Source: an uncultured Dehalococcoidia bacterium
GTDB lineage: Bacteria; Chloroflexota; Dehalococcoidia; SZUA-161
Assembly: GCA_964524995.1 (NCBI GenBank)
Contig: CAZGDV010000001.1
Coordinates: 6,221 to 70,220, forward strand
Direction: 5' to 3'
Length of the DNA stretch: 64,000 bases
Positions within the stretch are counted from its first letter, which is position 1. Each line of letters starts with the position of its first letter. Both the position numbers and the translations under genes were made by a program. The notes under the pieces were generated by a model that did no database searches, was not told the DNA's origin, and saw only the letters and a program-made list of their open reading frames with translations. This document shows, piece by piece, positions 1-64,000 of the stretch.

Positions 1-983
1 TTGTCAAGGAATAGCTCGACCGCCACCTCGTCCGCCGCGCTCGCCACAGCCGGGTAGGTGCCACCCTTCCTCCCGGCCTCCATCGCGAGGCGCAGGCAGG
101 GGAATCTCTGCATATCGACTTCCTCGAAGTCCAGGTTGGCAACCTGCCGGAAATCCAGGTCTCTGTGGTAGTCGCTTTGCCACCGCTCAGGGTAGGACAG
201 GGCGTGTTGAATCGGCAGCCTCATGTCCGGCAAGCTCATTTGCGCCTTGATCGACCCGTCAACGAACTCGACCATAGAGTGAATGATGCTCTGCCTGTGA
301 ATGATCACTTCGATCTCGTCATAGGGGACGCCGAACAGCCAATGTGCCTCGATGATCTCCATCCCCTTGTTCATCAACGTAGCCGAGTCGACAGTCACCT
401 TCGAGCCCATCTGCCAGGTGGGATGAGCCAGCGCCTGCTCCGGCGTGACACGCGCCAGTTCCTCCTTCGACCTGCTCCTGAAAGGGCCACCCGATGCCGT
501 CAGAATGAGCCTTCGGATGCCGTTCCCCTCTTCACCGCGCAGGCACTGCCAGATAGCGCTGTGTTCGCTGTCGACAGGGAAGACCTCAACGCCGTGCCTC
601 CGCGCTTCGCCCATGACGATTGCCCCCGCCATGACGAGCACTTCCTTGTTCGCCAATGCGACCTGCTTCTTAGAACGAATCGCAGCCAGTGTTGGTTCCA
701 GACCGGCCTTGCCTGATGTGGCAACCAGCACCAGATCGACTCCCTGACGTGACACCATCTCCACTAGCGAGACGACCTCCACACCCGACGCTCCGGCCAA
801 CCCGCCCTCGGCGGCGCTGCACGCCATCTCCGGCCCAAACTCAGCGATCTGTTTCTCCAGAAGAGTGGTGTTTCTGCCACCGGCCAGGCCTACTACCTGA
901 GCCCGGTCGCGGAACCTTCGCAGAACGTCGAGGGTCTGCTGACCGATCGACCCCGTAGAGCCCAGGATTATGATTCTCTTCAT
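1..983 (-). CDS. dxr: 1-deoxy-D-xylulose 5-phosphate reductoisomerase, N-terminal ~327 aa; gene runs off the left window edge
   Basis: Reverse-strand frame is open from ATG at 983 to position 1. N-terminus MKRIIILGSTGSIGQQTLDV carries the GSTGSIG Rossmann motif typical of DXR. It sits downstream of cdsA/uppS as in the canonical cluster. It is missing from the ORF track only because no stop codon lies inside the window. Confidence 0.8.
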   Translation of the reverse strand, partial: MKRIIILGSTGSIGQQTLDVLRRFRDRAQVVGLAGGRNTTLLEKQIAEFGPEMACSAAEGGLAGASGVEVVSLVEMVSRQGVDLVLVATSGKAGLEPTLAAIRSKKQVALANKEVLVMAGAIVMGEARRHGVEVFPVDSEHSAIWQCLRGEEGNGIRRLILTASGGPFRSRSKEELARVTPEQALAHPTWQMGSKVTVDSATLMNKGMEIIEAHWLFGVPYDEIEVIIHRQSIIHSMVEFVDGSIKAQMSLPDMRLPIQHALSYPERWQSDYHRDLDFRQVANLDFEEVDMQRFPCLRLAMEAGRKGGTYPAVASAADEVAVELFLD

Positions 984-996
984 CGTTATTGGCCAA

Positions 997-1815
997 TCAG
1001 GCTAGATAGTATGCCCAGTAGTATACTACAACTCCAGTGAGCAGAATGCTATCCAGGCGGTCTAGCATCCCACCGTGTCCCGGTATCAGGCCTCCTGCCT
1101 CCTTGACCCCTGATATTCGCTTCAGCTTGGATTCCACAAGGTCCCCAATCTGCGCCGCGACCGCCAACAGCATCCCCAGCACAGCCGCCTGCCAGTAGGG
1201 CATGTCCAGACCGAGCAGAAAGGACAGCAGCACACATCCAGCGGTACCGCCCAACAGCCCCCCCGCGGCTCCCTCCCACGTCTTGCCCGGAGACACGCTT
1301 GGAGCCAACTTGCGCCTGCCCCATGCGCGCCCCACGAAGTACGCGGTCGTATCCACGGCAAACGTGCCGAACAGTGCAAGGAACACCCACTCTCGTCCCT
1401 GGGTGTTCATCAGCAGGACCCAGAAGCAGGCCAGCAGTCCGAGGTAGACGACGCCGAAGGCGTGCCACGCCCAAGGGTTCACCCCCTCCTCTGAAGCGCC
1501 TTGACGCTGAAGAGTCGCACCAACCAGCGAGAACACGATTGCAGACCCAGCTATGGCCGACGCTACGCCCATAAGCACCGTGTTGGAGCTGTAGTCATTG
1601 ACGAAGTGCGCGTTCAGGATGAGGGCGAGCATCCACAACCCACCCAGGATGGGTACACCCGCCCAGATGGGCCGTGATGGCATGGAGCTCAGCTCGCGAT
1701 ACGCGAGCACTGCAACGAGAGAGACAAGGAGCGTGAACCAGGGGGCTTCGAACCAAATAGCCAGAATGAGAAGGGGGATAGCTATTATCGCGCTGAGCAC
1801 TCTATGCCGGAGCAT
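997..1815 (-). CDS. cdsA: phosphatidate cytidylyltransferase (CDP-diglyceride synthase)
   Basis: 272 aa polytopic membrane protein with the CdsA C-terminal signature SPGKTWEG ... KRxxGVKExGxLIPGHGGxLDRxDS; positioned between uppS and dxr. Confidence 0.85.
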   Translation of the reverse strand: MLRHRVLSAIIAIPLLILAIWFEAPWFTLLVSLVAVLAYRELSSMPSRPIWAGVPILGGLWMLALILNAHFVNDYSSNTVLMGVASAIAGSAIVFSLVGATLQRQGASEEGVNPWAWHAFGVVYLGLLACFWVLLMNTQGREWVFLALFGTFAVDTTAYFVGRAWGRRKLAPSVSPGKTWEGAAGGLLGGTAGCVLLSFLLGLDMPYWQAAVLGMLLAVAAQIGDLVESKLKRISGVKEAGGLIPGHGGMLDRLDSILLTGVVVYYWAYYLA

Positions 1816-1836
1816 TCACCGCAAGAGGCCGGGAGC

Positions 1837-2601
1837 TCAATCGGTCGGGCCCGATTCCTCGCCTCCTTCCACTCTCAGTCCACCAAAGCGCCTCTCCCTC
1901 TCGGAGTAGGCAAGGAGAGCCTTCTCTATCTCAGCAGCATCGAAGTCAGGCCACAATGTGGGGGTAGAGTAGTACTCGCTGTAAGCCGACTGCCAGATGA
2001 GGAAGTTGCTGAGACGCATCTCACCACCCGTACGTATGATCAAATCCGGCTCTGGTATGTCCGTGGTGTACAGGTGGCTGCTTATCGTGCTTTCGGTAAT
2101 CGCCTCGGGTGCGATACCCTCCTGGACTATGCGCCGCACCGCCTCGACTATCTCCGCCCGACCCCCATAGTCGAACGCGATGCTGAGATTCAGCCTGGTG
2201 TTGTCCTTCGTCAGGGCTATGGCCTTCTGCACCTTGGCCTGAATCCCAGGTGCCAGGCCCTCGATCCTGCCCAAATGCCGGAGCCGCACTCCCTTGCGAT
2301 GGAGCTCCTTGCTCTCGCGGTCGATGACCTGAGCCAGAATCCCGAACAGGCCGCGCACCTCCGACTCGGGCCGCGCCCAGTTCTCAGTGGAGAAGGCGTA
2401 GAGCGTCAAATAAGGGACTTGATGCTCGGCGAAACACTCGACGACTTTCCTGATATTCTCCGTACCGGAGCGATGACCTCGAATGCGTGGCAGTCCACGC
2501 CGCTTCGCCCACCGACCGTTGCCATCCATGATGATCGCGACATGATCTGGGAGCGGCCATATCTTCCTGACTGCTAGTGTTTCTGGTGACGGCTTGGCCA
2601 A
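1837..2601 (-). CDS. uppS: di-trans,poly-cis-undecaprenyl-diphosphate synthase
   Basis: 254 aa; HVAIIMDGNGRWAKRRGLPR...GHRSG motifs of cis-prenyltransferases; immediately downstream of frr. Confidence 0.9.
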   Translation of the reverse strand: MAKPSPETLAVRKIWPLPDHVAIIMDGNGRWAKRRGLPRIRGHRSGTENIRKVVECFAEHQVPYLTLYAFSTENWARPESEVRGLFGILAQVIDRESKELHRKGVRLRHLGRIEGLAPGIQAKVQKAIALTKDNTRLNLSIAFDYGGRAEIVEAVRRIVQEGIAPEAITESTISSHLYTTDIPEPDLIIRTGGEMRLSNFLIWQSAYSEYYSTPTLWPDFDAAEIEKALLAYSERERRFGGLRVEGGEESGPTD

Positions 2602-2619
2602 CTACCTGTCCCCGGAGGC

Positions 2620-3180
2620 CTAGAACTCCAGCAGCTCAGCCTCCTTATCCTTCGCTACCTTGTCGATCCTCTCGATGAAGCCGTCCGTGATCTGCTGCAA
2701 GCGGTTCTGCGCTCTCCTCTGATCGTCTTCGGACATCTCCTTGCTGTCTTTCATCTGTCGCAGCTTCTCGAGGGCCTCTCGCCTCACATTCCTCACCGAA
2801 ACGCGGCCTTCCTCGATCCTCCTGCGCACCACCTTCACCAGTTGATTACGCCTCTCCTCTGTCAGCTGGGGAATGACCAGTCTTATTACGTTCCCGTCAT
2901 TATTGGGATTCAGGCCGAGATCGGACTTGAGTATGGCCTTCTCTATATTGCCCAGGATCTGCCTTTCCCAAGGCTGGATCACTATGAGTCTAGCCTCAGG
3001 CGTGGAGATACCGGCCACCTGGTTAAGGGGCATCTGCACGCCATGGTAGTCGACCTTCACGTTCTCCACCAGCCCCGGGCTGGCTCGACCAGTTCGAATC
3101 GTTGCGAGTTCATTCCTCAGCACCTCGATGGCCTTCTCCATCTTGGACTCGGCAGTCGACAGAGCATCATCGCCACTCAT
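2620..3180 (-). CDS. frr: ribosome recycling factor
   Basis: 186 aa; full-length RRF-like sequence (..VRTGRASPGLVENVKVDYHG.. and the ..EERRNQLVKVVRR.. helix); pyrH-frr-uppS order. Confidence 0.95.
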   Translation of the reverse strand: MSGDDALSTAESKMEKAIEVLRNELATIRTGRASPGLVENVKVDYHGVQMPLNQVAGISTPEARLIVIQPWERQILGNIEKAILKSDLGLNPNNDGNVIRLVIPQLTEERRNQLVKVVRRRIEEGRVSVRNVRREALEKLRQMKDSKEMSEDDQRRAQNRLQQITDGFIERIDKVAKDKEAELLEF

Positions 3181-3279
3181 GTTCGATCCCCCGTTTCGAG
3201 GTTGTGATCCTCCGGTGGCCTGCAGTCGCCGTGGAAGAGATCAAAGCGCCCCGCTGGCAGGACGCTGGCAAATGCCTGA

Positions 3280-4005
3280 CTAGTTGCCGCTATCGACGCG
3301 CGTGCCGATAGGCTCGCCGTTGATTACCCTCTCGATGCTCCGTGGTGCCTTGAGGTCGAATACAACTATCGGCAGCCCGTTGTCCATGCACAACGAGAGA
3401 GCTGTTGAATCCATCACCTCCAGCCTCTTCTGCAGAGCATCCATATAGGTAATGTGATCGTACTTCCTGGCGTTACTGTTGGCAATAGGATCAGAATCAT
3501 AGACCCCATCTATGTTGTTCTTGGCCATCAGAAGCACATCCGCACCGATCTCCACCGCGCGGAGAGCGGCAGCTGTATCCGTTGTCATGTATGGATTCCC
3601 CGTGCCCCCGGCGAACAGGACCACCCGCCCCTTCTCCAGGTGCCGGATGGCACGACGCCTTATGTAAACTTCGGCGACTGCCTGGACAGCGATAGCACTT
3701 TGAGTTCTCGTGTCGAGCCCGGCCTTCTCAAGGGCATCTTGAAGGGCCAGGGCGTTGATTATCGTGGCCAGCATCCCCGCGTAGTCGGCTGTGGCCCTGT
3801 CCATACCCGCCTCCTCCGCCACCGTGCCCCTCCAGATATTGCCAGCGCCGACCACTATCGCCACCCTCACCCCATCCGCCACTACGGCCTTGACCTGCTG
3901 AGCGATGCCACCCGCTACGGCCCGGTCGATTCCACTCTCGCACCGCCCACCGAGGGCCTCTCCACTGAGCTTGAGCAGAACACACCGGTACTCTGACTCA
4001 GGCAT
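3280..4005 (-). CDS. pyrH: UMP kinase
   Basis: 241 aa; [16 protein letters not shown]-terminal nucleotide-binding motif; amino-acid kinase fold; between tsf and frr. Confidence 0.95.
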
Positions 4006-4516
4006 CCTTCCCTTCTACACCCAACTCAAAGCGCGAGAACCTTCTGATCCTGATGTTCTCTCTGACTTTGCCGATGGTCTCCGCAAGCAGGTCGTTGATG
4101 GTCTTTTGAGGATCCTTGATGAAAGGCTGCAGGAGAAGGCAATCCTCCTCCGTTGAATCGTCTCCCTCGGGAATGCCATCGGAATCCAGGTACTTGGGAT
4201 TGGTAGCAGCTACCTGCATCGCTATGTCGTGCGCCAAATCCCTGAACTCCGGTGTGCGCGCCACGAAGTCACTCTCGCAGTTGACCTCAACCAGGGCACC
4301 TATCCGCCCCCCTGTGTGAATGTAGCTCTCCACCAGCCCCTGGTCGGCAGCCCGCTCCTCTTTCTTCTTCGCAATCGCGTGTCCCTTCTCACGAAGCATG
4401 CTCGCGGCTGCCTCAACGTCGCATCCGGTCTCCTGAAGCGCACGCTTGCATTCCATAATCCCGGCGCTGGTGAGCTCCCTGAGCTCCTTGATCGCAGCAG
4501 TTGTTATCTCCATCAA
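3998..4516 (-). CDS. tsf: translation elongation factor Ts (short form)
   Basis: 172 aa; N-terminal UBA-like [24 protein letters not shown] motif; overlaps pyrH start by 8 nt and follows rpsB. Confidence 0.9.
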
Positions 4517-5325
4517 TGTGTCTCCTGGCTCTCTTCTTCGGCAGGCGCTGCTTCGGCTTCCTCGGGTTCGAATGTGGCCTCGTATACACCCGCCATAGCC
4601 AACTCCTCGTCCGTGAGGTCCTTGTCCGCAAGGGCTTCGAGGGCCTGCCTGCCCTCCAGCACAGCATCAGCGATGACCGAGCAGAACAGCGCCACGGCCC
4701 GTATGGCATCATCGTTTCCAGGGATCGGGTAGTCTATCTCATCAGGATCACAATTCGTGTCAACAATGCCGACGATTGGTACCCCAACCCGCTTGGCCTC
4801 GTTCGTAGCGTTCCTCTCCTTGGTAGGATCGATCACGAAGAGCGCCCCCGGTATCCTTGTCATCTCCTTCACCCCACCCAGGAGCCGGTTCAGGTGCCCT
4901 ATCTCCTTGTTGATCTTGAGTGCCTCTTTCTTGGGCAACCGGTCCAGCTCTCCCCGCGCCTTGCGATCCTCGAGCCGCACCAGATGATCGATGCGCGATT
5001 GGATAGTGCTGAAGTTAGTCATCATTCCACCCAACCACCGCTGGTTCACAAAGAACATGCCGCAGCGCCTGGCTTCCTGCTCGATAGCGTCCTGAGCCTG
5101 CTTCTTGGTGCCCACGAATATGATGTCCTGGCCGCTCTCGGTTATTTCTCGCACGAAGTCGCAGGCCTTGCCAAGCAGCACCACGGTCTGCTCAAGGTCG
5201 ATAATGTGGATGCCGTTGCGCTGGCTGAATATGTACCTCTTCATCTTCGGGTTCCAGCGCGATACCTGATGTCCGAAATGAACACCCGCTTCGAGAAGCA
5301 GCTTCATCGATATGGGCTCTGCCAT
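4513..5325 (-). CDS. rpsB: 30S ribosomal protein S2 with acidic C-terminal tail
   Basis: 270 aa; [22 protein letters not shown] S2 N-terminus; 4-nt overlap (ATGA) with tsf; AGGAGG-like RBS upstream at ~5331. Confidence 0.95.
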
Positions 5326-5561
5326 CTTGGTAACCTCTACCCCCTCCTAAGTGCACAGCCTAGCCGGGCGTAACATAAAGCTATCCCACCCTCGGCCGCA
5401 CCCACGTTTGGCCGGAAGACAGTTTAGCATAGCACCCTCCAAAACACAATAGCTACAGCGCACTGCACGAAGCAGCATTGGCCAAGCTGCACCCGCCGGC
5501 CATCGTCCTCCCGCAGGGTCCAGCCAGTGCTGCGGGGAAGCTACACCCTACCTCACTCGCC

Positions 5562-5590
5562 TTGACAAACGAAGCCATGCGTGATAGATT
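5562..5590 (+). promoter_or_regulatory. sigma70-like promoter (TTGACA-17-TAGATT) upstream of the fmdB-like gene
   Basis: TTGACA at 5562-5567 and TAGATT at 5585-5590 with an exact 17-nt spacer, about 85 nt upstream of the TTG start at 5678. Confidence 0.4.
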
Positions 5591-5677
5591 CGAGTCGTTA
5601 GCACTCTCTCCAGATGACTGCTAGCGAGTCTTACAGGACGACCTCCGTGCCGAGGCGTCTTTTCTTTGAGGTGTGAC

Positions 5678-5968
5678 TTGCCGATATACGAGTACGAGTG
5701 CAACAGCTGCCACACCAGGTTCGAGAGAAGGCAAGGGTTTCACGAGGAGCCGGTGGCCATGTGTCCAGAGTGCGCCAGCAAGGCCAGGCGGGTGATCCAT
5801 TCCGTGCCGGTGTTGTTCAAGGGCAGTGGCTTCTATTGCACAGACCATGGCCGAGGATCCGCAAGCTCGGCCAGCCGTAAGGAAGAAGCCCCAGAATCCA
5901 AACCTGCTGCGGACTCGAAGGCAGACGCTGACGCCGGGGGCAAAGCGACGGAGACTGCCGACGTCTAG
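5678..5968 (+). CDS. FmdB-family zinc-ribbon protein with low-complexity acidic/Ala-rich tail
   Basis: Begins (M)PIYEYECNSCHTRFE...CPECAS...FKGSGFY, the FmdB/CxxC-x17-CxxC zinc-ribbon family signature. Start moved from the track's 5666 to the in-frame TTG at 5678, which gives the canonical MPIYEY N-terminus. Confidence 0.7.
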   Translation: MPIYEYECNSCHTRFERRQGFHEEPVAMCPECASKARRVIHSVPVLFKGSGFYCTDHGRGSASSASRKEEAPESKPAADSKADADAGGKATETADV

Positions 5969-5982
5969 TCCAGGGAACACCG

Positions 5983-6451
5983 TTGAGAGCCGTCATTCAA
6001 CGAGTTACCGGGGCATCCGTCACCGTTGATGATAGAACCGTTGCCGAGATCGCCAAGGGCCTCGTCGTACTCGTTGGAGTGGGTGACGGTGACTCAGAGG
6101 ACGACGCCCGCTACCTCGCCGACAAGATAGCCAACCTCCGTATCTTCGCAGACGAAGCAGAGCGATTCAATCTCTCAGCGCTCGATGCTAGTGCCCCAGT
6201 ACTCGTCGTGAGCCAGTTCACGCTGCTGGCTGATACGCGAAAGGGCCGCCGACCCAGCTTCAGTCGCGCGGCGCCGCCCGATGTCGCCGAACCCCTCATC
6301 GAGCAGTTTCGTCGCCTACTTACGGGAAACGGGCCTGACGGTGGAGACAGGGCGTTTCCAGCAACACATGCTCGTCCGCATCAACAACGATGGCCCGGTG
6401 ACGATCATCATCGACAGCGAGGACAGGCAGAGGCCAAGACGACAGGCATAA
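5983..6451 (+). CDS. dtd: D-aminoacyl-tRNA deacylase, interrupted by an apparent +1 frameshift at ~6307-6310
   Basis: Frame 1 from 5983 encodes [15 protein letters not shown]...[34 protein letters not shown], a near-perfect Dtd. After the T-run at 6307-6309 the Dtd C-terminus [40 protein letters not shown] continues in the +1 frame and stops at 6449-6451. The track ORF instead reads through in the wrong frame to 6510. Confidence 0.75.
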
Positions 6452-6484
6452 CGACGCTCGGCGCTTTCGACACACCCAACTCAG

Positions 6485-7351
6485 TCACAGGACCTCGAGT
6501 TCCAGGCTGATGTCAACGGCGCAAGCCGAGTGAGTTATCGCGCCGATCGATATCAGGTCAACACCGGCCTCGGCGATTGTCCGCACGTTGAGAAGGCTCA
6601 CACCACCCGACGCCTCGAGTATCACCCTACCCCCCGCCAGCTCGACCACTCTCTGTATATCCTCCAGGCCCATGTTGTCCAGCATAACAATGTCCGCCCT
6701 CCCGGCGATGGCCTCGAGAGCCTGTTCTACGCTCTGTGCCTCGACCTCGATCTTCGCCGTATGCGGGCTTCGTTCTCTGACCTTTCCGAGGGCCTCGCTC
6801 AGCGGTGTACCCGCTGCTCGTAGCAGGGTCAGGTGATTGTCCTTGATCAGCGCAGCATCGCCAAGGCTGCTCCGATGGTTCCGGCCTCCGCCGACTCGCA
6901 CGGCGTACTTCTCCAACACCCTCATCCCAGGCGTGGTCTTCCTGGTGTCCGTGATAATGGCACCGGTGCCAGCCACGGCCGCAACGTAGCGGGCTGTCTC
7001 CGTAGCCACGCCACTCAGTCTCTGCAGGAAGTTGAGAGCCGTCCGCTCCCCCCTCAGAATGCTGGCCGCCGATCCTTCGATTCGGGCAAGCTCGTCGCCG
7101 GCGCGCACCCGTGTCCCATCCGCGCTTACCAGCTCGAGGCTGAGAGCAGGGTCCACCCTCTCGAAGACCAGGAGAGCTACCCCAAGCCCGGCAATCAAGC
7201 CCTCACCTTTTGATATCAGATGTGCTCTCGCCGCCACGCCGGGTCCGACGAGTGTGTCCGTCGTCATGTCGCCCCATGACAGGTCCTCCGCCAGGGCGGA
7301 ATCGACAACGGCACGTGCGTGTCTCCAGACTTCCGTGGAGCTGTTGCTCAT
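6485..7351 (-). CDS. nadC: nicotinate-nucleotide pyrophosphorylase (quinolinate phosphoribosyltransferase)
   Basis: 288 aa; full-length QPRTase-like sequence including the glycine-rich C-terminal region ..VILEASGGVSL..GVDLISIGAITHS; same strand as nadA/nadB. Confidence 0.9.
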   Translation of the reverse strand: MSNSSTEVWRHARAVVDSALAEDLSWGDMTTDTLVGPGVAARAHLISKGEGLIAGLGVALLVFERVDPALSLELVSADGTRVRAGDELARIEGSAASILRGERTALNFLQRLSGVATETARYVAAVAGTGAIITDTRKTTPGMRVLEKYAVRVGGGRNHRSSLGDAALIKDNHLTLLRAAGTPLSEALGKVRERSPHTAKIEVEAQSVEQALEAIAGRADIVMLDNMGLEDIQRVVELAGGRVILEASGGVSLLNVRTIAEAGVDLISIGAITHSACAVDISLELEVL

Positions 7352-7409
7352 TCTCTCTTGCCTCTACATTCACTGTTTTTGATTCGACCAAAGGGCTGCA
7401 CCGCAGCAT

Positions 7410-8915
7410 CTACGCAACGTTGGTGGCAAACCTCTTGCCATCTCTCTTGCAGAGCAGTTGAGCCACATGCTGACCGGAGTACAACACCGAGTTCACGCCC
7501 CCACCCATCGCCCACTGCCCCGCGAGATAGAAGTTGGCCAAGCCGGGCAGGGTCCTCTCGAACCGAGCCTTGACCGTCTCCGGGGTCAACACCCAGCCCA
7601 TGTACGATGCCCTGTAGTTCAACGTGTAACGCCAGATCGTGTATGGCGTGGCGACATCCGTCATCTCCACCTGCGACGAGATGCCCGGGTAGTGCGTCTC
7701 CAGACGCTTCAGCACCTCACTGGCTACACGTTCCTTCTCCGCATCATAGAGTCTCCTGTCGCGAGCCTGAAGCTCATTCCAGTAGTCCCACTCAGTCTCA
7801 AACTCGACCTGCATAACCGTCTTGCCCGGTGCCGCGAAATCGGGGCCGTAGCTCATGTTTCGAAGAAGCAGTCCGGTTACAGACTCGCCGCCGACCGTTA
7901 TCGGCTCGCGCAGCTTGATCCCGGTGAACGGCGGATCACCCGGGAACTCGCGCGCCACGCCGTACGTAACGATAACATACGGCCTGTAAAGCGGCCAAGT
8001 TTCGTAGCGCCTCCTCATCTCATCGCTCAGATACTTCCCACCGAGCATTCCGTACACCGTGCTGTGCCCATCGGCGGCTGAGACGACCGTACCAGCGCAG
8101 CGCTCCGTGCCATCGCCCAACTGGACTCCCACCGCCGTATCGTTCTCCACCAGCACTCGCTCCACCTTTGCCTTGTATGTAACCTCGCCGCCCAGCTCCT
8201 TGAACCGCCTCTCGATAGCGAGTACGAAATCCAGGCAGCCGCGCTTGAGCAGCCCTATCTGTCCATCGGCCACAAGCGCCAGCAGCATACACACGAACCA
8301 CACCGGCACCTCGGGGAGGAAGAGCCCTTGAAGGAACTCACGCAACCACGGGTCCCGCACTACACTGACATACTCATCGACGGACTTGGACATCTTGCCG
8401 GCATACAGCCTGAGCATCCGCCGCATCTTCCAGATAGTTATCACCTGGTCGAACCAACCCGTCAGCTCGGGAGGCTTGGACAGGCCCATCTCGCTCATAT
8501 CCACGCCCTTCATGGTCCTAGCGCCCTTGATGATCTCGGTTATCACGCCCGTGTCCTGCGGAGCGAACGCACCCAAGTCCCGCGCCAAAGCATCGAGGTC
8601 GCCGGTGACGTCCACGCAGCGTCCGGTGATCTCATCTACATAACGCCCGTATGTTGGCAGGTCTACGAATCTGCCGTCGCCGGCTGCACCAAGCTCGCGA
8701 TACACTTCATACAGACCCGTTCCCGGCCTGTGGCCCATGATGAAGTGGATTCCCCCATCGATGAGAAAACCCTTCCGCTTCCAGCAGGCTGCCACGCCCC
8801 CTGGTACACTATGATGCTCGAAGATGTGACTCTTGTACCCGTTCATCTGCAGGTAGCAGCCCGCAGCGAGGCCCCCCAGTCCGGCACCGATTACGATCAC
8901 AGAGTCGTCTTTCAT
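7410..8915 (-). CDS. FAD/NAD(P)-binding oxidoreductase, phytoene-desaturase (CrtI)-like family
   Basis: 501 aa; N-terminal dinucleotide-binding VIVIGAGLGGLAAG...E...PGG motif and overall amine-oxidase/CrtI-like architecture; 4-nt overlap with the upstream flavodoxin gene. Confidence 0.75.
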   Translation of the reverse strand: MKDDSVIVIGAGLGGLAAGCYLQMNGYKSHIFEHHSVPGGVAACWKRKGFLIDGGIHFIMGHRPGTGLYEVYRELGAAGDGRFVDLPTYGRYVDEITGRCVDVTGDLDALARDLGAFAPQDTGVITEIIKGARTMKGVDMSEMGLSKPPELTGWFDQVITIWKMRRMLRLYAGKMSKSVDEYVSVVRDPWLREFLQGLFLPEVPVWFVCMLLALVADGQIGLLKRGCLDFVLAIERRFKELGGEVTYKAKVERVLVENDTAVGVQLGDGTERCAGTVVSAADGHSTVYGMLGGKYLSDEMRRRYETWPLYRPYVIVTYGVAREFPGDPPFTGIKLREPITVGGESVTGLLLRNMSYGPDFAAPGKTVMQVEFETEWDYWNELQARDRRLYDAEKERVASEVLKRLETHYPGISSQVEMTDVATPYTIWRYTLNYRASYMGWVLTPETVKARFERTLPGLANFYLAGQWAMGGGVNSVLYSGQHVAQLLCKRDGKRFATNVA

Positions 8916-9784
8916 GTCCGTCTTCCGGGCCTCAGCGGCGCCCAGGTCTTCGGACCAACACGCTCATAGTCAATGGACGAGTCCCGCGAGGCACATCGTG
9001 CGTTGTACTTCGCGATGGGGCGAAACAGCCGCCAGCTCGCCGGGGAAGTGATCGCCCTGGTGGGACATTTCATCTCGCAGGTAAGGCACAGCAGGCAGTT
9101 GCGCCCCCACCTCAGCCCCCCATCTCCAGCCATCGAGATGTTGCCCGTCGGGCACTGCTCAACACAAAGCCCGCAGGAGTTGCACAAATTCTTGTCCACC
9201 CGGAACAGCCGACTGTAGACGTTCGTGGCCAGCCAGCGGTTCGTCACCAGTCTCTCGATCCGGTACACGAGCGGCGCGTCAGCATCGTCATCCGACCCCG
9301 CGAAGCCACCCACCCCGGCCTGAACCGCGACTTCACGCCCGAAGGCCTCCGCCCCAGCCAACTCAGCCTCACTCGGGTGCCCCGGCGAGAACACATAACC
9401 CTCATTCAAGTAGCCCACCCACAGGTCTATGCCATAGCTTCGGAAGCCCCCGATGACTCTCGCCCCCTTGTCACTCAGCGCATGACGGACCACTCGGCCG
9501 GTTTCCCAGGCATAGGTCCCGTGCAGCAGGAACACGAAGGCCGGAAGTCCGTGGAGCTCGCCCAAGTTGCTCAAGAAGTCACTGACTATAAACGGCGGGC
9601 GGTAGTAGTAAACCGGCGTGCCAATGCCGAGCATGTCATAGCCGTCGACTTGCGGCCTGCCTCCCCGTCCGAGGCGACTCAGCTCCACCGAGTACCCTTC
9701 CCCCCGCAGACCACCAGCTATGCGCTCCGCTACCTGCGCCGTCGTCCCGCCCTGCGAGAAGTACACAATGAGGCATTTCGCCAT
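8912..9784 (-). CDS. flavodoxin-like domain fused to a 2x[4Fe-4S] ferredoxin domain
   Basis: From ATG at 9784 (GGAGGA RBS 6 nt upstream): MAKCLIVYFSQGGTTAQVAERIAGGL flavodoxin N-terminus. C-terminal CNSCGLCVEQCP and CLLCLTCEMKCP ferredoxin motifs. The track's longer start at 9937 would overlap the cytochrome gene and lacks an RBS. Confidence 0.75.
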   Translation of the reverse strand: MAKCLIVYFSQGGTTAQVAERIAGGLRGEGYSVELSRLGRGGRPQVDGYDMLGIGTPVYYYRPPFIVSDFLSNLGELHGLPAFVFLLHGTYAWETGRVVRHALSDKGARVIGGFRSYGIDLWVGYLNEGYVFSPGHPSEAELAGAEAFGREVAVQAGVGGFAGSDDDADAPLVYRIERLVTNRWLATNVYSRLFRVDKNLCNSCGLCVEQCPTGNISMAGDGGLRWGRNCLLCLTCEMKCPTRAITSPASWRLFRPIAKYNARCASRDSSIDYERVGPKTWAPLRPGRRT

Positions 9785-9848
9785 CGTACTATCCTCCGGA
9801 CAGAGTGGCGAGGATACTAGGTGAAACGGTTTCCCTCTCGCGCTACCA

Positions 9849-11567
9849 CTACTCGCTGACGATAGCGACGGCACTCGCCACTGCCACGCCGCTGTTTGGA
9901 ACGTCGTCGTAGTATCCCAGGAAGAAGACCACTTCATCAGCTTCGTAGGCCCGCAGGTTATTAGCCCACCGATAGCCGATCGGCTGATACATGAGGTCCA
10001 CGCTCACCGTCAACGGGCCGCGGCCTTCCCCCACTTCAACCATATACCGGACAGTGTCACCACCGCCCTTGAAATCACTATCGTCGATCGCTGCCCCGAC
10101 AACGGCGATGTCGTCCTCGACGTCGTCCTTGTCGAAACCCAACGGGAGAAGCCGGTTGTCCTTCAAGTATCCCGCGCCATGAAGCAGAGTCGTGGTGACA
10201 CGCCCCTCCGTATCACCCATGATGGACTCGTATATCTGTACCTTGTCCGCACTGTCGATCAACGAGTAGTGGGGCTCGTACATTCCGGGACCGGCATCAT
10301 TGTCGTTGCCGGCAATCGAACCGCCGCTGTCCACCGCACCGGACTCGAAGAGAACGGTTCCGTCTGAATCGCTCACCCTGAAGTGAAGCCAGGCACGTCT
10401 TGAAGGAAAGCCCGTGGGGAACTTGTGGCCTGTGTCGCTGTTCACGGTCACGTCCGCCTGCAGTGTCCCGCCCGACAAGCTGCTTTCCACGCTGACCGTC
10501 GCAGTCCTGCTCTGGAACTGGTCCAGTACGTGGTCCATCTTGACCGCGAACTGTGTGCTTGACGCCGTTGCATTGACGTCAGGTCCGAACCACCGGAGTA
10601 TGTCGAGGATGTATGAGTTGCCGCCCACGAACAGGTGTCGGGAGAATGAGTTCCGGCTTTCGCGACCACTTCCGGGACTGACAACACCATCGAATGACGG
10701 CATATGGCACCCCTGGCAAGGCTTCTGCTCCGAGTATGCACTATTCGACCACTCCAAGAACGCCATCTGCTCCGGAAACTCACCGGCCACTTCACCGGAG
10801 GCATCCACGTAGGGCGTGTACAGCGTGTGGCAGGTAGCACACAGCCTCGCTTCCCTGATATGTGCAGCCTGTACGGGGCTGAATCCCGTGACGGCCTGCA
10901 TCGTCGCCACTTGGCCAGGTCTCACGGAGTAGGGGCCGTAGATGACGCGCTCCCCCTGCGTTTGCTCATCATCTATGACGAATCCTCCACTGAAGCTGCC
11001 CGCCTCACCCAATCCGGTCTCATCGATCTGATGGCAGAGAGTACACGACACGCCATCCACCGCGAGCGTGTGCAGATTGTTACCTTCATTGAGGAAGCCT
11101 TCGTCCAGCACCAACGTATCGGCCCCTTGTACAACCGCCGTGAACCGTGCCATGCCAGTGTGACACGTGGCACACTTGTCTTCGATGACCGACTGAAGCT
11201 CAGGGTTCTCCAGCGTCTCAGACCTCACCGACGCCCGCCAGTAGGGATCGCGCGCAGCGTTGGCCATCATCGTCGCACGCCAGTCGGTGTCGATCGAGAC
11301 ATCCGATCCAGCCTGATCCGTAAGCCTGGTATGGCAAGGCGCGCAAGCACCTGATGCCGAGAAGAAGGCGCCCTTGACGGTGGGCAGCGGTAGGCCACCG
11401 TGCGCCGGCGTCCCTGTGGGCTCGGGGGTTGTCGTAACTGCGGGCGTTGGCGATGGTGACGGAACAGGCGATTCAGGAGAGACACTCGGGGTTGGACTCG
11501 GCTCCGGTCCCGGCGAACAGCCGATCACAATGACGAGCAAGCATAGAATCAGGGCAATGTGTTTCAC
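9849..11567 (-). CDS. multiheme c-type cytochrome lipoprotein (5 CxxCH), probably surface-exposed
   Basis: GTG at 11567 (GGGGTGG RBS) gives MKHIALILCLLVIVIGCSPG, a signal peptide with lipobox IGC, followed by a Pro/Thr/Ser-rich linker. Five heme-binding motifs: CAPCH, CATCH, CTLCH, CATCH, CQGCH. Large heme-free C-terminal domain. Confidence 0.8.
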   Translation of the reverse strand: MKHIALILCLLVIVIGCSPGPEPSPTPSVSPESPVPSPSPTPAVTTTPEPTGTPAHGGLPLPTVKGAFFSASGACAPCHTRLTDQAGSDVSIDTDWRATMMANAARDPYWRASVRSETLENPELQSVIEDKCATCHTGMARFTAVVQGADTLVLDEGFLNEGNNLHTLAVDGVSCTLCHQIDETGLGEAGSFSGGFVIDDEQTQGERVIYGPYSVRPGQVATMQAVTGFSPVQAAHIREARLCATCHTLYTPYVDASGEVAGEFPEQMAFLEWSNSAYSEQKPCQGCHMPSFDGVVSPGSGRESRNSFSRHLFVGGNSYILDILRWFGPDVNATASSTQFAVKMDHVLDQFQSRTATVSVESSLSGGTLQADVTVNSDTGHKFPTGFPSRRAWLHFRVSDSDGTVLFESGAVDSGGSIAGNDNDAGPGMYEPHYSLIDSADKVQIYESIMGDTEGRVTTTLLHGAGYLKDNRLLPLGFDKDDVEDDIAVVGAAIDDSDFKGGGDTVRYMVEVGEGRGPLTVSVDLMYQPIGYRWANNLRAYEADEVVFFLGYYDDVPNSGVAVASAVAIVSE

Positions 11568-11774
11568 GGCTAGCCACCCCCGGAGAAAACCACCACTCAC
11601 CAACCTTCGTGCTCGCCGAAATGCCAGCTCAACATTCGGTGCACGGCGACGAAGTAAGTTACATCAACCCATACTTGTAAGGGAATTCGCCCCGCTGGTC
11701 AAGAGCCACGCATGATTCCCGACCGGTGCGAGAGGCCAGGACAGCTGGTACGTGTGGACCGGCGGGCCCGCCCC

Positions 11775-13316
11775 TCAACCGGCCTTTTTGAATACTATGC
11801 GCCTCAGCCAAGCCTCGCTGGGCTCCGGGAAGTCCGATCTCCAGTGAGCTCCCCGGCTCTCTTCCCTCGTCAACGCGGCCTCTGCAATCAAGCGTCCGAC
11901 CAGCACCATGTTCGCCAGCTCGTATGAAGGTCTGTCCATAGCCGGACGGAGAGTCCTCTCCCAAACAGCCAGTGTCCTCGCCGCCCGCCTCAAGCCGTCT
12001 CCCGACCGCAGGATTCCAACGTCCTCCCACATGATTGACCGGAGCGCCCTCAGGCTGAGTACCTGTTGGGCCTCTTCCCCCGAATCCCACTCAGCGAGGT
12101 TAACGGTCTTCGCGCGTGGTGCAGGCGTTATACCCGGCCTGCCTTTCACCCGATCGATGATGCGCTTCGCGAACACCAGCACCTCCAGCAGGGAGTTGGA
12201 AGCGAGACGGTTGGCACCGTGTACGCCTGTGCAAGCGACCTCGCCGCTCGCGAAGAGGCCGTTCACGTTGGTCTCGCCCCAGTAGTTGGTCCTCACTCCG
12301 CCCATCATGTAGTGGGCCGCCGGCACCACAGGTATGAGGGAGCTATTAATGTCCAGCCCGTGGTCCATGCAGAAGCGGTAGATCTGCGGGAAGCGCGTCG
12401 ACACAACCTTCGGTGGCAGATGCGTCACGTCCAGAAACACACGGTCTGTACCTGTCCTCTTCATCTCCGCAACGATTGCCCGCGCTACTATGTCCCTCGG
12501 TGCCAGGTCAGCCAAGTCGTTGTAACCTGACATGAAACGCTCGCCATCTACATTCCGCAGAATGCCACCCTCGCCCCGGACCGCCTCAGATATCAGGAAC
12601 AGCGGTACGCCGGGCAACCGCAACGCCGTGGGATGGAACTGTATGAACTCCATGTCGACGATATCCGCCCCCGCCCGGTAGGCCAGAGCCACGCCGTCTC
12701 CGGTAGCTACGTCGGGGTTCGTCGTGGTCTTGAACAACCGGCCCACCCCACCCGTCGCGAGGATGAGCGCACCGCACCGGAATACCTCTGTGGACCCCGA
12801 ACCCGCGTCGATGGCAGTCACACCCCCCACACGCCCATCGTCAACCAGGATCTCGGTTACCAGGCAATGCTCCAGAATAGTGATCCGCTTCGAGGCGCGT
12901 GCAGCGCGGCTGAGCGTGGTCTCAATCCTCTCCCCTGTTGCGTCACCCCCCGCATGAAGTATCCTGGGGACGCTATGAGCGGCTTCCTTCGTCAGCGCTA
13001 TCTCCCCATCCACCGTGTCGAAGGGTACGCCAAGCCCCACGAGATCAGCGATCCGGTCAGCAGCCTCCTCGGTCAATATGCGTACGGCCTCAGGATCACA
13101 AAGCCCAGCGCCCGCCGCTATCGTGTCCTGGAAGTGAAGCTCCGGATAGTCCACACTGCCAATGGCGGCCGCAATCCCACCCTGAGCATGCTTGGTGTTG
13201 CACTCATCTATGCTGCCTTTCGTCAGGACGAGTACGCTTCCCTCTTCGCCAGCCAGCAGCGCGTCATACAGGCCGGCTATACCGCTGCCAACCACTATGA
13301 AATCGTACTCCCCCAC
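11775..13316 (-). CDS. nadB: L-aspartate oxidase
   Basis: 513 aa; DFIVVGSGIAGL FAD motif, HAQGGIAA, and overall succinate-dehydrogenase/fumarate-reductase flavoprotein fold typical of NadB; directly downstream of nadA. Confidence 0.9.
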   Translation of the reverse strand: MGEYDFIVVGSGIAGLYDALLAGEEGSVLVLTKGSIDECNTKHAQGGIAAAIGSVDYPELHFQDTIAAGAGLCDPEAVRILTEEAADRIADLVGLGVPFDTVDGEIALTKEAAHSVPRILHAGGDATGERIETTLSRAARASKRITILEHCLVTEILVDDGRVGGVTAIDAGSGSTEVFRCGALILATGGVGRLFKTTTNPDVATGDGVALAYRAGADIVDMEFIQFHPTALRLPGVPLFLISEAVRGEGGILRNVDGERFMSGYNDLADLAPRDIVARAIVAEMKRTGTDRVFLDVTHLPPKVVSTRFPQIYRFCMDHGLDINSSLIPVVPAAHYMMGGVRTNYWGETNVNGLFASGEVACTGVHGANRLASNSLLEVLVFAKRIIDRVKGRPGITPAPRAKTVNLAEWDSGEEAQQVLSLRALRSIMWEDVGILRSGDGLRRAARTLAVWERTLRPAMDRPSYELANMVLVGRLIAEAALTREESRGAHWRSDFPEPSEAWLRRIVFKKAG

Positions 13317-13325
13317 TCGTGCTCC

Positions 13326-14249
13326 CTAGGCCAGGTCCAGCATGCGGTCCAGACTTCGCTTCGCCTTGGCCCTTGTCTCCTCCGGCACTGTCACCACGTT
13401 CCTCATTCCCTCCATTGTGGCCACTACCTCCGCCAGCGTCGTCTTCTTCATATCATGACACACCATGCTGGGCGAGAGAAGATGAAACCGCTTGTCTGGA
13501 TTGTCCAGTCTCAGACGATGCAGCAGTCCCTCCTCCGTGCCGATCACGAAGTCGGAGGCTGCGCTGTCCTTGACGTACCGTGCCATCTGTGACGTGCTCA
13601 GTGCCAAATCCGATCGAGCTATGACATCCGACCTGCACTCCGGGTGGACCAAGACGACCGCTCCCGGATGCTCCTCTCTGGCCCTATCGACATGCCTCTC
13701 CCCTATGCGATTGTGCACGATGCAGTAGCCCGGATAGAGGACCACCTGCTTCTTCGTCTTCGTCGATACGTAATGCCCCAGATTCCGGTCGGGAACGAAG
13801 ATAACCTGGTTGCCGGGAACCGCCTCCACCACCTTCAGCGCATTGGCCGACGTGCAGCAGTAATCGCTCTCGGCCTTGACGGCCGCTGACGAGTTGACGT
13901 AGCAAACAACCGTGGCTTTCGGATACCTGGCCTTCCACTCCCGTAGGCCTTCCACGTCGATCATGTCGGCCATAGGGCAGCCAGCTGTGCCTTCGGCGAG
14001 CAAGACGGTGCGATCCGGATTCAAAATCGCTGCAGTCTCCGCCATGAAACGCACCGCGCAGAAAACCAGCACCTCCGCGTCCAACTCCGTCGCCTCTCTG
14101 GCCAACTCGAGCGAGTCACCGACGAAATCCGCGACGTCCTGAACCTCCGGTCGCTGATAGTTGTGCGCCATCAGTACGGCGTTCAGGCGCTTCTTCAACT
14201 CGGGGATACGTTCAGCAAGTGGGCTCTGTGCTTGTGAAAGCGCGCTCAC
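13326..14249 (-). CDS. nadA: quinolinate synthase A
   Basis: NadA motifs: LAHNYQ..PEVQDVADFVGDSLELA, CPMADMI, VVCYVNSSAAVKAESDYCCTSANA, GYCIVH. I prefer the GTG start at 14249 (AAGGG 10 nt upstream), which gives a typical ~25-aa lead before LAHNYQ. The track's start at 14345 is also GTG and would add 32 aa. Confidence 0.85.
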   Translation of the reverse strand: MSALSQAQSPLAERIPELKKRLNAVLMAHNYQRPEVQDVADFVGDSLELAREATELDAEVLVFCAVRFMAETAAILNPDRTVLLAEGTAGCPMADMIDVEGLREWKARYPKATVVCYVNSSAAVKAESDYCCTSANALKVVEAVPGNQVIFVPDRNLGHYVSTKTKKQVVLYPGYCIVHNRIGERHVDRAREEHPGAVVLVHPECRSDVIARSDLALSTSQMARYVKDSAASDFVIGTEEGLLHRLRLDNPDKRFHLLSPSMVCHDMKKTTLAEVVATMEGMRNVVTVPEETRAKAKRSLDRMLDLA

Positions 14250-14385
14250 GTCCGCGAAGCCCTTCGGGGATAGCTTAGTCGAATGCCCTTGGAGTGTCAA
14301 CGCAACGTCGTACTGCCTACGAACCAACAAGAAGGGGCGGGCCACTGGCAGTGACCCGCCCCCATTGACTCAAATGTGATCTTGG

Positions 14386-15492
14386 CTAACGCGCCTGTCC
14401 CGCGAGCGCCGCCTCCGGGGCACGACCCCCGACTCCGACGGCTAGAGGATCACGCGAGTCCTCCGGCTTGCTGTACCTCTTCGCGGCCTCCTCTCGATCC
14501 ACTACTCCACTCCTGACCAACTCCTGCAGACTCTGGTCCAGAGTCTGCATACCATACTGCTTCCCGGTCTGGATATACGTGGGTATCTGGTCGATTCGGT
14601 TCTCTCTAATCAGGCTTCGAATCGCATCCGTGCCGACCATTACCTCGAAGGCCGCGACCCTGCCAATCCCCTCAGCCCGAGGCACCAGTACCTGAGAGAT
14701 AACGCCTTCGAGCACCAGCGACAGCTGGCACCTGATCTGTTCTTGCTGCGACGCCGGGAAGACGTCGACGATTCGCTCAACCGTCTGAGGTGCGCTCATG
14801 GTGTGAAGCGTGCTGAGTACCAGGTGTCCTGTCTCAGCAGCCGTGATCGCCGTCGATATCGTGTCGAGGTCGCGCATCTCGCCGACCAGTATCACATCGG
14901 GGTCCTGTCGCAAGGTGTGCCTCAACGCATTCGCGAATGAGGTCGTGTCGTCGCCCAGATCGCGCTGGGCAATCAGGCACATATCGTTTTGATGGGCATA
15001 CTCAATGGGATCCTCGATCGTGATTACGTTCCGCCTGTCATTATGATTCAGATGATTGATCATCGCGGCCAGCGTCGTCGATTTGCCACTCCCGGTCGGC
15101 CCCGTTACCAGCACGAGGCCCTTGGTGCGCAGGGCGAACGACCTGCACACGGCTGGCAGCCCGAGATCCTCGATCGTCGGCATGTCCAGAGACACCTGCC
15201 GTATCGCCAGACTGATAGTGCCCCTCTGGAAGAACGCATTCAACCTGAAGCGCGCCAGCCCGGGCACACTGTATGCCAGATCCAGTTCCTTCTTCTCGTG
15301 GAACTCGTTCCACTGCTCATCAGTGGTGATCTGTTCCAGTGCCTGCCTGGCATAGTCCGGGGTGACATCCGGGAGATCAGTCAAGGGGACGAGAATGCCA
15401 TCTATTCGGAACACCGGGGGACTGGGTACACGGATATGGAGATCGGACGCCTTCTTCTCTACCATCAGCGCGAGTAGCTCGTGGATGTTCAT
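14386..15492 (-). CDS. pilT: type IV pilus retraction (twitching motility) ATPase PilT
   Basis: Walker A LVTGPTGSGKSTT; PilT-type N-terminus MNIHELLALMVEKKASDLHI from ATG at 15492 with AGGTGG RBS 5 nt upstream. The 61 extra N-terminal residues of the track ORF are rejected. Confidence 0.85.
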   Translation of the reverse strand: MNIHELLALMVEKKASDLHIRVPSPPVFRIDGILVPLTDLPDVTPDYARQALEQITTDEQWNEFHEKKELDLAYSVPGLARFRLNAFFQRGTISLAIRQVSLDMPTIEDLGLPAVCRSFALRTKGLVLVTGPTGSGKSTTLAAMINHLNHNDRRNVITIEDPIEYAHQNDMCLIAQRDLGDDTTSFANALRHTLRQDPDVILVGEMRDLDTISTAITAAETGHLVLSTLHTMSAPQTVERIVDVFPASQQEQIRCQLSLVLEGVISQVLVPRAEGIGRVAAFEVMVGTDAIRSLIRENRIDQIPTYIQTGKQYGMQTLDQSLQELVRSGVVDREEAAKRYSKPEDSRDPLAVGVGGRAPEAALAGQAR

Positions 15493-15823
15493 TTCTTCCA
15501 CCTTTCTTCGCGGAGGGTCAACATCGCCTCTGCGCCAGCTTGTTTGCCCCTCGCCCCAGTCCGTGCACTGTCGCAGACCTCCTGTTAAGGGGGGCCGTAC
15601 CAGGAGGCCGCGACAGCGCAGAGACTGTATGGCCCATTCCGCCGCCCATCCACCCGACCTTTCATATAACGACAATCCCCGCTGACTGTTACACCCCCCT
15701 CTCCGTTACCCCATCAATCGGGCCGGGGATTGCACCTGGACAGCATTCGAGATACAGTTACAGGGCGAACAGTCTTGTCATGGCCCAATCGGCTGGTCCC
15801 TGTCTCCAGCCAGGAGCAAACGC

Positions 15824-17029
15824 TTGCACATAAGACACTTGTCTCTCAGCAACTTCCGAAACTACGCCAGACTTGAGCTCGACCTGTCTCCCGGCATCTC
15901 CGTGTTCTACGGCGACAACGCCCAGGGCAAGACCAACCTCCTCGAATCCGTCTACGTGCTGGCCACCAGCAGGTCACCCCGGACAACCTCCGACGGTGAA
16001 CTCATCAGCTGGCCGGCGCTGAAAGAAGACATGCCCGTTTGCCGAATCGCCGCCGAAGTCGAGAAGGGAGCACGAACGCATACCGTCGAGATCGCCCTCA
16101 TGGCAAGAATGGGCTCCCATCAACGAGAGCACCCCGCATCGACCACGCATCTCATGCCGAAAGCTCCGACAGTGCACAAGCGCGTACGTCTGGATGGAGC
16201 ACCCAAGCGTGCGGCAGACCTGATCGGGCAGATCAAGGCCGTCGTATTCACCGTACATGACATCGATATTGTCAGCGGAGAGCCCGCCCTGCGGCGTCGC
16301 TACCTCGATATCACGATTTCGCAACTCGACAGACTATACCTGCGCCATCTCCAGCGCTACAGCAAGGTGCTATCGCAACGCAACAGACTTCTCCACCGCA
16401 TAGCCGAAGGTGAGGCCCACCAGGACGAGCTCGCATTCTGGGACAAAGAGCTTACACAGAGCGGCTCTTATCTGGTTGTGCAGCGTGCGCGGGCCGTCGC
16501 TGGGTTGGAGGAACTGGCCCAGCCGACCCATGCCGAACTCAGTGGTGAGGAAGCGGCGCTGCGAATGGTGTACGTCAGAAGTATAGGTGCAAGGGATAGC
16601 GCGGACGTCGACACCGAAGACACAATCGCCACCCTCTTCCGTGAAGCCCTGAATGCATCTCGGGCGAAGGAGCTGGCACAGAAGGCCACACTAATCGGGC
16701 CGCATCGCGACGAGTTGCGGTTCCTCTCCAACGGGATAGACGTGGGGGTCTACAGCTCCAGGGGCCAGCAACGAACGGTCGCCCTCGCTTTGAAGCTGGC
16801 CCAGGCACGGTTCATCCTGGACGAGACCGGTGAACCCCCGGTTCTACTGCTCGACGATGTGCTCTCGGAGTTGGATGCCCGGCGCCGTGCCCACCTGCTG
16901 GCTTCGATCCAGGAGTACCACCAGGTCCTGGTGACGGCCACTGAGCTGGACCACTTCGACGGTGATTTCCTGTCCAAGGCCAACGTCTGCGAGGTGAAGG
17001 ATGGGAGGGTGGAACGGGCCGGTACGTGA
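15824..17029 (+). CDS. recF: DNA replication and repair protein RecF
   Basis: 401 aa; MHIRHLSLSNFRNYARLELDLSPGISVFYGDNAQGKTNLLE (RecF N-terminus + Walker A), C-terminal LLLDDVLSELD signature. Confidence 0.9.
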   Translation: MHIRHLSLSNFRNYARLELDLSPGISVFYGDNAQGKTNLLESVYVLATSRSPRTTSDGELISWPALKEDMPVCRIAAEVEKGARTHTVEIALMARMGSHQREHPASTTHLMPKAPTVHKRVRLDGAPKRAADLIGQIKAVVFTVHDIDIVSGEPALRRRYLDITISQLDRLYLRHLQRYSKVLSQRNRLLHRIAEGEAHQDELAFWDKELTQSGSYLVVQRARAVAGLEELAQPTHAELSGEEAALRMVYVRSIGARDSADVDTEDTIATLFREALNASRAKELAQKATLIGPHRDELRFLSNGIDVGVYSSRGQQRTVALALKLAQARFILDETGEPPVLLLDDVLSELDARRRAHLLASIQEYHQVLVTATELDHFDGDFLSKANVCEVKDGRVERAGT

Positions 17030-17079
17030 GTCTGCAACCTTGAACAGGCAACTGATGCTGAGGCAACGGCTTCGTGGCA

Positions 17080-20000
17080 CTAGGCGACGGCATGCAGACG
17101 CCGACCAGCGTCTCGCGAGGTGAACTTGATAATCTCGGCGAAGTTAGCTATCTTGGCCTGGTTATTGCTCTCCAGAATGCCATCGTAGGTGAGGCTGATC
17201 CATGGCTTGCCGTACATGGCGGCAAGCTGCTCCGCGATCGCGGCCACGATGCCCCCGGGCATGCAGCCATGGGGCATGACCGATATCACGCCGGCGAACG
17301 CCGGGTCCTCCAGCCACTCCAGCCCCGCTCCTATGCTCAGAACGGCCTCGCTGCCACACTTCGGCGAGAGGTATCTACCCGACATCGAGAGCAGGTCCCT
17401 GGTGCTCGGCTCCTTCCCGTCTACGTAGCCATTAAACAGGGAAGCTACCCTATGTTCATCCCACTTGAGGAACGCTTTCCTCAGATAGCCCTTGAGCACC
17501 CTCTTCAGGTCCCTGTCTCTGACACCATCCTCGATGTTGCGGTGTGTGACGTACTTGAACCACTCGGACATTGGTGAGACCACGACCTCCAGGCCAGCCT
17601 TCTCGCAATCACGGACCAGATCATTGTTGCTAAACCGGTTGGACCTCAAGAATATCTCGCCGTTGATGCCGACGATAGGTCTTCTGGGCTCTGTGGGATC
17701 GATCAGCGAAGTGAGTTTCTGGGATGCGTCCCTTAGCACGGGGTCTATCGATTGCCTCTTGCTGGTCACCTCAGTCACCCTGGCCAGGTACTCCCGGAAC
17801 ACCCTTTCCGCCGCGCCTTCTTCCTTCTCGTACGGCCTGCTTCGCCATAGCAGGCGCTCCAGGTAGTCAACACCCACGATGGCTCTCCAGGCCAGTCGTT
17901 CGAATCCCGAACCGAGGTTCCAATCATGGTAGCCGTTGTTGGAGACAGTAGTCCTGATGGGGAAATCAAAGCCCAGCCCGCGCAGTATGCGTATTTGCTC
18001 TACCGCGTACTTGCCGAAGCGGCACGGCCCGAAGGCGGCAGCCAAGAACCCCTCTACAGCCTTAGGGGTTTCTCCGCCGTTGTCGTCATACAGGTATCGC
18101 ATGAACCCGCCCAGCGTAACGCGATAGGGCAGACACTCCTTCCCCGAAGTCACCCTGTTGGCATAGAGCAGGTTCCTGTAATCCGGCTCTGGTAGCACCT
18201 GCGCGTCGACTCCGTAGGCCTGCATCGCCGCAGCCAGTACGTCAGCATGCTCGCACATCCTGGGCAGAAGCACCCTCTGGCTCTCATTGAATCTGGTGTA
18301 CGCGTACCTGCGTATATCCCTTCCGTCCACACCCGACTCGACGATCCTATCTGATCCGGCATACTGCTTGATCGTGTCGACGAAAGCCTCCAACCTGGTT
18401 ACTATCCCTGCCTCCGCCGCATGCTCGTCGATCTCCAGTTGGCCCAACGGCTTGTCGCCCATTATGTCCTCAACGATATTGAGCACGAACGAGTTCGGGC
18501 CGCAGCCGAAGTTGGTCACCACCAGGCCGAAAAGCTGCGGATCCTTGGCCACGATAGCCGCGGCAGCTATTTGCTTTGCCTCATTGAACCAGTACGGGCG
18601 ATCCGAGTAGTCCCTGACGTTGACAGTGGACAGGGGCAGGAAGTCCAGCGGAATCGGCGTCACGCCCAACTGGGCGAGCTTCTCGGCAATCCCGAGGTTG
18701 GCCCCCGAATCCTGCGACATGTACGACCGGGCGAAGATCACGACCCCGAGTTGTTCGCTCTCGCGAAGCTTTGCCATAGTCTGTCGGCCCAGCTCCGCCT
18801 CGGCCTCCAGGAAATCCCGATGCGCCTTCAGCGCAGCGAAGGCAGCCCTTTCACCCCGTCTTTTCGAGAAACCCATCCTGACGGCAGCTCGGGTAAGGTT
18901 CTCGATCACGTCTTCGTCGCCGTGGCTGAAGTCGATCATTGGTACGACGAGCTTCCTGCCCAGACCCAGCGCCTGACGCACTATGAACGGCGATGCTTGC
19001 ACGAGCGGGCAGGCATACTTCTGGTCCTCGTCGCCTTCCTGCCGACCCATCCTCAGCACACTGGGGAAGAGAATAAAGTCCGTGTGCTCCTTGAGGCTTT
19101 CGCCATGCCCGTGAACGAGCTTGATCGGGAAGCAACTGTCCGTGTAGCTGAGTTCGACCGACTGGTGTATTATCTGGTTGTTGGTCCTGGTCGACAGCAC
19201 AGCCTTGGCCCCGAGAGCGTTCAGGAACCCCAAGAGCATCGGAGCATAGTCATACACCACCAGCGACCTGGGAATGCCGACAGTCGGCCCACCGCCCGCG
19301 CCCGACTCGTACCCGCCGAACAGCAGCTTCTCGCGGTCGTCGAACGGCGTCGACACCCTCTCACGGCCCACAGTACTGTCGAACAGATCACACCTGCTCC
19401 CGTAGAACGTAGGTGACTCGCCCGGGATTTCCATTCTCGTTATTGTGCAGTTGTTGTCACATTTCTTGCAGATGAAAGTCGACAGCTTGTGATGGCTGTC
19501 AATGACCCTCTGGAAGCCCTTGAAACTCGACGGCTGGCCAGCCATTTCCTCCTTGGCCAACAAGGCAACCCCGATCGCGCCCGTCACCTCCTTGTGCTCG
19601 GCAACCCGGACTCTCTTGCCCTCCAGCGCAGCCTTGAACGCAGACACCACCGCATCGTTGTAGAACACGGCGCCGGTCAGGATTACGCTTTCGCCCAGTC
19701 TCCGCGTTCCGAGTACCTTTGACAGGTAGTTGGCGGCAATGGAGTTCGACAGGCTCGCGGTTATCACCTCCAGCGGCACACCCTCCTGCTGCGCCGAGGC
19801 AACCGACTGGCCCATGAACGCAGCGCAGCGCGAGCCCAGATCGATAGTATGCGGGGCGTCGAAGGCCAGCCGCGCAAACTCGCCGTCGTGCACCCGGACG
19901 CCGAGCTGCTCCGCCAGCTCGTCGATGAAGCTGCCGGTCCCGGCAGCACAGGCCTTGTTCATCTGGTAGTCGACGACAACGCCGTTGCGCTTGATAACGA

Positions 20001-21264
20001 GCTTCGAGTCCTGGCCGCCTATCTCTATGATATCGGCATTGGGGTCTACTTCGGCCGCCGCCCTCGTCTGTGCTGTGATCTCATTCCTGATGACATCCGC
20101 GCCGATGAAGCTGCCAACGAGATACCTGCCCGAACCGGTTACGCCGACACCAGCTATCTTGGGCTTATCCCCGACATCCTCCAGGAGATTGCGGAATACT
20201 TCCTTGATCGCTTCGACCGGCCTACCTGCCGTCATCAGGTAGTTCTTGGCCATCACCGTCTTGCCGCTCTCATCCAGAATCACGGCCTTGGTACTGGTCG
20301 ACCCGATGTCCACGCCCAGGTAGCCTACGAACGGCCCCTCCAGTTCAGGACGACTCCAGAAGTCCCGCTGCTCAACCCGCTCCAGCCTCGGCATCTTGAA
20401 ATAGCGCTGCCTGCTGTCCTCATACGGCAGTACCTTCACCTTCGATTGACGCCCTGACCCGGCGGCAAGCTGCGCACAGCCTATGGCCTCGGTGTACAGG
20501 AAATCCTCCGGCACGACGGCATGAACCGGATGCCCGTTCCGAGATGAGAGGGCCTCGTCCAGGGCTCTCGACATGGCGGCGTTCGCAGCAACTCCACCCA
20601 CGAAATATACCGGCTCTTCGAAGGCACCCCTCTTGAGTGAAACGACCATCCGGGCGATGCTCTCGCTGAGCGCGTACAGCATGTCCGACATGGGTACGCC
20701 CTTCTGCTGCAGATGAATGAGATCGCTCTTGGCAAACACGCTGCAGCGAGCGGCTATGCGAGGCGGGTTCCCAGCGCATTCAAGTGCCAGTCGGGCGAAG
20801 TCGTCCAAGCTGACGCCAATACGGTAGGCCTGCTGTTCCAGGAAACGTCCCGTCCCCGCCGCACAAAGGGGGTTGGACACCACCTGCCAAGGCTTCCGGA
20901 GCCCGTCCTCCAGCGATATGACATACGAACTCTGCCCGCCAATCTGGATTATGCTCCTGGCATCCGCATGCTGCCTGAGCAGACCTGAGGCAATCGTGAG
21001 GGAGCTGCTGTACTCGGCCCAATCGAGCTCCTTAGGTATGACCCCGCTGCCGGAGCCCGACAAGCCGGCCGTGGATATGTCGTCCAACCGGCAGGTCTCG
21101 GACAACCTGCCGAGAATGGCAACGGTGGCGTCTCTGGGGCTCGACGTGATTCTCTCACTGTCGAGAATGAGGACGTCGCCGTCACCGAGGAGAGCAGCCT
21201 TGACCCATACCGACCCGATATCCAAGCCAAGGGAGTATCTCATATTGAGCCAATTGTAGCACAA
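17080..21264 (-). CDS. fusion protein: two BcrA/BadF/HgdC-type ATPase (activase) domains + HgdA/HgdB-like 2-hydroxyacyl-CoA-dehydratase-like domains; plasmalogen synthase PlsAR-like
   Basis: 1394 aa. N-terminal ASKHA ATPase repeats (LGLDIGSVWVKAAL.. and LGVDIGSTSTKAVILDE..), a central Cys cluster (CKKCDNNC..C), and a long C-terminal region of the 2-hydroxyglutaryl-CoA dehydratase D-component type. The natural start may be the in-frame MRYSLGLDIGS at 21243. Confidence 0.75.
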   Translation of the reverse strand: MCYNWLNMRYSLGLDIGSVWVKAALLGDGDVLILDSERITSSPRDATVAILGRLSETCRLDDISTAGLSGSGSGVIPKELDWAEYSSSLTIASGLLRQHADARSIIQIGGQSSYVISLEDGLRKPWQVVSNPLCAAGTGRFLEQQAYRIGVSLDDFARLALECAGNPPRIAARCSVFAKSDLIHLQQKGVPMSDMLYALSESIARMVVSLKRGAFEEPVYFVGGVAANAAMSRALDEALSSRNGHPVHAVVPEDFLYTEAIGCAQLAAGSGRQSKVKVLPYEDSRQRYFKMPRLERVEQRDFWSRPELEGPFVGYLGVDIGSTSTKAVILDESGKTVMAKNYLMTAGRPVEAIKEVFRNLLEDVGDKPKIAGVGVTGSGRYLVGSFIGADVIRNEITAQTRAAAEVDPNADIIEIGGQDSKLVIKRNGVVVDYQMNKACAAGTGSFIDELAEQLGVRVHDGEFARLAFDAPHTIDLGSRCAAFMGQSVASAQQEGVPLEVITASLSNSIAANYLSKVLGTRRLGESVILTGAVFYNDAVVSAFKAALEGKRVRVAEHKEVTGAIGVALLAKEEMAGQPSSFKGFQRVIDSHHKLSTFICKKCDNNCTITRMEIPGESPTFYGSRCDLFDSTVGRERVSTPFDDREKLLFGGYESGAGGGPTVGIPRSLVVYDYAPMLLGFLNALGAKAVLSTRTNNQIIHQSVELSYTDSCFPIKLVHGHGESLKEHTDFILFPSVLRMGRQEGDEDQKYACPLVQASPFIVRQALGLGRKLVVPMIDFSHGDEDVIENLTRAAVRMGFSKRRGERAAFAALKAHRDFLEAEAELGRQTMAKLRESEQLGVVIFARSYMSQDSGANLGIAEKLAQLGVTPIPLDFLPLSTVNVRDYSDRPYWFNEAKQIAAAAIVAKDPQLFGLVVTNFGCGPNSFVLNIVEDIMGDKPLGQLEIDEHAAEAGIVTRLEAFVDTIKQYAGSDRIVESGVDGRDIRRYAYTRFNESQRVLLPRMCEHADVLAAAMQAYGVDAQVLPEPDYRNLLYANRVTSGKECLPYRVTLGGFMRYLYDDNGGETPKAVEGFLAAAFGPCRFGKYAVEQIRILRGLGFDFPIRTTVSNNGYHDWNLGSGFERLAWRAIVGVDYLERLLWRSRPYEKEEGAAERVFREYLARVTEVTSKRQSIDPVLRDASQKLTSLIDPTEPRRPIVGINGEIFLRSNRFSNNDLVRDCEKAGLEVVVSPMSEWFKYVTHRNIEDGVRDRDLKRVLKGYLRKAFLKWDEHRVASLFNGYVDGKEPSTRDLLSMSGRYLSPKCGSEAVLSIGAGLEWLEDPAFAGVISVMPHGCMPGGIVAAIAEQLAAMYGKPWISLTYDGILESNNQAKIANFAEIIKFTSRDAGRRLHAVA

Positions 21265-22059
21265 GGCAATGTCATAGTGAAGCCCATCACGGACATCTTA
21301 ATAGCGGTAAATGCAGGTTGTCACCACTTATCGGCGCTGAGTAAGACTTGGTGGATAATCGAAGCAGCAGGAGGAGAAAACGACTCGAATGTAACCGATA
21401 CCGCTGAGGATTCATGCCCCGAGGGGGCTCGCAGCTAGCCTCCACCCACATACGTCGGCACGGGTGGATCGGACTCGCCGGCGGTCACCACGCCCACGAG
21501 ACCACCTATCAACGAGGCGAGCAGGATGCAGATGAACAGCGCCCTTACCAAGACGTACATCTTCCCTTCAAGCACTATTTATCCTCCCATGTCTTCATAG
21601 CTGATAAATGAGTTCATCGTCATCGGCCTCTGTCAATGAAGTCCCGGGGTCAGCCCTGAGGGCCCTCGAGATCCGGCTGGATATCGACCTGGGGAGGGGC
21701 AGTCTCCTCGCTCATATGGTGCTCACACATGGCGACAAGGCAGCACAAAGCAGCAAGGCGACAGTCAACGCTGCAATATTCGCTGTACCACCTCCTGATC
21801 TCACCGAGACATCCCGGAATGCTTATCTCTCTCGACATCAGGAGCACCCCCAGCAAATCACTTTCTCTACTGTATCCTTGCCGGACTCACGGACTTGACG
21901 AAAGACCACATCTGAAGCGAACCTTGCCGGACAGTCCACCAGACCCTCAAGACGGCGGACTGTCAGTTTCTAACACGTTTCGCGCGTTTTGTCAATACCC
22001 TGAGAAAAAATAAAACGGTGGACGGCGCGGACTGCCTCCACGCCTTCCGCTCCGTCCGG

Positions 22060-22088
22060 TTGACAGTCGCCGCAGTCGATGGTATAAG
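22060..22088 (+). promoter_or_regulatory. near-consensus sigma70-like promoter (TTGACA-17-TATAAG)
   Basis: TTGACA 22060-22065, 17-nt spacer, TATAAG 22083-22088, inside an otherwise gene-poor 1.3 kb spacer; oriented toward the small membrane-protein ORF at 22242. Confidence 0.35.
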
Positions 22089-22241
22089 AGCATCAATAAC
22101 GCCCCGCCCGCCACACATCGAGCCGACCACGATGGCGTTCCTAAGTATGCCGCGCCTACCTGCAGAGCAACCGGTGCAGATGCTCAGAAAGGGGGATGCC
22201 GTATGTTCCGATTTATTGCGATCACGAGGAAGAGATCGCGC

Positions 22242-22445
22242 ATGGCGCGAAGACGGGCGGCGTCCAGAGGAATTTTAGGCCGAACCGGCTTCTTCGCCTT
22301 CGCCGGACTGGCTGTTGCGGCGCTCTTCGGACCTCAGGTAGCACTCGCCCCAATAGTCCTACCATTGGCGATGCTGGCCGCGGCGTTCGCTGTCATATGT
22401 GTGGCGTTTGTCATCACGATACCGATCGCCTTCGGCCTCTGGTAG
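22242..22445 (+). CDS. small (67 aa) two-helix membrane protein, hypothetical
   Basis: ATG at 22242 preceded by GAGGAAGAG 7 nt upstream; MARRRAASRGILGRTGFFAFAGLAVAALFGPQVALAPIVLPLAMLAAAFAVICVAFVITIPIAFGLW = basic N-terminus plus two hydrophobic helices; no homology assignable. Confidence 0.3.
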   Translation: MARRRAASRGILGRTGFFAFAGLAVAALFGPQVALAPIVLPLAMLAAAFAVICVAFVITIPIAFGLW

Positions 22446-22592
22446 TACGCGCCTCGTCGGCTCACGATACTGCAGCCATATTGTCGGGAGAAGGCCAGGA
22501 GCCAGACACAGCAAGTCAATTAGCATGACAAGGGGGCAGACTCCAAGAGTAGAGCCTGCCCCCTCCAACTACCCCAAGCCAACTATACGAGC

Positions 22593-23009
22593 CTACGGAC
22601 TCCGCTTGCTTACGCGAGCGATCGCGGGCCTGAATTCCTCCTTGACGATCTCCATGGCCTCATCGGTCGTGAACCACCCGTATCGGTCGTTCTCCCAGTC
22701 CAGCACGACATTGTCATCCCGACCCAGGTAAGTTGCCGCGTAGCAGCCTACCACCTTGGCCTTGGACTTATACGTGATCTCGCCAACATCGATTACGGAC
22801 TCATAGGCATCGGGTTTCAGGTGAAGCTCCTCAACCACGGCACGCCTGGCGGCGTCCAGCGGTGTCTCCCCTTCCTCGATCTCCTCCTTGGGAGGCATCC
22901 AGGGCGCATTCCGGTTGTGCCACCCCGAGGGATGAACAAGCAGCACCTTGCCCTCTCGATTGACCAGGAACATAGCGCCCGAACGCTTCAAACCCACCCC
23001 CTCATCCAT
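22593..23009 (-). CDS. NUDIX hydrolase
   Basis: 138 aa; Nudix box GETPLDAARRAVVEELHL (GX5EX7REUXEEXGU). Confidence 0.85.
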   Translation of the reverse strand: MDEGVGLKRSGAMFLVNREGKVLLVHPSGWHNRNAPWMPPKEEIEEGETPLDAARRAVVEELHLKPDAYESVIDVGEITYKSKAKVVGCYAATYLGRDDNVVLDWENDRYGWFTTDEAMEIVKEEFRPAIARVSKRSP

Positions 23010-23216
23010 GGCAGAACGAGCACACCAAGCAGGATTATGTGATCAGGCGCTGCCCCTGTCAACGCCGGTCGTATCCAGGCACGCCGCCCCGGAGAAGCTA
23101 CGCACCGCGGGGGCAAGGGAGCGAAGGCGATTGCCGAGCTGCAGGAGCAACGCGTATAATGCCGCTGTCGGTTCCTCGATACTGTCCCGGATTCCTGTGC
23201 AACAAGGAGCGAAGCC

Positions 23217-23453
23217 TTGGCCTCCGGTGAACCGCTTTCCGGCGACGAGATCATGAACATCATCGCGGACCCCGACCTCTCGGAGGACGCCAAGAGACGT
23301 ATGCTCGCTGACCCCCCGAGCCACGCTGACCTTCTCAGTGCCGGGGCTGAGATGGACACGCCGCATTCACTCGAGACCACACAGCTGCTCATCCTGCGAA
23401 AGCTGGACGAGATACTGGAGCTGCTGAAGGAGATGCGCAAGCAGCGCGGCTAG
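23217..23453 (+). CDS. small hypothetical protein (78 aa)
   Basis: TTG start with AAGGAG RBS 7 nt upstream; ends 8 nt before the SMP-30 gene (likely co-transcribed); no recognisable domain. Confidence 0.4.
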   Translation: MASGEPLSGDEIMNIIADPDLSEDAKRRMLADPPSHADLLSAGAEMDTPHSLETTQLLILRKLDEILELLKEMRKQRG

Positions 23454-23461
23454 GTAGTAAT

Positions 23462-24307
23462 ATGGCGCAGCGAACGCAAGTCCTCAAGGACGGCCTCGTC
23501 TTCCCCGAGTGCCCGCGCTGGCATCAGGACAGGCTGTGGTTCTCGAATATACACGCGCACCGCGTCATGAGCATAGACATGCTGGGCAACAGCGAGACCA
23601 TCGTCGAGGTGCCGACCCAACCCACCGGTCTGGGCTGGCTTCCTGACGACAGGCTGCTCCTGGTATCCGCTACGGATCGCCGGCTGCTGCGCCTCGAACC
23701 CGATGGCCTTGTGGAGCATGCCGACCTGTGGGAACTGGCATCGTCACACTGCAATGACATGGTCGTGGACCGTCTCGGGAGAGCCTACGTGGGCAACTTC
23801 GGTTTCGACTTCCTCAGCAATGAGCCCTTCGCACCGGGTGAAATCGTACTCGTGAACCCGGATGGCGCCGCCCGCGTGGCGGCCGAGGGCCTTGCGTTCC
23901 CGAACGGCAGCGTAATCACGCCGGACGGGCGGATGCTCGTAGTAGCGGAGACGCTCGCCTCCCGGCTCACCGCCTATGATATCGAACCGGACGGCTCGCT
24001 GTCGGGGCGACGCGTCTGGGCTGAGGTGGATGAACTGATGCCGGACGGCATCTGTCTGGATGCCGAGGGCGCGATCTGGATTGCCTCGCCCCTCGGGGGT
24101 GAGGTGCTGCGTGTTCGTGAGGGTGGGAAGATAGAGGAGACTGTGAAGGTCTCGACACAGGCCTACGCGTGTATGCTGGGGGGCCCGGACCGCCGCACGC
24201 TCTTCGTACTCACGGCCGAGACGCTGGACCCGGACGAGGCAAGAGCGAAGAGGAGCGGACACATCGAGACGCTCCGTGTGGAGGTGCCGGGCGCTGGTCT
24301 CCCCTGA
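23462..24307 (+). CDS. SMP-30/gluconolactonase/LRE-family beta-propeller protein
   Basis: 281 aa; repeated propeller-blade segments (..GLGWLPDDRLLLVSATDRRLLRLEPDG.., ..PNGSVITPDGRMLVVAETLASRLTAYDIEPDGSL.., ..PDGICLDAEGAIWIAS..) characteristic of the SGL family. Confidence 0.8.
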   Translation: MAQRTQVLKDGLVFPECPRWHQDRLWFSNIHAHRVMSIDMLGNSETIVEVPTQPTGLGWLPDDRLLLVSATDRRLLRLEPDGLVEHADLWELASSHCNDMVVDRLGRAYVGNFGFDFLSNEPFAPGEIVLVNPDGAARVAAEGLAFPNGSVITPDGRMLVVAETLASRLTAYDIEPDGSLSGRRVWAEVDELMPDGICLDAEGAIWIASPLGGEVLRVREGGKIEETVKVSTQAYACMLGGPDRRTLFVLTAETLDPDEARAKRSGHIETLRVEVPGAGLP

Positions 24308-24326
24308 TCCCGTCCGCCCGGAATGC

Positions 24327-24956
24327 TTAGCACTTGGCGTGCCTGCGCCTCTTGATCACGAAGACGCCACCCAGGCCGAGCAAGGCAATCGAGAACAGCA
24401 CAATCGTGGCCGCTTCCGGCACGACCCTGAATCCCTCTTTTCCAAGGGCAACCGCGTCGAGTCCGTCACTCGCTGAATCGTAGATGCCGGCCCCGCCGCA
24501 GTCCTTGCCCACGTCATCAGCCACGATCTCCCAGTAGGTGTTCTGGTACCCTTCCGCGGGTATCTGCCACAGCTCTACAGGCCCGATGGTGCCAAGCACG
24601 CTCGACTTGACATGCCTCGGCGCTGCGCCGCTGGGATCAAGCGAAGGGTCGAGTATGTCGCCCTCGGCGACATGCGCTCCTTCCGAATAGGGCTGTATGT
24701 ACAGGTCGTAGCCCCAGCACGGCTTGAACCCGTATCCCACGACGGCCACGGTGTCTCCGGGCTCGAATTCGTCGACCTCGATCACCAGGCTATCCCTGAT
24801 GCCGAGTATCGATATCAGCTGCCGTTCGCAACACTGTTGCGAGAGGTCTCCGTCGCCCTGATCGTCACCCGACGACGCCCAGGCGATACCCGACACCCCG
24901 AGCATCATGCCGGCAACTAACATAACGACCAGCGAGATCAGAGCTATCTTCTTCAT
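24327..24956 (-). CDS. secreted Cys-containing protein with PEP-CTERM-like C-terminal anchor (VPEA + TM helix + KRRRH)
   Basis: 209 aa; N-terminal signal peptide MKKIALISLVVMLVAGMMLGVSGIAWA; C-terminus ..VVPEAATIVLFSIALLGLGGVFVIKRRRHAKC resembles exosortase/archaeosortase sorting signals; lies in the lower-GC island. Confidence 0.55.
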   Translation of the reverse strand: MKKIALISLVVMLVAGMMLGVSGIAWASSGDDQGDGDLSQQCCERQLISILGIRDSLVIEVDEFEPGDTVAVVGYGFKPCWGYDLYIQPYSEGAHVAEGDILDPSLDPSGAAPRHVKSSVLGTIGPVELWQIPAEGYQNTYWEIVADDVGKDCGGAGIYDSASDGLDAVALGKEGFRVVPEAATIVLFSIALLGLGGVFVIKRRRHAKC

Positions 24957-25200
24957 CGTATTCCACCTCCGTGAGGCGTTCCAGTTTCTTGTCGTCCGCG
25001 ATTATACTCCGAAAAGTATAGTCCTGCAAGAGCGTTATGTCGCGTATTTCTATCCAGCTTCTCGACACCACTCGCTTGCGCATATCCCGCTGCGGACGCA
25101 CGCGCGAGGTCCACATGACCACGCAGACCGCTACGGTGTGTTGAGGGGCTTGAGCAAGTTGGCTCCGCCATAATGCTCGGTGCCGAACGGCCGTGTAGAC

Positions 25201-26055
25201 TCAGATCACCCCGCGTCGTATGTACTCGCAGTTAGGTCCGGGCAGGGTGGGCACAGCGAGCCAGTATTCGAGTTCCGCCCTCAGGTCTTGTAGCGTGCGC
25301 GCTAGGTTCTCGTATTCATTTGCGTGATCTTGGTGATGATCTAGGATTGGGGCAGTCCTGCCACTTTCCATGTCTCTTCGGAGAGCTTCGACTCCATCAG
25401 CGAGCCGGCCCAGTGCCGCACGGCATGGAACCTCGTCGGGCCCCACGACGAGGTTCAAGTATCCTCCGCCCGGTTGTCGCCGCAGGAGCACCTCCCCATT
25501 CCACGAGATTCTTGCGGAGTCATACAGTACCATGAACCGATGCACGCCGGACACCGCTCCACTCAGCTCCTCGTATAGCAGCCTGACCGATGCGGGCAGC
25601 AACGCCTCGACGTCAGTAGGCCGGACACTAGTGGGGCATTCATACACTCCCAGACCACTCAGACGCACGGCCAAGTCCAGCGTCTCCTGCGTGAGTGCGC
25701 GCTTGTGGGTCCAGTACTCGACGACCTGCTTGAGGTAGTCCTCATACCTCAGCATCGCTTCAGGTATGTGGCATTTGAGGTCTCGGAACAGCGTATGCGA
25801 TTCGCACTTGTACGGTTCCAGCCTGACCTGGGGCACCGTCGTCACCCATCCATCGACCTCTGAAATCGTGTAAGGCACCGATGGATGGTCGGGAAGGCAC
25901 AACTCCTTGAGGCATGACCGTATGGCCTGCTTGACTTCACCCCAGTGGACGCTCTCAGCCTCTCTCAAGCGCGGTCTATCTCGGTGAGTGCGGTAGGTGG
26001 CGTACAAGGAGGCCAAGAGGGCAAGAGAAGACAACACGATTGCTGCAACAGCCAT
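25201..26055 (-). CDS. hypothetical N-terminally membrane-anchored protein
   Basis: 284 aa; single N-terminal TM helix (MAVAAIVLSSLALLASLYATY) then soluble domain with no recognisable motif; in the island between the Abi-like gene and the PEP-CTERM-like gene. Confidence 0.45.
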   Translation of the reverse strand: MAVAAIVLSSLALLASLYATYRTHRDRPRLREAESVHWGEVKQAIRSCLKELCLPDHPSVPYTISEVDGWVTTVPQVRLEPYKCESHTLFRDLKCHIPEAMLRYEDYLKQVVEYWTHKRALTQETLDLAVRLSGLGVYECPTSVRPTDVEALLPASVRLLYEELSGAVSGVHRFMVLYDSARISWNGEVLLRRQPGGGYLNLVVGPDEVPCRAALGRLADGVEALRRDMESGRTAPILDHHQDHANEYENLARTLQDLRAELEYWLAVPTLPGPNCEYIRRGVI

Positions 26056-26196
26056 ATTACCTTGTCAAGTGCGGCAGACGTCACTGCCCAATGTGCGACC
26101 ATGGGCCCGTAGCCACGATCGTGTCAGCACTACCTTCGATCGATTGGACAGCGTTGCCAGTGTACTTCTCATTTATCCGAATTGGCCCTCAGTGGC

Positions 26197-26937
26197 CTAA
26201 GCTTCCGAGGAACCGATGCGCCCATTCGACCCTTGCGTGCTCTCAAGCTTCGATTGCTCGTCTCGATGGAGCTTCTCTCCTATCGCGTCGATGATGTACT
26301 GCATTCCGATTTGGAGCGGCAAGCCCTTGCTATGCGACGTTCCATTATAGGCGAGGGAGTACCTGTCCAAGACTTCATCTATGACCTCGATGATGCAGTC
26401 AAGCTCGGCCACCTTGACAGGGTACTGCTTGGCAACTTCGATTCCGCTCAGCACGTGGTCTATGTCGACATGGGCTAGTGCCTTGTTTCTCCACACCCTC
26501 AAGTTCTTCGCAGGCAGTCTCGCAAGCAGCTGCCTATCCTTGGCAACGCTTCGCAAAGTCACCCGCATAGGGACTCGTGGCGTGCCACCATTCCGATAGG
26601 CAGGATGCTGGCGCATTCGCCTCTGGAAGGCTCGGCTCTGAAACGCGGGGCGGTTCTCGTCGACGAAGTCGAGTAACCACCACATACTTAAGTCCTTCTT
26701 CCCCTTGGACAACAACCTCGTCAGCCGCATAACTGCCTGAAGGAAGTGTCCATACCATGTCAACTCAAAGAAGGCAGGTGCCGTGTTCAATTCGTGTGCG
26801 TGGGAAGCTCTCGCACTATGCAGGAACTTGCATATGGACCAATGCCAGTAGGCGTTGTTGAGTTCCTCTCTCAGGTGGTCATGGCACTTGACGAACTTGG
26901 CTTCTTCAGCCGTAGGCTCGTAGTCATGTTCAACCAT
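26197..26937 (-). CDS. Abi_2 (AbiD/AbiF-like) / HEPN-motif protein, putative abortive-infection effector
   Basis: 246 aa; Trp/Lys-rich; contains RNKALAH (R-x5-H HEPN-type motif of the RNxxAH kind found in Abi_2 proteins); located in the lower-GC island next to mazEF. Confidence 0.5.
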   Translation of the reverse strand: MVEHDYEPTAEEAKFVKCHDHLREELNNAYWHWSICKFLHSARASHAHELNTAPAFFELTWYGHFLQAVMRLTRLLSKGKKDLSMWWLLDFVDENRPAFQSRAFQRRMRQHPAYRNGGTPRVPMRVTLRSVAKDRQLLARLPAKNLRVWRNKALAHVDIDHVLSGIEVAKQYPVKVAELDCIIEVIDEVLDRYSLAYNGTSHSKGLPLQIGMQYIIDAIGEKLHRDEQSKLESTQGSNGRIGSSEA

Positions 26938-27196
26938 TTGCCGTTCTCACCACAATCAATGCATCATCCCAACGACGTTCTGACGTTGCGGTCCTGCCCG
27001 AAGCCCATCAAGCTCCCCCAGCGCGGGACAATCGTATGCTAGTGGCTGGCGGCAGTGGTGTCAAGCCGTGCTCAGAGTCGTGGACGCCCCCTCCGCCCCG
27101 CGATGATGCGCTCGACGGCGCATGGGGGGCTGAGGGGGCTTGACAGACACCCTCCAGAGTAGTATCTTCATTGTAGATACAATACGGAGGCTAAAT

Positions 27197-27439
27197 ATGA
27201 GAACCAGGGTCCAGAAATGGGGCAACAGCCTGGCTTTGCGCATACCTAAGTCCTTCGCCAACGAAGTGGGGCTTCAAAGGGAAACATCTGTCGAGGTCTC
27301 GCTAGATGACGGGAAGCTTGTCATCACTCCGGTGTCAGAACCAAAGCTGACTCTGGAACAACTCCTGGCAGAGGTTACCGAAGACAATCTGCATCACGAA
27401 GTCGATACCGGCACCGCCGTAGGAAATGAAGCATGGTAA
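27197..27439 (+). CDS. mazE: MazE/PemI (AbrB/SpoVT-fold) antitoxin
   Basis: ATG at 27197 with GGAGG RBS; MRTRVQKWGNSLALRIPKSFANEVGL is the classic MazE/PemI swapped-hairpin N-terminus; the track's longer 27140 start is rejected. Confidence 0.8.
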   Translation: MRTRVQKWGNSLALRIPKSFANEVGLQRETSVEVSLDDGKLVITPVSEPKLTLEQLLAEVTEDNLHHEVDTGTAVGNEAW

Positions 27440-27780
27440 GTCCGCGCGCTTACGTTCCCCAGCGTGGGGATGTGGTTTGGATTACGCTGAATCCACAGGC
27501 GGGGCACGAGCAAGCCGGACGCCGCCCGGCTGTGGTGCTTTCACCAACAAGCTATAACGGCAAGACCGGACTTGCTATCCTTTGCCCGATAACCAGCCAG
27601 GTCAAGGGCTACCCGTTCGAGGTGCTCCTTCCCGAGGGGTTGCCGGTGAACGGGGCAATCCTCTCAGACCAGGTCAAGAGCTTAGACTGGGGCGCGCGAA
27701 AGTCAGAGTTGACATGCAAGTTACCGGATGAAGTCATGTCCGAGGTGCTTGAAAAGCTGGGTACGCTGCTATCGCAATGA
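27433..27780 (+). CDS. mazF: MazF/PemK-family endoribonuclease toxin
   Basis: 115 aa; PQRGDVVWITLNPQAGHEQAGRRPAVVLS...LAILCPITSQVKGYPFEV matches the PemK/MazF fold; 7-nt overlap with mazE. Confidence 0.85.
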   Translation: MVSPRAYVPQRGDVVWITLNPQAGHEQAGRRPAVVLSPTSYNGKTGLAILCPITSQVKGYPFEVLLPEGLPVNGAILSDQVKSLDWGARKSELTCKLPDEVMSEVLEKLGTLLSQ

Positions 27781-27968
27781 AGAAGAACTCAGCTTACCTT
27801 GCTTCCTGCGATTGAAGAAGTAGAGTCCGAAGCTGATCCTGTCCCCGACGCCTTCCCCGTCCCCGCCCTCCACGCCCCGACGACGCATTTGACGGCGAAA
27901 TGGGGAAGCGGCGAGAGCCGATTTTCGGTATAGGCCCGTGGTCTAGACGAAGCTAAGGCGCGGGAAAT

Positions 27969-27993
27969 CCCGTGGTCAAGAGCCACTTTTTTG
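27969..27993 (+). terminator. candidate intrinsic terminator after mazEF
   Basis: GTGGTC-AAGA-GCCAC imperfect hairpin at 27973-27986 followed by TTTTTT (27987-27992). Confidence 0.35.
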
Positions 27994-28034
27994 CGGTCAT
28001 CACGCCGTCAAAATCCCCGAAATAGATTCAAAAG

Positions 28035-28106
28035 TGGCAGCGGGAGGATTCGAACCTCCAACCCCGGGCTTATGAGTCCCATGCTCTGCCTTTGAGCTAC
28101 GCTGCC
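28035..28106 (-). tRNA. tRNA-Met (anticodon CAT; could alternatively be tRNA-Ile2/lysidine type), no encoded CCA
   Basis: Reverse strand folds as acceptor GGCAGCG/CGCUGCC, D-arm GCUC..GAGC, anticodon loop CUCAUAA, T-arm GGAGG-UUCGAAU-CCUCC, discriminator A. G1-C72 rules out a bacterial initiator. Confidence 0.8.
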
Positions 28107-28182
28107 AAGCCAGTTTAGAGGTTATCACCGGCCCGAGCTTCAGTCAAGACCGGCGGTACCGGGTAGAGAGTGTCCGGGCACC

Positions 28183-29406
28183 CTAGCGTGCGGCCAGCAG
28201 CGCCGCAACCCTGTCCAGGAGTCGATGCGCGACGTCGGCCTTGGGAAGAAGCGGCAGTCTCTCCACGTTCCCGCTCCGGTCTACCAGGGACACCCTGTTG
28301 GTGTCTACCTCGAAACCGCTGTCTTCCGCCCTTATGTCATTGACGGCGATCAGGTCCAGGCCCTTCTTCCGCAGCTTGTCGGCACCCCTCGATTCTGCGT
28401 CACCGTCCTCGGCGGCGAACCCGACCTTGATGAAGCTGCCCGACAGCTCTCCGATGATATCCGTCGTCTTCTCCAGCTCGAGGGTCAGCCGCTCGGCCTC
28501 CCTCTTGATCTTCCCACCCGCCGAGGTCGCCGGACGGTAGTCGGCGACGGCTGCTGCCATTATGATCACGTCGGCTCCCTCAGCGGCTCGCCCGACAGCA
28601 GCGCGCATCTCCTCGGCGGTTGCCACGGAGACTATTTCCACCCCGGCAGGCTCGGGTACCGACGTCGTCCCGCTGATCAGCGTCACGGTCGCGCCCCGGT
28701 CCCTCGCCGCCTCCGCTATAGCATAGCCCATCTTGCCCGACGAACGGTTCCCTATGAACCGGACGAGGTCGATCGGCTCGTGAGTACCACCTGCGCTCAC
28801 GACCACCCGCCTGCCGACGAGATCGCCGCCTTTGCCCAGCACCTGGTACACCGTCCCCAGGATCACGAAATTGTCCTCCAGCCGCCCTTCGCCGATAAGG
28901 CCCGAAGCCAGCCTGCCCTCAGCCGGGCCGACGATGGTGAAGCCACGAGCGCGGAGCCTCTCCACATTCTCCGTGGTCGCCGGATTCCGCCACATACCGA
29001 CATCCATCGCCGGCGCTACGATCACAGGGGCCCTGGTGGCCAGCACCGTGCTAAGCAGCATCTCATCCGCGATTCCGGCGGCGATCTTGGCTATCGTGTT
29101 GGCCGTAGCAGGGGCAACCAGCATTACGTCGGCACGCTCGGCCAATGCCACGTGCTCGACGCTGAACTCCGACGACAGCTCGAACATGTCCGTCACCACA
29201 GGCCTGTGGGTGATACTGCGAAACGACAGGGGCGTAACGAACTGCATCGCAGCCTTGGTCATGATCACGTCTACCGCGAGCCCTCTCTGGGTCAGCTTGC
29301 TTGCGAGATCAACCGCCTTGTATGCGGCTATGCTGCCCGTTACTCCCAGGACAACGTTCTTGCCTTCGAACACATTACCTCCAACCGGTCCCTCAGCGTC
29401 CTTCAT
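28183..29406 (-). CDS. coaBC: bifunctional phosphopantothenoylcysteine decarboxylase / phosphopantothenate-cysteine ligase
   Basis: 407 aa; N-terminal flavoprotein domain (KNVVLGVTGSIAAYKAVDLASKL) and C-terminal CoaB ligase domain (GNRSSGKMG). Confidence 0.9.
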   Translation of the reverse strand: MKDAEGPVGGNVFEGKNVVLGVTGSIAAYKAVDLASKLTQRGLAVDVIMTKAAMQFVTPLSFRSITHRPVVTDMFELSSEFSVEHVALAERADVMLVAPATANTIAKIAAGIADEMLLSTVLATRAPVIVAPAMDVGMWRNPATTENVERLRARGFTIVGPAEGRLASGLIGEGRLEDNFVILGTVYQVLGKGGDLVGRRVVVSAGGTHEPIDLVRFIGNRSSGKMGYAIAEAARDRGATVTLISGTTSVPEPAGVEIVSVATAEEMRAAVGRAAEGADVIIMAAAVADYRPATSAGGKIKREAERLTLELEKTTDIIGELSGSFIKVGFAAEDGDAESRGADKLRKKGLDLIAVNDIRAEDSGFEVDTNRVSLVDRSGNVERLPLLPKADVAHRLLDRVAALLAAR

Positions 29407-30163
29407 TCATCTCATAGATGAACCGCAGTCCATGCAGCGTCAGATCGGGCTCCAGCGCATCTATCACATCCGTTTCCTCGGCGATGATGTTCGCCAGGCC
29501 GCCGGTCGCGATGACTTTGGCCTGCGCGTCCAACTCCTTCTTCATCCTGACTACTATGCCCTCAATCAGGCCAACATACCCGAATATGATCCCCGACTGC
29601 ATCGCCGCGACGCTGTTCCTGCCGATGGCCCGTTTCGGATTGGTCAATTCGACCCTGGGCAGTCTCGCCGCCCTCTCGAACAGCGCCTCCGCCGAGATGA
29701 CAATGCCCGGCGCTATGGCACCCCCGAGGTAGTCCCCGTCTTCCGAGACCGCATCGAAGGTCGTCGCTGTGCCGAGGTCGATCACGATCAACGGGCCGTC
29801 GTACAGCCTGTGCGCCGCCGCCACGTTGACCACTCGGTCCGGACCCACCTCATGGGGATTGTCGAGCGCGATCCTGACCCCGGTCTTGACACCTGTACCC
29901 ACGATCATCGGGGACACATGGAAGTAGTCCCGGCACATCTCCCCGAACGTAGTCACGAGCGGCGGCACCGAGCTGGAGATTATCGCGCTCTTGACCACCG
30001 AGAACTTGAGATCCTTCAGAGCAACTAGATTCGAGAGAATACCCGCATATTCGTCGGACAGCTTGTGGACGTCCGTTCCGAGCCGCCACGTCGCGACCAA
30101 CCTTTCGCCGTCAAAGACGCCTATCGCGATGTTCGTGTTGCCGATGTCAATTGCAAGCAGCAT
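29393..30163 (-). CDS. coaX: type III pantothenate kinase
   Basis: 256 aa; MLLAIDIGNTNIAIGVF.. ASKHA N-terminus and DLGTATT motif typical of CoaX; overlaps coaBC by 14 nt. Confidence 0.9.
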   Translation of the reverse strand: MLLAIDIGNTNIAIGVFDGERLVATWRLGTDVHKLSDEYAGILSNLVALKDLKFSVVKSAIISSSVPPLVTTFGEMCRDYFHVSPMIVGTGVKTGVRIALDNPHEVGPDRVVNVAAAHRLYDGPLIVIDLGTATTFDAVSEDGDYLGGAIAPGIVISAEALFERAARLPRVELTNPKRAIGRNSVAAMQSGIIFGYVGLIEGIVVRMKKELDAQAKVIATGGLANIIAEETDVIDALEPDLTLHGLRFIYEMNEGR

Positions 30164-30260
30164 GTCAGGACAAGCTCCCTTTCATAGCCGGAGTCCACAG
30201 CCCGGGCCCCAGTGTGCCGCATATTATAGCCAACTTCAGCTTCCCTTACAACGCGTGCAT

Positions 30261-30998
30261 TCACGCCTTGTGTTCGATGACGAAACGCGCTCTCTTGCGG
30301 CGCTGCGCAACGTCGCCGTACGATCTCTGCCTGGCGAGATAGTCCATCGCCTTCTTCGTGTCGCTGGCGACCTTGGCCTTGTCGCTGTTGGTCAATCTGT
30401 ACTTGAACAGCCAGTATGTGAACTCCTGCAACTCGTTCAAGGCAACAGTCTCCTGATGACGGTACGCCCGCTCCTCCCTGAACTGCCTCAAGAGCGCATC
30501 CTGCGCCAGGCCATACAGTCTGATGTAGCCGTCGGCCTCGTCCCCCTCGCCCAGGCGCAGCAGCTGGGCATTCCTCTCCTTGCATATCTCCTCTTCGACC
30601 GCCGCGAGCAGGAACCTCTCCGCTATGATTCCGTACAGGAAGTTCAAGTAGGCATGGTACTTCGCCGTGCCAATGAGACCCTTGAACTCATCGTCGCTGA
30701 CGTCCACCGGTAAACGTCCGTCGAACACCAGGTCGTTGTACTCCTGTTCGGGAACGGCATCCTTGACTTCGCCGACCAGGCGTTCTGCAAGCAGCAGCCA
30801 ATCGAACGCCTCCCCATCTATTAGATAGCGGTAGTGCCTGCCACCTGCCGTCTCCTCCGGGCTTGCCCACAGTCCTATCGCCTCGAGCAGGGCCGTATGC
30901 CATGCTTTGCCACTCACCACACCCTCCCTGAGGTGGCCCATCGCCTCCTGGTCGGCAACCCTCGCCCAGCCCTTCTTCTCCGAACCGGCTCCTGCCAT
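30261..30998 (-). CDS. hypothetical protein
   Basis: 245 aa, good coding statistics and placement, no recognisable motif. Confidence 0.5.
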   Translation of the reverse strand: MAGAGSEKKGWARVADQEAMGHLREGVVSGKAWHTALLEAIGLWASPEETAGGRHYRYLIDGEAFDWLLLAERLVGEVKDAVPEQEYNDLVFDGRLPVDVSDDEFKGLIGTAKYHAYLNFLYGIIAERFLLAAVEEEICKERNAQLLRLGEGDEADGYIRLYGLAQDALLRQFREERAYRHQETVALNELQEFTYWLFKYRLTNSDKAKVASDTKKAMDYLARQRSYGDVAQRRKRARFVIEHKA

Positions 30999-31007
30999 CG
31001 TACCTTC

Positions 31008-32726
31008 CTACCTCCGCTTCAACCAGCGCAGGAACTCGTCAACCGGCCTGGTGTTCAATACGTCCGATGCCCGGCACCAACCCCGCCGCGCGACTCCCAC
31101 GCCGAATCGCATGAGATCGAGGTGATCGACGCTGTGGGAATCCGTACCGATTACCAGGCTCACTCCGACCTCTCCGGCCCTCTTCGCCTGCGTATCCCTC
31201 AGATCAAGCCTGTCCGGCATCGCATTGATCTCCAGGGCTGTGTTCGTTCTCACCGAGGCGCGGAATACCTCCTCCAGATCGATTTCAACCGGCTCCCGCG
31301 TCCCGATGAGCCTGCACGTAGGATGAGCGAGGACATGCACGCGCGGGTTCTCGATGGCGCGAATTACTCTCCTCGTCATTTTCTCCGAATCTTGCTGCAT
31401 TGACGAGTGAACTGCGGCAACCACTATGTCAAGCTCTTCAAGAATATCATCAGGGTAATCGAGCGCACCATCCGCGCGTATGTCTAACTCGATCCCGGCG
31501 AGGAGGCGTATGCGGGATAACTTCGCGTCAACGTCTCTTATCTCGGCGATCTGTTCTCTCAGCCGCTCAACGCTCAGGCCGTGCGCGATGCCCCTCCCTG
31601 CTGAATGGTCCGTGATAGCGAGATATTCGTAGCCCAAGCCCTGCGCCGCCATCGCCATCGCCTCGATAGAATCGTGGCCGTCGCTCCAATCGGTGTGCAC
31701 GTGCAGGTCCCCTTTGATATCGGCCAACTCGATCAGTTCGGGCAACTGCCGCTTCTGGGCTGCCTCGATCTCCCCTTGCGCCTCGCGTAACTCGGGGGGA
31801 ATCAACTGCAGCCCCAACCGTTCGTAGAACGCCGCCTCGTCGGTGTACTTCTCCACCTCGCCCGTATCCAAGACAGTGATCCCGTACTCGCTCAGGCTTA
31901 GCCCCCGGTGTAGCGCCATCTCCCTGAGCAGTACGTTGTGCTCCTTCGAGCCTGTGAAGTGCTGGAGAAGCGAGCCGTAGCTCTCGTGATCGACCATCCT
32001 CAGGTCGACCTGTATCCCGTTGGCGGCGATGACGCTCGCCTTCGTCGGGCCCTTGGCCAACACCTCCTCGACCATCGGCAGATGCAAGAAGGCCTCCACT
32101 ATGCGAGCTGGCTCGTCCGCGGTACCCATGATATCGATATCGCCTACAGTCTCCCTGGCCCGCCGCAGGCTTCCCGCCGGCTCCAGGTGGCGAACGCCCA
32201 GCTGATCACGCAAGGCGCTGACTATCTCATCCACCAAGGGTTGCGCAGTCCCCAAAAGTATCCGAACGTCCTTGTGACGGTGCCTCCGAAGCTGCCTGAG
32301 GATGTTATCGGCGGTCTTCTCCCCCAAACCCTGCAGTGATGCGAACCTGCCATCGACGATCGCCTTCTCCAGGTCGTCGATGCTGTTCACACCCAACTCC
32401 TGATGGGCGCGTGCGGCAATCCTCGGGCCCACTCCGGGTACGTCCATCAAGCTCCTGATGCCATCGGGGAACTCGCTGCGAAGCTTCTCGTAGACATCGA
32501 GACGACCCGTAGACAGGAGTTCCGATATCTTCTTGGCTATGGCTTCGCCGACGCCGGGGATCTCGCGGAGCCTGCCCTCGTTCATGACTTGCTCCAAGTC
32601 GACGGACAGGCCTTCAATGGTGCGTGCTGCGCGTTCGTAGGCCTTGATCTTGAAGCGGTTCTCGCCCTTCAACTCCAGAAGATCAGCCAGGTCCTGGAAT
32701 ACCTGAGCTACCGCTGCGTTGTCCAC
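31008..32726 (-). CDS. polX: DNA polymerase X family protein with C-terminal PHP phosphoesterase domain
   Basis: 572 aa; N-terminal HhH/pol-beta-like region (IPGVGEAIAKKISELL, GVGPRIAAR) and C-terminal PHP His/Asp motifs (HVHTDWSDGHDS, LAITDHS). Confidence 0.85.
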   Translation of the reverse strand: MDNAAVAQVFQDLADLLELKGENRFKIKAYERAARTIEGLSVDLEQVMNEGRLREIPGVGEAIAKKISELLSTGRLDVYEKLRSEFPDGIRSLMDVPGVGPRIAARAHQELGVNSIDDLEKAIVDGRFASLQGLGEKTADNILRQLRRHRHKDVRILLGTAQPLVDEIVSALRDQLGVRHLEPAGSLRRARETVGDIDIMGTADEPARIVEAFLHLPMVEEVLAKGPTKASVIAANGIQVDLRMVDHESYGSLLQHFTGSKEHNVLLREMALHRGLSLSEYGITVLDTGEVEKYTDEAAFYERLGLQLIPPELREAQGEIEAAQKRQLPELIELADIKGDLHVHTDWSDGHDSIEAMAMAAQGLGYEYLAITDHSAGRGIAHGLSVERLREQIAEIRDVDAKLSRIRLLAGIELDIRADGALDYPDDILEELDIVVAAVHSSMQQDSEKMTRRVIRAIENPRVHVLAHPTCRLIGTREPVEIDLEEVFRASVRTNTALEINAMPDRLDLRDTQAKRAGEVGVSLVIGTDSHSVDHLDLMRFGVGVARRGWCRASDVLNTRPVDEFLRWLKRR

Positions 32727-32750
32727 ATCCTTTCGCCCCCTGCCTAGCCC

Positions 32751-35312
32751 CTACTGACGTCCACAGCACTTCTTGTATTTCTTCCCGCTCCCACAGGGAC
32801 AAGGGTCGTTCCTGCCGAGCCTGCTCGGCACAGGGACCTTCTCCCGCTCGGGGCGCTTCTGCTCTCTGACAAGCCCGACATGGTAGATCGTATGGACTAT
32901 GTCATGACTCACTCCGGCCATGAGGCGCTGGAACATCTCGTGCCCTTCCCGCTTATAGGCCACCAGCGGGTCTCTGTGCCCGATAGCCTGCAGACCGATC
33001 CCCTGGCGCATGTTCTCCATTGCCGTTAGATGCTCCACCCAGCGCCTGTCGATGGCCCGCAGCATGACAAGCCGCTCCAGGATTCTCATGTTCTCGGGCC
33101 CCATCTCCTGTTCCTTCTGGCCATACAGCGACTCGGCCTGCTCCAGCAGCTTGTGTTCGACCTCGCTACGACTCATGCGCGACAGGTTGTCCGGACCGAG
33201 GTCTGGGGGAAGCGGCAGCACGGCCCCCACGGCACCGACCAGTCCGGGGATGTCCCAATCATCGCCCTGCTCGTCGGCCAGGTTGGAGCGGACCGACTCG
33301 CGGATCTCGTCCTTCACCATATCGAGGATGTTGGCGCGCAGGTCTGCACCGCCCAATATCTTCTCGCGCTCGTCATAGATGACTTCCCGGTGCCTGTTGA
33401 CAACGTCATCGTACTCGACCAGATGCTTGCGGATATCGAAGTGATATGCCTCTATCTTGGTCTGTGAGTTCTCTATCACCTTGCCCACCAGACCATGCTC
33501 CAGCGGCGTCTCGTCATCGAAGCCCGCCCATTCCATTACACCTTTGACGCGCTCACCACCGAACCTTCGTATTATGTCGTCTTCCAGCGACACGTAGAAG
33601 CGTGAGCTGCCCGGATCACCCTGACGGCCGGCGCGGCCTCTGAGCTGGTTGTCGATCCGCCTGGCCTCGTGCCGCTCCGTTCCCACAACGTGCAGTCCCC
33701 CGAGCTCAATGACGCGGTTGTGCTCAGCTTTCCAATCCTCGGTATCCCTGCCCTCCGGGTTACCACCGAGAATGATGTCCACGCCACGCCCGGCCATGTT
33801 CGTCGCGATGGTCACAGCGCCGAGGCGTCCCGCCTGAGCCACTATGCCCGCTTCCCTCTCGTGCTGCTTGGCGTTCAGCACCTCGTGAGGTACGCCCCGC
33901 CTCTGCAGCATCTGGCTCAGGCGCTCTGACTTCTCGATCGAGACGGTGCCGACGAGCACCGGATGTCCTTGCCGATGCAGCTCTTCGATGTCCCTGACCA
34001 CAGCCCGGAACTTGCCCTCTTCGTTCTTGTATATCTGGTCACGCATCTCCTCGCGGATCAGCGGCTTGTTCGTGGGGATGACGACGACGTCAAGCCCGTA
34101 TATCTTGTCCAACTCCTCAGCCTCTGTCTCTGCGGTCCCGGTCATCCCGGCAAGCTTCTCGTACATGCGGAAGTAGTTCTGGAACGTAATCGTGGCCATC
34201 GTGATGCTCTCGCGCTGAATCTTCACGCCCTCCTTCGCCTCGATGGCCTGGTGTAGTCCCTCCGAGTACCGCCGCCCGACCATGAGACGGCCGGTGAACT
34301 CATCGACGATTATGACCTCGCCGTCCTTCACTACGTAGTCACGGTCCCGCTTGTACAGTACGTGTGCCTTCAGCGCGTTATCCACGAAATGCGTCAGCCC
34401 GTAGTTCGCGGGATCGTAGAGGTTGTCGAGGCCGAGGCCGCGTTCCATCTTGGCGACGCCCGACTCCGTCAGCGTAACTGACCGGGTGCGCTCCTCCACC
34501 GCGTAGTCCTCTTCCGGCCTCAGCCTCGGGATCAGCCTGGCGACTCTTACGTAGTCCTGGGCTGACTCCTCCGCAGCACCGCTGATGATGAGTGGTGTTC
34601 GGGCTTCATCGATCAGTATGTTGTCAACCTCGTCCACAATCGCGTAGTACAGGTCCCTCTGCACACGTCTCGACAGGTCGATGACCATGTTGTCCCTGAG
34701 ATAGTCGAAGCCGAACTCGTTGTTGGTGCCACAGGTTATGTCGGCCTCGTAGGCCTCACGCCGGCTGATCGGGCGAAGGCGGACCAGCCTCGGATCGTCG
34801 GACTCCGCATCCGGGTCGAAGGCGTAGGCGGCGTCGTGCTGGATGCAGGCCACGGACAGGCCCAGCATATGGTATATGGGGCCCATCCACTGCGTATCGC
34901 GCTTCGCCAGGTAGTCGTTGACCGTTACTACATGGACTCCCTCGCCGGCCAAGGCATTGAGCGTCACAGGCAGAGTAGCCACCAGCGTCTTGCCCTCTCC
35001 GGTCTTCATCTCAGCAATCTTGCCGTGATGAAGGACTACCCCACCCATAAGCTGAACGTCGAAATGCCTTTGCCCGATCGTTCTTTTCGCTGCCTCCCTG
35101 ACCAACGCGAAGACCTCAGGCAGGACGTCATCCAGGACTCGCTCGTTATCCCTTGCGGCCTCTTTGAACCGATCAGCTTTCGCGCGCAAGTCTGAGTCGC
35201 TGAGTCGCTCGAATTCGGGCTCGAGCGCATTGACCTTCTCGACAACCGGCAGAAGCCGCTTGACCTGCTTCTCGTTGGAGTCACCTAGAATACCTGTAAT
35301 CCGCCTCAACAT
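32751..35312 (-). CDS. secA: preprotein translocase ATPase SecA
   Basis: 853 aa; DEAD-motor motifs ([32 protein letters not shown]) and C-terminal zinc finger [14 protein letters not shown]. Confidence 0.95.
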
Positions 35313-35323
35313 GATTCCCGTTC

Positions 35324-36265
35324 CTATTGGAACATAGCGCCAACGGAGAGTCCGGCATGGATCCGGTGTATCGCCTCCCCGATCAATGATGCCAGCGACA
35401 GCACCTTGATTTTGTCCAGCATCTTGCCGTCCGGAATGGGCACCGTGTCCGTTACGACCAGCTCCTTGATAGGGCTAGCGGCAACCCGCTTCACACCATC
35501 TCCCGACAGTATCGGATGCGTGCAGCAAGCGTATATCTCGGCTGAACCATGCTCCTGCAGTGTTACTGCCGCGTTCGAAATCGAGCCACCAGTGTCAACC
35601 TCATCATCCATCAGAACGGCGCGCTTCCCCCTGACATCACCTATCACTGTCAGGGTCTCAGACTTGTCGACGTTTCCGACCCGCCGCTTCTCGATGATAG
35701 CCAGCGGTGCGCCAAGCATCTCGGCCAGGTCACGGGCGCGCTTGGCGATGCCAACGTCCGTGGCTACCACCACGAACTCATCCCACCCCTTCTGCGCGAA
35801 ATAGTCGCTGAGGATGTACAGGGCGCTCAACTCATCAACGGGTATGTTGAAGAACCCCTGTATCTGCCCCGCGTGGAGGTCTACGGTCAACACGCGATCC
35901 GCCCCGGCCACGGTCAGAAGGTCCGCAACCAGACGAGCCGTAATAGGGACCCTCGGCTGGTCCTTCTTGTCCGTACGACTATAGCCGTAGTACGGCATTA
36001 CCGCGGTAATCCTGCCCGCCGAGGCCCTCTTCATGGCATCTATGATTATGAGCAACTCCACGAGGTTCTTGTTCACAGGAGAGCATATCGGCTGCACGAC
36101 GAACACGTCCCGCTGCCGCACATTCTCCAGTACTCGGGCAAAGATATTCTCGTTGCTGAACTCGAATACCTCCATCTTGCCCAGCGGCAGGCCGAGGTAG
36201 TCGCAGATTCTCTGCGACAGCTGCGGATGGGCGTTGCCGCTGAAGACCTTCAGTTCATCGAACAC
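35324..36265 (-). CDS. prs: ribose-phosphate pyrophosphokinase
   Basis: 313 aa; [22 protein letters not shown]-terminus and PRPP-binding loop DDEVDTGGS. Confidence 0.95.
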
Positions 36266-36440
36266 TTCTGTCCCCCTGGCTACTGATACTTCGCTCGAAC
36301 CGTCTCACGGCGCAAATATAGCACATGAGGATAGGTGCTGCAATCGCAGCAAGACACGTCCGAAGAGATGCGGGCCACCACCGGAAGGCTACGCCGTAGG
36401 TAGCCCTACTGGAAAATGCCCGCGCGACCGCGTACCGGGC

Positions 36441-37028
36441 TCATCTCCTCGCTTCGCGGAGCACCTTCCTGACGCCCGGCTCAATATCTTGTGAGGTGTC
36501 GACCACAATGTGATTGCGTCCAATTCGCTCCACCCGACCCCTCATCGCATTGTACACACCCAGGTCGGCATCCGAGCTGTCCGGGCGGCTGCTGTCTCCG
36601 GCACGAACGGCCAAGCGCTCCTCCACCAGCTCCGGCGGAGCCTTCACCCACACCAGTGTGAGCCTCGCCCCGGCACGGTCTGCAATCTTGTACAGGCGCT
36701 CCCGATGGGTCTCAATCAGGTTGGTGGCATCGAGGATTACCGACAAGCCCCGGCTCAACAGCTCTTCAATCAACACATGACAGGCGTCGAACAGGCGATT
36801 GCTCTCACTCGCATTGTACCGGGGTGACCGAATGAGCCGTTTCCGTAGCGCGTCGCTCTCCAGGACGACGCTCGGCAGGTCCTCCGCCAGCCTTCGGCTG
36901 AAGTGCGACTTCCCTGTACCGGGAAGGCCGCTGACAACTATCAGGACCGGACGTGCCTCGGGCTCGGGGAGTTCCCCGAGCCCGTCTTTCAGTGTCTGTA
37001 CGTCCTGTTCGACTCTAGTCGGTCCCAT
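36441..37028 (-). CDS. P-loop kinase-like ATPase (AAA_33 / zeta-toxin-like fold), function unknown
   Basis: 195 aa; Walker A VSGLPGTGKSHFS and Walker B-like VILDATN. Confidence 0.55.
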   Translation of the reverse strand: MGPTRVEQDVQTLKDGLGELPEPEARPVLIVVSGLPGTGKSHFSRRLAEDLPSVVLESDALRKRLIRSPRYNASESNRLFDACHVLIEELLSRGLSVILDATNLIETHRERLYKIADRAGARLTLVWVKAPPELVEERLAVRAGDSSRPDSSDADLGVYNAMRGRVERIGRNHIVVDTSQDIEPGVRKVLREARR

Positions 37029-37103
37029 TGTCTAAGCAATCCCGATTAGGCGCGTGCCGCCCCAACTACGGGTTCGTCCCAACTCCTAACACGCCGATGC
37101 CGA

Positions 37104-37802
37104 CTACGAAGCCTCTACCTCTATCTCGCTACGGTCGTACAGGAGGCGGTTCCCCATCCTGCGCAGCTTGCGTGACGGAAGGTGTATGTCCTGCCTTATT
37201 CCCGCCGTGGCCCGCCGCACCATGATCAGCACGAAGAGCACTACAAACGATATGATCACCGACAACGGTTGTCCCACCAACCACGCCGCCAGTGGCAGTA
37301 CCGCGAAAGCCACCGCCATCGCCAAGGGCAGGCTGAGGGACGGCGGCCCGCCCAGCTTCAGCCTCTCGTTCACGGTCTGATTTGGCCGCATAAGCCTCGG
37401 TATCGTGCGAATCGAGGCACCAATCAGGATGGGTATCAATATGATTCCCATGGCCCTGGTGGCCACGGCCCCCGACATGGCCAACCCAATCGTGTTTCCC
37501 TTCTCTCCCTGGAATTTCAGGAAGACAGGCCACATCTGCCCGGCGACGGCCGCCACGCCTGCGAACGCCACCCAGCCTGGTTCGAAATCGAACGCCCGGG
37601 CCACCAGGACAGCGATGACACCCTTGGCGAAATCAAACAGTATGCCTGCCAGCCCCTCAAGCCGATTGACATTCCTCCAGAGCGCCAGGTGCATGTCATC
37701 GTATTCCCTGAGGTCAATGCCGTGAAGTCTCCCTATGAGGTACATGAAGGGAAAAGCTCCGAGCAGATAAGAGCCGACCATCAGGCCGGCTTCATCCCAC
37801 AT
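37104..37802 (-). CDS. PlsY-family (DUF205) membrane protein with degenerate active-site motif
   Basis: Polytopic membrane protein colinear with PlsY (..GxMWPVFLKFQGEKG.. aligns with PlsY GHIWPVFFGFKGGKG). Where PlsY has SGNxGATN this protein has DMHLALWRNVN. Start chosen at ATG 37802 (GAGGAG RBS 7 nt upstream); it overlaps the DegV stop by 11 nt. Confidence 0.5.
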   Translation of the reverse strand: MWDEAGLMVGSYLLGAFPFMYLIGRLHGIDLREYDDMHLALWRNVNRLEGLAGILFDFAKGVIAVLVARAFDFEPGWVAFAGVAAVAGQMWPVFLKFQGEKGNTIGLAMSGAVATRAMGIILIPILIGASIRTIPRLMRPNQTVNERLKLGGPPSLSLPLAMAVAFAVLPLAAWLVGQPLSVIISFVVLFVLIMVRRATAGIRQDIHLPSRKLRRMGNRLLYDRSEIEVEAS

Positions 37803-38649
37803 CCGGGCTCTCCTCGTGGAAGAAGGCAATGCCTAGTACGCCGGGCCCGGCCTGAACGCCCATGGTCGGTGCGAAATCCGTGACATAGATCTCTACGCAC
37901 TCGAACCCAGATTGAATCCTCTCTTTCAGGGCTTCCGCTTCATCGCGCACATTGGCATGCATGACATTCACGTGGACCGGCTTGCCCTGAGTCCGCTCCC
38001 TCATGACCTCGACCAATCGGTCCACCGCTTTCGGCTTCGTTCTCGACTTTTCGAACAGGCCTATTCCGTCCTTGGAGAACGTCAGTATGGGCTTGATCTT
38101 GAGTACAGAGCTACCCCACGCCGCTATCCTGGGGATTCTGCCCGCCCTCGCCAGGTACTGGAGAGTGTCGAGCACGGCCAACATGTTCACACGGGGTATC
38201 ATGCCCTCGGCTACCTCTGCTACCTCTGCCAGGCTCTTACCACCCGCCGCCGCCCTGGCAGCCTCGAGCGCCACGAACCCCTGCGCCCCACCGGCAGTCC
38301 GGGAGTCAACCACGCTGACAGAGAGTCCCGGCAACGACTCGGCTGCCAACCCCTTCGCCTGAACAGCGGAGTTATACATCATGCTTATCTCAGAGCAGAT
38401 GGTAACACAGAGCACGTCAGTTGCCACCGCGCTGATTTCCTCGAATGCCTGTAGGAAGTCCGCGGGAGACGGCGATGTCGTAGTCGGCAAAGAGGGGCTG
38501 CTCGCAACGAACTCGTAGACCTCGCGAGACGTTATATCAATGCCGTCGCGATAGGTCTTGCCATTCATAACGATGCTTATCGGCACGATCCCGATGTCGT
38601 ATTCGTCGATCAACTCCTTGGGAAGACAGGCCACGCTATCGGTGACCAC
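37792..38649 (-). CDS. DegV-family fatty-acid-binding protein (FakB-like)
   Basis: 285 aa; DegV N-terminal VTDSxACLPxEL..IxIVPIxI and overall EDD-fold pattern. Confidence 0.85.
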   Translation of the reverse strand: MVTDSVACLPKELIDEYDIGIVPISIVMNGKTYRDGIDITSREVYEFVASSPSLPTTTSPSPADFLQAFEEISAVATDVLCVTICSEISMMYNSAVQAKGLAAESLPGLSVSVVDSRTAGGAQGFVALEAARAAAGGKSLAEVAEVAEGMIPRVNMLAVLDTLQYLARAGRIPRIAAWGSSVLKIKPILTFSKDGIGLFEKSRTKPKAVDRLVEVMRERTQGKPVHVNVMHANVRDEAEALKERIQSGFECVEIYVTDFAPTMGVQAGPGVLGIAFFHEESPDVG

Positions 38650-38697
38650 AGCAACAAGAGCGATGCTAGGCCCCTTTCCCCTGCATCCAGAGCTTCT

Positions 38698-39561
38698 CTA
38701 CTTTGCCGGTTCGACCGTATAGAACGTGATTCCGAGCGACCCGGGCCCGGTATGTGCGCCGATCACCGGAGTGAAGTCGGTGATGTAGAACTCCCTGCAG
38801 TCGAACCTCGATATGATCTCGTCCTTCAGCCTCGCTGCCTCCTCCGCTGCGTTGGCATGCATCAAGTTCACGCACAGCGGCCGGCTATCGGCCCTGGCCC
38901 TCAGTATCTCCAGCAGCCGTTGGAGCGCCTTCTTCCGAGTGCGGCACCGCTCGATCAACCGAACATCGTCGGTCGCATCGAGAATCGGCTTTATCTTGAA
39001 CAGCGAACCTGCCCACGCGGCCGCCTTCGGAATCCGTCCCCCCTTCGCCAGGTAGTACAGCGTATCCAGCATGGCAATCGCGTTGACCCTGCTCATCATG
39101 TCGTCCGCCGCCCGCCGCACTTCCGCCAAACTCGCTCCCTCTGCGGCAACCCGCCCGGCAGCCTGCGCTATGAACCCCTGAACCAGAGCGGGGCCACGCG
39201 ACGGGTAGACGTCTATCTCTATATCCGGGGCACGGTCTGCAGCCATCTCCTTCGCCTTCACGGCGGAATCGTAGGCCATCCCCAGGTGCGGTGGAAGGGT
39301 GATACAGAAAACGCCATCGTACTCTTTCCCCAGCTCCACGAACGCATCGAGATACTCTCCGGGCGAAGGGGAGGAACTGGTGGGAAGTTTCTTGGCACCC
39401 TTGAGGAGCTCATAGAACTGGCTGGCCGTTATGTCAACACCATCTCTGTAGGCCCGATCCTCGAATACCAGAAGCAGCGGCAGTACATGCACCTTGTACT
39501 GCTCGACCACTTCCCTGGGCACGCAGGCACTGCTGTCGGTGGTAACCGCGACTCTGCCCAT
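38698..39561 (-). CDS. DegV-family fatty-acid-binding protein (second tandem paralog)
   Basis: 287 aa; VAVTTDSSACVPREVVEQYKVHVLPLLL..; paralogous to the preceding DegV. Confidence 0.85.
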   Translation of the reverse strand: MGRVAVTTDSSACVPREVVEQYKVHVLPLLLVFEDRAYRDGVDITASQFYELLKGAKKLPTSSSPSPGEYLDAFVELGKEYDGVFCITLPPHLGMAYDSAVKAKEMAADRAPDIEIDVYPSRGPALVQGFIAQAAGRVAAEGASLAEVRRAADDMMSRVNAIAMLDTLYYLAKGGRIPKAAAWAGSLFKIKPILDATDDVRLIERCRTRKKALQRLLEILRARADSRPLCVNLMHANAAEEAARLKDEIISRFDCREFYITDFTPVIGAHTGPGSLGITFYTVEPAK

Positions 39562-39828
39562 ATGTCTGATGGCTATACCACTCCACAGACGTGCGGAGAT
39601 CGGGGCAATTCTACCAGCAAACTACTAGCAGTGCAACTATCCGCAGCGCAGTATGATAAACACCCCAAAAAGTACCACCCGAAAAGACCCAAACGGGTGA
39701 TATACAGAAAGGCACGACCACTACATAATACGCCCGTGCGATACCCGCAAGTTGCGGGGGTGCGGTCGGACGGTGGAGTCTGGAGAGACAATCGATCCGA
39801 CGCTATCGCAAGCAAGGAGGGGATGGCA

Positions 39829-40779
39829 ATGCAGAGTCTGATCGGATACAGGAAGGTCATCATAGCCCTTGCGGGCGCAATCCTCGTGGTGTTCGGGGCT
39901 GTCTGGATGACCGCGCTGCTCCCGGCGATGTCTAAGGTCCCAACCGACCTGGATGAGACGGTCGTGCTGGAGGGCACCTACCAGGTGGCTGACTCCCAGA
40001 CCGGCCAGCTCAGCAGCATCCCGGTAACCGTGACGAGAGTCTCCGAAGGCGCCGGCACGGAGGCAGGCGACATCCTGCTGGTTCAGGAGACGATCACAGC
40101 CGCTAACTCAGAAACGGGCGAGGATCTCACGGCGATGTTCGGCTCCACCAACATGCTGGCGATTAACAGGAGCACGCTTGCAATGATGCCCGAAGCGGAG
40201 GGCGCTGACATGGCCCGGCAGGGGCAATGGTCTCCGCCAATAGGCGTCAGCGAAGGCTCCTCATTCGAGATCTGGAATCCCGCCGCCGAGCAGGCCCTTT
40301 TGGCCCAGTGGACCGGGACAGACACCATCGGCGGAGTAGACGTGGCCGTCTTCCAGATCAGTGCTGAGAATCTGGCGCTCGGCCCCGAAGAGGTATCGCT
40401 CCCGACAGGCGGAACGATGACACTCGACAAGTACGTGAGCACCGAAATCACCCTGTGGATCGAACCCGCGACAGGCGTCGTAGTCAACTCACAGAGTGAC
40501 CTCACAGTGGCCTTCGAAGTACCTGGCATTGGCACAATGCCAAGCTTCATCTCCGATGTCAGCTACACGGACGCCACGATATCCTACTATGCCGACAAGG
40601 CCAGTGGCGCTGCAACCCAGCTGTTCCTATTCGGCACCGTTCTCCCGTGGGGATTCATTGGGATCGGTGCCATCCTGATTCTGGTACCTGTCGACCTCAT
40701 TCTGCTCCGCAGGTTCTTCGGCGAGGCTCCGGCCACAACCGACGTTCCTGCACCCAATCCCATATCCATGGACACGTAG
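39829..40779 (+). CDS. membrane protein anchored by N- and C-terminal TM helices (DUF3068-like architecture), hypothetical
   Basis: ATG at 39829 (AAGGAGG 8 nt upstream) gives MQSLIGYRKVIIALAGAILVVFGAVW.. and a C-terminal helix ..LFGTVLPWGFIGIGAILILVPV. The 5' 360 codons of the 675-aa track ORF are antisense to the DegV genes and rejected. Confidence 0.55.
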   Translation: MQSLIGYRKVIIALAGAILVVFGAVWMTALLPAMSKVPTDLDETVVLEGTYQVADSQTGQLSSIPVTVTRVSEGAGTEAGDILLVQETITAANSETGEDLTAMFGSTNMLAINRSTLAMMPEAEGADMARQGQWSPPIGVSEGSSFEIWNPAAEQALLAQWTGTDTIGGVDVAVFQISAENLALGPEEVSLPTGGTMTLDKYVSTEITLWIEPATGVVVNSQSDLTVAFEVPGIGTMPSFISDVSYTDATISYYADKASGAATQLFLFGTVLPWGFIGIGAILILVPVDLILLRRFFGEAPATTDVPAPNPISMDT

Positions 40780-40803
40780 ACATGTGCATTCGCACAGCTC
40801 ACC

Positions 40804-40834
40804 AGAGCCCCCCGGCATCGGGGGGCTCTTTCTT
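40804..40834 (+). terminator. intrinsic terminator
   Basis: AGAGCCCCCCG-GCAT-CGGGGGGCUCU perfect 11-bp GC-rich hairpin followed by TTCTT. Confidence 0.6.
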
Positions 40835-40920
40835 ATGCCGAAAGACCTACAGGTCTGTACGTCAGCCAGCGATCGACCTGCCGGTCATCTCCCTCCCTTT
40901 CCCAAGTGCTCGCTCACGAA

Positions 40921-40950
40921 TTGACTCTCGAAATCTGCCGTTGCTAGAAT
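40921..40950 (+). promoter_or_regulatory. sigma70-like promoter (TTGACT-18-TAGAAT) for the glycyl-radical enzyme gene
   Basis: TTGACT 40921-40926 and TAGAAT 40945-40950, about 110 nt upstream of ATG 41063 (AAAGGAG RBS). Confidence 0.45.
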
Positions 40951-41062
40951 GGAACCATGCACGGGCGCTTCGGCGGCACGATGGGACAAAAGTCACATAC
41001 GCCATATTCTAAGCCGCTAGAATAGAAGCAACTTCGGGACGCGAACGGAAAGGAGCGCAACC

Positions 41063-43516
41063 ATGGCTACCGTTGACCAGAGGACCCGGAGAGCACAGCA
41101 GATAGCTGACAAGGTCAGATTCAGGACCATGATGGGCCAACGCACCGGCCGCGTCGAGGAGCAGGAGAAGCTCGGCAAGATTTCGGATATCAGGCCCACC
41201 CTCAGGCTGGACGTGGAACGCGCAAGACACGTAACTCAGGCCTACAAGGACTACGAGGGCGAGCCTATATCCATCAGGCGCGCCAGGGCCATGGAGCGCC
41301 ACCTCGACAATATGACCATATTCATCTCAGACTACGATCTAATCGCTGGCAGCTCCTCACGATCACCAGACCACGTTATCTCTTACCCCGAACTCTACTC
41401 CCGCTGGGTCGACAAGGCCATCGAGATGGGCTACAAGGATATGGTCGACGACAACGAGCGCGAGGAGCTCCACGAGATAAACAAGTACTGGTTCCCCAGG
41501 TCTATCCAGGGCAAGGAAAGACAGTACCTCGCCGAGGCCGACAAGCCCTACTGGTCATACATGAACCAGGGCGTCTTCGTCTGGGTCCACGGCGCTCACT
41601 CCGGCCAGGTCCCCAACTACGAGAGGGTATTCCAGGTCGGACTAAAGGGCATCCTCCAGGAGACCAGGGACAAGCTAGCCGAGGTCACCCAGGACAGGGG
41701 CTTTATCAGGGACAACCCGCAGGAGTTCCTCAGGGCCAAGGCATTCCTCGAAGCTGTCATCATCTCTATCGAGGCAGCCCTTCGCTGGGCCCACAGGTTC
41801 TCCGACCTCGCTAAGGCCATGGCCGACGACGAGTCAGACCCCAAGAGGAAGAAGGAGTTGGAGCGCATCTCAGACGCCTGCGCCTGGGTCCCCGAAAACC
41901 CGCCCCGTTCCTTCTTCGAGGCCGTACAGGGCTGGTTCCTCATGTTCCTCCTCGTAAGGGTCCTCGATATCCAGACCAGCGGCATCGGCGACAGGCTCGA
42001 CTACCTGTTCGGCCCCTTCTACAAGAAGGACAAGGAAGCAGGCAAGATCACCCCCGATGAGGCTCGGGAGATCATGGAGTTCACTTTCCTCAAGTTCACC
42101 GACCTCTCGGACTTCAACGCGCCCATCATGGGCAGCGGTGCCCATACTACACCTCGCTACACCACCATCGGCGGCCAAGACAGGCTCGGCAGGGATATCA
42201 CCAACGAGCTCACCTACATCATCATGGACGCCGTCAAGGGTTTGGGTCTCGTAGAGCCCATGATGGTTGTCAGGCTCCACAAGAACACGCCCGACGAGTT
42301 CCTCTACAAGTTCACCGACATCCTCAGAGAGGACGCAGGCCACTATGGCATATTCAACGACGAGTTCATGGTACCCTGGCTCGTGAGCAAGGGTATGCCC
42401 GTCGAGGACGCCAGGAACTGGTGCGTCGAGGGCTGCATGCGCTGGGCCGTCGTCGGCAAGCCCATGGGCCACAGAGGCATCGCAGGCGTAGGCTTCGCAC
42501 TCCCTAAGTGCCTCGAACTCGCACTCACCGGCGGCAAGGACGACAAGTTCTTCGGCGGCAAGCAGGTAGGACCCGAAACCCAGGATCCCAAGACATTCAA
42601 ATCCATCGACGAGGTCATTCAGGCCTACCTCAAGCAGGTCGAGTTCTTCGCCGAGAAGCTCGTCATCTTCTCCAACCTCACAGACGCTGTTGAGGACGAG
42701 TGGCTGCCCCAGCCCTTCAACTCAGCACTCCTCGACGGCTGCATTGAGAACGCCAAGGACGTCAGGCATATCCACTACTGGCACAAGACCAACATGCAGC
42801 CCGTCGGTCAGACCACCGTCGTCAACGCACTCGTCGCCATGAAGAAGCTCATCTTCGAGGACAAGAAGGTCACCATCGACCAGCTCCTGCAGGCGCTCAA
42901 GGACAACTGGGAGGGCCACGAGGAGTTGCGCCAGATGTTCCTCGACGCTCCCAAGTTCGGCAACGACGACGACTACGTTGACCTCTTCGCCAGGGACGTA
43001 CATATCAAGACCTGCCAGGCGTTCCACCAGTTCAAGACTATCTTCGGCTTCAACGTCCAGTCAGACGGCTCCGGCAGCGCCTCATACTTCTCCTTCTCCG
43101 GCCTCACAGGAGCCACACCTGACGGCAGAAAGGACAGGGAGGTCTTCTCCGACGGCACCGTCTCCCCTGCTCCGGGCACGGATGTCAAGGGGCCAACGGC
43201 GGTCCTCAAGTCTGTAGCCAAGATCGACCCGCTTCTGACCTTCAACCACCTGTTCAACCAGAGGTGGATGCCCGAGTTCCTCGAGGGTGACAACAGGTCC
43301 AAGTTCGTCGCGTACCTCCGAACCTTCACCGACCTGGGCATACACCACATCCAGGGCAACGTGATCGACGACGCGGTACTCAGGGACGCGCAGGAGCATC
43401 CCGAGAACTACGAGCGCCTGGTGGTAAGAATCGCGGGCTTCAGCGCCTATTTCGTGGACATGCACAAAGAGGTCCAGGACCAGGTTATCGCCAGAACCAA
43501 GCAAAGACTCGGCTAG
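41063..43516 (+). CDS. glycyl-radical enzyme of the pyruvate-formate-lyase superfamily, substrate unknown
   Basis: 817 aa; C-terminal glycyl-radical motif RLVVRIAGFSAYFVDMHKEVQDQVIARTKQ (compare PFL [24 protein letters not shown]); mid-protein Cys loop NWCVEGCM with the C-V-E triad seen in the glycerol-dehydratase/CutC/HypD/X-succinate-synthase branch. Confidence 0.9.
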   Translation: MATVDQRTRRAQQIADKVRFRTMMGQRTGRVEEQEKLGKISDIRPTLRLDVERARHVTQAYKDYEGEPISIRRARAMERHLDNMTIFISDYDLIAGSSSRSPDHVISYPELYSRWVDKAIEMGYKDMVDDNEREELHEINKYWFPRSIQGKERQYLAEADKPYWSYMNQGVFVWVHGAHSGQVPNYERVFQVGLKGILQETRDKLAEVTQDRGFIRDNPQEFLRAKAFLEAVIISIEAALRWAHRFSDLAKAMADDESDPKRKKELERISDACAWVPENPPRSFFEAVQGWFLMFLLVRVLDIQTSGIGDRLDYLFGPFYKKDKEAGKITPDEAREIMEFTFLKFTDLSDFNAPIMGSGAHTTPRYTTIGGQDRLGRDITNELTYIIMDAVKGLGLVEPMMVVRLHKNTPDEFLYKFTDILREDAGHYGIFNDEFMVPWLVSKGMPVEDARNWCVEGCMRWAVVGKPMGHRGIAGVGFALPKCLELALTGGKDDKFFGGKQVGPETQDPKTFKSIDEVIQAYLKQVEFFAEKLVIFSNLTDAVEDEWLPQPFNSALLDGCIENAKDVRHIHYWHKTNMQPVGQTTVVNALVAMKKLIFEDKKVTIDQLLQALKDNWEGHEELRQMFLDAPKFGNDDDYVDLFARDVHIKTCQAFHQFKTIFGFNVQSDGSGSASYFSFSGLTGATPDGRKDREVFSDGTVSPAPGTDVKGPTAVLKSVAKIDPLLTFNHLFNQRWMPEFLEGDNRSKFVAYLRTFTDLGIHHIQGNVIDDAVLRDAQEHPENYERLVVRIAGFSAYFVDMHKEVQDQVIARTKQRLG

Positions 43517-43554
43517 CAACTGGCGAACACCGCAGCCATTCTGAGCAGACGCGC

Positions 43555-43594
43555 AAGGGCGGCAACTCTCCCACGAGGACTGTCGCCCTTTTCC
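43555..43594 (+). terminator. candidate intrinsic terminator after the glycyl-radical enzyme gene
   Basis: AAGGGCGGCA ... UGUCGCCCUU hairpin followed by TTTTCC; the 5' arm is also part of a 15-nt long-range inverted repeat (see findings). Confidence 0.5.
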
Positions 43595-43670
43595 TATTAT
43601 CAGCTTGTCAGGTTAGCTCGAAGGCCCTTGCGCGTCTGCCATCTCCTCTTTCCGGAGTGAGCACAGAGGC

Positions 43671-43699
43671 TTGACAGGCCTCGATTTCTGTGTTAAAAG
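43671..43699 (+). promoter_or_regulatory. possible promoter (TTGACA-17-TAAAAG) with ~350-nt leader to the surface-protein gene
   Basis: TTGACA 43671-43676, 17-nt spacer, TAAAAG 43694-43699. Confidence 0.3.
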
Positions 43700-44057
43700 T
43701 CACCTGCGAGACCGTAGGCCAAGACATACTTGGATGAGGTCTTTCCCCGCCGAGCCGCTGTTGAATGCGGGTGTGATATGCCCCAGACCCAAGTGTCGTG
43801 AAAGCTAACGGATGCCCCCCCATCCGCCCACGGAGCTTGAACGCCGCTGCTGGAGAATACCACAGCCACATTTCCTGTCTCATGGGAACCGACAGCCGCG
43901 CCTGAAACCGTGATTCTGTCGTCGCGGCAGGAAGGAGGTGCAAGCCAAAGCAACGGTTGCACCGAGGTTTGCTCCACCAATGCAGCAACATCCGAACCAC
44001 GCGTTACGTGCACACTCGTCAAACAGACAGGGAATGCAAATCGGGAGGGGGACTCAA

Positions 44058-45023
44058 ATGAAGAAGCTGGTAACTATCTTGATCGTCGTTGCGCTGGCGG
44101 CCACGGGTCTGTTCATAGCCGCAGCGCCAGCCGCAGCTGACTCGCTTCTCGACTCAGTTGAAGTCGGAACCCCATCCAGCGAGTCCACTCACGGCATAGT
44201 AGAGCAGCCCACGGGTGACTGGGGGCCGATAGAGACCGCGACGCACGGCGGCTCCTACGGGGACATTGACAACGGCGGAGCTCCAGATTACACGTCTGGA
44301 GACAACGCGTGCCGCTGCATATGGGGGTATGACGAGGACCCCACTGGGAACATTGGACAGGATGCCACCTTCACGATGAGTACGGGCTCCGGCATGACCG
44401 CCACCCGCCTCGTGATCCGAGTCTTGGATGGAGGCAGCGACGACTCCTTCGACCTCAAGGTGAATGGTTCAACCGAGCTGTCATATACAGACCAGTATAC
44501 TGCTGAGACTTGGGTAACCCATGACATCGACATCTCCTCCGGGGCCTATACGGGTACTCTCAACATAAGCCTGACAGCTACTGCCGCAGCCGGTCCATAC
44601 TTCAATGACTATGGACAGGTAGCTGTTGACTGGGCCGAGCTCTATGGCGAGGAGTCACCTCCACCGACACCGGAAGGCAACGAGACCGGTGGTTGCTTCA
44701 TCGCGAGTGCGGCCTATGGCTCATACTTCGAACCCCAGGTTGACACGCTCCGGTCATTCAGAGACGGGTTCCTGCAAACAGATGCGGCCGGAACCGGCAT
44801 TGTGTCGGCTTATTATGCGCTCAGCCCACCGATAGCCGACTTCATTGACGCCAATCCAGTTCTCAAGGCACCGGTAAGGGCCGCTCTGGCACCGGCGGTT
44901 GCGCTGAGTGACACAGCCGTAGCCACCAGCACGTCTGCGAAGGCGGCAGTAGCCGGCGCAGCAGCCCTTGCTGCTCTCGCCGCGGCAGCGTGGCTCCGGA
45001 GGCGCATGGTTCAGAGCCGTTAA
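44058..45023 (+). CDS. secreted protein with conserved ~110-aa C-terminal module (GGCFIASAAYGS...LRSFRDGFL, Ala-rich helix, RRR tail)
   Basis: ATG 44058 with GGGAGGGGG RBS; signal peptide MKKLVTILIVVALAATGLFIAAAPAAA; C-terminal module near-identical to that of the next gene and ending in a hydrophobic helix plus WLRRRM. Confidence 0.7.
   Translation: MKKLVTILIVVALAATGLFIAAAPAAADSLLDSVEVGTPSSESTHGIVEQPTGDWGPIETATHGGSYGDIDNGGAPDYTSGDNACRCIWGYDEDPTGNIGQDATFTMSTGSGMTATRLVIRVLDGGSDDSFDLKVNGSTELSYTDQYTAETWVTHDIDISSGAYTGTLNISLTATAAAGPYFNDYGQVAVDWAELYGEESPPPTPEGNETGGCFIASAAYGSYFEPQVDTLRSFRDGFLQTDAAGTGIVSAYYALSPPIADFIDANPVLKAPVRAALAPAVALSDTAVATSTSAKAAVAGAAALAALAAAAWLRRRMVQSR
44687..44851 (+). repeat. 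copy 1 of ~165-bp near-identical direct repeat (encodes the shared C-terminal module)
   Basis: About 95 nt identical then scattered mismatches versus 46621-46785 (constant offset 1934 nt). Confidence 0.7.
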
Positions 45024-45126
45024 CTGGCTCTCATTACTCAACGACTGAATGGCTGGTATCGGCTGGCGGCAGTGTTGTCGCGGCGCTACCGCCAGCCCAA
45101 ACCAAGCCTACGGAAGGGAGACCGCG

Positions 45127-46974
45127 ATGAGACACATCACGGCCAAAGCTATAGTGTGCTTGGCTATAATCGCTTCTGTCGTACCAGTGGTGACTGCGGG
45201 CGGTCTCTCACTAGCGGTTGCTGGGGCTACCACCACTGCAGGATCAATGGCAGTATCAGTACCCGGCGGCCCTGACTATGCACCGGCGAATGTACAGCTA
45301 GCGAAGATCGACCCGGGACTGACCTCGCCGAGCGGCGACTATCGATGGTTGGATGTCGCAGACAACGAGTACGCCGCATCCTTCCACTCCACCTACGACT
45401 ACTCGCAGGCCAGCGTTCAGGTTACCTATGAGACCCAGGGCACATCGCTACAGGGTACACTCGTCGCGACCAATCTCAAGCCCAACTTCGCATATCAACT
45501 CAAGCTTACAGGTACTCCCGACACACAAGACAACGAGAGGATTGGCCTGTCCGGAAGATGGTGGGAAGAGACCTGGGATGGCTCCCAGTGGAGCAATGGG
45601 CATAACCTGAACAACAAGGGCGACGGCTCGTCGCCGAATCCGAACGATGATCTGTACTTCAGCCGAAAGGATGTCCAGGAGTCATCCAGCCCAACGGGGA
45701 AGCTATATCGATACACCGGCTACATGCCGATTGATTACTTCATCACCAACGAGTCCGGCAGTGCCTCCCTGAGCTTCGAGGCCGACAGTTGCTACCATGT
45801 CCTCTGGAAGACCTCGCAGCGCGCGCCCAATGGGAACGATGGGCCTCTCAAGATGTGGGCCTTCGATCCCGATCCGCTATCGACCGCATATGATTTCGAC
45901 TACCCCGAGTCAAGCGCAACCATCTTCGGTGAGTGGGAACGGCTTCCCGTTGGTGGGGTCTATCTCCGACCGGGTAGCTACAGTTGCATGATCACGCTTA
46001 CCGAGGAATCGTTCCACGGCAACGGCCTCGCCGGAGGATGGGCCAGCGCCATGGGTGCCACGATATCATTCGACATTGAGCCAACCTACACCCTGTCCGT
46101 CAGCGCATCTCCCGTGGGCAGCGGGACCACCTCCCCAAGTCCCGGCGCCCACGGCTGCGCGCCCAACCAGGTTTTCCTTCTGGAGGCATATCCAGCCTCC
46201 GGTTACGAGTTCTCCAGTTGGGGCGGCAATGTCGCCCAGCCGTATTCCAGTTCGACACGCATCACGATGACAGCGGACGAAACAGTCACAGCGTACTTCC
46301 AGCCCGCCGGAACCACCGACCCGCCGGATGCCCCCTCCAACCTGGCCGCCACTGCCGAAGCCGACGGCACGGTCACGCTCTCTTGGCAGGACAACTCCAA
46401 TGACGAACTCGGATTCGCTATTGATCGCAAGACAGCAACGGGATACTTCCACGAAATCGATCGAGTTGCGGCCAACACAACTACCTATCACGATCAGGGT
46501 GTTACAGGCGGACGAACCTATGTCTACAGGGTGAAAGCCTGGAAGTACGTGGAAGGCCCCCTAGGTCCCACTGAAGTCTCTTCATCATCCAACCAGGTAT
46601 CGGTTACTACCTCATCGGATGGCGGTTGCTTCATCGCGAGTGCGGCCTATGGCTCATACTTCGAACCCCAGGTTGACACGCTCCGGTCATTCAGAGACGG
46701 GTTCCTCCAGACAGATGCGGCTGGAACCGGCATTGTGTCGGCTTACTATGAAATCAGCCCACCCATAGCCGACTTCATCGACGCACACCCGTCACTCAAA
46801 CCAATAGTCAAAGCTGCGCTGGCCCCTGCTGTAGTAGTCAGCGACACAGCTGTCGACGGTAGCATAGCTCTCAAAGCAGTGATAGGTAGCGTAGCATTGT
46901 TTGTAGCGTTTGTCTCCACGGTTTGGGTCCGCAGGCGTATCGCCTTGAGTAAACAGCCTCACCGGTTCTCCTGA
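45127..46974 (+). CDS. secreted multidomain surface protein (InlB-B-repeat-like domain, fibronectin type III domain) with the same C-terminal module
   Basis: ATG 45127 with GGAAGGGAG RBS; signal peptide MRHITAKAIVCLAIIASVVPVVTAGG. YTLSVSASPVGSGT..GYEFSSWGGNV..VTAYF bacterial Ig-like repeat; FN3 (PDAPSNLAATAEADGTVTLSWQDN...YVYRVKAW). C-terminal GGCFIASAAYGS... module + helix + WVRRRI. Confidence 0.75.
   Translation: MRHITAKAIVCLAIIASVVPVVTAGGLSLAVAGATTTAGSMAVSVPGGPDYAPANVQLAKIDPGLTSPSGDYRWLDVADNEYAASFHSTYDYSQASVQVTYETQGTSLQGTLVATNLKPNFAYQLKLTGTPDTQDNERIGLSGRWWEETWDGSQWSNGHNLNNKGDGSSPNPNDDLYFSRKDVQESSSPTGKLYRYTGYMPIDYFITNESGSASLSFEADSCYHVLWKTSQRAPNGNDGPLKMWAFDPDPLSTAYDFDYPESSATIFGEWERLPVGGVYLRPGSYSCMITLTEESFHGNGLAGGWASAMGATISFDIEPTYTLSVSASPVGSGTTSPSPGAHGCAPNQVFLLEAYPASGYEFSSWGGNVAQPYSSSTRITMTADETVTAYFQPAGTTDPPDAPSNLAATAEADGTVTLSWQDNSNDELGFAIDRKTATGYFHEIDRVAANTTTYHDQGVTGGRTYVYRVKAWKYVEGPLGPTEVSSSSNQVSVTTSSDGGCFIASAAYGSYFEPQVDTLRSFRDGFLQTDAAGTGIVSAYYEISPPIADFIDAHPSLKPIVKAALAPAVVVSDTAVDGSIALKAVIGSVALFVAFVSTVWVRRRIALSKQPHRFS
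46621..46785 (+). repeat. copy 2 of ~165-bp near-identical direct repeat
   Basis: See copy 1 at 44687-44851. Confidence 0.7.
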
Positions 46975-46994
46975 GAACCTCGATCTCCCGGTTG

Positions 46995-47030
46995 GCGGCG
47001 GCACCGGCGTTGGTGCCGCCGCTGTGTTTG
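46995..47030 (+). terminator. intrinsic terminator after the surface-protein pair
   Basis: GCGGCGGCACC-GGCGUU-GGUGCCGCCGC 11-bp GC hairpin followed by UGUGUUUGG. Confidence 0.55.
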
Positions 47031-47104
47031 GACATGACACCAGCCCTCGATAACGGTATGGCGTTGTCCGATGCCAGCCAGTGTGTTAACATCTAATCAG
47101 GATC

Positions 47105-47875
47105 ATGGACTCTGAGAGTGTGGAACAGACTGGCCAGGCGGGCGAGAGCTCAGTAGAGAGCTTCAGCGCCGACGTCGGTGGAAGCCGGCTGTACTGCTTA
47201 AAGGCAGGCATCGGCCCCGCTGTCGTGTTGATGCACGGCGGTGCAAGCAACTCCAGCGATTGGGCCGAGACCATGGACGCTCTCTCCGATTCGTACAGCC
47301 TGTACGCGCCTGATATGATCGGGTATGGCCAGAGCGACAAGCCCAAGGAGGCCTACTCTCTATCGGACTTCGTCAAGGCGACCCATGGTCTCATCCAGAA
47401 GCTGAACCTCTCCTCGCTCGTTCTCGTTGGCCATTCACTGGGCGGCAGGGTCTGCCTCGAGATAGCATTGCGCCATCCAGAGATCGTAGTCGGTTTGGTT
47501 CTCGTGGACAGCCCGGGGTTCGCCAAACTGGCGTGGTGGGGCGGTTTTCTCGGTGCAGTCGCCTGGGGCATCCGAAGCATGCTCGGCCGCCCACAGCCCT
47601 ATCCCCGCTTCCGCACAGAGGCGGGCGAGGACAGGAACTGGCGCTGTCTCGACAGGCTTCCGGCACTCAGCGTCCCGACGCTCCTGGTCTGGAACCGGCG
47701 CGACCCCTACTACTCAATGTCCGGCGCACTCAAGGCCGCCGAGCTCATTCCCAATGTCCAGATGGAGGTTTTCCCGCGCTACGGTCACGCCCCCCATAAG
47801 CAGGACAGAGAGGGATTCAACGAAGTCCTTCTGCGCTTCCTCAACAACATCGGACACTCCGGCCCTTTCATCTAG
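47105..47875 (+). CDS. alpha/beta-fold hydrolase
   Basis: 256 aa; HGGASNSSDW oxyanion region, nucleophile elbow GHSLGG, C-terminal His. Confidence 0.8.
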   Translation: MDSESVEQTGQAGESSVESFSADVGGSRLYCLKAGIGPAVVLMHGGASNSSDWAETMDALSDSYSLYAPDMIGYGQSDKPKEAYSLSDFVKATHGLIQKLNLSSLVLVGHSLGGRVCLEIALRHPEIVVGLVLVDSPGFAKLAWWGGFLGAVAWGIRSMLGRPQPYPRFRTEAGEDRNWRCLDRLPALSVPTLLVWNRRDPYYSMSGALKAAELIPNVQMEVFPRYGHAPHKQDREGFNEVLLRFLNNIGHSGPFI

Positions 47876-47887
47876 CACAGGACGCTC

Positions 47888-48268
47888 ATGGTCAGGACGA
47901 TCCGAATAGGTGCCGGTACGGTCGAGGTTATGGCCATACTCAACGACTCAGCTACCGCAGACGCGGTCTGGGCTGCTCTCCCACTCGATGGTTATGTCAA
48001 TACATGGGGCGACGAGGTATACTTCTCGATCGACGTGCGTCTCCCCCTCGACGACCCACACGAGGTCGTGGAGATGGGAGACCTCGGCTATTGGCCGCAG
48101 GGTCCCGCCTTCTGCATCTTCTTCGGCCCGACCCCGATGAGCACGGGCAACGAGATTCGCCCGGCAAGCGCTGTGAACGTCTTCGGCAGAGTCGCCGGGG
48201 ACCCTAGAGTGCTCACGCAGGTGTCGTCCGGAGCCCGAATCCAGGTCCACCAGTCGGCAGTCGAGTAG
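47888..48268 (+). CDS. cyclophilin-like-fold protein (DUF3830-type), function unknown
   Basis: 126 aa; paralogous to the C-terminal domain of the 54522-55358 protein (..GDLGYWPQGPAFCIFFGPTPMSTGNEIRP.. versus ..GDICYWPAAKAVCIFLGPTPLSRGDEIRT..). Confidence 0.55.
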   Translation: MVRTIRIGAGTVEVMAILNDSATADAVWAALPLDGYVNTWGDEVYFSIDVRLPLDDPHEVVEMGDLGYWPQGPAFCIFFGPTPMSTGNEIRPASAVNVFGRVAGDPRVLTQVSSGARIQVHQSAVE

Positions 48269-48430
48269 CCAGGCGGCTATCTCCCGATGGCGTCCTGCCC
48301 TTCGCCCCTCACTCATCTCGGGCAGCCAAACGGCGCCGCCCCGGATAGCTACCACCCTAAGGTATAATGGCGTCGTGCTCGATTGCCAGTCATCAGCATC
48401 CCCATGACCGCAGAATGAGGAGGCACTACC

Positions 48431-48754
48431 ATGCATTGGCTGTATCTCACTCTCGCCATAATACTCGAGGTTGCAGGCACGACCTGCATGAAATACTCCG
48501 ATGGCTTCACCCACCTCGTACCCTCCGTTCTGCTGTTCGTGTTCTACGCGCTCTCATTCACCGCCTTCGCCTTTGCCCTGAAGCAGATCGACATCAGCCT
48601 CGCCTACGCCATGTGGGCTGGCCTGGGGGTCCTCCTCATAGCGATCATCGGCATCACCTGGTTCGGCGAAGGCGCGAACGCACTGAAGATTGTGTCGATT
48701 GCCCTGATAATCGCGGGAGTGGTCGGCCTGAACTACAGCGGAGCTGTTCACTAG
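48431..48754 (+). CDS. small multidrug resistance (SMR/EmrE/Gdx-type) transporter
   Basis: 107 aa, four TM helices, MHWLYLTLAIILEVAGTTCMKYS with the conserved membrane-embedded Glu (LEV); GAGGAGG RBS; TATAAT -10 element at 48364-48369. Confidence 0.85.
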   Translation: MHWLYLTLAIILEVAGTTCMKYSDGFTHLVPSVLLFVFYALSFTAFAFALKQIDISLAYAMWAGLGVLLIAIIGITWFGEGANALKIVSIALIIAGVVGLNYSGAVH

Positions 48755-48778
48755 CATTCTTCTGCAAAGGAGACCTGT

Positions 48779-48997
48779 ATGCCGTGCTACTTCCGTATCC
48801 TCAAGGATGTGTTCGACGAAGCCGGTATCGACCTTGAAGCGGTGGACAAGAAGCGGCTAGACTTGGCCATTCATCAGATCATGGGGGTAGAGTACAAGGA
48901 CTGCCCGGCGACTGGGAGGGCGGTCAAGGCCCGCGTGTTGGGCGATGAGGGCAAGAGAGCGGAGTTCGTCAAGTGGCTCAGAGACGCCGTCCTATAG
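48779..48997 (+). CDS. small hypothetical protein (72 aa)
   Basis: AAAGGAG RBS 8 nt upstream; downstream of the SMR gene, possibly co-transcribed; no recognisable domain. Confidence 0.4.
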   Translation: MPCYFRILKDVFDEAGIDLEAVDKKRLDLAIHQIMGVEYKDCPATGRAVKARVLGDEGKRAEFVKWLRDAVL

Positions 48998-50506
48998 CTG
49001 GTCGAGGGCTCCGGCCACCTCCAACCACTTCTCGAAACACGCGTCATACGCCCCCGCCCTCTCGGGGTCAGGGGCAACGTGCTTGGACTCAGGACGCATG
49101 GCGCTCATAGCCTGTGGAAGGTCAGAGTATGCCCCACCCCCGACGGCGGCGCACATGGCCGTACCCCACGAAGTGACATGCCTCACCTGAAACGCCACAA
49201 TAGGCCTGGCCAGGACATCCGCAAGCGCCTGCACCAGCAAGTCACTCTGGGCCAGCCCGCCACCGACGCACACCGTTGAAGGTTGCAGCCCGGACACTTC
49301 CTCCAGTTGGCCCAAGTTGCCCTTGAAGGCGAAGCATACATTCTCCACGCCGGCCCGTATCAGGTGCTTCTTCTCGACACTGGCCACGCTCGGGGTGATG
49401 GGGAATACGAAGCCGCCGACAAGTGGCTTGAGCCTGCTCACATCCATCAACCTCGGGCCGATGAACCCAACCACCCCCTCCGCTCCCACCGGCACGTCCT
49501 GAGCCATTGCATCCATCCTGAGATACGCCTGCTGGTCGTCGAGAACGTCGCTCAGCAGCAGGTCGCGCAGCCAACTGTACGCCCCTCCTGTCTCATGTGC
49601 ATTGCTCTCGAGTACCCAACGCCCGGGCAGCACGTGGCACCCGCTCCAAAGCCTTCCCTTCGGATCGATCACCGGCTCCGCTGTCACGATCTGAACAACA
49701 CCACTCCACCCAGCCACAATCCCGACCTCTCCGGGCTCGCCTACACCCATGCCCAGCAGGCCGCACTGACTGTCGGCCCCGCCAGCCACCACGGTGGTCC
49801 CGGCAGCCAGACCACATTCCTTCGCGGCGATGTCGGTCACGGCACCGACTCGGGTACCCGCTGTAACCACCGGAGGGCAGACCTTCGCAGGCAAGTCCAG
49901 CCTGTCGATAAGGTGAGCCGACCACCCCACTTCATGGATGTCCATGAGACCGCTGTCACTCATGCATGACGCTTCGCCTACTCGTTCGCCGGAGAGCCTG
50001 TACACGATCCAGTCGCTGATCGAGAGAACGGTGTCTATTCGCTCATAGACCTCCGGCCGGTTGGCCTGGAACCACTTCAGCCTGGCCGGTGTGAAGAGAA
50101 GAGACGGCCCATGCCCGGTAATGCGGTATACGTCGCCACCGCACTCAGCATCGATGGCGAAACCCTCGATAAGCGCTCTGAGGTCAACATTAGGGCCGGC
50201 GTACAGCTCCTGGCCATCCTTGTCGAGGAAGACAACGCCCTCACGCTGACTGGCCGAACTGACCGCGATGATGTCGGAGGGCGACACACCGGCCTGAGCG
50301 ACCGCTTCCCGCACGAGCTCACAGATGATGCGCCAGAACTCCCCCGGGTCGAATTCCTTCGCCATAGGGCCCGCGTCGGCGGGGGTCTCATACTCCCACT
50401 TCCTGACCGAGCTCGAGAGCAGCCTGCCACCCAGATCGATGACGAGGGCTCTCCCTCCACCCGACCCGGCATCAACCGCCAGAACGACTTTGTCGGACCT
50501 GCCCAT
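48992..50506 (-). CDS. FGGY-family carbohydrate kinase (xylulokinase/glycerol-kinase-like)
   Basis: 504 aa; N-terminal VLAVDAGSGGGRALVID ASKHA motif and C-terminal GGGA..S region of FGGY kinases. Confidence 0.85.
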   Translation of the reverse strand: MGRSDKVVLAVDAGSGGGRALVIDLGGRLLSSSVRKWEYETPADAGPMAKEFDPGEFWRIICELVREAVAQAGVSPSDIIAVSSASQREGVVFLDKDGQELYAGPNVDLRALIEGFAIDAECGGDVYRITGHGPSLLFTPARLKWFQANRPEVYERIDTVLSISDWIVYRLSGERVGEASCMSDSGLMDIHEVGWSAHLIDRLDLPAKVCPPVVTAGTRVGAVTDIAAKECGLAAGTTVVAGGADSQCGLLGMGVGEPGEVGIVAGWSGVVQIVTAEPVIDPKGRLWSGCHVLPGRWVLESNAHETGGAYSWLRDLLLSDVLDDQQAYLRMDAMAQDVPVGAEGVVGFIGPRLMDVSRLKPLVGGFVFPITPSVASVEKKHLIRAGVENVCFAFKGNLGQLEEVSGLQPSTVCVGGGLAQSDLLVQALADVLARPIVAFQVRHVTSWGTAMCAAVGGGAYSDLPQAMSAMRPESKHVAPDPERAGAYDACFEKWLEVAGALDQL

Positions 50507-51488
50507 TCCACACCTCGCTGTTACACAGGTTCACGGGGCGCTCTCCGTCCAGGAACCTCTCGATATCGTCAGCTATCATCATGGAGTATCGCTCTATCGT
50601 CTCCCAGGTGGCACCACCGATGTGAGGTGTCAGCACCACGTTGTCCATCTCCAGCAAGGGATCATCCGCCCTCGCTGGCCATGCGTCAAACACGTCGAAT
50701 GCAGCTCCGGCGATCCGCTTCTCCCGCAAAGCCTTCGCAACGGCGTTGCCATCAACAACATAGGTGCTGGCCGTGTTCACAAGGCAGGCCGCCGGCTTCA
50801 TCATCTCGATTCTCCGGGCATCGATCAATCCCATCGTCTCCGGCGTAACAGGGATATGCAGCGTGACAACGTCTGATTCCGCCATCAGCCTGTCGAGGTC
50901 CTCAGGCCTCCCGTTCAATGACCTTATCTCGTCACCAGGTACGTACGGGTCATAGACCAGAATGGTGGTGTCGAACGCACCGAGTCGCTTGGCGACCTGA
51001 CGCCCGATAGCGCCGAAGCCTACTATGCCAATGGTCTTCCCGGTCAACTCGGAACCGCGGAATGACATATAAGCCATCATCGGGTCGGTCCACTGATGAG
51101 AACTGACCATCGTGTGAGCAACAGGTATCCTCCTCGCCACCGACAGCATCAGGCCTATCGCCAGCTCCGCCACCGCCACCGCATTCCTGGCAGGTGTGTT
51201 CACCACAACCACGCCATGCTCCGTGGCAGCCTGCAGGTCGACAAGGTTCGTGTCCGCCCTGCAGACGCCCAGAAGCCTCAGCTTGTCAGCCTTTTCGAGG
51301 ACGTCGCGCTGCACGAAATCGGCCTCAACAACCAACACTTCCAGCCCTTCTCCCCGTATGCGTTCGATGAGCTCTTGAGGAGAGTACAGCTTCTTTGTTT
51401 CCATCCAGCTTTCATACGTAACCTTCAAACGCTGCCCGAGCCTGTCAAGGGCGGGCTTGCTGAAGGGAGCCAGCACAAGTGCGTTCAT
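50472..51488 (-). CDS. D-isomer-specific 2-hydroxyacid dehydrogenase (NAD-binding)
   Basis: 338 aa; GKTIGIVGFGAIGRQVAKRL Rossmann motif, catalytic R/E/H arrangement of the PGDH/GyaR family. Confidence 0.85.
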   Translation of the reverse strand: MNALVLAPFSKPALDRLGQRLKVTYESWMETKKLYSPQELIERIRGEGLEVLVVEADFVQRDVLEKADKLRLLGVCRADTNLVDLQAATEHGVVVVNTPARNAVAVAELAIGLMLSVARRIPVAHTMVSSHQWTDPMMAYMSFRGSELTGKTIGIVGFGAIGRQVAKRLGAFDTTILVYDPYVPGDEIRSLNGRPEDLDRLMAESDVVTLHIPVTPETMGLIDARRIEMMKPAACLVNTASTYVVDGNAVAKALREKRIAGAAFDVFDAWPARADDPLLEMDNVVLTPHIGGATWETIERYSMMIADDIERFLDGERPVNLCNSEVWNGQVRQSRSGG

Positions 51489-51521
51489 CGTTCACCTCTA
51501 TCCGTATGTACGACCGACGCT

Positions 51522-52448
51522 TCACCTCACCACATCGTATTCCCCGAGACCCAGACCATGCCGCAGCGCCACCGCAATTTGAGGTGAATCGTACGGATTG
51601 GACAGCAGCCTGTTCTTGCCGCCATACGACCCCAATACCCTTAGAGCCTCCACATCGATGGCTACCATATCTCCAGAAGCCATGATGATACCGGGGTCGA
51701 CCACCTCGCCCTTCTCCGGTCCTCCTGAAATGAAAGCCTTGCGTCCATCCATTATGATCAGGTCGGGTTGCCGTACCAGATTGATCTCCGCAACCTTCTG
51801 CTCCAGGTTACTCACGTGAAGCGACCGCCGTTCCCCGGGATGCATGATGCCCACCGACAGCTTGAGTGACAGGCTGAATCTTGCGTACTTGTGTGTCTTC
51901 ATGCAGGGCAGATATACAAGCTGGTCCGCTTCATAGACCGTCCTCGGCACCGTCACATGGCTCAGGTACTCACCGCCGGTACGCACCTTCACCCAGTCCC
52001 TGCGCCTGTCCTCGAAGACCACAACCTCGACAGGCATCCCCGCAAGAGCGTTCAAGACCCCGGTCCTGTAGAGTACTCTCCTCGTCGGTCGCCATATGCC
52101 ACCGGAACTCTCCCCGACCGTTACCTTCGCCCCAGCCTCCAGAAGGAGGCTGACAACAGCCTTCAAGAAGGCCACATCGGTCGATCCCGGGTACAGGTCG
52201 GAGCTGTTGTAGTTCGGTTTCACCAGGACCCGGTCGCCCCTCGAAATCACGCGCTCCAGTCCACCGAGCAAGTCAACGCACTCGCCCACCGACCCCGTCA
52301 GGTTGTCCCCGCAACGCACCATACTCACGAGCGCCCTGCCGTCACGAACATATGGAGTCTTCCCACGTGGCCTCGGCTGCACCACCGGCAGCCCGCCAGG
52401 CGTCCTGTCCAGGAGGAAATGCAGCACCCCTCTCGCTGTGCCGAGCAT
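51522..52448 (-). CDS. DUF362 domain protein
   Basis: 308 aa; GDRVLVKPNYNS and KTHKYARFSLSLKLSVG motifs typical of DUF362; the true start may be the internal MVRCGD.. at 52322. Confidence 0.65.
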   Translation of the reverse strand: MLGTARGVLHFLLDRTPGGLPVVQPRPRGKTPYVRDGRALVSMVRCGDNLTGSVGECVDLLGGLERVISRGDRVLVKPNYNSSDLYPGSTDVAFLKAVVSLLLEAGAKVTVGESSGGIWRPTRRVLYRTGVLNALAGMPVEVVVFEDRRRDWVKVRTGGEYLSHVTVPRTVYEADQLVYLPCMKTHKYARFSLSLKLSVGIMHPGERRSLHVSNLEQKVAEINLVRQPDLIIMDGRKAFISGGPEKGEVVDPGIIMASGDMVAIDVEALRVLGSYGGKNRLLSNPYDSPQIAVALRHGLGLGEYDVVR

Positions 52449-52713
52449 CTATGTCCATCCTCTCCGCATCCTGAACATGGTTGCGGCTTTCGTTCGGGAG
52501 CGTGCGTAGCGACAGATTCCCCAACATTGTACCCTCGGTTGCCCTTCTGTCAACACGAACGGCCTCCCGATGCCCCGACAGGCCGCTCGAACCACGCATC
52601 ACCACACAACCGGGAAGAGCATGTCATAGTGGTACACTTGGGAGGACAATGATCTCCCAGCGGGGCTCGCCATCAGAGACTAGGTACGTCAGAAGACGGG
52701 CAAGGCTTCGCTA

Positions 52714-53505
52714 CTACGTCCCAACGGAACCGCTACGCACGGACTCGACAATCCGGGGCAGTATGTCGCCCGTCATGCCCTGTATGAGGTAGTCCGATAT
52801 GCCTTCCGCGGTGAGGGCGGTTGGCTCGGCATTGACCTCGATCACCGTCACGGCCGAGCCACTCAGCTTGGCCACCCTGGGTAGCCCGGCGAAAGGGTAG
52901 ACAACCGCTGTTGTCCCACAGATGAGCATGAGGTCGCACATAGAGGCCTGCTTCTCGGCAGCCTGCATCACATCCAGAGGTATGGGCTCCTTGAAATGAA
53001 CCACGTCCAGCTTCATCGCTTCTCCACATCTGCATATGGGCGGAGGCTCCTCCAGTGCAACCTCGTCAAGGCCAAACCTCGCGCCACATGAGAGGCACCT
53101 TACCTTGTGGACGCTGCCGTGATATTCTATGACGCTCCGGTTGCCGGCCTTTCGGTGCAAGCCATCTATGTTCTGCGTAATGAGACACTTCAGGTAACCA
53201 GCGCTCTCCAGCTCGGCCAGGGCATTGTGTCCCGCGTTGGGCTCAGCCTTCCTGACCTCCACGTAGAACGCGCCGTGTGTCCCTTCCTTGCCGGACACCT
53301 CCCCCCAATAGGCCCTGGGGTCACGCAGGAAGAGATCGTACCTCTCGTATGCTTTCGCCTCGGCGTCCCTGCTGGTGGTCCAAATCCCCTTCGGGCCCCT
53401 GAAGTCTGGGATGCCCGACTCGGTGGACATGCCCGCACCGGTGAGCGCAATGGCATGACGGCTCCTCATGATATCCTCGGCAGCCCGCTCAATGAGTTCG
53501 GTCAT
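52714..53505 (-). CDS. cobB: NAD-dependent protein deacylase (sirtuin, CobB-like)
   Basis: 263 aa; AIALTGAGMSTESGIPDFRGPKG, catalytic His region, zinc ribbon (C..C...C..C). Confidence 0.85.
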   Translation of the reverse strand: MTELIERAAEDIMRSRHAIALTGAGMSTESGIPDFRGPKGIWTTSRDAEAKAYERYDLFLRDPRAYWGEVSGKEGTHGAFYVEVRKAEPNAGHNALAELESAGYLKCLITQNIDGLHRKAGNRSVIEYHGSVHKVRCLSCGARFGLDEVALEEPPPICRCGEAMKLDVVHFKEPIPLDVMQAAEKQASMCDLMLICGTTAVVYPFAGLPRVAKLSGSAVTVIEVNAEPTALTAEGISDYLIQGMTGDILPRIVESVRSGSVGT

Positions 53506-53535
53506 CCCACGCTATGCCTCATTCCTTCCCGTAGC

Positions 53536-54486
53536 TCACAGCCCTCTCAGGTACTCAGGTCGGAGCGATCCGGGGTCCCTGTTCAACAGCACTTCATCGA
53601 TCTCGCCCAGCATCCTCGCCTTGTCCGTGGGCAGGAACCCGCGTACGGACAGGTAGTTGGACGCGTGCATTGAACTTAAGAAGCACCTCGTAAAGCGGCA
53701 CTGCTGAACAAGTTCCCTGAGTTCACCAAGGAACTCGAAAGGGGACAGAAGAGTGAATCTGCCGTTTTGCCAGTCGTTGTAGAGGGGAGTACCGGGCACG
53801 AGCGTCAGGGTCAGCGCCCCGGTGTACTCTGTGTCGATCTCGGAAAGGACACGTGCCGTCTCGCTCACATGTCTTGCGCTCCCGTCGTCACCCCCGAGAC
53901 CCAGGATCACGGTCAGTGACAGCACCATCCCGGCATCTTTGGCCTTCCTGCCTGCCTCGACCAGTTGGTCGTGGGTGACTCCCTTGCCAACCTTTTCAAG
54001 CACCTGATCGTCGCCGCTCTCAATCCCCGTGTAGAGAATGCCCAGACCCAGGCGGCGCAACTCCCGCAGTTCGTCAGTGCTCCTTCTCAGTATATCCTGC
54101 GGTGTCGCATAGCTACCAATCCTGTGCAGCCCGGGCAGCTTCTCATTCAAGTGCCCGAGGACTTCCGCGAGCCTGTCGTACGGATAGACCAGAGCATCCC
54201 CATCCTGAAGGAAGACCCTTCGCCCATCCCAGCTCTGCGCTATAGCGTACACTATGTCGTCGACGTCGCCCAACCGAACGCCATGCCTCACGTACATAGC
54301 CAGCGCGTCTATCTCGTGCTTTACGTCCTCCACATCACGGACCCTGAGGGCCATACCATAGAAACCGCAGAAGGTACACGTGTTGTTCGAGCAGCCACTG
54401 GTCAGGGGAAGAAAGTAGCTCCTCCGCTCGCTGGGAGGGCGGAATATGTCCGGGCGCTTGAATCCGTCAGCACCTCGCCCCATCAC
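53536..54486 (-). CDS. radical SAM protein with Elp3-type CX4CX2C cluster motif (no GNAT domain)
   Basis: 316 aa; LPLTSGCSNNTCTFCGF (C-x4-C-x2-C as in Elp3-type enzymes), downstream TIM-barrel-like radical-SAM core (LYTGIESGDD); 30 nt upstream of the sirtuin gene on the same strand. Confidence 0.7.
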   Translation of the reverse strand: MMGRGADGFKRPDIFRPPSERRSYFLPLTSGCSNNTCTFCGFYGMALRVRDVEDVKHEIDALAMYVRHGVRLGDVDDIVYAIAQSWDGRRVFLQDGDALVYPYDRLAEVLGHLNEKLPGLHRIGSYATPQDILRRSTDELRELRRLGLGILYTGIESGDDQVLEKVGKGVTHDQLVEAGRKAKDAGMVLSLTVILGLGGDDGSARHVSETARVLSEIDTEYTGALTLTLVPGTPLYNDWQNGRFTLLSPFEFLGELRELVQQCRFTRCFLSSMHASNYLSVRGFLPTDKARMLGEIDEVLLNRDPGSLRPEYLRGL

Positions 54487-54521
54487 CTCTCCTGTTCGGG
54501 TGATTCGCCGGGCAGCGCCAA

Positions 54522-55358
54522 CTACGCGGGTAGTGGGAGCGCAATCGTGATCCTTATGCGACTGCCTTCACAGACAGCGTAGGAAAGCCTCTCAGGAGCC
54601 TCCAAGCTGCCTATGACCTCTACAGGGGTGAGGGTCCGAATCTCGTCTCCCCTGCTCAAGGGGGTAGGGCCGAGGAAGATGCAGACTGCTTTCGCCGCAG
54701 GCCAATAGCAGATGTCACCGAGCCTGACGACCTCCTGCAGATTCGCCGTTTCCACCTTGGCAGTAACCGGGAAGTACACCTCTTTACCCCACACACTCAC
54801 CCGTGATTCCAAAGGCAAGGCCTTCAGCACAGCAGCGGCCGCTTCACAGCGATTGAAGCAGCCGCGAACCGTCGTTCTTCCCAGAGTGACCTCCACGTCG
54901 GTCAGCACGTCGGTCTGTCTACTTATCCAGTCGAGATGCTCTGAACGTGCCTTGACGATCGGTAGCGCTATGACCTCCGGGATGACGCTGCTGGGTATGT
55001 CCTCTACGATATGCAGTATGTCTCCGAACAGGTCCGCCCTCGTTCTCGCCAGCAGGAAGCTCTCTTCGACACCATGGACACCTTCTCCCTGCCGGACCAC
55101 CGACCTTATCTTCGGCACGATGTTGACCATGGATGCCCTTCTTGAGTCCACCAGTCTCTCGGCGATACGATGAGCTGCCTCGTTCCCAACCACCGTGATA
55201 ACCACGACTACGTGACTGCGATCGACGTCTCCACAATCGCTCCCACCGGATGGCTCGAAGAGCGCGTCAACACCGCTCGATTCCTCCTCACCACCCAGCC
55301 AGGGCTCCGCCATTCTGTCAATGGCTAAGCGCTCACCAACGCTGATACGTCTGCTCAT
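54522..55358 (-). CDS. fusion of CutA1-like domain and cyclophilin-like (DUF3830-type) domain
   Basis: N-terminal region HVVVVITVVGNEAAHRIAERLV...IPEVIALPIVKARSEHLDWI resembles CutA1; C-terminal 120 aa paralogous to the 47888-48268 protein. Confidence 0.55.
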   Translation of the reverse strand: MSRRISVGERLAIDRMAEPWLGGEEESSGVDALFEPSGGSDCGDVDRSHVVVVITVVGNEAAHRIAERLVDSRRASMVNIVPKIRSVVRQGEGVHGVEESFLLARTRADLFGDILHIVEDIPSSVIPEVIALPIVKARSEHLDWISRQTDVLTDVEVTLGRTTVRGCFNRCEAAAAVLKALPLESRVSVWGKEVYFPVTAKVETANLQEVVRLGDICYWPAAKAVCIFLGPTPLSRGDEIRTLTPVEVIGSLEAPERLSYAVCEGSRIRITIALPLPA

Positions 55359-55815
55359 CGATCATCCCTGGATCGGCGCGCCACAGGGGAAGCGACAATA
55401 CCACCGTTCGTAGGCAGATGCTGTTGACCTGGGGTCTCTGATTCACGCATGTCAGCAGTAGCTAGGACCGGGGTCTAAAAAATCTGAAACGTGGCCCGTG
55501 TGTCCGTGCGCCAGGCCAGATTGACTACCACCCCGGCATACGTCCACGAGCCTGTTGGAGTATGATACCATGAGTGCATCTGAGTCCGCAATACACCTTG
55601 GCGGTAACATCACACACGTTCGCTGACCTTGACAAATTCAGACAAATCGTGTAAGAAAGAAGGCACCCTCCACATCGCAGCCGACACAACCCGCCGCTTC
55701 CGCCGCAGAATATCAACGCGCCACCGAAACAGCTATGAGCTACCCTGCGAGCATTCTGTGGGCCGGGGGAGTGTAGTTGGGTTATGGCCGAACCTACACC
55801 AGGATCCAAGCCACT

Positions 55816-56886
55816 ATGAGCCACGCTAACAGTAAGCGCAAGAAGGAGCATCTGGACGTATTCCTGAATGGCAGCGCACACGTCGATGGTGCAAGCACCG
55901 GGCTGGAGTGCTACCGTTTTGTACATCGTGCGCTACCGGAGATCAACCTGGCTGATGTCGACGTCTCGACCAACCTGTTTGGCAAGCAGTTGGGCGCTCC
56001 CATACTGATATCCCCAATGGTCGGTGGGATAGGGGAGGCCGCGAGGGTCAACAGGAACTTAGCGACGGCCGCCCAGGCCCTCGGCTTGGCCATGGGAGTC
56101 GGCTCGCAGCGGTGTGCGATCGACGACCCCGATGCGGTATCCACATACCACGTCCGCGATGTGGCACCCGACATTCTCCTGTTCGCAAACCTGGGTGCCG
56201 TACAGCTCAACTACGGATACAGTGTGTCGGAATGCCAGCGCGCCGTGGACATGATAGACGCGAACGGCCTCATGCTGCATCTCAATCCGTTGCAGGAGGC
56301 CCTTCAGCATGACGGCAACACGGATTTCTCCGGTCTGCTGTCCAAGATCGAACTCGTTTGCCGCAAGCTGAGCGTGCCCGTGATCGTCAAGGAGGTCGGT
56401 TTCGGCATCTCCGAGGATGTCTCCAGATTGCTAGCCAGCGCAGGCGTCGCCGCCATCGACGTCGCTGGAGCCGGCGGCACCTCCTGGAGCGAAGCGGAGA
56501 GGCTCAGAGCCAGCAACAACGGTATCACCGGCGTCGCGGCGGCCTTTGCGGATTGGGGTATACCCACAGCCGATTCCATCATCATGGCGAGGCAGGGTGC
56601 ACCGGATTCCGTGGTCATCGCCAGTGGTGGCGTCTACTCGGGGATCGACATAGCCAAGGCTATGGCCCTAGGCGCTGATGTAGCAGGCATGGCAGCGCCC
56701 CTGCTCAAATTGGCGCACAGCTCCACAGAAGCTGTTGTGCTAGCGCTCCGGAACCTAATACAGGAACTCAAGATCACTATGTTCTGCATTGGCGCCGCCA
56801 ACATCGATGAACTCAAGTCAGCGCCACTCGTGGCTGACTCACCCGGAGGCGGCACACATCGTTCGGAGTGGGAAGGGTGCGCATGA
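55816..56886 (+). CDS. fni: type 2 (FMN-dependent) isopentenyl-diphosphate delta-isomerase
   Basis: ATG 55816 gives MSHANSKRKKEHLDV.. (IDI-2 N-terminus); FMN/TIM-barrel motifs ILISPMVGG, GVGSQR, ASGGVYSGIDIAKAMALGAD. Confidence 0.85.
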   Translation: MSHANSKRKKEHLDVFLNGSAHVDGASTGLECYRFVHRALPEINLADVDVSTNLFGKQLGAPILISPMVGGIGEAARVNRNLATAAQALGLAMGVGSQRCAIDDPDAVSTYHVRDVAPDILLFANLGAVQLNYGYSVSECQRAVDMIDANGLMLHLNPLQEALQHDGNTDFSGLLSKIELVCRKLSVPVIVKEVGFGISEDVSRLLASAGVAAIDVAGAGGTSWSEAERLRASNNGITGVAAAFADWGIPTADSIIMARQGAPDSVVIASGGVYSGIDIAKAMALGADVAGMAAPLLKLAHSSTEAVVLALRNLIQELKITMFCIGAANIDELKSAPLVADSPGGGTHRSEWEGCA

Positions 56887-57917
56887 GCGGTCGTACTCTT
56901 GTTGCGCTGTGGAAGGCGAATGTGCCTCACTGGATCTGGATCGGCGCTCCGGCGTGGATCGGCGGTCTTCTCATGGGGCTGGAGGGCCAGACCGTGGAAT
57001 GGCCTCATGTCCTGCTATTCGTTCTGGCAGTGTTGACCATACAGGCCGCAGCCGAGTTCGCCAACACCTACACCGACAGACACGAGGACCAGCTATATGG
57101 GCCAACCAACACCCTGGTCACCGGCGAGCTCGATGCCGGTCTGGCCAAGAAGGCTCTCATCGCGGAGAATGTGGTTGCAGCCGCGCTGCTGATCGCCCTC
57201 CTTGCCATCACACTCAACTACGCCCTGGTGCTGGTAATGCTCGCTGGCTGGTTCTTCAGTGTAGCGTACTCGGTCCCTCCGCTCAGGTTGAAGGAGACCT
57301 TGTTGGCGCCGCTATCCCACGCCATAGCCTTCGCACTTCTGCCGGTAGCAGGATGGCTCATCGTGCAGCCGTCACTCACCGCCCAGAACGGGTTCATATT
57401 GGGTTTCGCCGGCGTCCTCTTCCTCCACAGCTTCGCCTTGGGCATCACCCTGAAGTTCAGGAAGACCCTGCTTGCTCTGACCTCCGGCCTGGTGCGCCTG
57501 GAGCCGGGTGCCAGCCTGTACAACATGGCTACCGTCGGCTTCAACCTCCGGTTCAGAAACGCCATGACACTGGAGGAGGTAACAGGCCTGGGGGCTTTCG
57601 TACTGGTGCCGATTCTGTGGAGTCTGGGCGTTTTCAACACAACTCTGTCGGTCGGGTTGCTGGTGCTTCCGCTGACCTGTACAGCCCTGGCGGTCATCTT
57701 GAGGGAGAAGGACCCCGTGGCGAACAGCTCCAGGTACAAGGTTCTCATGACGCTCGCCTGGGGTCTCATAGTCGTGCTGCTATTCGGCGTTGGAATGGCC
57801 AACCACGTGCACTACGGCTATGCCCTGATGGCTTCAATCGTCGTGCTTGCCGGTTTCCCTCTACTCGTGCGAATCGTCCATCCCTGGGGCTCCAAGTCCC
57901 TTAGTAGCCGGTGCTGA
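56883..57917 (+). CDS. UbiA-superfamily prenyltransferase
   Basis: Start ATG 56883 overlaps the fni stop (ATGA; translational coupling); 8-9 TM helices; first Asp-rich motif NTYTDRHEDQ (NxxxDxxxD). Confidence 0.75.
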   Translation: MSGRTLVALWKANVPHWIWIGAPAWIGGLLMGLEGQTVEWPHVLLFVLAVLTIQAAAEFANTYTDRHEDQLYGPTNTLVTGELDAGLAKKALIAENVVAAALLIALLAITLNYALVLVMLAGWFFSVAYSVPPLRLKETLLAPLSHAIAFALLPVAGWLIVQPSLTAQNGFILGFAGVLFLHSFALGITLKFRKTLLALTSGLVRLEPGASLYNMATVGFNLRFRNAMTLEEVTGLGAFVLVPILWSLGVFNTTLSVGLLVLPLTCTALAVILREKDPVANSSRYKVLMTLAWGLIVVLLFGVGMANHVHYGYALMASIVVLAGFPLLVRIVHPWGSKSLSSRC

Positions 57918-57963
57918 TGGACTCATAGTGTATCTGAAATGGAGCAGCTGCAGTCGAAAAGCT

Positions 57964-59064
57964 ATGAACGATGAATCCCTAAGACCGAGGCCAACTGAAC
58001 ACCGGGCGACTCACCGTCTGGATGGCCCGATCACCATCGACAGCGTGGAGCGTTACGCACACGGCCTGAGATGGAAGCTGGGGATCAGTACAAACCCTTG
58101 CGTCCAAGCGAGAAGAAACACACGATGCGTCTACTGTGGCTTCCGTAACCACCACAACCCCGTTCCACCCGACGATGTCGGCCACGTCCTCCGCAGAGCG
58201 CTCGAGAGCCGTGATCTGCGCGCAGTGCGTAGACTGGAGCTGTACGTGTCGGGCAGCTTCTTCGACGAGCATGAGGTGTCCGAGCAGTCCACGGATTTGA
58301 TCGCTCAACTTATCGCGGGCAGCACCGTGAATGAAGTCGTACTGGAATCAAGGCCGGAGTTCGTCACTGAAGACCGACTAAGGGCACTCGCACAGCGCTT
58401 GGACCCCAGCCGGGTAATAGTCGCCGTCGGCGTGGAGACAATGGACGACGAGCTTCGCTCCAGGCTGTCCAAGAACTTCAGTACAGACGATGTAGTCAGA
58501 AGTATCGAGGCCGTTGCCCAGGCCGGCATGGGATTCCAGGCCTACCTGCTCCTGAACCCGCCCCTCATCAACGACGACCGGTCTGCGATAGTCGACGTGT
58601 TGACCAGCTCCAGGAGAATCCTGCGTCTCACGTCGAGGCTTCAGTGCAAGACCATCCTGGCTGTCCAACCCTACTTCGTCGCCAAGGAGTCGGCGATAGC
58701 AGAGCGCTTGTCCGCGGAGCCGCCTCCCAGGCCTCCATGGCTGTACACTATTGCGCTGGTTCTGGGGCTGTTGGATGCGATCAGGGGAGAGTGGGTACCG
58801 CCTTTCCAAATCATCCTCGGTAATGAAGTAGACAACGTCGATACCCTGCGCATTCCGGCGAACTACGCCGCCGATGGTGGTGTGTGCGATTGCAGCGATG
58901 GAATCCGGCAACTACTGCGAGAAGTAAATATCTCGCGTGATACAATGCGCGAGCGAGTCCAGCAAGTGCTGGCGGCACCCTGCGAGTGCAGGGAGGCATG
59001 GGAACAGCAGATCGTTGCGGGTGTGTGTGAGTTTGCTTCCACTATACCCGACACGCCCTGGTAG
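57964..59064 (+). CDS. radical SAM-like protein with unusual CX8CX2C spacing
   Basis: ATG 57964 (avoids overlap with the UbiA gene); NPCVQARRNTRCVYCGF cluster motif; downstream LYVSGSFFDE / VGVETMDDELR segments consistent with a radical-SAM TIM barrel; Cys-rich C-terminus (CDCSDG, CECREAWEQQIVAGVCEF). Confidence 0.6.
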   Translation: MNDESLRPRPTEHRATHRLDGPITIDSVERYAHGLRWKLGISTNPCVQARRNTRCVYCGFRNHHNPVPPDDVGHVLRRALESRDLRAVRRLELYVSGSFFDEHEVSEQSTDLIAQLIAGSTVNEVVLESRPEFVTEDRLRALAQRLDPSRVIVAVGVETMDDELRSRLSKNFSTDDVVRSIEAVAQAGMGFQAYLLLNPPLINDDRSAIVDVLTSSRRILRLTSRLQCKTILAVQPYFVAKESAIAERLSAEPPPRPPWLYTIALVLGLLDAIRGEWVPPFQIILGNEVDNVDTLRIPANYAADGGVCDCSDGIRQLLREVNISRDTMRERVQQVLAAPCECREAWEQQIVAGVCEFASTIPDTPW

Positions 59065-59131
59065 CCAACGAATCCACCGGCATGCTTCTGGTTAGGCGGC
59101 CAGCTGCCAGCGTGGACCGAGAGGAGCCCTA

Positions 59132-60307
59132 ATGTCGCAGCGTTATCTCAACCTGAAAGCATACCACCAGTCGGATCTCTTCCATCCCGTCACCAAGGAC
59201 GAGATAGGTTTCGATAGACTATCCAACGTGCTCCCGCCATCGCTGGCCAGTCTGGAGTTGTCCAAGGACAAGCAGGTTGATATCCCCGAGACCGTCCGCA
59301 GCATCTACGCCAAGTACCGGCCCACTCCGCTCGTCAGAGCCAAAGGCTTCGAGAAAGCCATCGGCACGACATGTGAGGTCTATCTGAAGAACGAAGGCGC
59401 AGCCCCCACCGGCAACCACAAGGCGAACAGCGCCTACCTGATCGCCTACCTGTGTCGTAGCGACGGTGCGAAGTACATAGCCACGGAGACCACAGGCAAC
59501 TGGGGCATTGCCCTGGCAATGGCCGGCCGCGAATTGGGCATCAAGGTGGTCTGTTTCCTGGACGAGGAGAGTCACCTGGAGAGACCGGACCGCAAGCCGC
59601 TGATGGAGGGTCTGGGGGCCGAAGTGGTCGTCGTCAGCCCGCCGGACGACGACAAGCTGAGAGACCCGCTCACGATATCGGCTAATGCCGCCATAGACTT
59701 CGTCCGAAGCTCCAAGGACGCATACTACATCTTCGGCAGCGTCTACAATTACTTCATACTCCCCCAGTCGGTCGTCGGTCTGGAGATCAAGAGCCAGCTG
59801 GCTGAGTCGGGCAGATACCCGGACATAGTTGTAGGGACGTGCGGAGGCGGTGCCAGCCTGCTCGGAACAGCAGCCGTGTTCATCGCCGACATCCTGGACG
59901 AGGGCAGGCCAACCAGGATCGTCTCGGCCGAGGCAGAGACCTGCCCGATCCTGTCGGAGGGCAAAGTGGGGCTGTACTCGGTGGACGACAGGCAGCACTT
60001 CCCTCTGCTCAGAACCTACGGCATCGAGGGGCTCAAGGACGGCGACTACATAGGCGGGCTCGGGTCGACTGTACTAGCCAGCTCTGTATCGTTCTTCCAC
60101 TCGGAGGGCATGATCGAGGTGAACCGGTTCAACGCCCAGGAAGCCATGAGAGCGGCCAAGCTTCTGCACGAGAGCGAGGGGATGCTGGTTGCGCTCGAGA
60201 CCGGCTATACCGTGGCGGCGATAATGAAGCAGGCTCAGGAGAACGACAACAAGGTGATCGTAGCTAACGTCAGTTCCGGCGAGACAGACAAGCACTTCTA
60301 TGAATAG
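59132..60307 (+). CDS. PLP-dependent enzyme of the tryptophan-synthase-beta (fold-type II) superfamily, TrpB-like
   Basis: 391 aa; KNEGAAPTGNHKANSA (PLP-lysine motif, compare TrpB K.E..NPTGSHKIN) and ATETTGNWGIALAMAG (compare TrpB TGAGQHG); Gly-rich GTCGGGASLLG PLP-phosphate loop. Confidence 0.75.
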   Translation: MSQRYLNLKAYHQSDLFHPVTKDEIGFDRLSNVLPPSLASLELSKDKQVDIPETVRSIYAKYRPTPLVRAKGFEKAIGTTCEVYLKNEGAAPTGNHKANSAYLIAYLCRSDGAKYIATETTGNWGIALAMAGRELGIKVVCFLDEESHLERPDRKPLMEGLGAEVVVVSPPDDDKLRDPLTISANAAIDFVRSSKDAYYIFGSVYNYFILPQSVVGLEIKSQLAESGRYPDIVVGTCGGGASLLGTAAVFIADILDEGRPTRIVSAEAETCPILSEGKVGLYSVDDRQHFPLLRTYGIEGLKDGDYIGGLGSTVLASSVSFFHSEGMIEVNRFNAQEAMRAAKLLHESEGMLVALETGYTVAAIMKQAQENDNKVIVANVSSGETDKHFYE

Positions 60308-60316
60308 GCCATCATC

Positions 60317-61492
60317 ATGACGACTCCTTACGAAGACTATCTGCAGCAACTCGAACTCGACTTCGAAAGGCCCGACTGTCTCTCGAACAAGGTGAAGCTG
60401 TGCTCCTATCTGGTCTGCTGCGGGGCCACGGTGGAACTGGGCGGCTACGAACGCGACGACAAAGACCTGAGAACAGGCAACTCCGGCCTGCAACTCCTGG
60501 TCGGCCATCCGCAGCTGCGAGCTCTCATCCCCACAGCACACATGAACGACGAGAACCCGGTAATGATCAGGGGCAATGCGGGCGGGCAAGCGGTGCTAGA
60601 GTATGCTGGTATGTCATTCTTCCCCGTCGAAGTGCTCCCCGAGCAGAATACAGGCAACACCACCATCTCCGCCGAGTTCGACACCCTGATCACCGCCATA
60701 CCCAACGAGCCCTACGGTGTACGTAGCTGCCACTTCCACAAGCTGCAGAGTCCCTGCGCCTTCTGCGTACTCACCGAGAAGAGCATGCCCCTGGGCCCGC
60801 CCGACCTCGTCGCTGCCTACGACAAGGTCACAGCCGGATCGGGACGTGCCCCCCAGGTCCTGCTGACCGGCGGTACCGAGCCCAGCGCCGACCGAGGTCT
60901 CGCCAAGTATCTTCCATATGTGGTGGAACTACGGCGCGAGTTCCCCGATGCCCGAGTCGCCATCGAGGCCTCTCCCCCAGAGGACCCCTCGTCCCTCGAT
61001 CCACTGATCGAAGCAGGCATGGACACCTTCGCCGCGAATATCGAGTTCTACTCCGAGCAGACCAGGCGCGACCTGCTTCCGGCGAAATCGAGCATACCCC
61101 TCCACGCATACAGCAACGCCCTCAGCTACTGCAACAGGGCTGGCGTCAGGACATTCTCAGCAGTCATAGCCGGTCCGGAGGGCGATGCCGACACAATCCG
61201 CGCCGTCGAGTTCCTCGCGGACGCCGGAACTCCGACCAACTTCCTGTGCCTGCGCCCCTTCCCTGGTGCCGTACTTGCTGACAGCCCCAGGGTCAACCCC
61301 TCGTGGTACCTGCGCATGACATACGAGGCCAACGCCGTCATGGCACGCCACGGCCTGCTCGACGACCTTGCTGGGACGGCCGGGTGTGGCTCCTGCGGGG
61401 CCTGCTCCATGGAGATGAATCTATACCGGCTCGCTCAGCATCAGGATACCGCCAACGTGGCGGAGGAATGCCCTTGGGTAGCCACATCCTGA
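60317..61492 (+). CDS. radical SAM-like protein, second CX8CX2C member, with C-terminal CxxCxxC cluster
   Basis: 391 aa; RSCHFHKLQSPCAFCVL then LLTGGTEP (GGEP-type SAM-binding glycine motif), C-terminal GTAGCGSCGACS. Confidence 0.5.
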   Translation: MTTPYEDYLQQLELDFERPDCLSNKVKLCSYLVCCGATVELGGYERDDKDLRTGNSGLQLLVGHPQLRALIPTAHMNDENPVMIRGNAGGQAVLEYAGMSFFPVEVLPEQNTGNTTISAEFDTLITAIPNEPYGVRSCHFHKLQSPCAFCVLTEKSMPLGPPDLVAAYDKVTAGSGRAPQVLLTGGTEPSADRGLAKYLPYVVELRREFPDARVAIEASPPEDPSSLDPLIEAGMDTFAANIEFYSEQTRRDLLPAKSSIPLHAYSNALSYCNRAGVRTFSAVIAGPEGDADTIRAVEFLADAGTPTNFLCLRPFPGAVLADSPRVNPSWYLRMTYEANAVMARHGLLDDLAGTAGCGSCGACSMEMNLYRLAQHQDTANVAEECPWVATS

Positions 61493-61562
61493 TTGTGTGC
61501 TTTGATCGTATCACTTCGTGCTAATCCGGTCTCCCGCCACGGCGACATTCCGGAGTCAGAAG

Positions 61563-62897
61563 ATGAAGACCCTGGTCCTTGTGAATCCAGCACATCAGCT
61601 CAAGCCGAATCTGGCAACCATTCTCAGGCTGCCCTCGGCGAGCCTGGCCTACCTGGCTGCCCTTACACCGGCAGACTGGGAGATCAAGCTCATCGACGAG
61701 AACACCGAACCCCTGACATACGACGGTGCCGACCTGGTAGCCATCACGTCATACACGTGTAACGCTCCGAGAGGCTACGAGATATCTCAAGAGTACAGGC
61801 GTCGTGGTGTCAAGACCGTCATGGGCGGCGTCCACGTCTCACTCATGTCCTCCGAGGCTTCCGAATATGTGGATTCGGTGGCGATTGGAGAGGGTGAGTC
61901 AATCTGGGCACAGGTGATATCGGACTTCGAAAACGGTTCCCTCAAGCCCGTCTACCAGGGTGACCGCCTGTCCCTTGACAGCCTGCCCAGGCCCAACAGG
62001 ACCATCTACGGCAAGCGCTATCGTCTGGCCTCAGTCGAGACATCGCGCGGCTGCCCTAATGACTGCGAGTTCTGCTCCGTCACAACCTTCAACGGCCATA
62101 CCTACAGGCAGAGGCCCGTGGACGAAGTCCTCGCCGAACTCGAGGGCCTGACCGGCAAGTATTTCTTTTTCTCCGACGACAACATACTCGGCTACGGCCA
62201 CAAAGCAGAAGACAGGGCAATTCGCCTTTTCCGTGGCATGATCGACCGTGGGCTCAAGAAGCGATGGGCCGCGTATGTCGGCATCGACTTCGTCAACAAC
62301 CCCGAGGTAGTCGAGTACGCCAGGAAGGCCGGTTGCCTCGGGGTCTTCATCGGCTTCGAGTCCATCGATGAGGAGTCGCTGAAGGGCATGCACAAGGTGA
62401 GGAACCTGCGCATGGGTGTGGCCAGATACAAAGACGTCGTCAAGATACTGCATGGTCACGGAATAGGCGTGTTGGGCTCCTTCGTTCTCGGCAGCGACAC
62501 CGACGACAAGGACGTATTCGACAGGACCACCGAATTCGTTCTCGATTCGAGGATGGACGCCGCACAGTTCTCGATCCTGAACCCTTTCCCGGGAACGAGG
62601 CTATACGACCGGCTCATGCGCGAAGGCAGGCTCCTGCGAACGGACTACCCCTCTGACTGGAAGCACTATGACTTCACGGAGGCCCTTTTCCAACCCAGGA
62701 ACATGACTCCGGAGGAGCTGGAGGAGGGTGTGGCACGCATGTACAAGAACACCACGTCCCGCGCCACATCCGCGAAACGAGCACTTGTCTCCGCTATACA
62801 GACGCGCAGTCCCTTCGGTGCCGTCGTTGCATATCTCGGAAACCGGGGTGCGGGCGACTTATGGGAGAAGAGGTACGCGGGCAAGATCGGGTCCTGA
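61563..62897 (+). CDS. cobalamin-binding class B radical SAM enzyme (likely C-methyltransferase or cyclase type)
   Basis: ATG 61563 with GGAG RBS gives MKTLVLVNPA.. B12-binding Rossmann-like N-domain; canonical radical-SAM SRGCPNDCEFC; overall HpnP/BchE/GenK-like architecture. Confidence 0.8.
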   Translation: MKTLVLVNPAHQLKPNLATILRLPSASLAYLAALTPADWEIKLIDENTEPLTYDGADLVAITSYTCNAPRGYEISQEYRRRGVKTVMGGVHVSLMSSEASEYVDSVAIGEGESIWAQVISDFENGSLKPVYQGDRLSLDSLPRPNRTIYGKRYRLASVETSRGCPNDCEFCSVTTFNGHTYRQRPVDEVLAELEGLTGKYFFFSDDNILGYGHKAEDRAIRLFRGMIDRGLKKRWAAYVGIDFVNNPEVVEYARKAGCLGVFIGFESIDEESLKGMHKVRNLRMGVARYKDVVKILHGHGIGVLGSFVLGSDTDDKDVFDRTTEFVLDSRMDAAQFSILNPFPGTRLYDRLMREGRLLRTDYPSDWKHYDFTEALFQPRNMTPEELEEGVARMYKNTTSRATSAKRALVSAIQTRSPFGAVVAYLGNRGAGDLWEKRYAGKIGS

Positions 62898-62934
62898 CAC
62901 GAGCCACTTGCCGCGAGTGCTATACTCTGATCAA

Positions 62935-64000
62935 TGAGAGCGTACATACTACCGACGGACTTCACTATCGATCCATTCGGTGACCACCCCAGCGACTCCC
63001 TCATCGGAAACAGGGCCCTCCGCGACCTGCAGGCAGGCGTCCTGTACAGCCTGGGCATCCCTCTACAGCGAGCGGGCTCCCTATCAGAGGTAGAGCAAAG
63101 CGACGAGCGCCTGCTCATCACAGACAGCGTCTTCTTCAGCACAGAACTCGTTCGGGAGTTCATCGAGACCTCGCGGAAGCGCGGGCGAAGCACGGTTTGC
63201 GCCCTCAAACCGGGCTTGTTCACCCATCACAGCCTCGTCACAACCCAGAAGGTATCCGTCCACCCGGATCGGGTCGAATACGGCCTGCGCTATGATCCGG
63301 GGAGAGGTCGATCAGGCGAAGCCGAGCCGGTCGTGATCGATCCTGAGGGGTTCTCCCAACCCTTCCCAATGCCAGCCCATGTCCTCGGCGGAAGCGAACT
63401 CCGCATCCCTCTGACAACCAAGGCCATAGTCCAGCTCGACCACTGGGCCAACATCTGGGCTGCCAACATGGCCCTTCTGCTGGCCCGCCTCGCCAGGCTC
63501 CGAGTTGCGCCCAAGCCGAGGCTATTCACCCTGGTGCTCTGGGCACGTTCCCTCAACAAGTGGCGGTTGCTCACCAAGTGCAACTGCGTGGGTAGAGGAT
63601 GCGACATCCACCCCACAGCGTACGTCGAAGCCAGCAACATCGGCGACAATGTAATGATCGGCGCCGGGTCCGTCGTGAGAGCTTCCATCATCGGCAACGG
63701 CGTCAGCATCGGCAGTAACTCCACGGTTGAATGCTCCGTGATAGGCGACGGGTGTGCCATCGACTCGAACAGCGCCACTTTCTGCTCCGTCCTCTACCCG
63801 GGCACAGCCACTTCAACGAGGCAGATACTGGCCAGCCTCTGCGGCAGGGACACGTTCGTCGCGGATGGCGTGTTCCTCGCCGACTACCGTTTCGACGGCA
63901 GGACGGTAGCAGTGAATGTGAATGGGCGGATGGTCGATACGGGAAGCGTCGCGCTCGGCCCATGCTTGGGCCATGGTGTCTATCTGGGGGCTGGATGCGT
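62935..64000 (+). CDS. hexapeptide-repeat (left-handed beta-helix) transferase-family protein, 5' part (runs off right window edge)
   Basis: Open + frame from ATG 62935 to the window end. C-terminal half is clear [LIV]G-x-x-x-x hexapeptide repeats (IGDNVMIGAGSVVRASIIGNGVSIGSNSTVECSVIGDGCAIDSNS). Not in the ORF track because no stop lies within the window. Confidence 0.6.

Follow-up and report, generated by a model that had tools for sequence, protein, structure and literature searches.

A conserved pair of predicted CX8CX2C radical SAM enzymes flanking a TrpB-like PLP enzyme in a Dehalococcoidia operon

Two proteins designated rSAM_A and rSAM_B, both assigned as radical SAM enzymes in which a CX8CX2C motif replaces the canonical loop, flank a TrpB-like PLP enzyme in the analysed window (the whole stretch of 64,000 nucleotides from an uncultured Dehalococcoidia bacterium). 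As judged from sequence comparison, the three genes are a core that has been passed on together in both Dehalococcoidia and CPR Falkowbacteria. Taken as a whole, the observations are probably best explained by a radical SAM pair of known non-canonical lineages that forms a conserved core with the PLP enzyme, within an operon building a specialised small molecule. The gene set (rSAM_A, TrpB-like enzyme and rSAM_B, together with a B12-binding radical SAM enzyme, B12-rSAM) looks undescribed.

rSAM_A (57964–59064, + strand; 366 aa) was classified as a RaSEA/queuine-lyase-like radical SAM enzyme on the basis of PF04055, TIGR01210 and its AF2 model, and carries its motif CVQARRNTRCVYC at 58099–58137 (+ strand; residues 46–58, C46-X8-C55-X2-C58). 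The ATG at 57964 was favoured as start over a longer TTG ORF from 57847 because of homologue lengths and gene calls on identical contigs. rSAM_B (60317–61492, + strand; 391 aa with an N-terminal domain of ~130 aa), a divergent 'variant rSAM' protein (NF045502/TIGR04043-like), carries CHFHKLQSPCAFC at 60728–60766 (+ strand; residues 138–150, C138-X8-C147-X2-C150). One CX8CX2C motif was found in each ORF, as in the preliminary description; it was retained in 58/58 full-length close homologues of rSAM_A and 42/42 of rSAM_B and is therefore not a chance occurrence. A whole-protein motif search found no CX3CX2C anywhere in either protein, so that no canonical motif had been overlooked. PF04055 scored 32.7 bits on rSAM_A and 29.7 bits on rSAM_B, both marginally above the Pfam gathering score of 29.5. 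AlphaFold models, earlier proposed as a check, were confident for both proteins (AF2; pTM 0.89 for rSAM_A and 0.88 for rSAM_B) and had a partial TIM-barrel fold, with the motif between beta-1 and alpha-1, the canonical loop position, and SGS or TGG at the end of beta-2; the two cluster loops aligned in register with each other. All top Foldseek matches were radical SAM enzymes (probability 1.00), the nearest solved folds being Elp3, MgmA and PFL-AE for rSAM_A and LipA, BioB and PFL-AE for rSAM_B. On these sequence and model grounds both proteins are assigned as radical SAM enzymes with CX8CX2C in place of the canonical SAM-binding [4Fe-4S] loop, and by alignment the loop reads as CX3CX2C enlarged by a five-residue insertion. 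HmdB (CX5), QueE (CX14) and ThiC likewise belong to the radical SAM enzymes whose cluster motifs are non-canonical, but their lineages are unrelated to rSAM_A and rSAM_B, and Pfam, NCBIfam and structure searches with the two proteins gave no match to them. The suggestion that the spacing marks a newly recognised class did not hold, because it varies in the TIGR01210 lineage (4, 7, 8, 9 and 13 residues) and is listed for Megacluster-4-6; non-canonical spacing had already been recorded in both lineages.

rSAM_A is placed by its sequence as a bacterial paralogue of the TIGR01210 lineage, which includes the archaeosine enzyme RaSEA and queuine lyase. Of the two profiles named in the preliminary description, TIGR01210 matched at 123.2 bits, below its curated equivalog cutoff of 212.15, and TIGR01212 gave no match in the NCBIfam search. 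Homology to RaSEA extended over the full length, including the cluster loop, SGSFFD, ESRPEF and the C-terminal Cys pairs, and W37, C46, C55, C58, SGS, E128, R130, C310, C340, C342 and W346 (rSAM_A numbering) were invariant in both groups; the three motif cysteines were invariant throughout alignment A2, archaeal RaSEA included. Archaeal RaSEA-like proteins had 4, 7, 8, 9 or 13 residues between the first two cysteines. The only other cysteines of rSAM_A are C228, C308, C310, C340, C342 and C355, of which C308/C310/C340/C342 are the C-terminal set. The rSAM_A family profile matched queuine lyase 6P78 (E=9e-17) over the N-terminal ~150 residues of the latter, with the three rSAM_A cysteines in register with its CX4CX2C in the profile alignment. 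RaSEA differs in an insert of ~14 residues after the conserved Trp, which is absent from rSAM_A, and in its C-terminal site (CxxC...CxC, compared with CxC...CxC in rSAM_A), while rSAM_A has bacterial hosts and UbiA and the TrpB-like enzyme as neighbours. A RaSEA–ArcS complex has been described (PMC11298593); ArcS, TGT and Que genes were found in none of the loci examined. Identification of rSAM_A as a true RaSEA was rejected on the sub-cutoff TIGR01210 score, the missing ArcS/TGT partner and the bacterial hosts. The Elp3/YhcC (TIGR01212) subgroup, for which RadicalSAM.org gives CX7 and CX11 spacings, resembles rSAM_A as the source of its nearest solved folds and of weak profile matches, but rSAM_A is without the acetyltransferase domain. 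One relative of rSAM_A with 40% identity was found alone, beside a P-type ATPase.

By sequence comparison rSAM_B represents a divergent subfamily within NF045502/TIGR04043, the 'variant rSAM' proteins, an uncharacterised family of the BioB/ThiH-like subgroup. NF045502 scored 63.8 bits (cutoff 125) and TIGR04043 66.4 bits (cutoff 303.7), both below cutoff; those of its relatives P0170–P0196 that were tested exceeded the NF045502 cutoff. A profile search returned 839 representatives, mostly with CX8CX2C and a C-terminal CX2CX2C, and the three CX8CX2C cysteines were present in 96/96 sequences of the wider family. The MSMEG_0568 family (NF045502/TIGR04043; Nit1C-cluster radical SAM, Megacluster-4-6), for which CX8CX2C is given explicitly by RadicalSAM.org (PMC9477430), has this motif in common with rSAM_B, including the F that precedes its third Cys, as well as the GG that follows beta-2, the N-terminal Cys, the C-terminal CX2CX2C and an identical order of domains. 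The rSAM_B group is nevertheless a compact clade of its own, beyond which scores drop from 536 to 224 bits, and has the extra invariant cysteines C29, C35 and C311; the GNAT, nitrilase and flavoprotein genes of Nit1C clusters are absent near rSAM_B, which neighbours the PLP enzyme, B12-rSAM and UbiA instead. GGTEP (60869–60883, residues 185–189) had been read as a GGE-type SAM-binding motif, which is half right because only GG is conserved: LLTGG[T/N] recurs in the family, but the E-P is specific to rSAM_B of this window. The sequence CGSCGAC (61385–61405, + strand; residues 357–363), previously proposed as a possible auxiliary Fe-S site, was invariant in alignment A1 and kept as CGSCG[AG]C in 42/42 full-length close homologues, and the proposal gained from the finding that CX2CX2C and an N-terminal Cys occur family-wide. 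Among 96 family members C357, C360 and C363 were 88–98% conserved and C34 74%; C34 probably completes this putative site, and the 'variant rSAM' subfamily of rSAM_B probably has a second Fe-S site with four cysteines. LipA and BioB, too, are radical SAM enzymes and bind an auxiliary Fe-S cluster, as rSAM_B may do. The auxiliary cluster of LipA is ligated by an N-terminal Cys triad and by the C-terminal chain end, and ligands from both chain ends resemble the combination of C34 and CX2CX2C in rSAM_B; both enzymes, however, have the canonical CX3CX2C, and neither gave a detectable sequence match to rSAM_B. Sulfur insertion by rSAM_B, by analogy with these enzymes, is conjecture.

The gene between them (59132–60307, + strand; PF00291, 151 bits) encodes a TrpB2-like fold-type II PLP enzyme that scored below all TrpB cutoffs (TIGR00263 114/392, TIGR01415 249.5/519, NF009057 270.5/366). 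Its best PDB matches were TrpB2 structures 6HTE/4QYS (E ~1e-47), and its GNHKANS (PLP-binding Lys) and TETTGNWG (catalytic Glu) aligned with the motifs of TrpB2, a stand-alone tryptophan synthase beta. It thus keeps the catalytic Lys motif and TET..G.WG but has a Glu loop one residue shorter; the Lys and Glu motifs were conserved in 112/120 relatives. The closest relatives outside the cassette (50–56% identity) lie inside NRPS/PKS clusters, and the service of PLP-enzyme relatives in NRPS pathways points to a free amino acid.

These three genes are the middle of a predicted seven-gene operon of IDI2, UbiA, rSAM_A, the PLP enzyme, rSAM_B, B12-rSAM and an LbH protein, with intergenic gaps of 9–67 bp; the isoprenoid character of this operon and its third, B12-type radical SAM enzyme had been overlooked in the preliminary description. 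The first gene (55777–56886, + strand) encodes a type 2 (FMN-dependent) isopentenyl-diphosphate isomerase, IDI2 (TIGR02151, 408 bits; cutoff 281). It is followed by a UbiA-family membrane prenyltransferase (56883–57917, + strand; PF01040, 56.6 bits; cutoff 34.2), with the start at 56883 taken from gene calls on identical contigs (longer ORF from 56868), weak best family matches to ChlG/BchG and heme O synthase, and no sequence match in the PDB. B12-rSAM (61518–62897, + strand; start at 61563 in gene calls on identical contigs) is a class B radical SAM enzyme with an N-terminal B12-binding domain (PF02310, 40.1), a radical SAM domain (PF04055, 60.7) and a canonical CX3CX2C motif, CPNDCEFC; its best matches BchE, HpnR and HpnJ were all sub-threshold. 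The last gene (62934–64000, + strand), cut by the window end, encodes a GlmU/eIF2B-epsilon-like LbH (hexapeptide) protein, 402 aa long on identical contigs, with Pfam LbH_EIF2B/GMPPB_C on two of these (L020, L021), PDB matches to the LbH domains of ST0452 and GlmU, and homologues in loci L007, L008 and L012.

The link that had been drawn between both radical SAM enzymes and the TrpB-like enzyme was borne out by synteny: rSAM_A and the PLP gene were present in 12/12 examined loci with full-length rSAM_B, from Dehalococcoidia and CPR Falkowbacteria, two phyla, and identities co-varied across loci. In most loci where the contig extends past the core on its downstream side, B12-rSAM was also present (synteny in L001, L009 and L012); the CPR protein was only 26–28% identical to that of Dehalococcoidia and of a different subfamily. 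The IDI2/UbiA context was seen in five other Dehalococcoidia loci, where IDI2 lay in synteny with the cassette at L007, L008, L010 and L012, UbiA adjoined rSAM_A in L007–L010 and L012, and one or two extra UbiA paralogues were found in L007, L008 and L012; at some other Dehalococcoidia cassettes DXS, polyprenyl synthase and extra UbiA copies were present. Neither L001 nor the CPR loci had IDI2 or UbiA beside the cassette, and the CPR loci carried a SPASM radical SAM protein, a histidine phosphatase and a protein resembling glycosyltransferases instead; prenylation would therefore be a lineage-specific decoration outside the core. In other organisms natural fusions of 770–940 aa consist of one RaSEA-like and one variant-rSAM half, and a PLP aminotransferase gene follows the nearest outgroup variant rSAMs and one fusion.

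If a specialised small molecule is what the operon produces, then by analogy with its relatives the PLP enzyme would make or use a beta-substituted alanine through beta-replacement on serine or phosphoserine; rSAM_A may carry out a radical bond scission of RaSEA/QueL type, and rSAM_B with its putative auxiliary cluster a radical insertion or cyclisation in the style of BioB/LipA, the two probably working as a pair. The B12 enzyme would then methylate, and the UbiA enzyme would attach a polyprenyl chain, through which the product would be membrane-anchored. The most likely product, again by analogy, is a prenylated beta-substituted amino acid derivative.

Four other explanations were weighed against this reading. 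The substrate may itself be an isoprenoid lipid, a polyprenyl or ether lipid tailored by the radical SAM and B12 enzymes and given a serine-derived alanyl head group by the TrpB-like enzyme to yield a new membrane lipid. The up to three UbiA paralogues, IDI2, DXS and polyprenyl synthase in the clusters fit this, as do the best, weak B12-rSAM matches, which include the hopanoid/ladderane lipid enzymes HpnR, HpnJ and TIGR04072; but the core is kept in CPR loci without any prenyl genes, L001 has it without UbiA, and the NRPS relatives of the PLP enzyme suggest a free amino acid, so we regard a lipid substrate as unlikely. It also appears quite unlikely that the cassette modifies a nucleoside or nucleotide such as a 7-deazapurine, either free or within tRNA; here rSAM_A would cleave a deazaguanine adduct as a genuine C–N lyase of the RaSEA/queuine-lyase type, and an amino-acid moiety would be supplied or attached by the PLP enzyme. 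RaSEA and queuine lyase, the only relatives of rSAM_A that have been characterised, do both act on 7-deazaguanine derivatives, and the CPR cluster contains a CobC-like phosphatase and a protein weakly similar to cytosylglucuronate synthase, adjoins an HD protein and has tRNA synthetase and RsmI genes nearby. Against it stand the TIGR01210 score (123, cutoff 212), the lack of ArcS, TGT and Que genes in every locus examined, the isoprenoid context in Dehalococcoidia (IDI2, UbiA, DXS, polyprenyl synthase) and a search for riboswitches, preQ1 or other, that found none.

It is very improbable that the cluster serves the maturation of a RiPP and that its radical SAM enzymes modify a precursor peptide. 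Several radical SAM enzymes in one cluster, here with a B12-type and (in CPR) a SPASM-type member, are common in RiPP biosynthesis, but a precursor gene would not fit into the operon gaps of 9–67 bp, neither a precursor nor a protease or RRE domain was detected, and RiPP clusters are not characterised by IDI2, UbiA or a TrpB-like enzyme. We give equally little credence to the idea that rSAM_A, rSAM_B or both have degenerated into 'pseudo' radical SAM proteins that do not cleave SAM and whose cysteines bind zinc or a structural cluster. The marginal Pfam scores (32.7 and 29.7; gathering score 29.5) and the low pLDDT at the rSAM_B motif (mean 53 over residues 141–150) would agree with it, but low pLDDT is expected in the cofactor loops of apo models, hundreds of relatives show strict conservation of the three cysteines, of the F/Y that precedes the third one and of the GG/SGS closing beta-2, and the literature describes the related queuine lyase and RaSEA as radical SAM enzymes.

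A more specific form of the small-molecule reading, which we offer tentatively and consider doubtful, is that the rSAM_A/TrpB-like/rSAM_B trio is a dedicated two-radical-SAM/PLP machine for a new amino-acid-derived head group, which Dehalococcoidia would methylate and polyprenylate into a novel membrane-bound cofactor or lipid and CPR would glycosylate or phosphorylate. The two radical SAM enzymes would act as a complex, as the natural fusions suggest. To our knowledge there is no known reaction for any member of the rSAM_A or rSAM_B subfamilies or for the whole variant-rSAM family. If the trio does act in this way, the large 'variant rSAM' family with CX8CX2C would gain its first assigned function, and the RaSEA lineage a role beyond tRNA that is new to it.

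The plus strand of the window carries a closely packed row of genes from 55.8 to 64 kb, within which an operon of seven genes was recognised, its extent being read from identical contigs. In order, these genes encode a type 2 IPP isomerase (IDI2), a UbiA prenyltransferase, the radical SAM protein rSAM_A (57964-59064, +, 366 aa), a TrpB2-like PLP enzyme (59132-60307, +), the second radical SAM protein rSAM_B (60317-61492, +, 391 aa), a B12-binding radical SAM enzyme with a canonical CX3CX2C motif (B12-rSAM; 61518-62897, +) and a GlmU/eIF2B-epsilon-like hexapeptide-fold (LbH) protein. The LbH gene begins at 62934, which takes the operon beyond the region covered by the preliminary description, and is truncated at the window end (62934-64000, +); on identical contigs it encodes 402 aa, and a pair of ABC-2 transporter genes in convergent orientation comes next. 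The final five genes are separated by gaps of 9-67 bp. The UbiA protein gave no sequence match in the PDB. Upstream of the operon and divergent from it lies a gene for a third non-canonical radical SAM protein (53536-54486, -, 316 aa; CSNNTCTFC, i.e. CX4CX2C), which is similar to B12-type radical SAM enzymes in its core but lacks a B12 domain; it is not kept beside the cassette in other loci. Between this gene and the operon, a fusion of CutA1 with a cyclophilin-like domain is encoded (54522-55358, -, 278 aa).

Both flanking reading frames and their CX8CX2C motifs were confirmed as originally described, with CVQARRNTRCVYC at residues 46-58 of rSAM_A and CHFHKLQSPCAFC at residues 138-150 of rSAM_B. 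It had been allowed that a canonical CX3CX2C motif might have been overlooked; scanning of the whole proteins gave 0 occurrences in either. The CX8CX2C motif is kept in 58/58 full-length close homologues of rSAM_A and in 42/42 of rSAM_B, and the C-terminal CGSCGAC of rSAM_B (residues 357-363) recurs as CGSCG[AG]C in 42/42 rSAM_B homologues, so neither motif is an accident of a single sequence. For GGTEP (residues 185-189 of rSAM_B), which had been read as a GGE-type SAM-binding motif, conservation is limited to LLTGG[T/N]; the TGG at the end of the second strand bears out half of the reading, but the two positions that follow vary freely.

The gathering score of the Pfam Radical_SAM family (29.5 bits) was barely passed by rSAM_A (32.7 bits) and rSAM_B (29.7 bits). 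AlphaFold models computed from family alignments were confident for both proteins (pTM 0.89 for rSAM_A and 0.88 for rSAM_B) and placed CX8CX2C between strand 1 and helix 1 of the barrel, with a conserved SGS (rSAM_A) or TGG (rSAM_B) at the end of the second strand; in the predicted structures these positions are the canonical ones for the cluster loop and for SAM contact of the GGE type. Top Foldseek matches were exclusively radical SAM enzymes, led by Elp3, the MCR glutamine methylase MgmA and PFL activase for rSAM_A and by lipoyl synthase, PFL activase and biotin synthase for rSAM_B. The rSAM_A family profile matched queuine lyase (PDB 6P78) at E=9e-17, with the CX4CX2C motif of that enzyme in register with C46/C55/C58, and single-sequence and family-profile searches of the PDB with rSAM_B returned noise only. 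The two profiles aligned weakly with each other, with the loops, SGS/TGG and even the C-terminal cysteine motifs in register. On profiles and models together, rSAM_A and rSAM_B are both predicted to be genuine radical SAM enzymes, each with an enlarged cluster loop.

rSAM_A scored 123 bits against TIGR01210 (RaSEA, the radical SAM enzyme of archaeosine synthesis), for which the cutoff is 212, and could be aligned with archaeal RaSEA end to end, the invariant positions including the three cluster cysteines, SGS, E128, R130 and three C-terminal cysteines. Identity with RaSEA itself was rejected on account of the sub-cutoff score, the missing ArcS and the bacterial hosts. Among the archaeal RaSEA-like sequences retrieved, the first spacing of the cluster motif was 7 (n=20), 9 (n=13), 4 (n=11), 8 (n=5) or 13 (n=1) residues, and since it differs in this way a long, variable cluster loop is a trait of the RaSEA-like family. 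A lone relative of rSAM_A (locus L022, 10001-11032; 40% identity, CX8CX2C shared) starts before the preceding gene, for a P-type ATPase, has ended, and it lacks a PLP or variant radical SAM partner.

rSAM_B hit two families below their cutoffs, scoring 64 of the 125 bits required for NF045502 ('variant_rSAM') and 66 of the 304 bits required for TIGR04043 (MSMEG_0568 family). An exhaustive profile search with rSAM_B gave 839 cluster representatives (E<=1e-3), and CX8CX2C together with a C-terminal CX2CX2C was present in nearly all among the matches listed; of ten representatives tested, nine scored above or close to the NF045502 cutoff. Across 96 family proteins, C138, C147 and C150 were conserved at 100%, C357, C360 and C363 at 88-98% and the N-terminal C34 at 74%, a pattern that fits a putative four-cysteine auxiliary cluster and strengthens the earlier suggestion of such a cluster at CGSCGAC; C29, C35 and C311 were confined to the subfamily of rSAM_B. 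A literature search for TIGR04043 found only mentions of the Nit1C cluster, in papers that merely mention the radical SAM gene.

The CX8CX2C spacing is real but already catalogued, since the RadicalSAM.org paper lists it for Megacluster-4-6 of the biotin/thiazole-synthase subgroup and lists CX7 and CX11 spacings for the ELP3/YhcC subgroup (PMC9477430). The preliminary interpretation was right that the spacing is non-canonical and belongs to radical SAM enzymes; it is nonetheless known as characteristic of two lineages already catalogued, which makes the finding ordinary on that point.

The best PDB matches of the PLP enzyme were stand-alone TrpB2 proteins (E about 1e-47), and its score lay under the TrpB-like cutoffs. 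The PLP lysine motif GNHK.NS is retained, as is TETTGNWG, the counterpart of TrpB's catalytic Glu loop in the alignment; the family conserves both motifs. Among cultured bacteria, relatives with 50-56% identity were retrieved from Virgibacillus, Kutzneria, Micromonospora, Nocardia and Scytonema. In 2/2 relatives' loci inspected, the homologue lies within an NRPS/PKS cluster without radical SAM genes, which suggests a synthase that acts alone and makes a non-proteinogenic, beta-substituted amino acid. These two homologues (50-55% identity) belong to Virgibacillus pantothenticus (L018, 10001-11176) and Kutzneria albida (L019, 10001-11164), and the Kutzneria gene adjoins one for an aromatic ammonia-lyase/aminomutase.

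Close homologues were few, clustering at 90% identity giving ~65 clusters for rSAM_A, ~48 for rSAM_B and ~43 for the PLP enzyme, and those with named hosts came nearly all from Dehalococcoidia/Chloroflexi MAGs, in addition to CPR Falkowbacteria. In a scan of 185,579 species genomes at least 7 loci were retrieved, a figure indicative of rarity and not exact. rSAM_A and the PLP gene were present in 12/12 examined loci with full-length rSAM_B, in support of the proposed link between radical SAM and PLP chemistry. UbiA stands beside the core in five Dehalococcoidia loci, together with IDI2 in four, one or two extra UbiA paralogues in three and upstream DXS and polyprenyl synthase in 1/5. The Falkowbacteria version is without prenyl genes and encodes rSAM_A, a 637-aa B12-rSAM, a SPASM radical SAM protein, the PLP enzyme, a CobC-like histidine phosphatase, rSAM_B and a 438-aa protein with weak likeness to cytosylglucuronate synthase. 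Because the other genes differ between the phyla, the constant core is limited to rSAM_A, the PLP enzyme and rSAM_B; B12-rSAM mostly accompanies it, as different subfamilies in Dehalococcoidia and Falkowbacteria. What is shown for the window is a conserved three- or four-gene core lying within an isoprenoid operon. The Falkowbacteria contig (L005) also carries, in a phage-like stretch ~8 kb from the cassette, a LOOT RNA (19415-19533; Rfam RF03000, 81.6 bits). On a Dehalococcoidia MAG chromosome (CP070819.1; L013, 10001-10153), the tblastn match to rSAM_B was confined to 51 C-terminal residues beside an intact B12-rSAM, and the 10 kb upstream yielded neither rSAM_A nor the PLP gene; the cassette may have decayed here.

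In fusion proteins of 770-940 aa from the profile search, the N-terminal half is RaSEA-like and has CX7CX2C, and the C-terminal half is of the variant radical SAM type (hhalign probabilities of 96.6% and 99.5% for the two halves of P0216); next to their genes lies one for a flavodoxin-like FMN reductase and, once, one for an aminotransferase. In the nearest outgroup variant radical SAM proteins, a class I/II aminotransferase is next downstream. From these fusions and neighbours it follows that the pairing of variant radical SAM with PLP enzymes, and that of the two radical SAM types, are recurrent. Two loci with such fusions of 783-910 aa (L014, 8001-10352; L015, 4842-7574) also have large unannotated or HATPase_c_3/HD-CE proteins nearby, and phage-type regulators lie near the fusion in L014. 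No PADLOC defence-system match was obtained for the cassette or fusion proteins.

In the proposed pathway, judged the most likely, the PLP enzyme would make or use a beta-substituted alanine, rSAM_A would cleave a bond by radical chemistry as RaSEA and queuine lyase do, rSAM_B would perform a cluster-assisted radical step of the BioB/LipA kind, the B12 enzyme would methylate and UbiA would attach a polyprenyl chain. A nucleoside or 7-deazapurine pathway is less well supported: no riboswitch that might name a ligand was found upstream of the operon or in eight related loci. Direct lipid tailoring and a non-catalytic role of the cysteine sites are likewise weaker readings, as is a RiPP pathway, which was rejected since no precursor ORF was detected.

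No published work on the rSAM_A/PLP/rSAM_B cassette was found in a literature search, and as a whole it appears undescribed. The unusual cysteine spacing, a family trait already known, is by itself no discovery; what is valuable is the combination of genes, a compact operon kept in two phyla that brings together RaSEA-like and variant radical SAM enzymes, a TrpB-like PLP enzyme, a B12-rSAM and prenylation genes. The variant radical SAM family comprises hundreds of sequence clusters and has no known reaction, and to our knowledge the chemistry of the RaSEA lineage is known solely for 7-deazaguanine; the operon is a tractable way into both. Dehalococcoidia are difficult to culture and their membrane cofactors are little known. 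The cassette is a reasonable experimental target, and the operon also offers a way into a possibly new prenylated metabolite of these bacteria.
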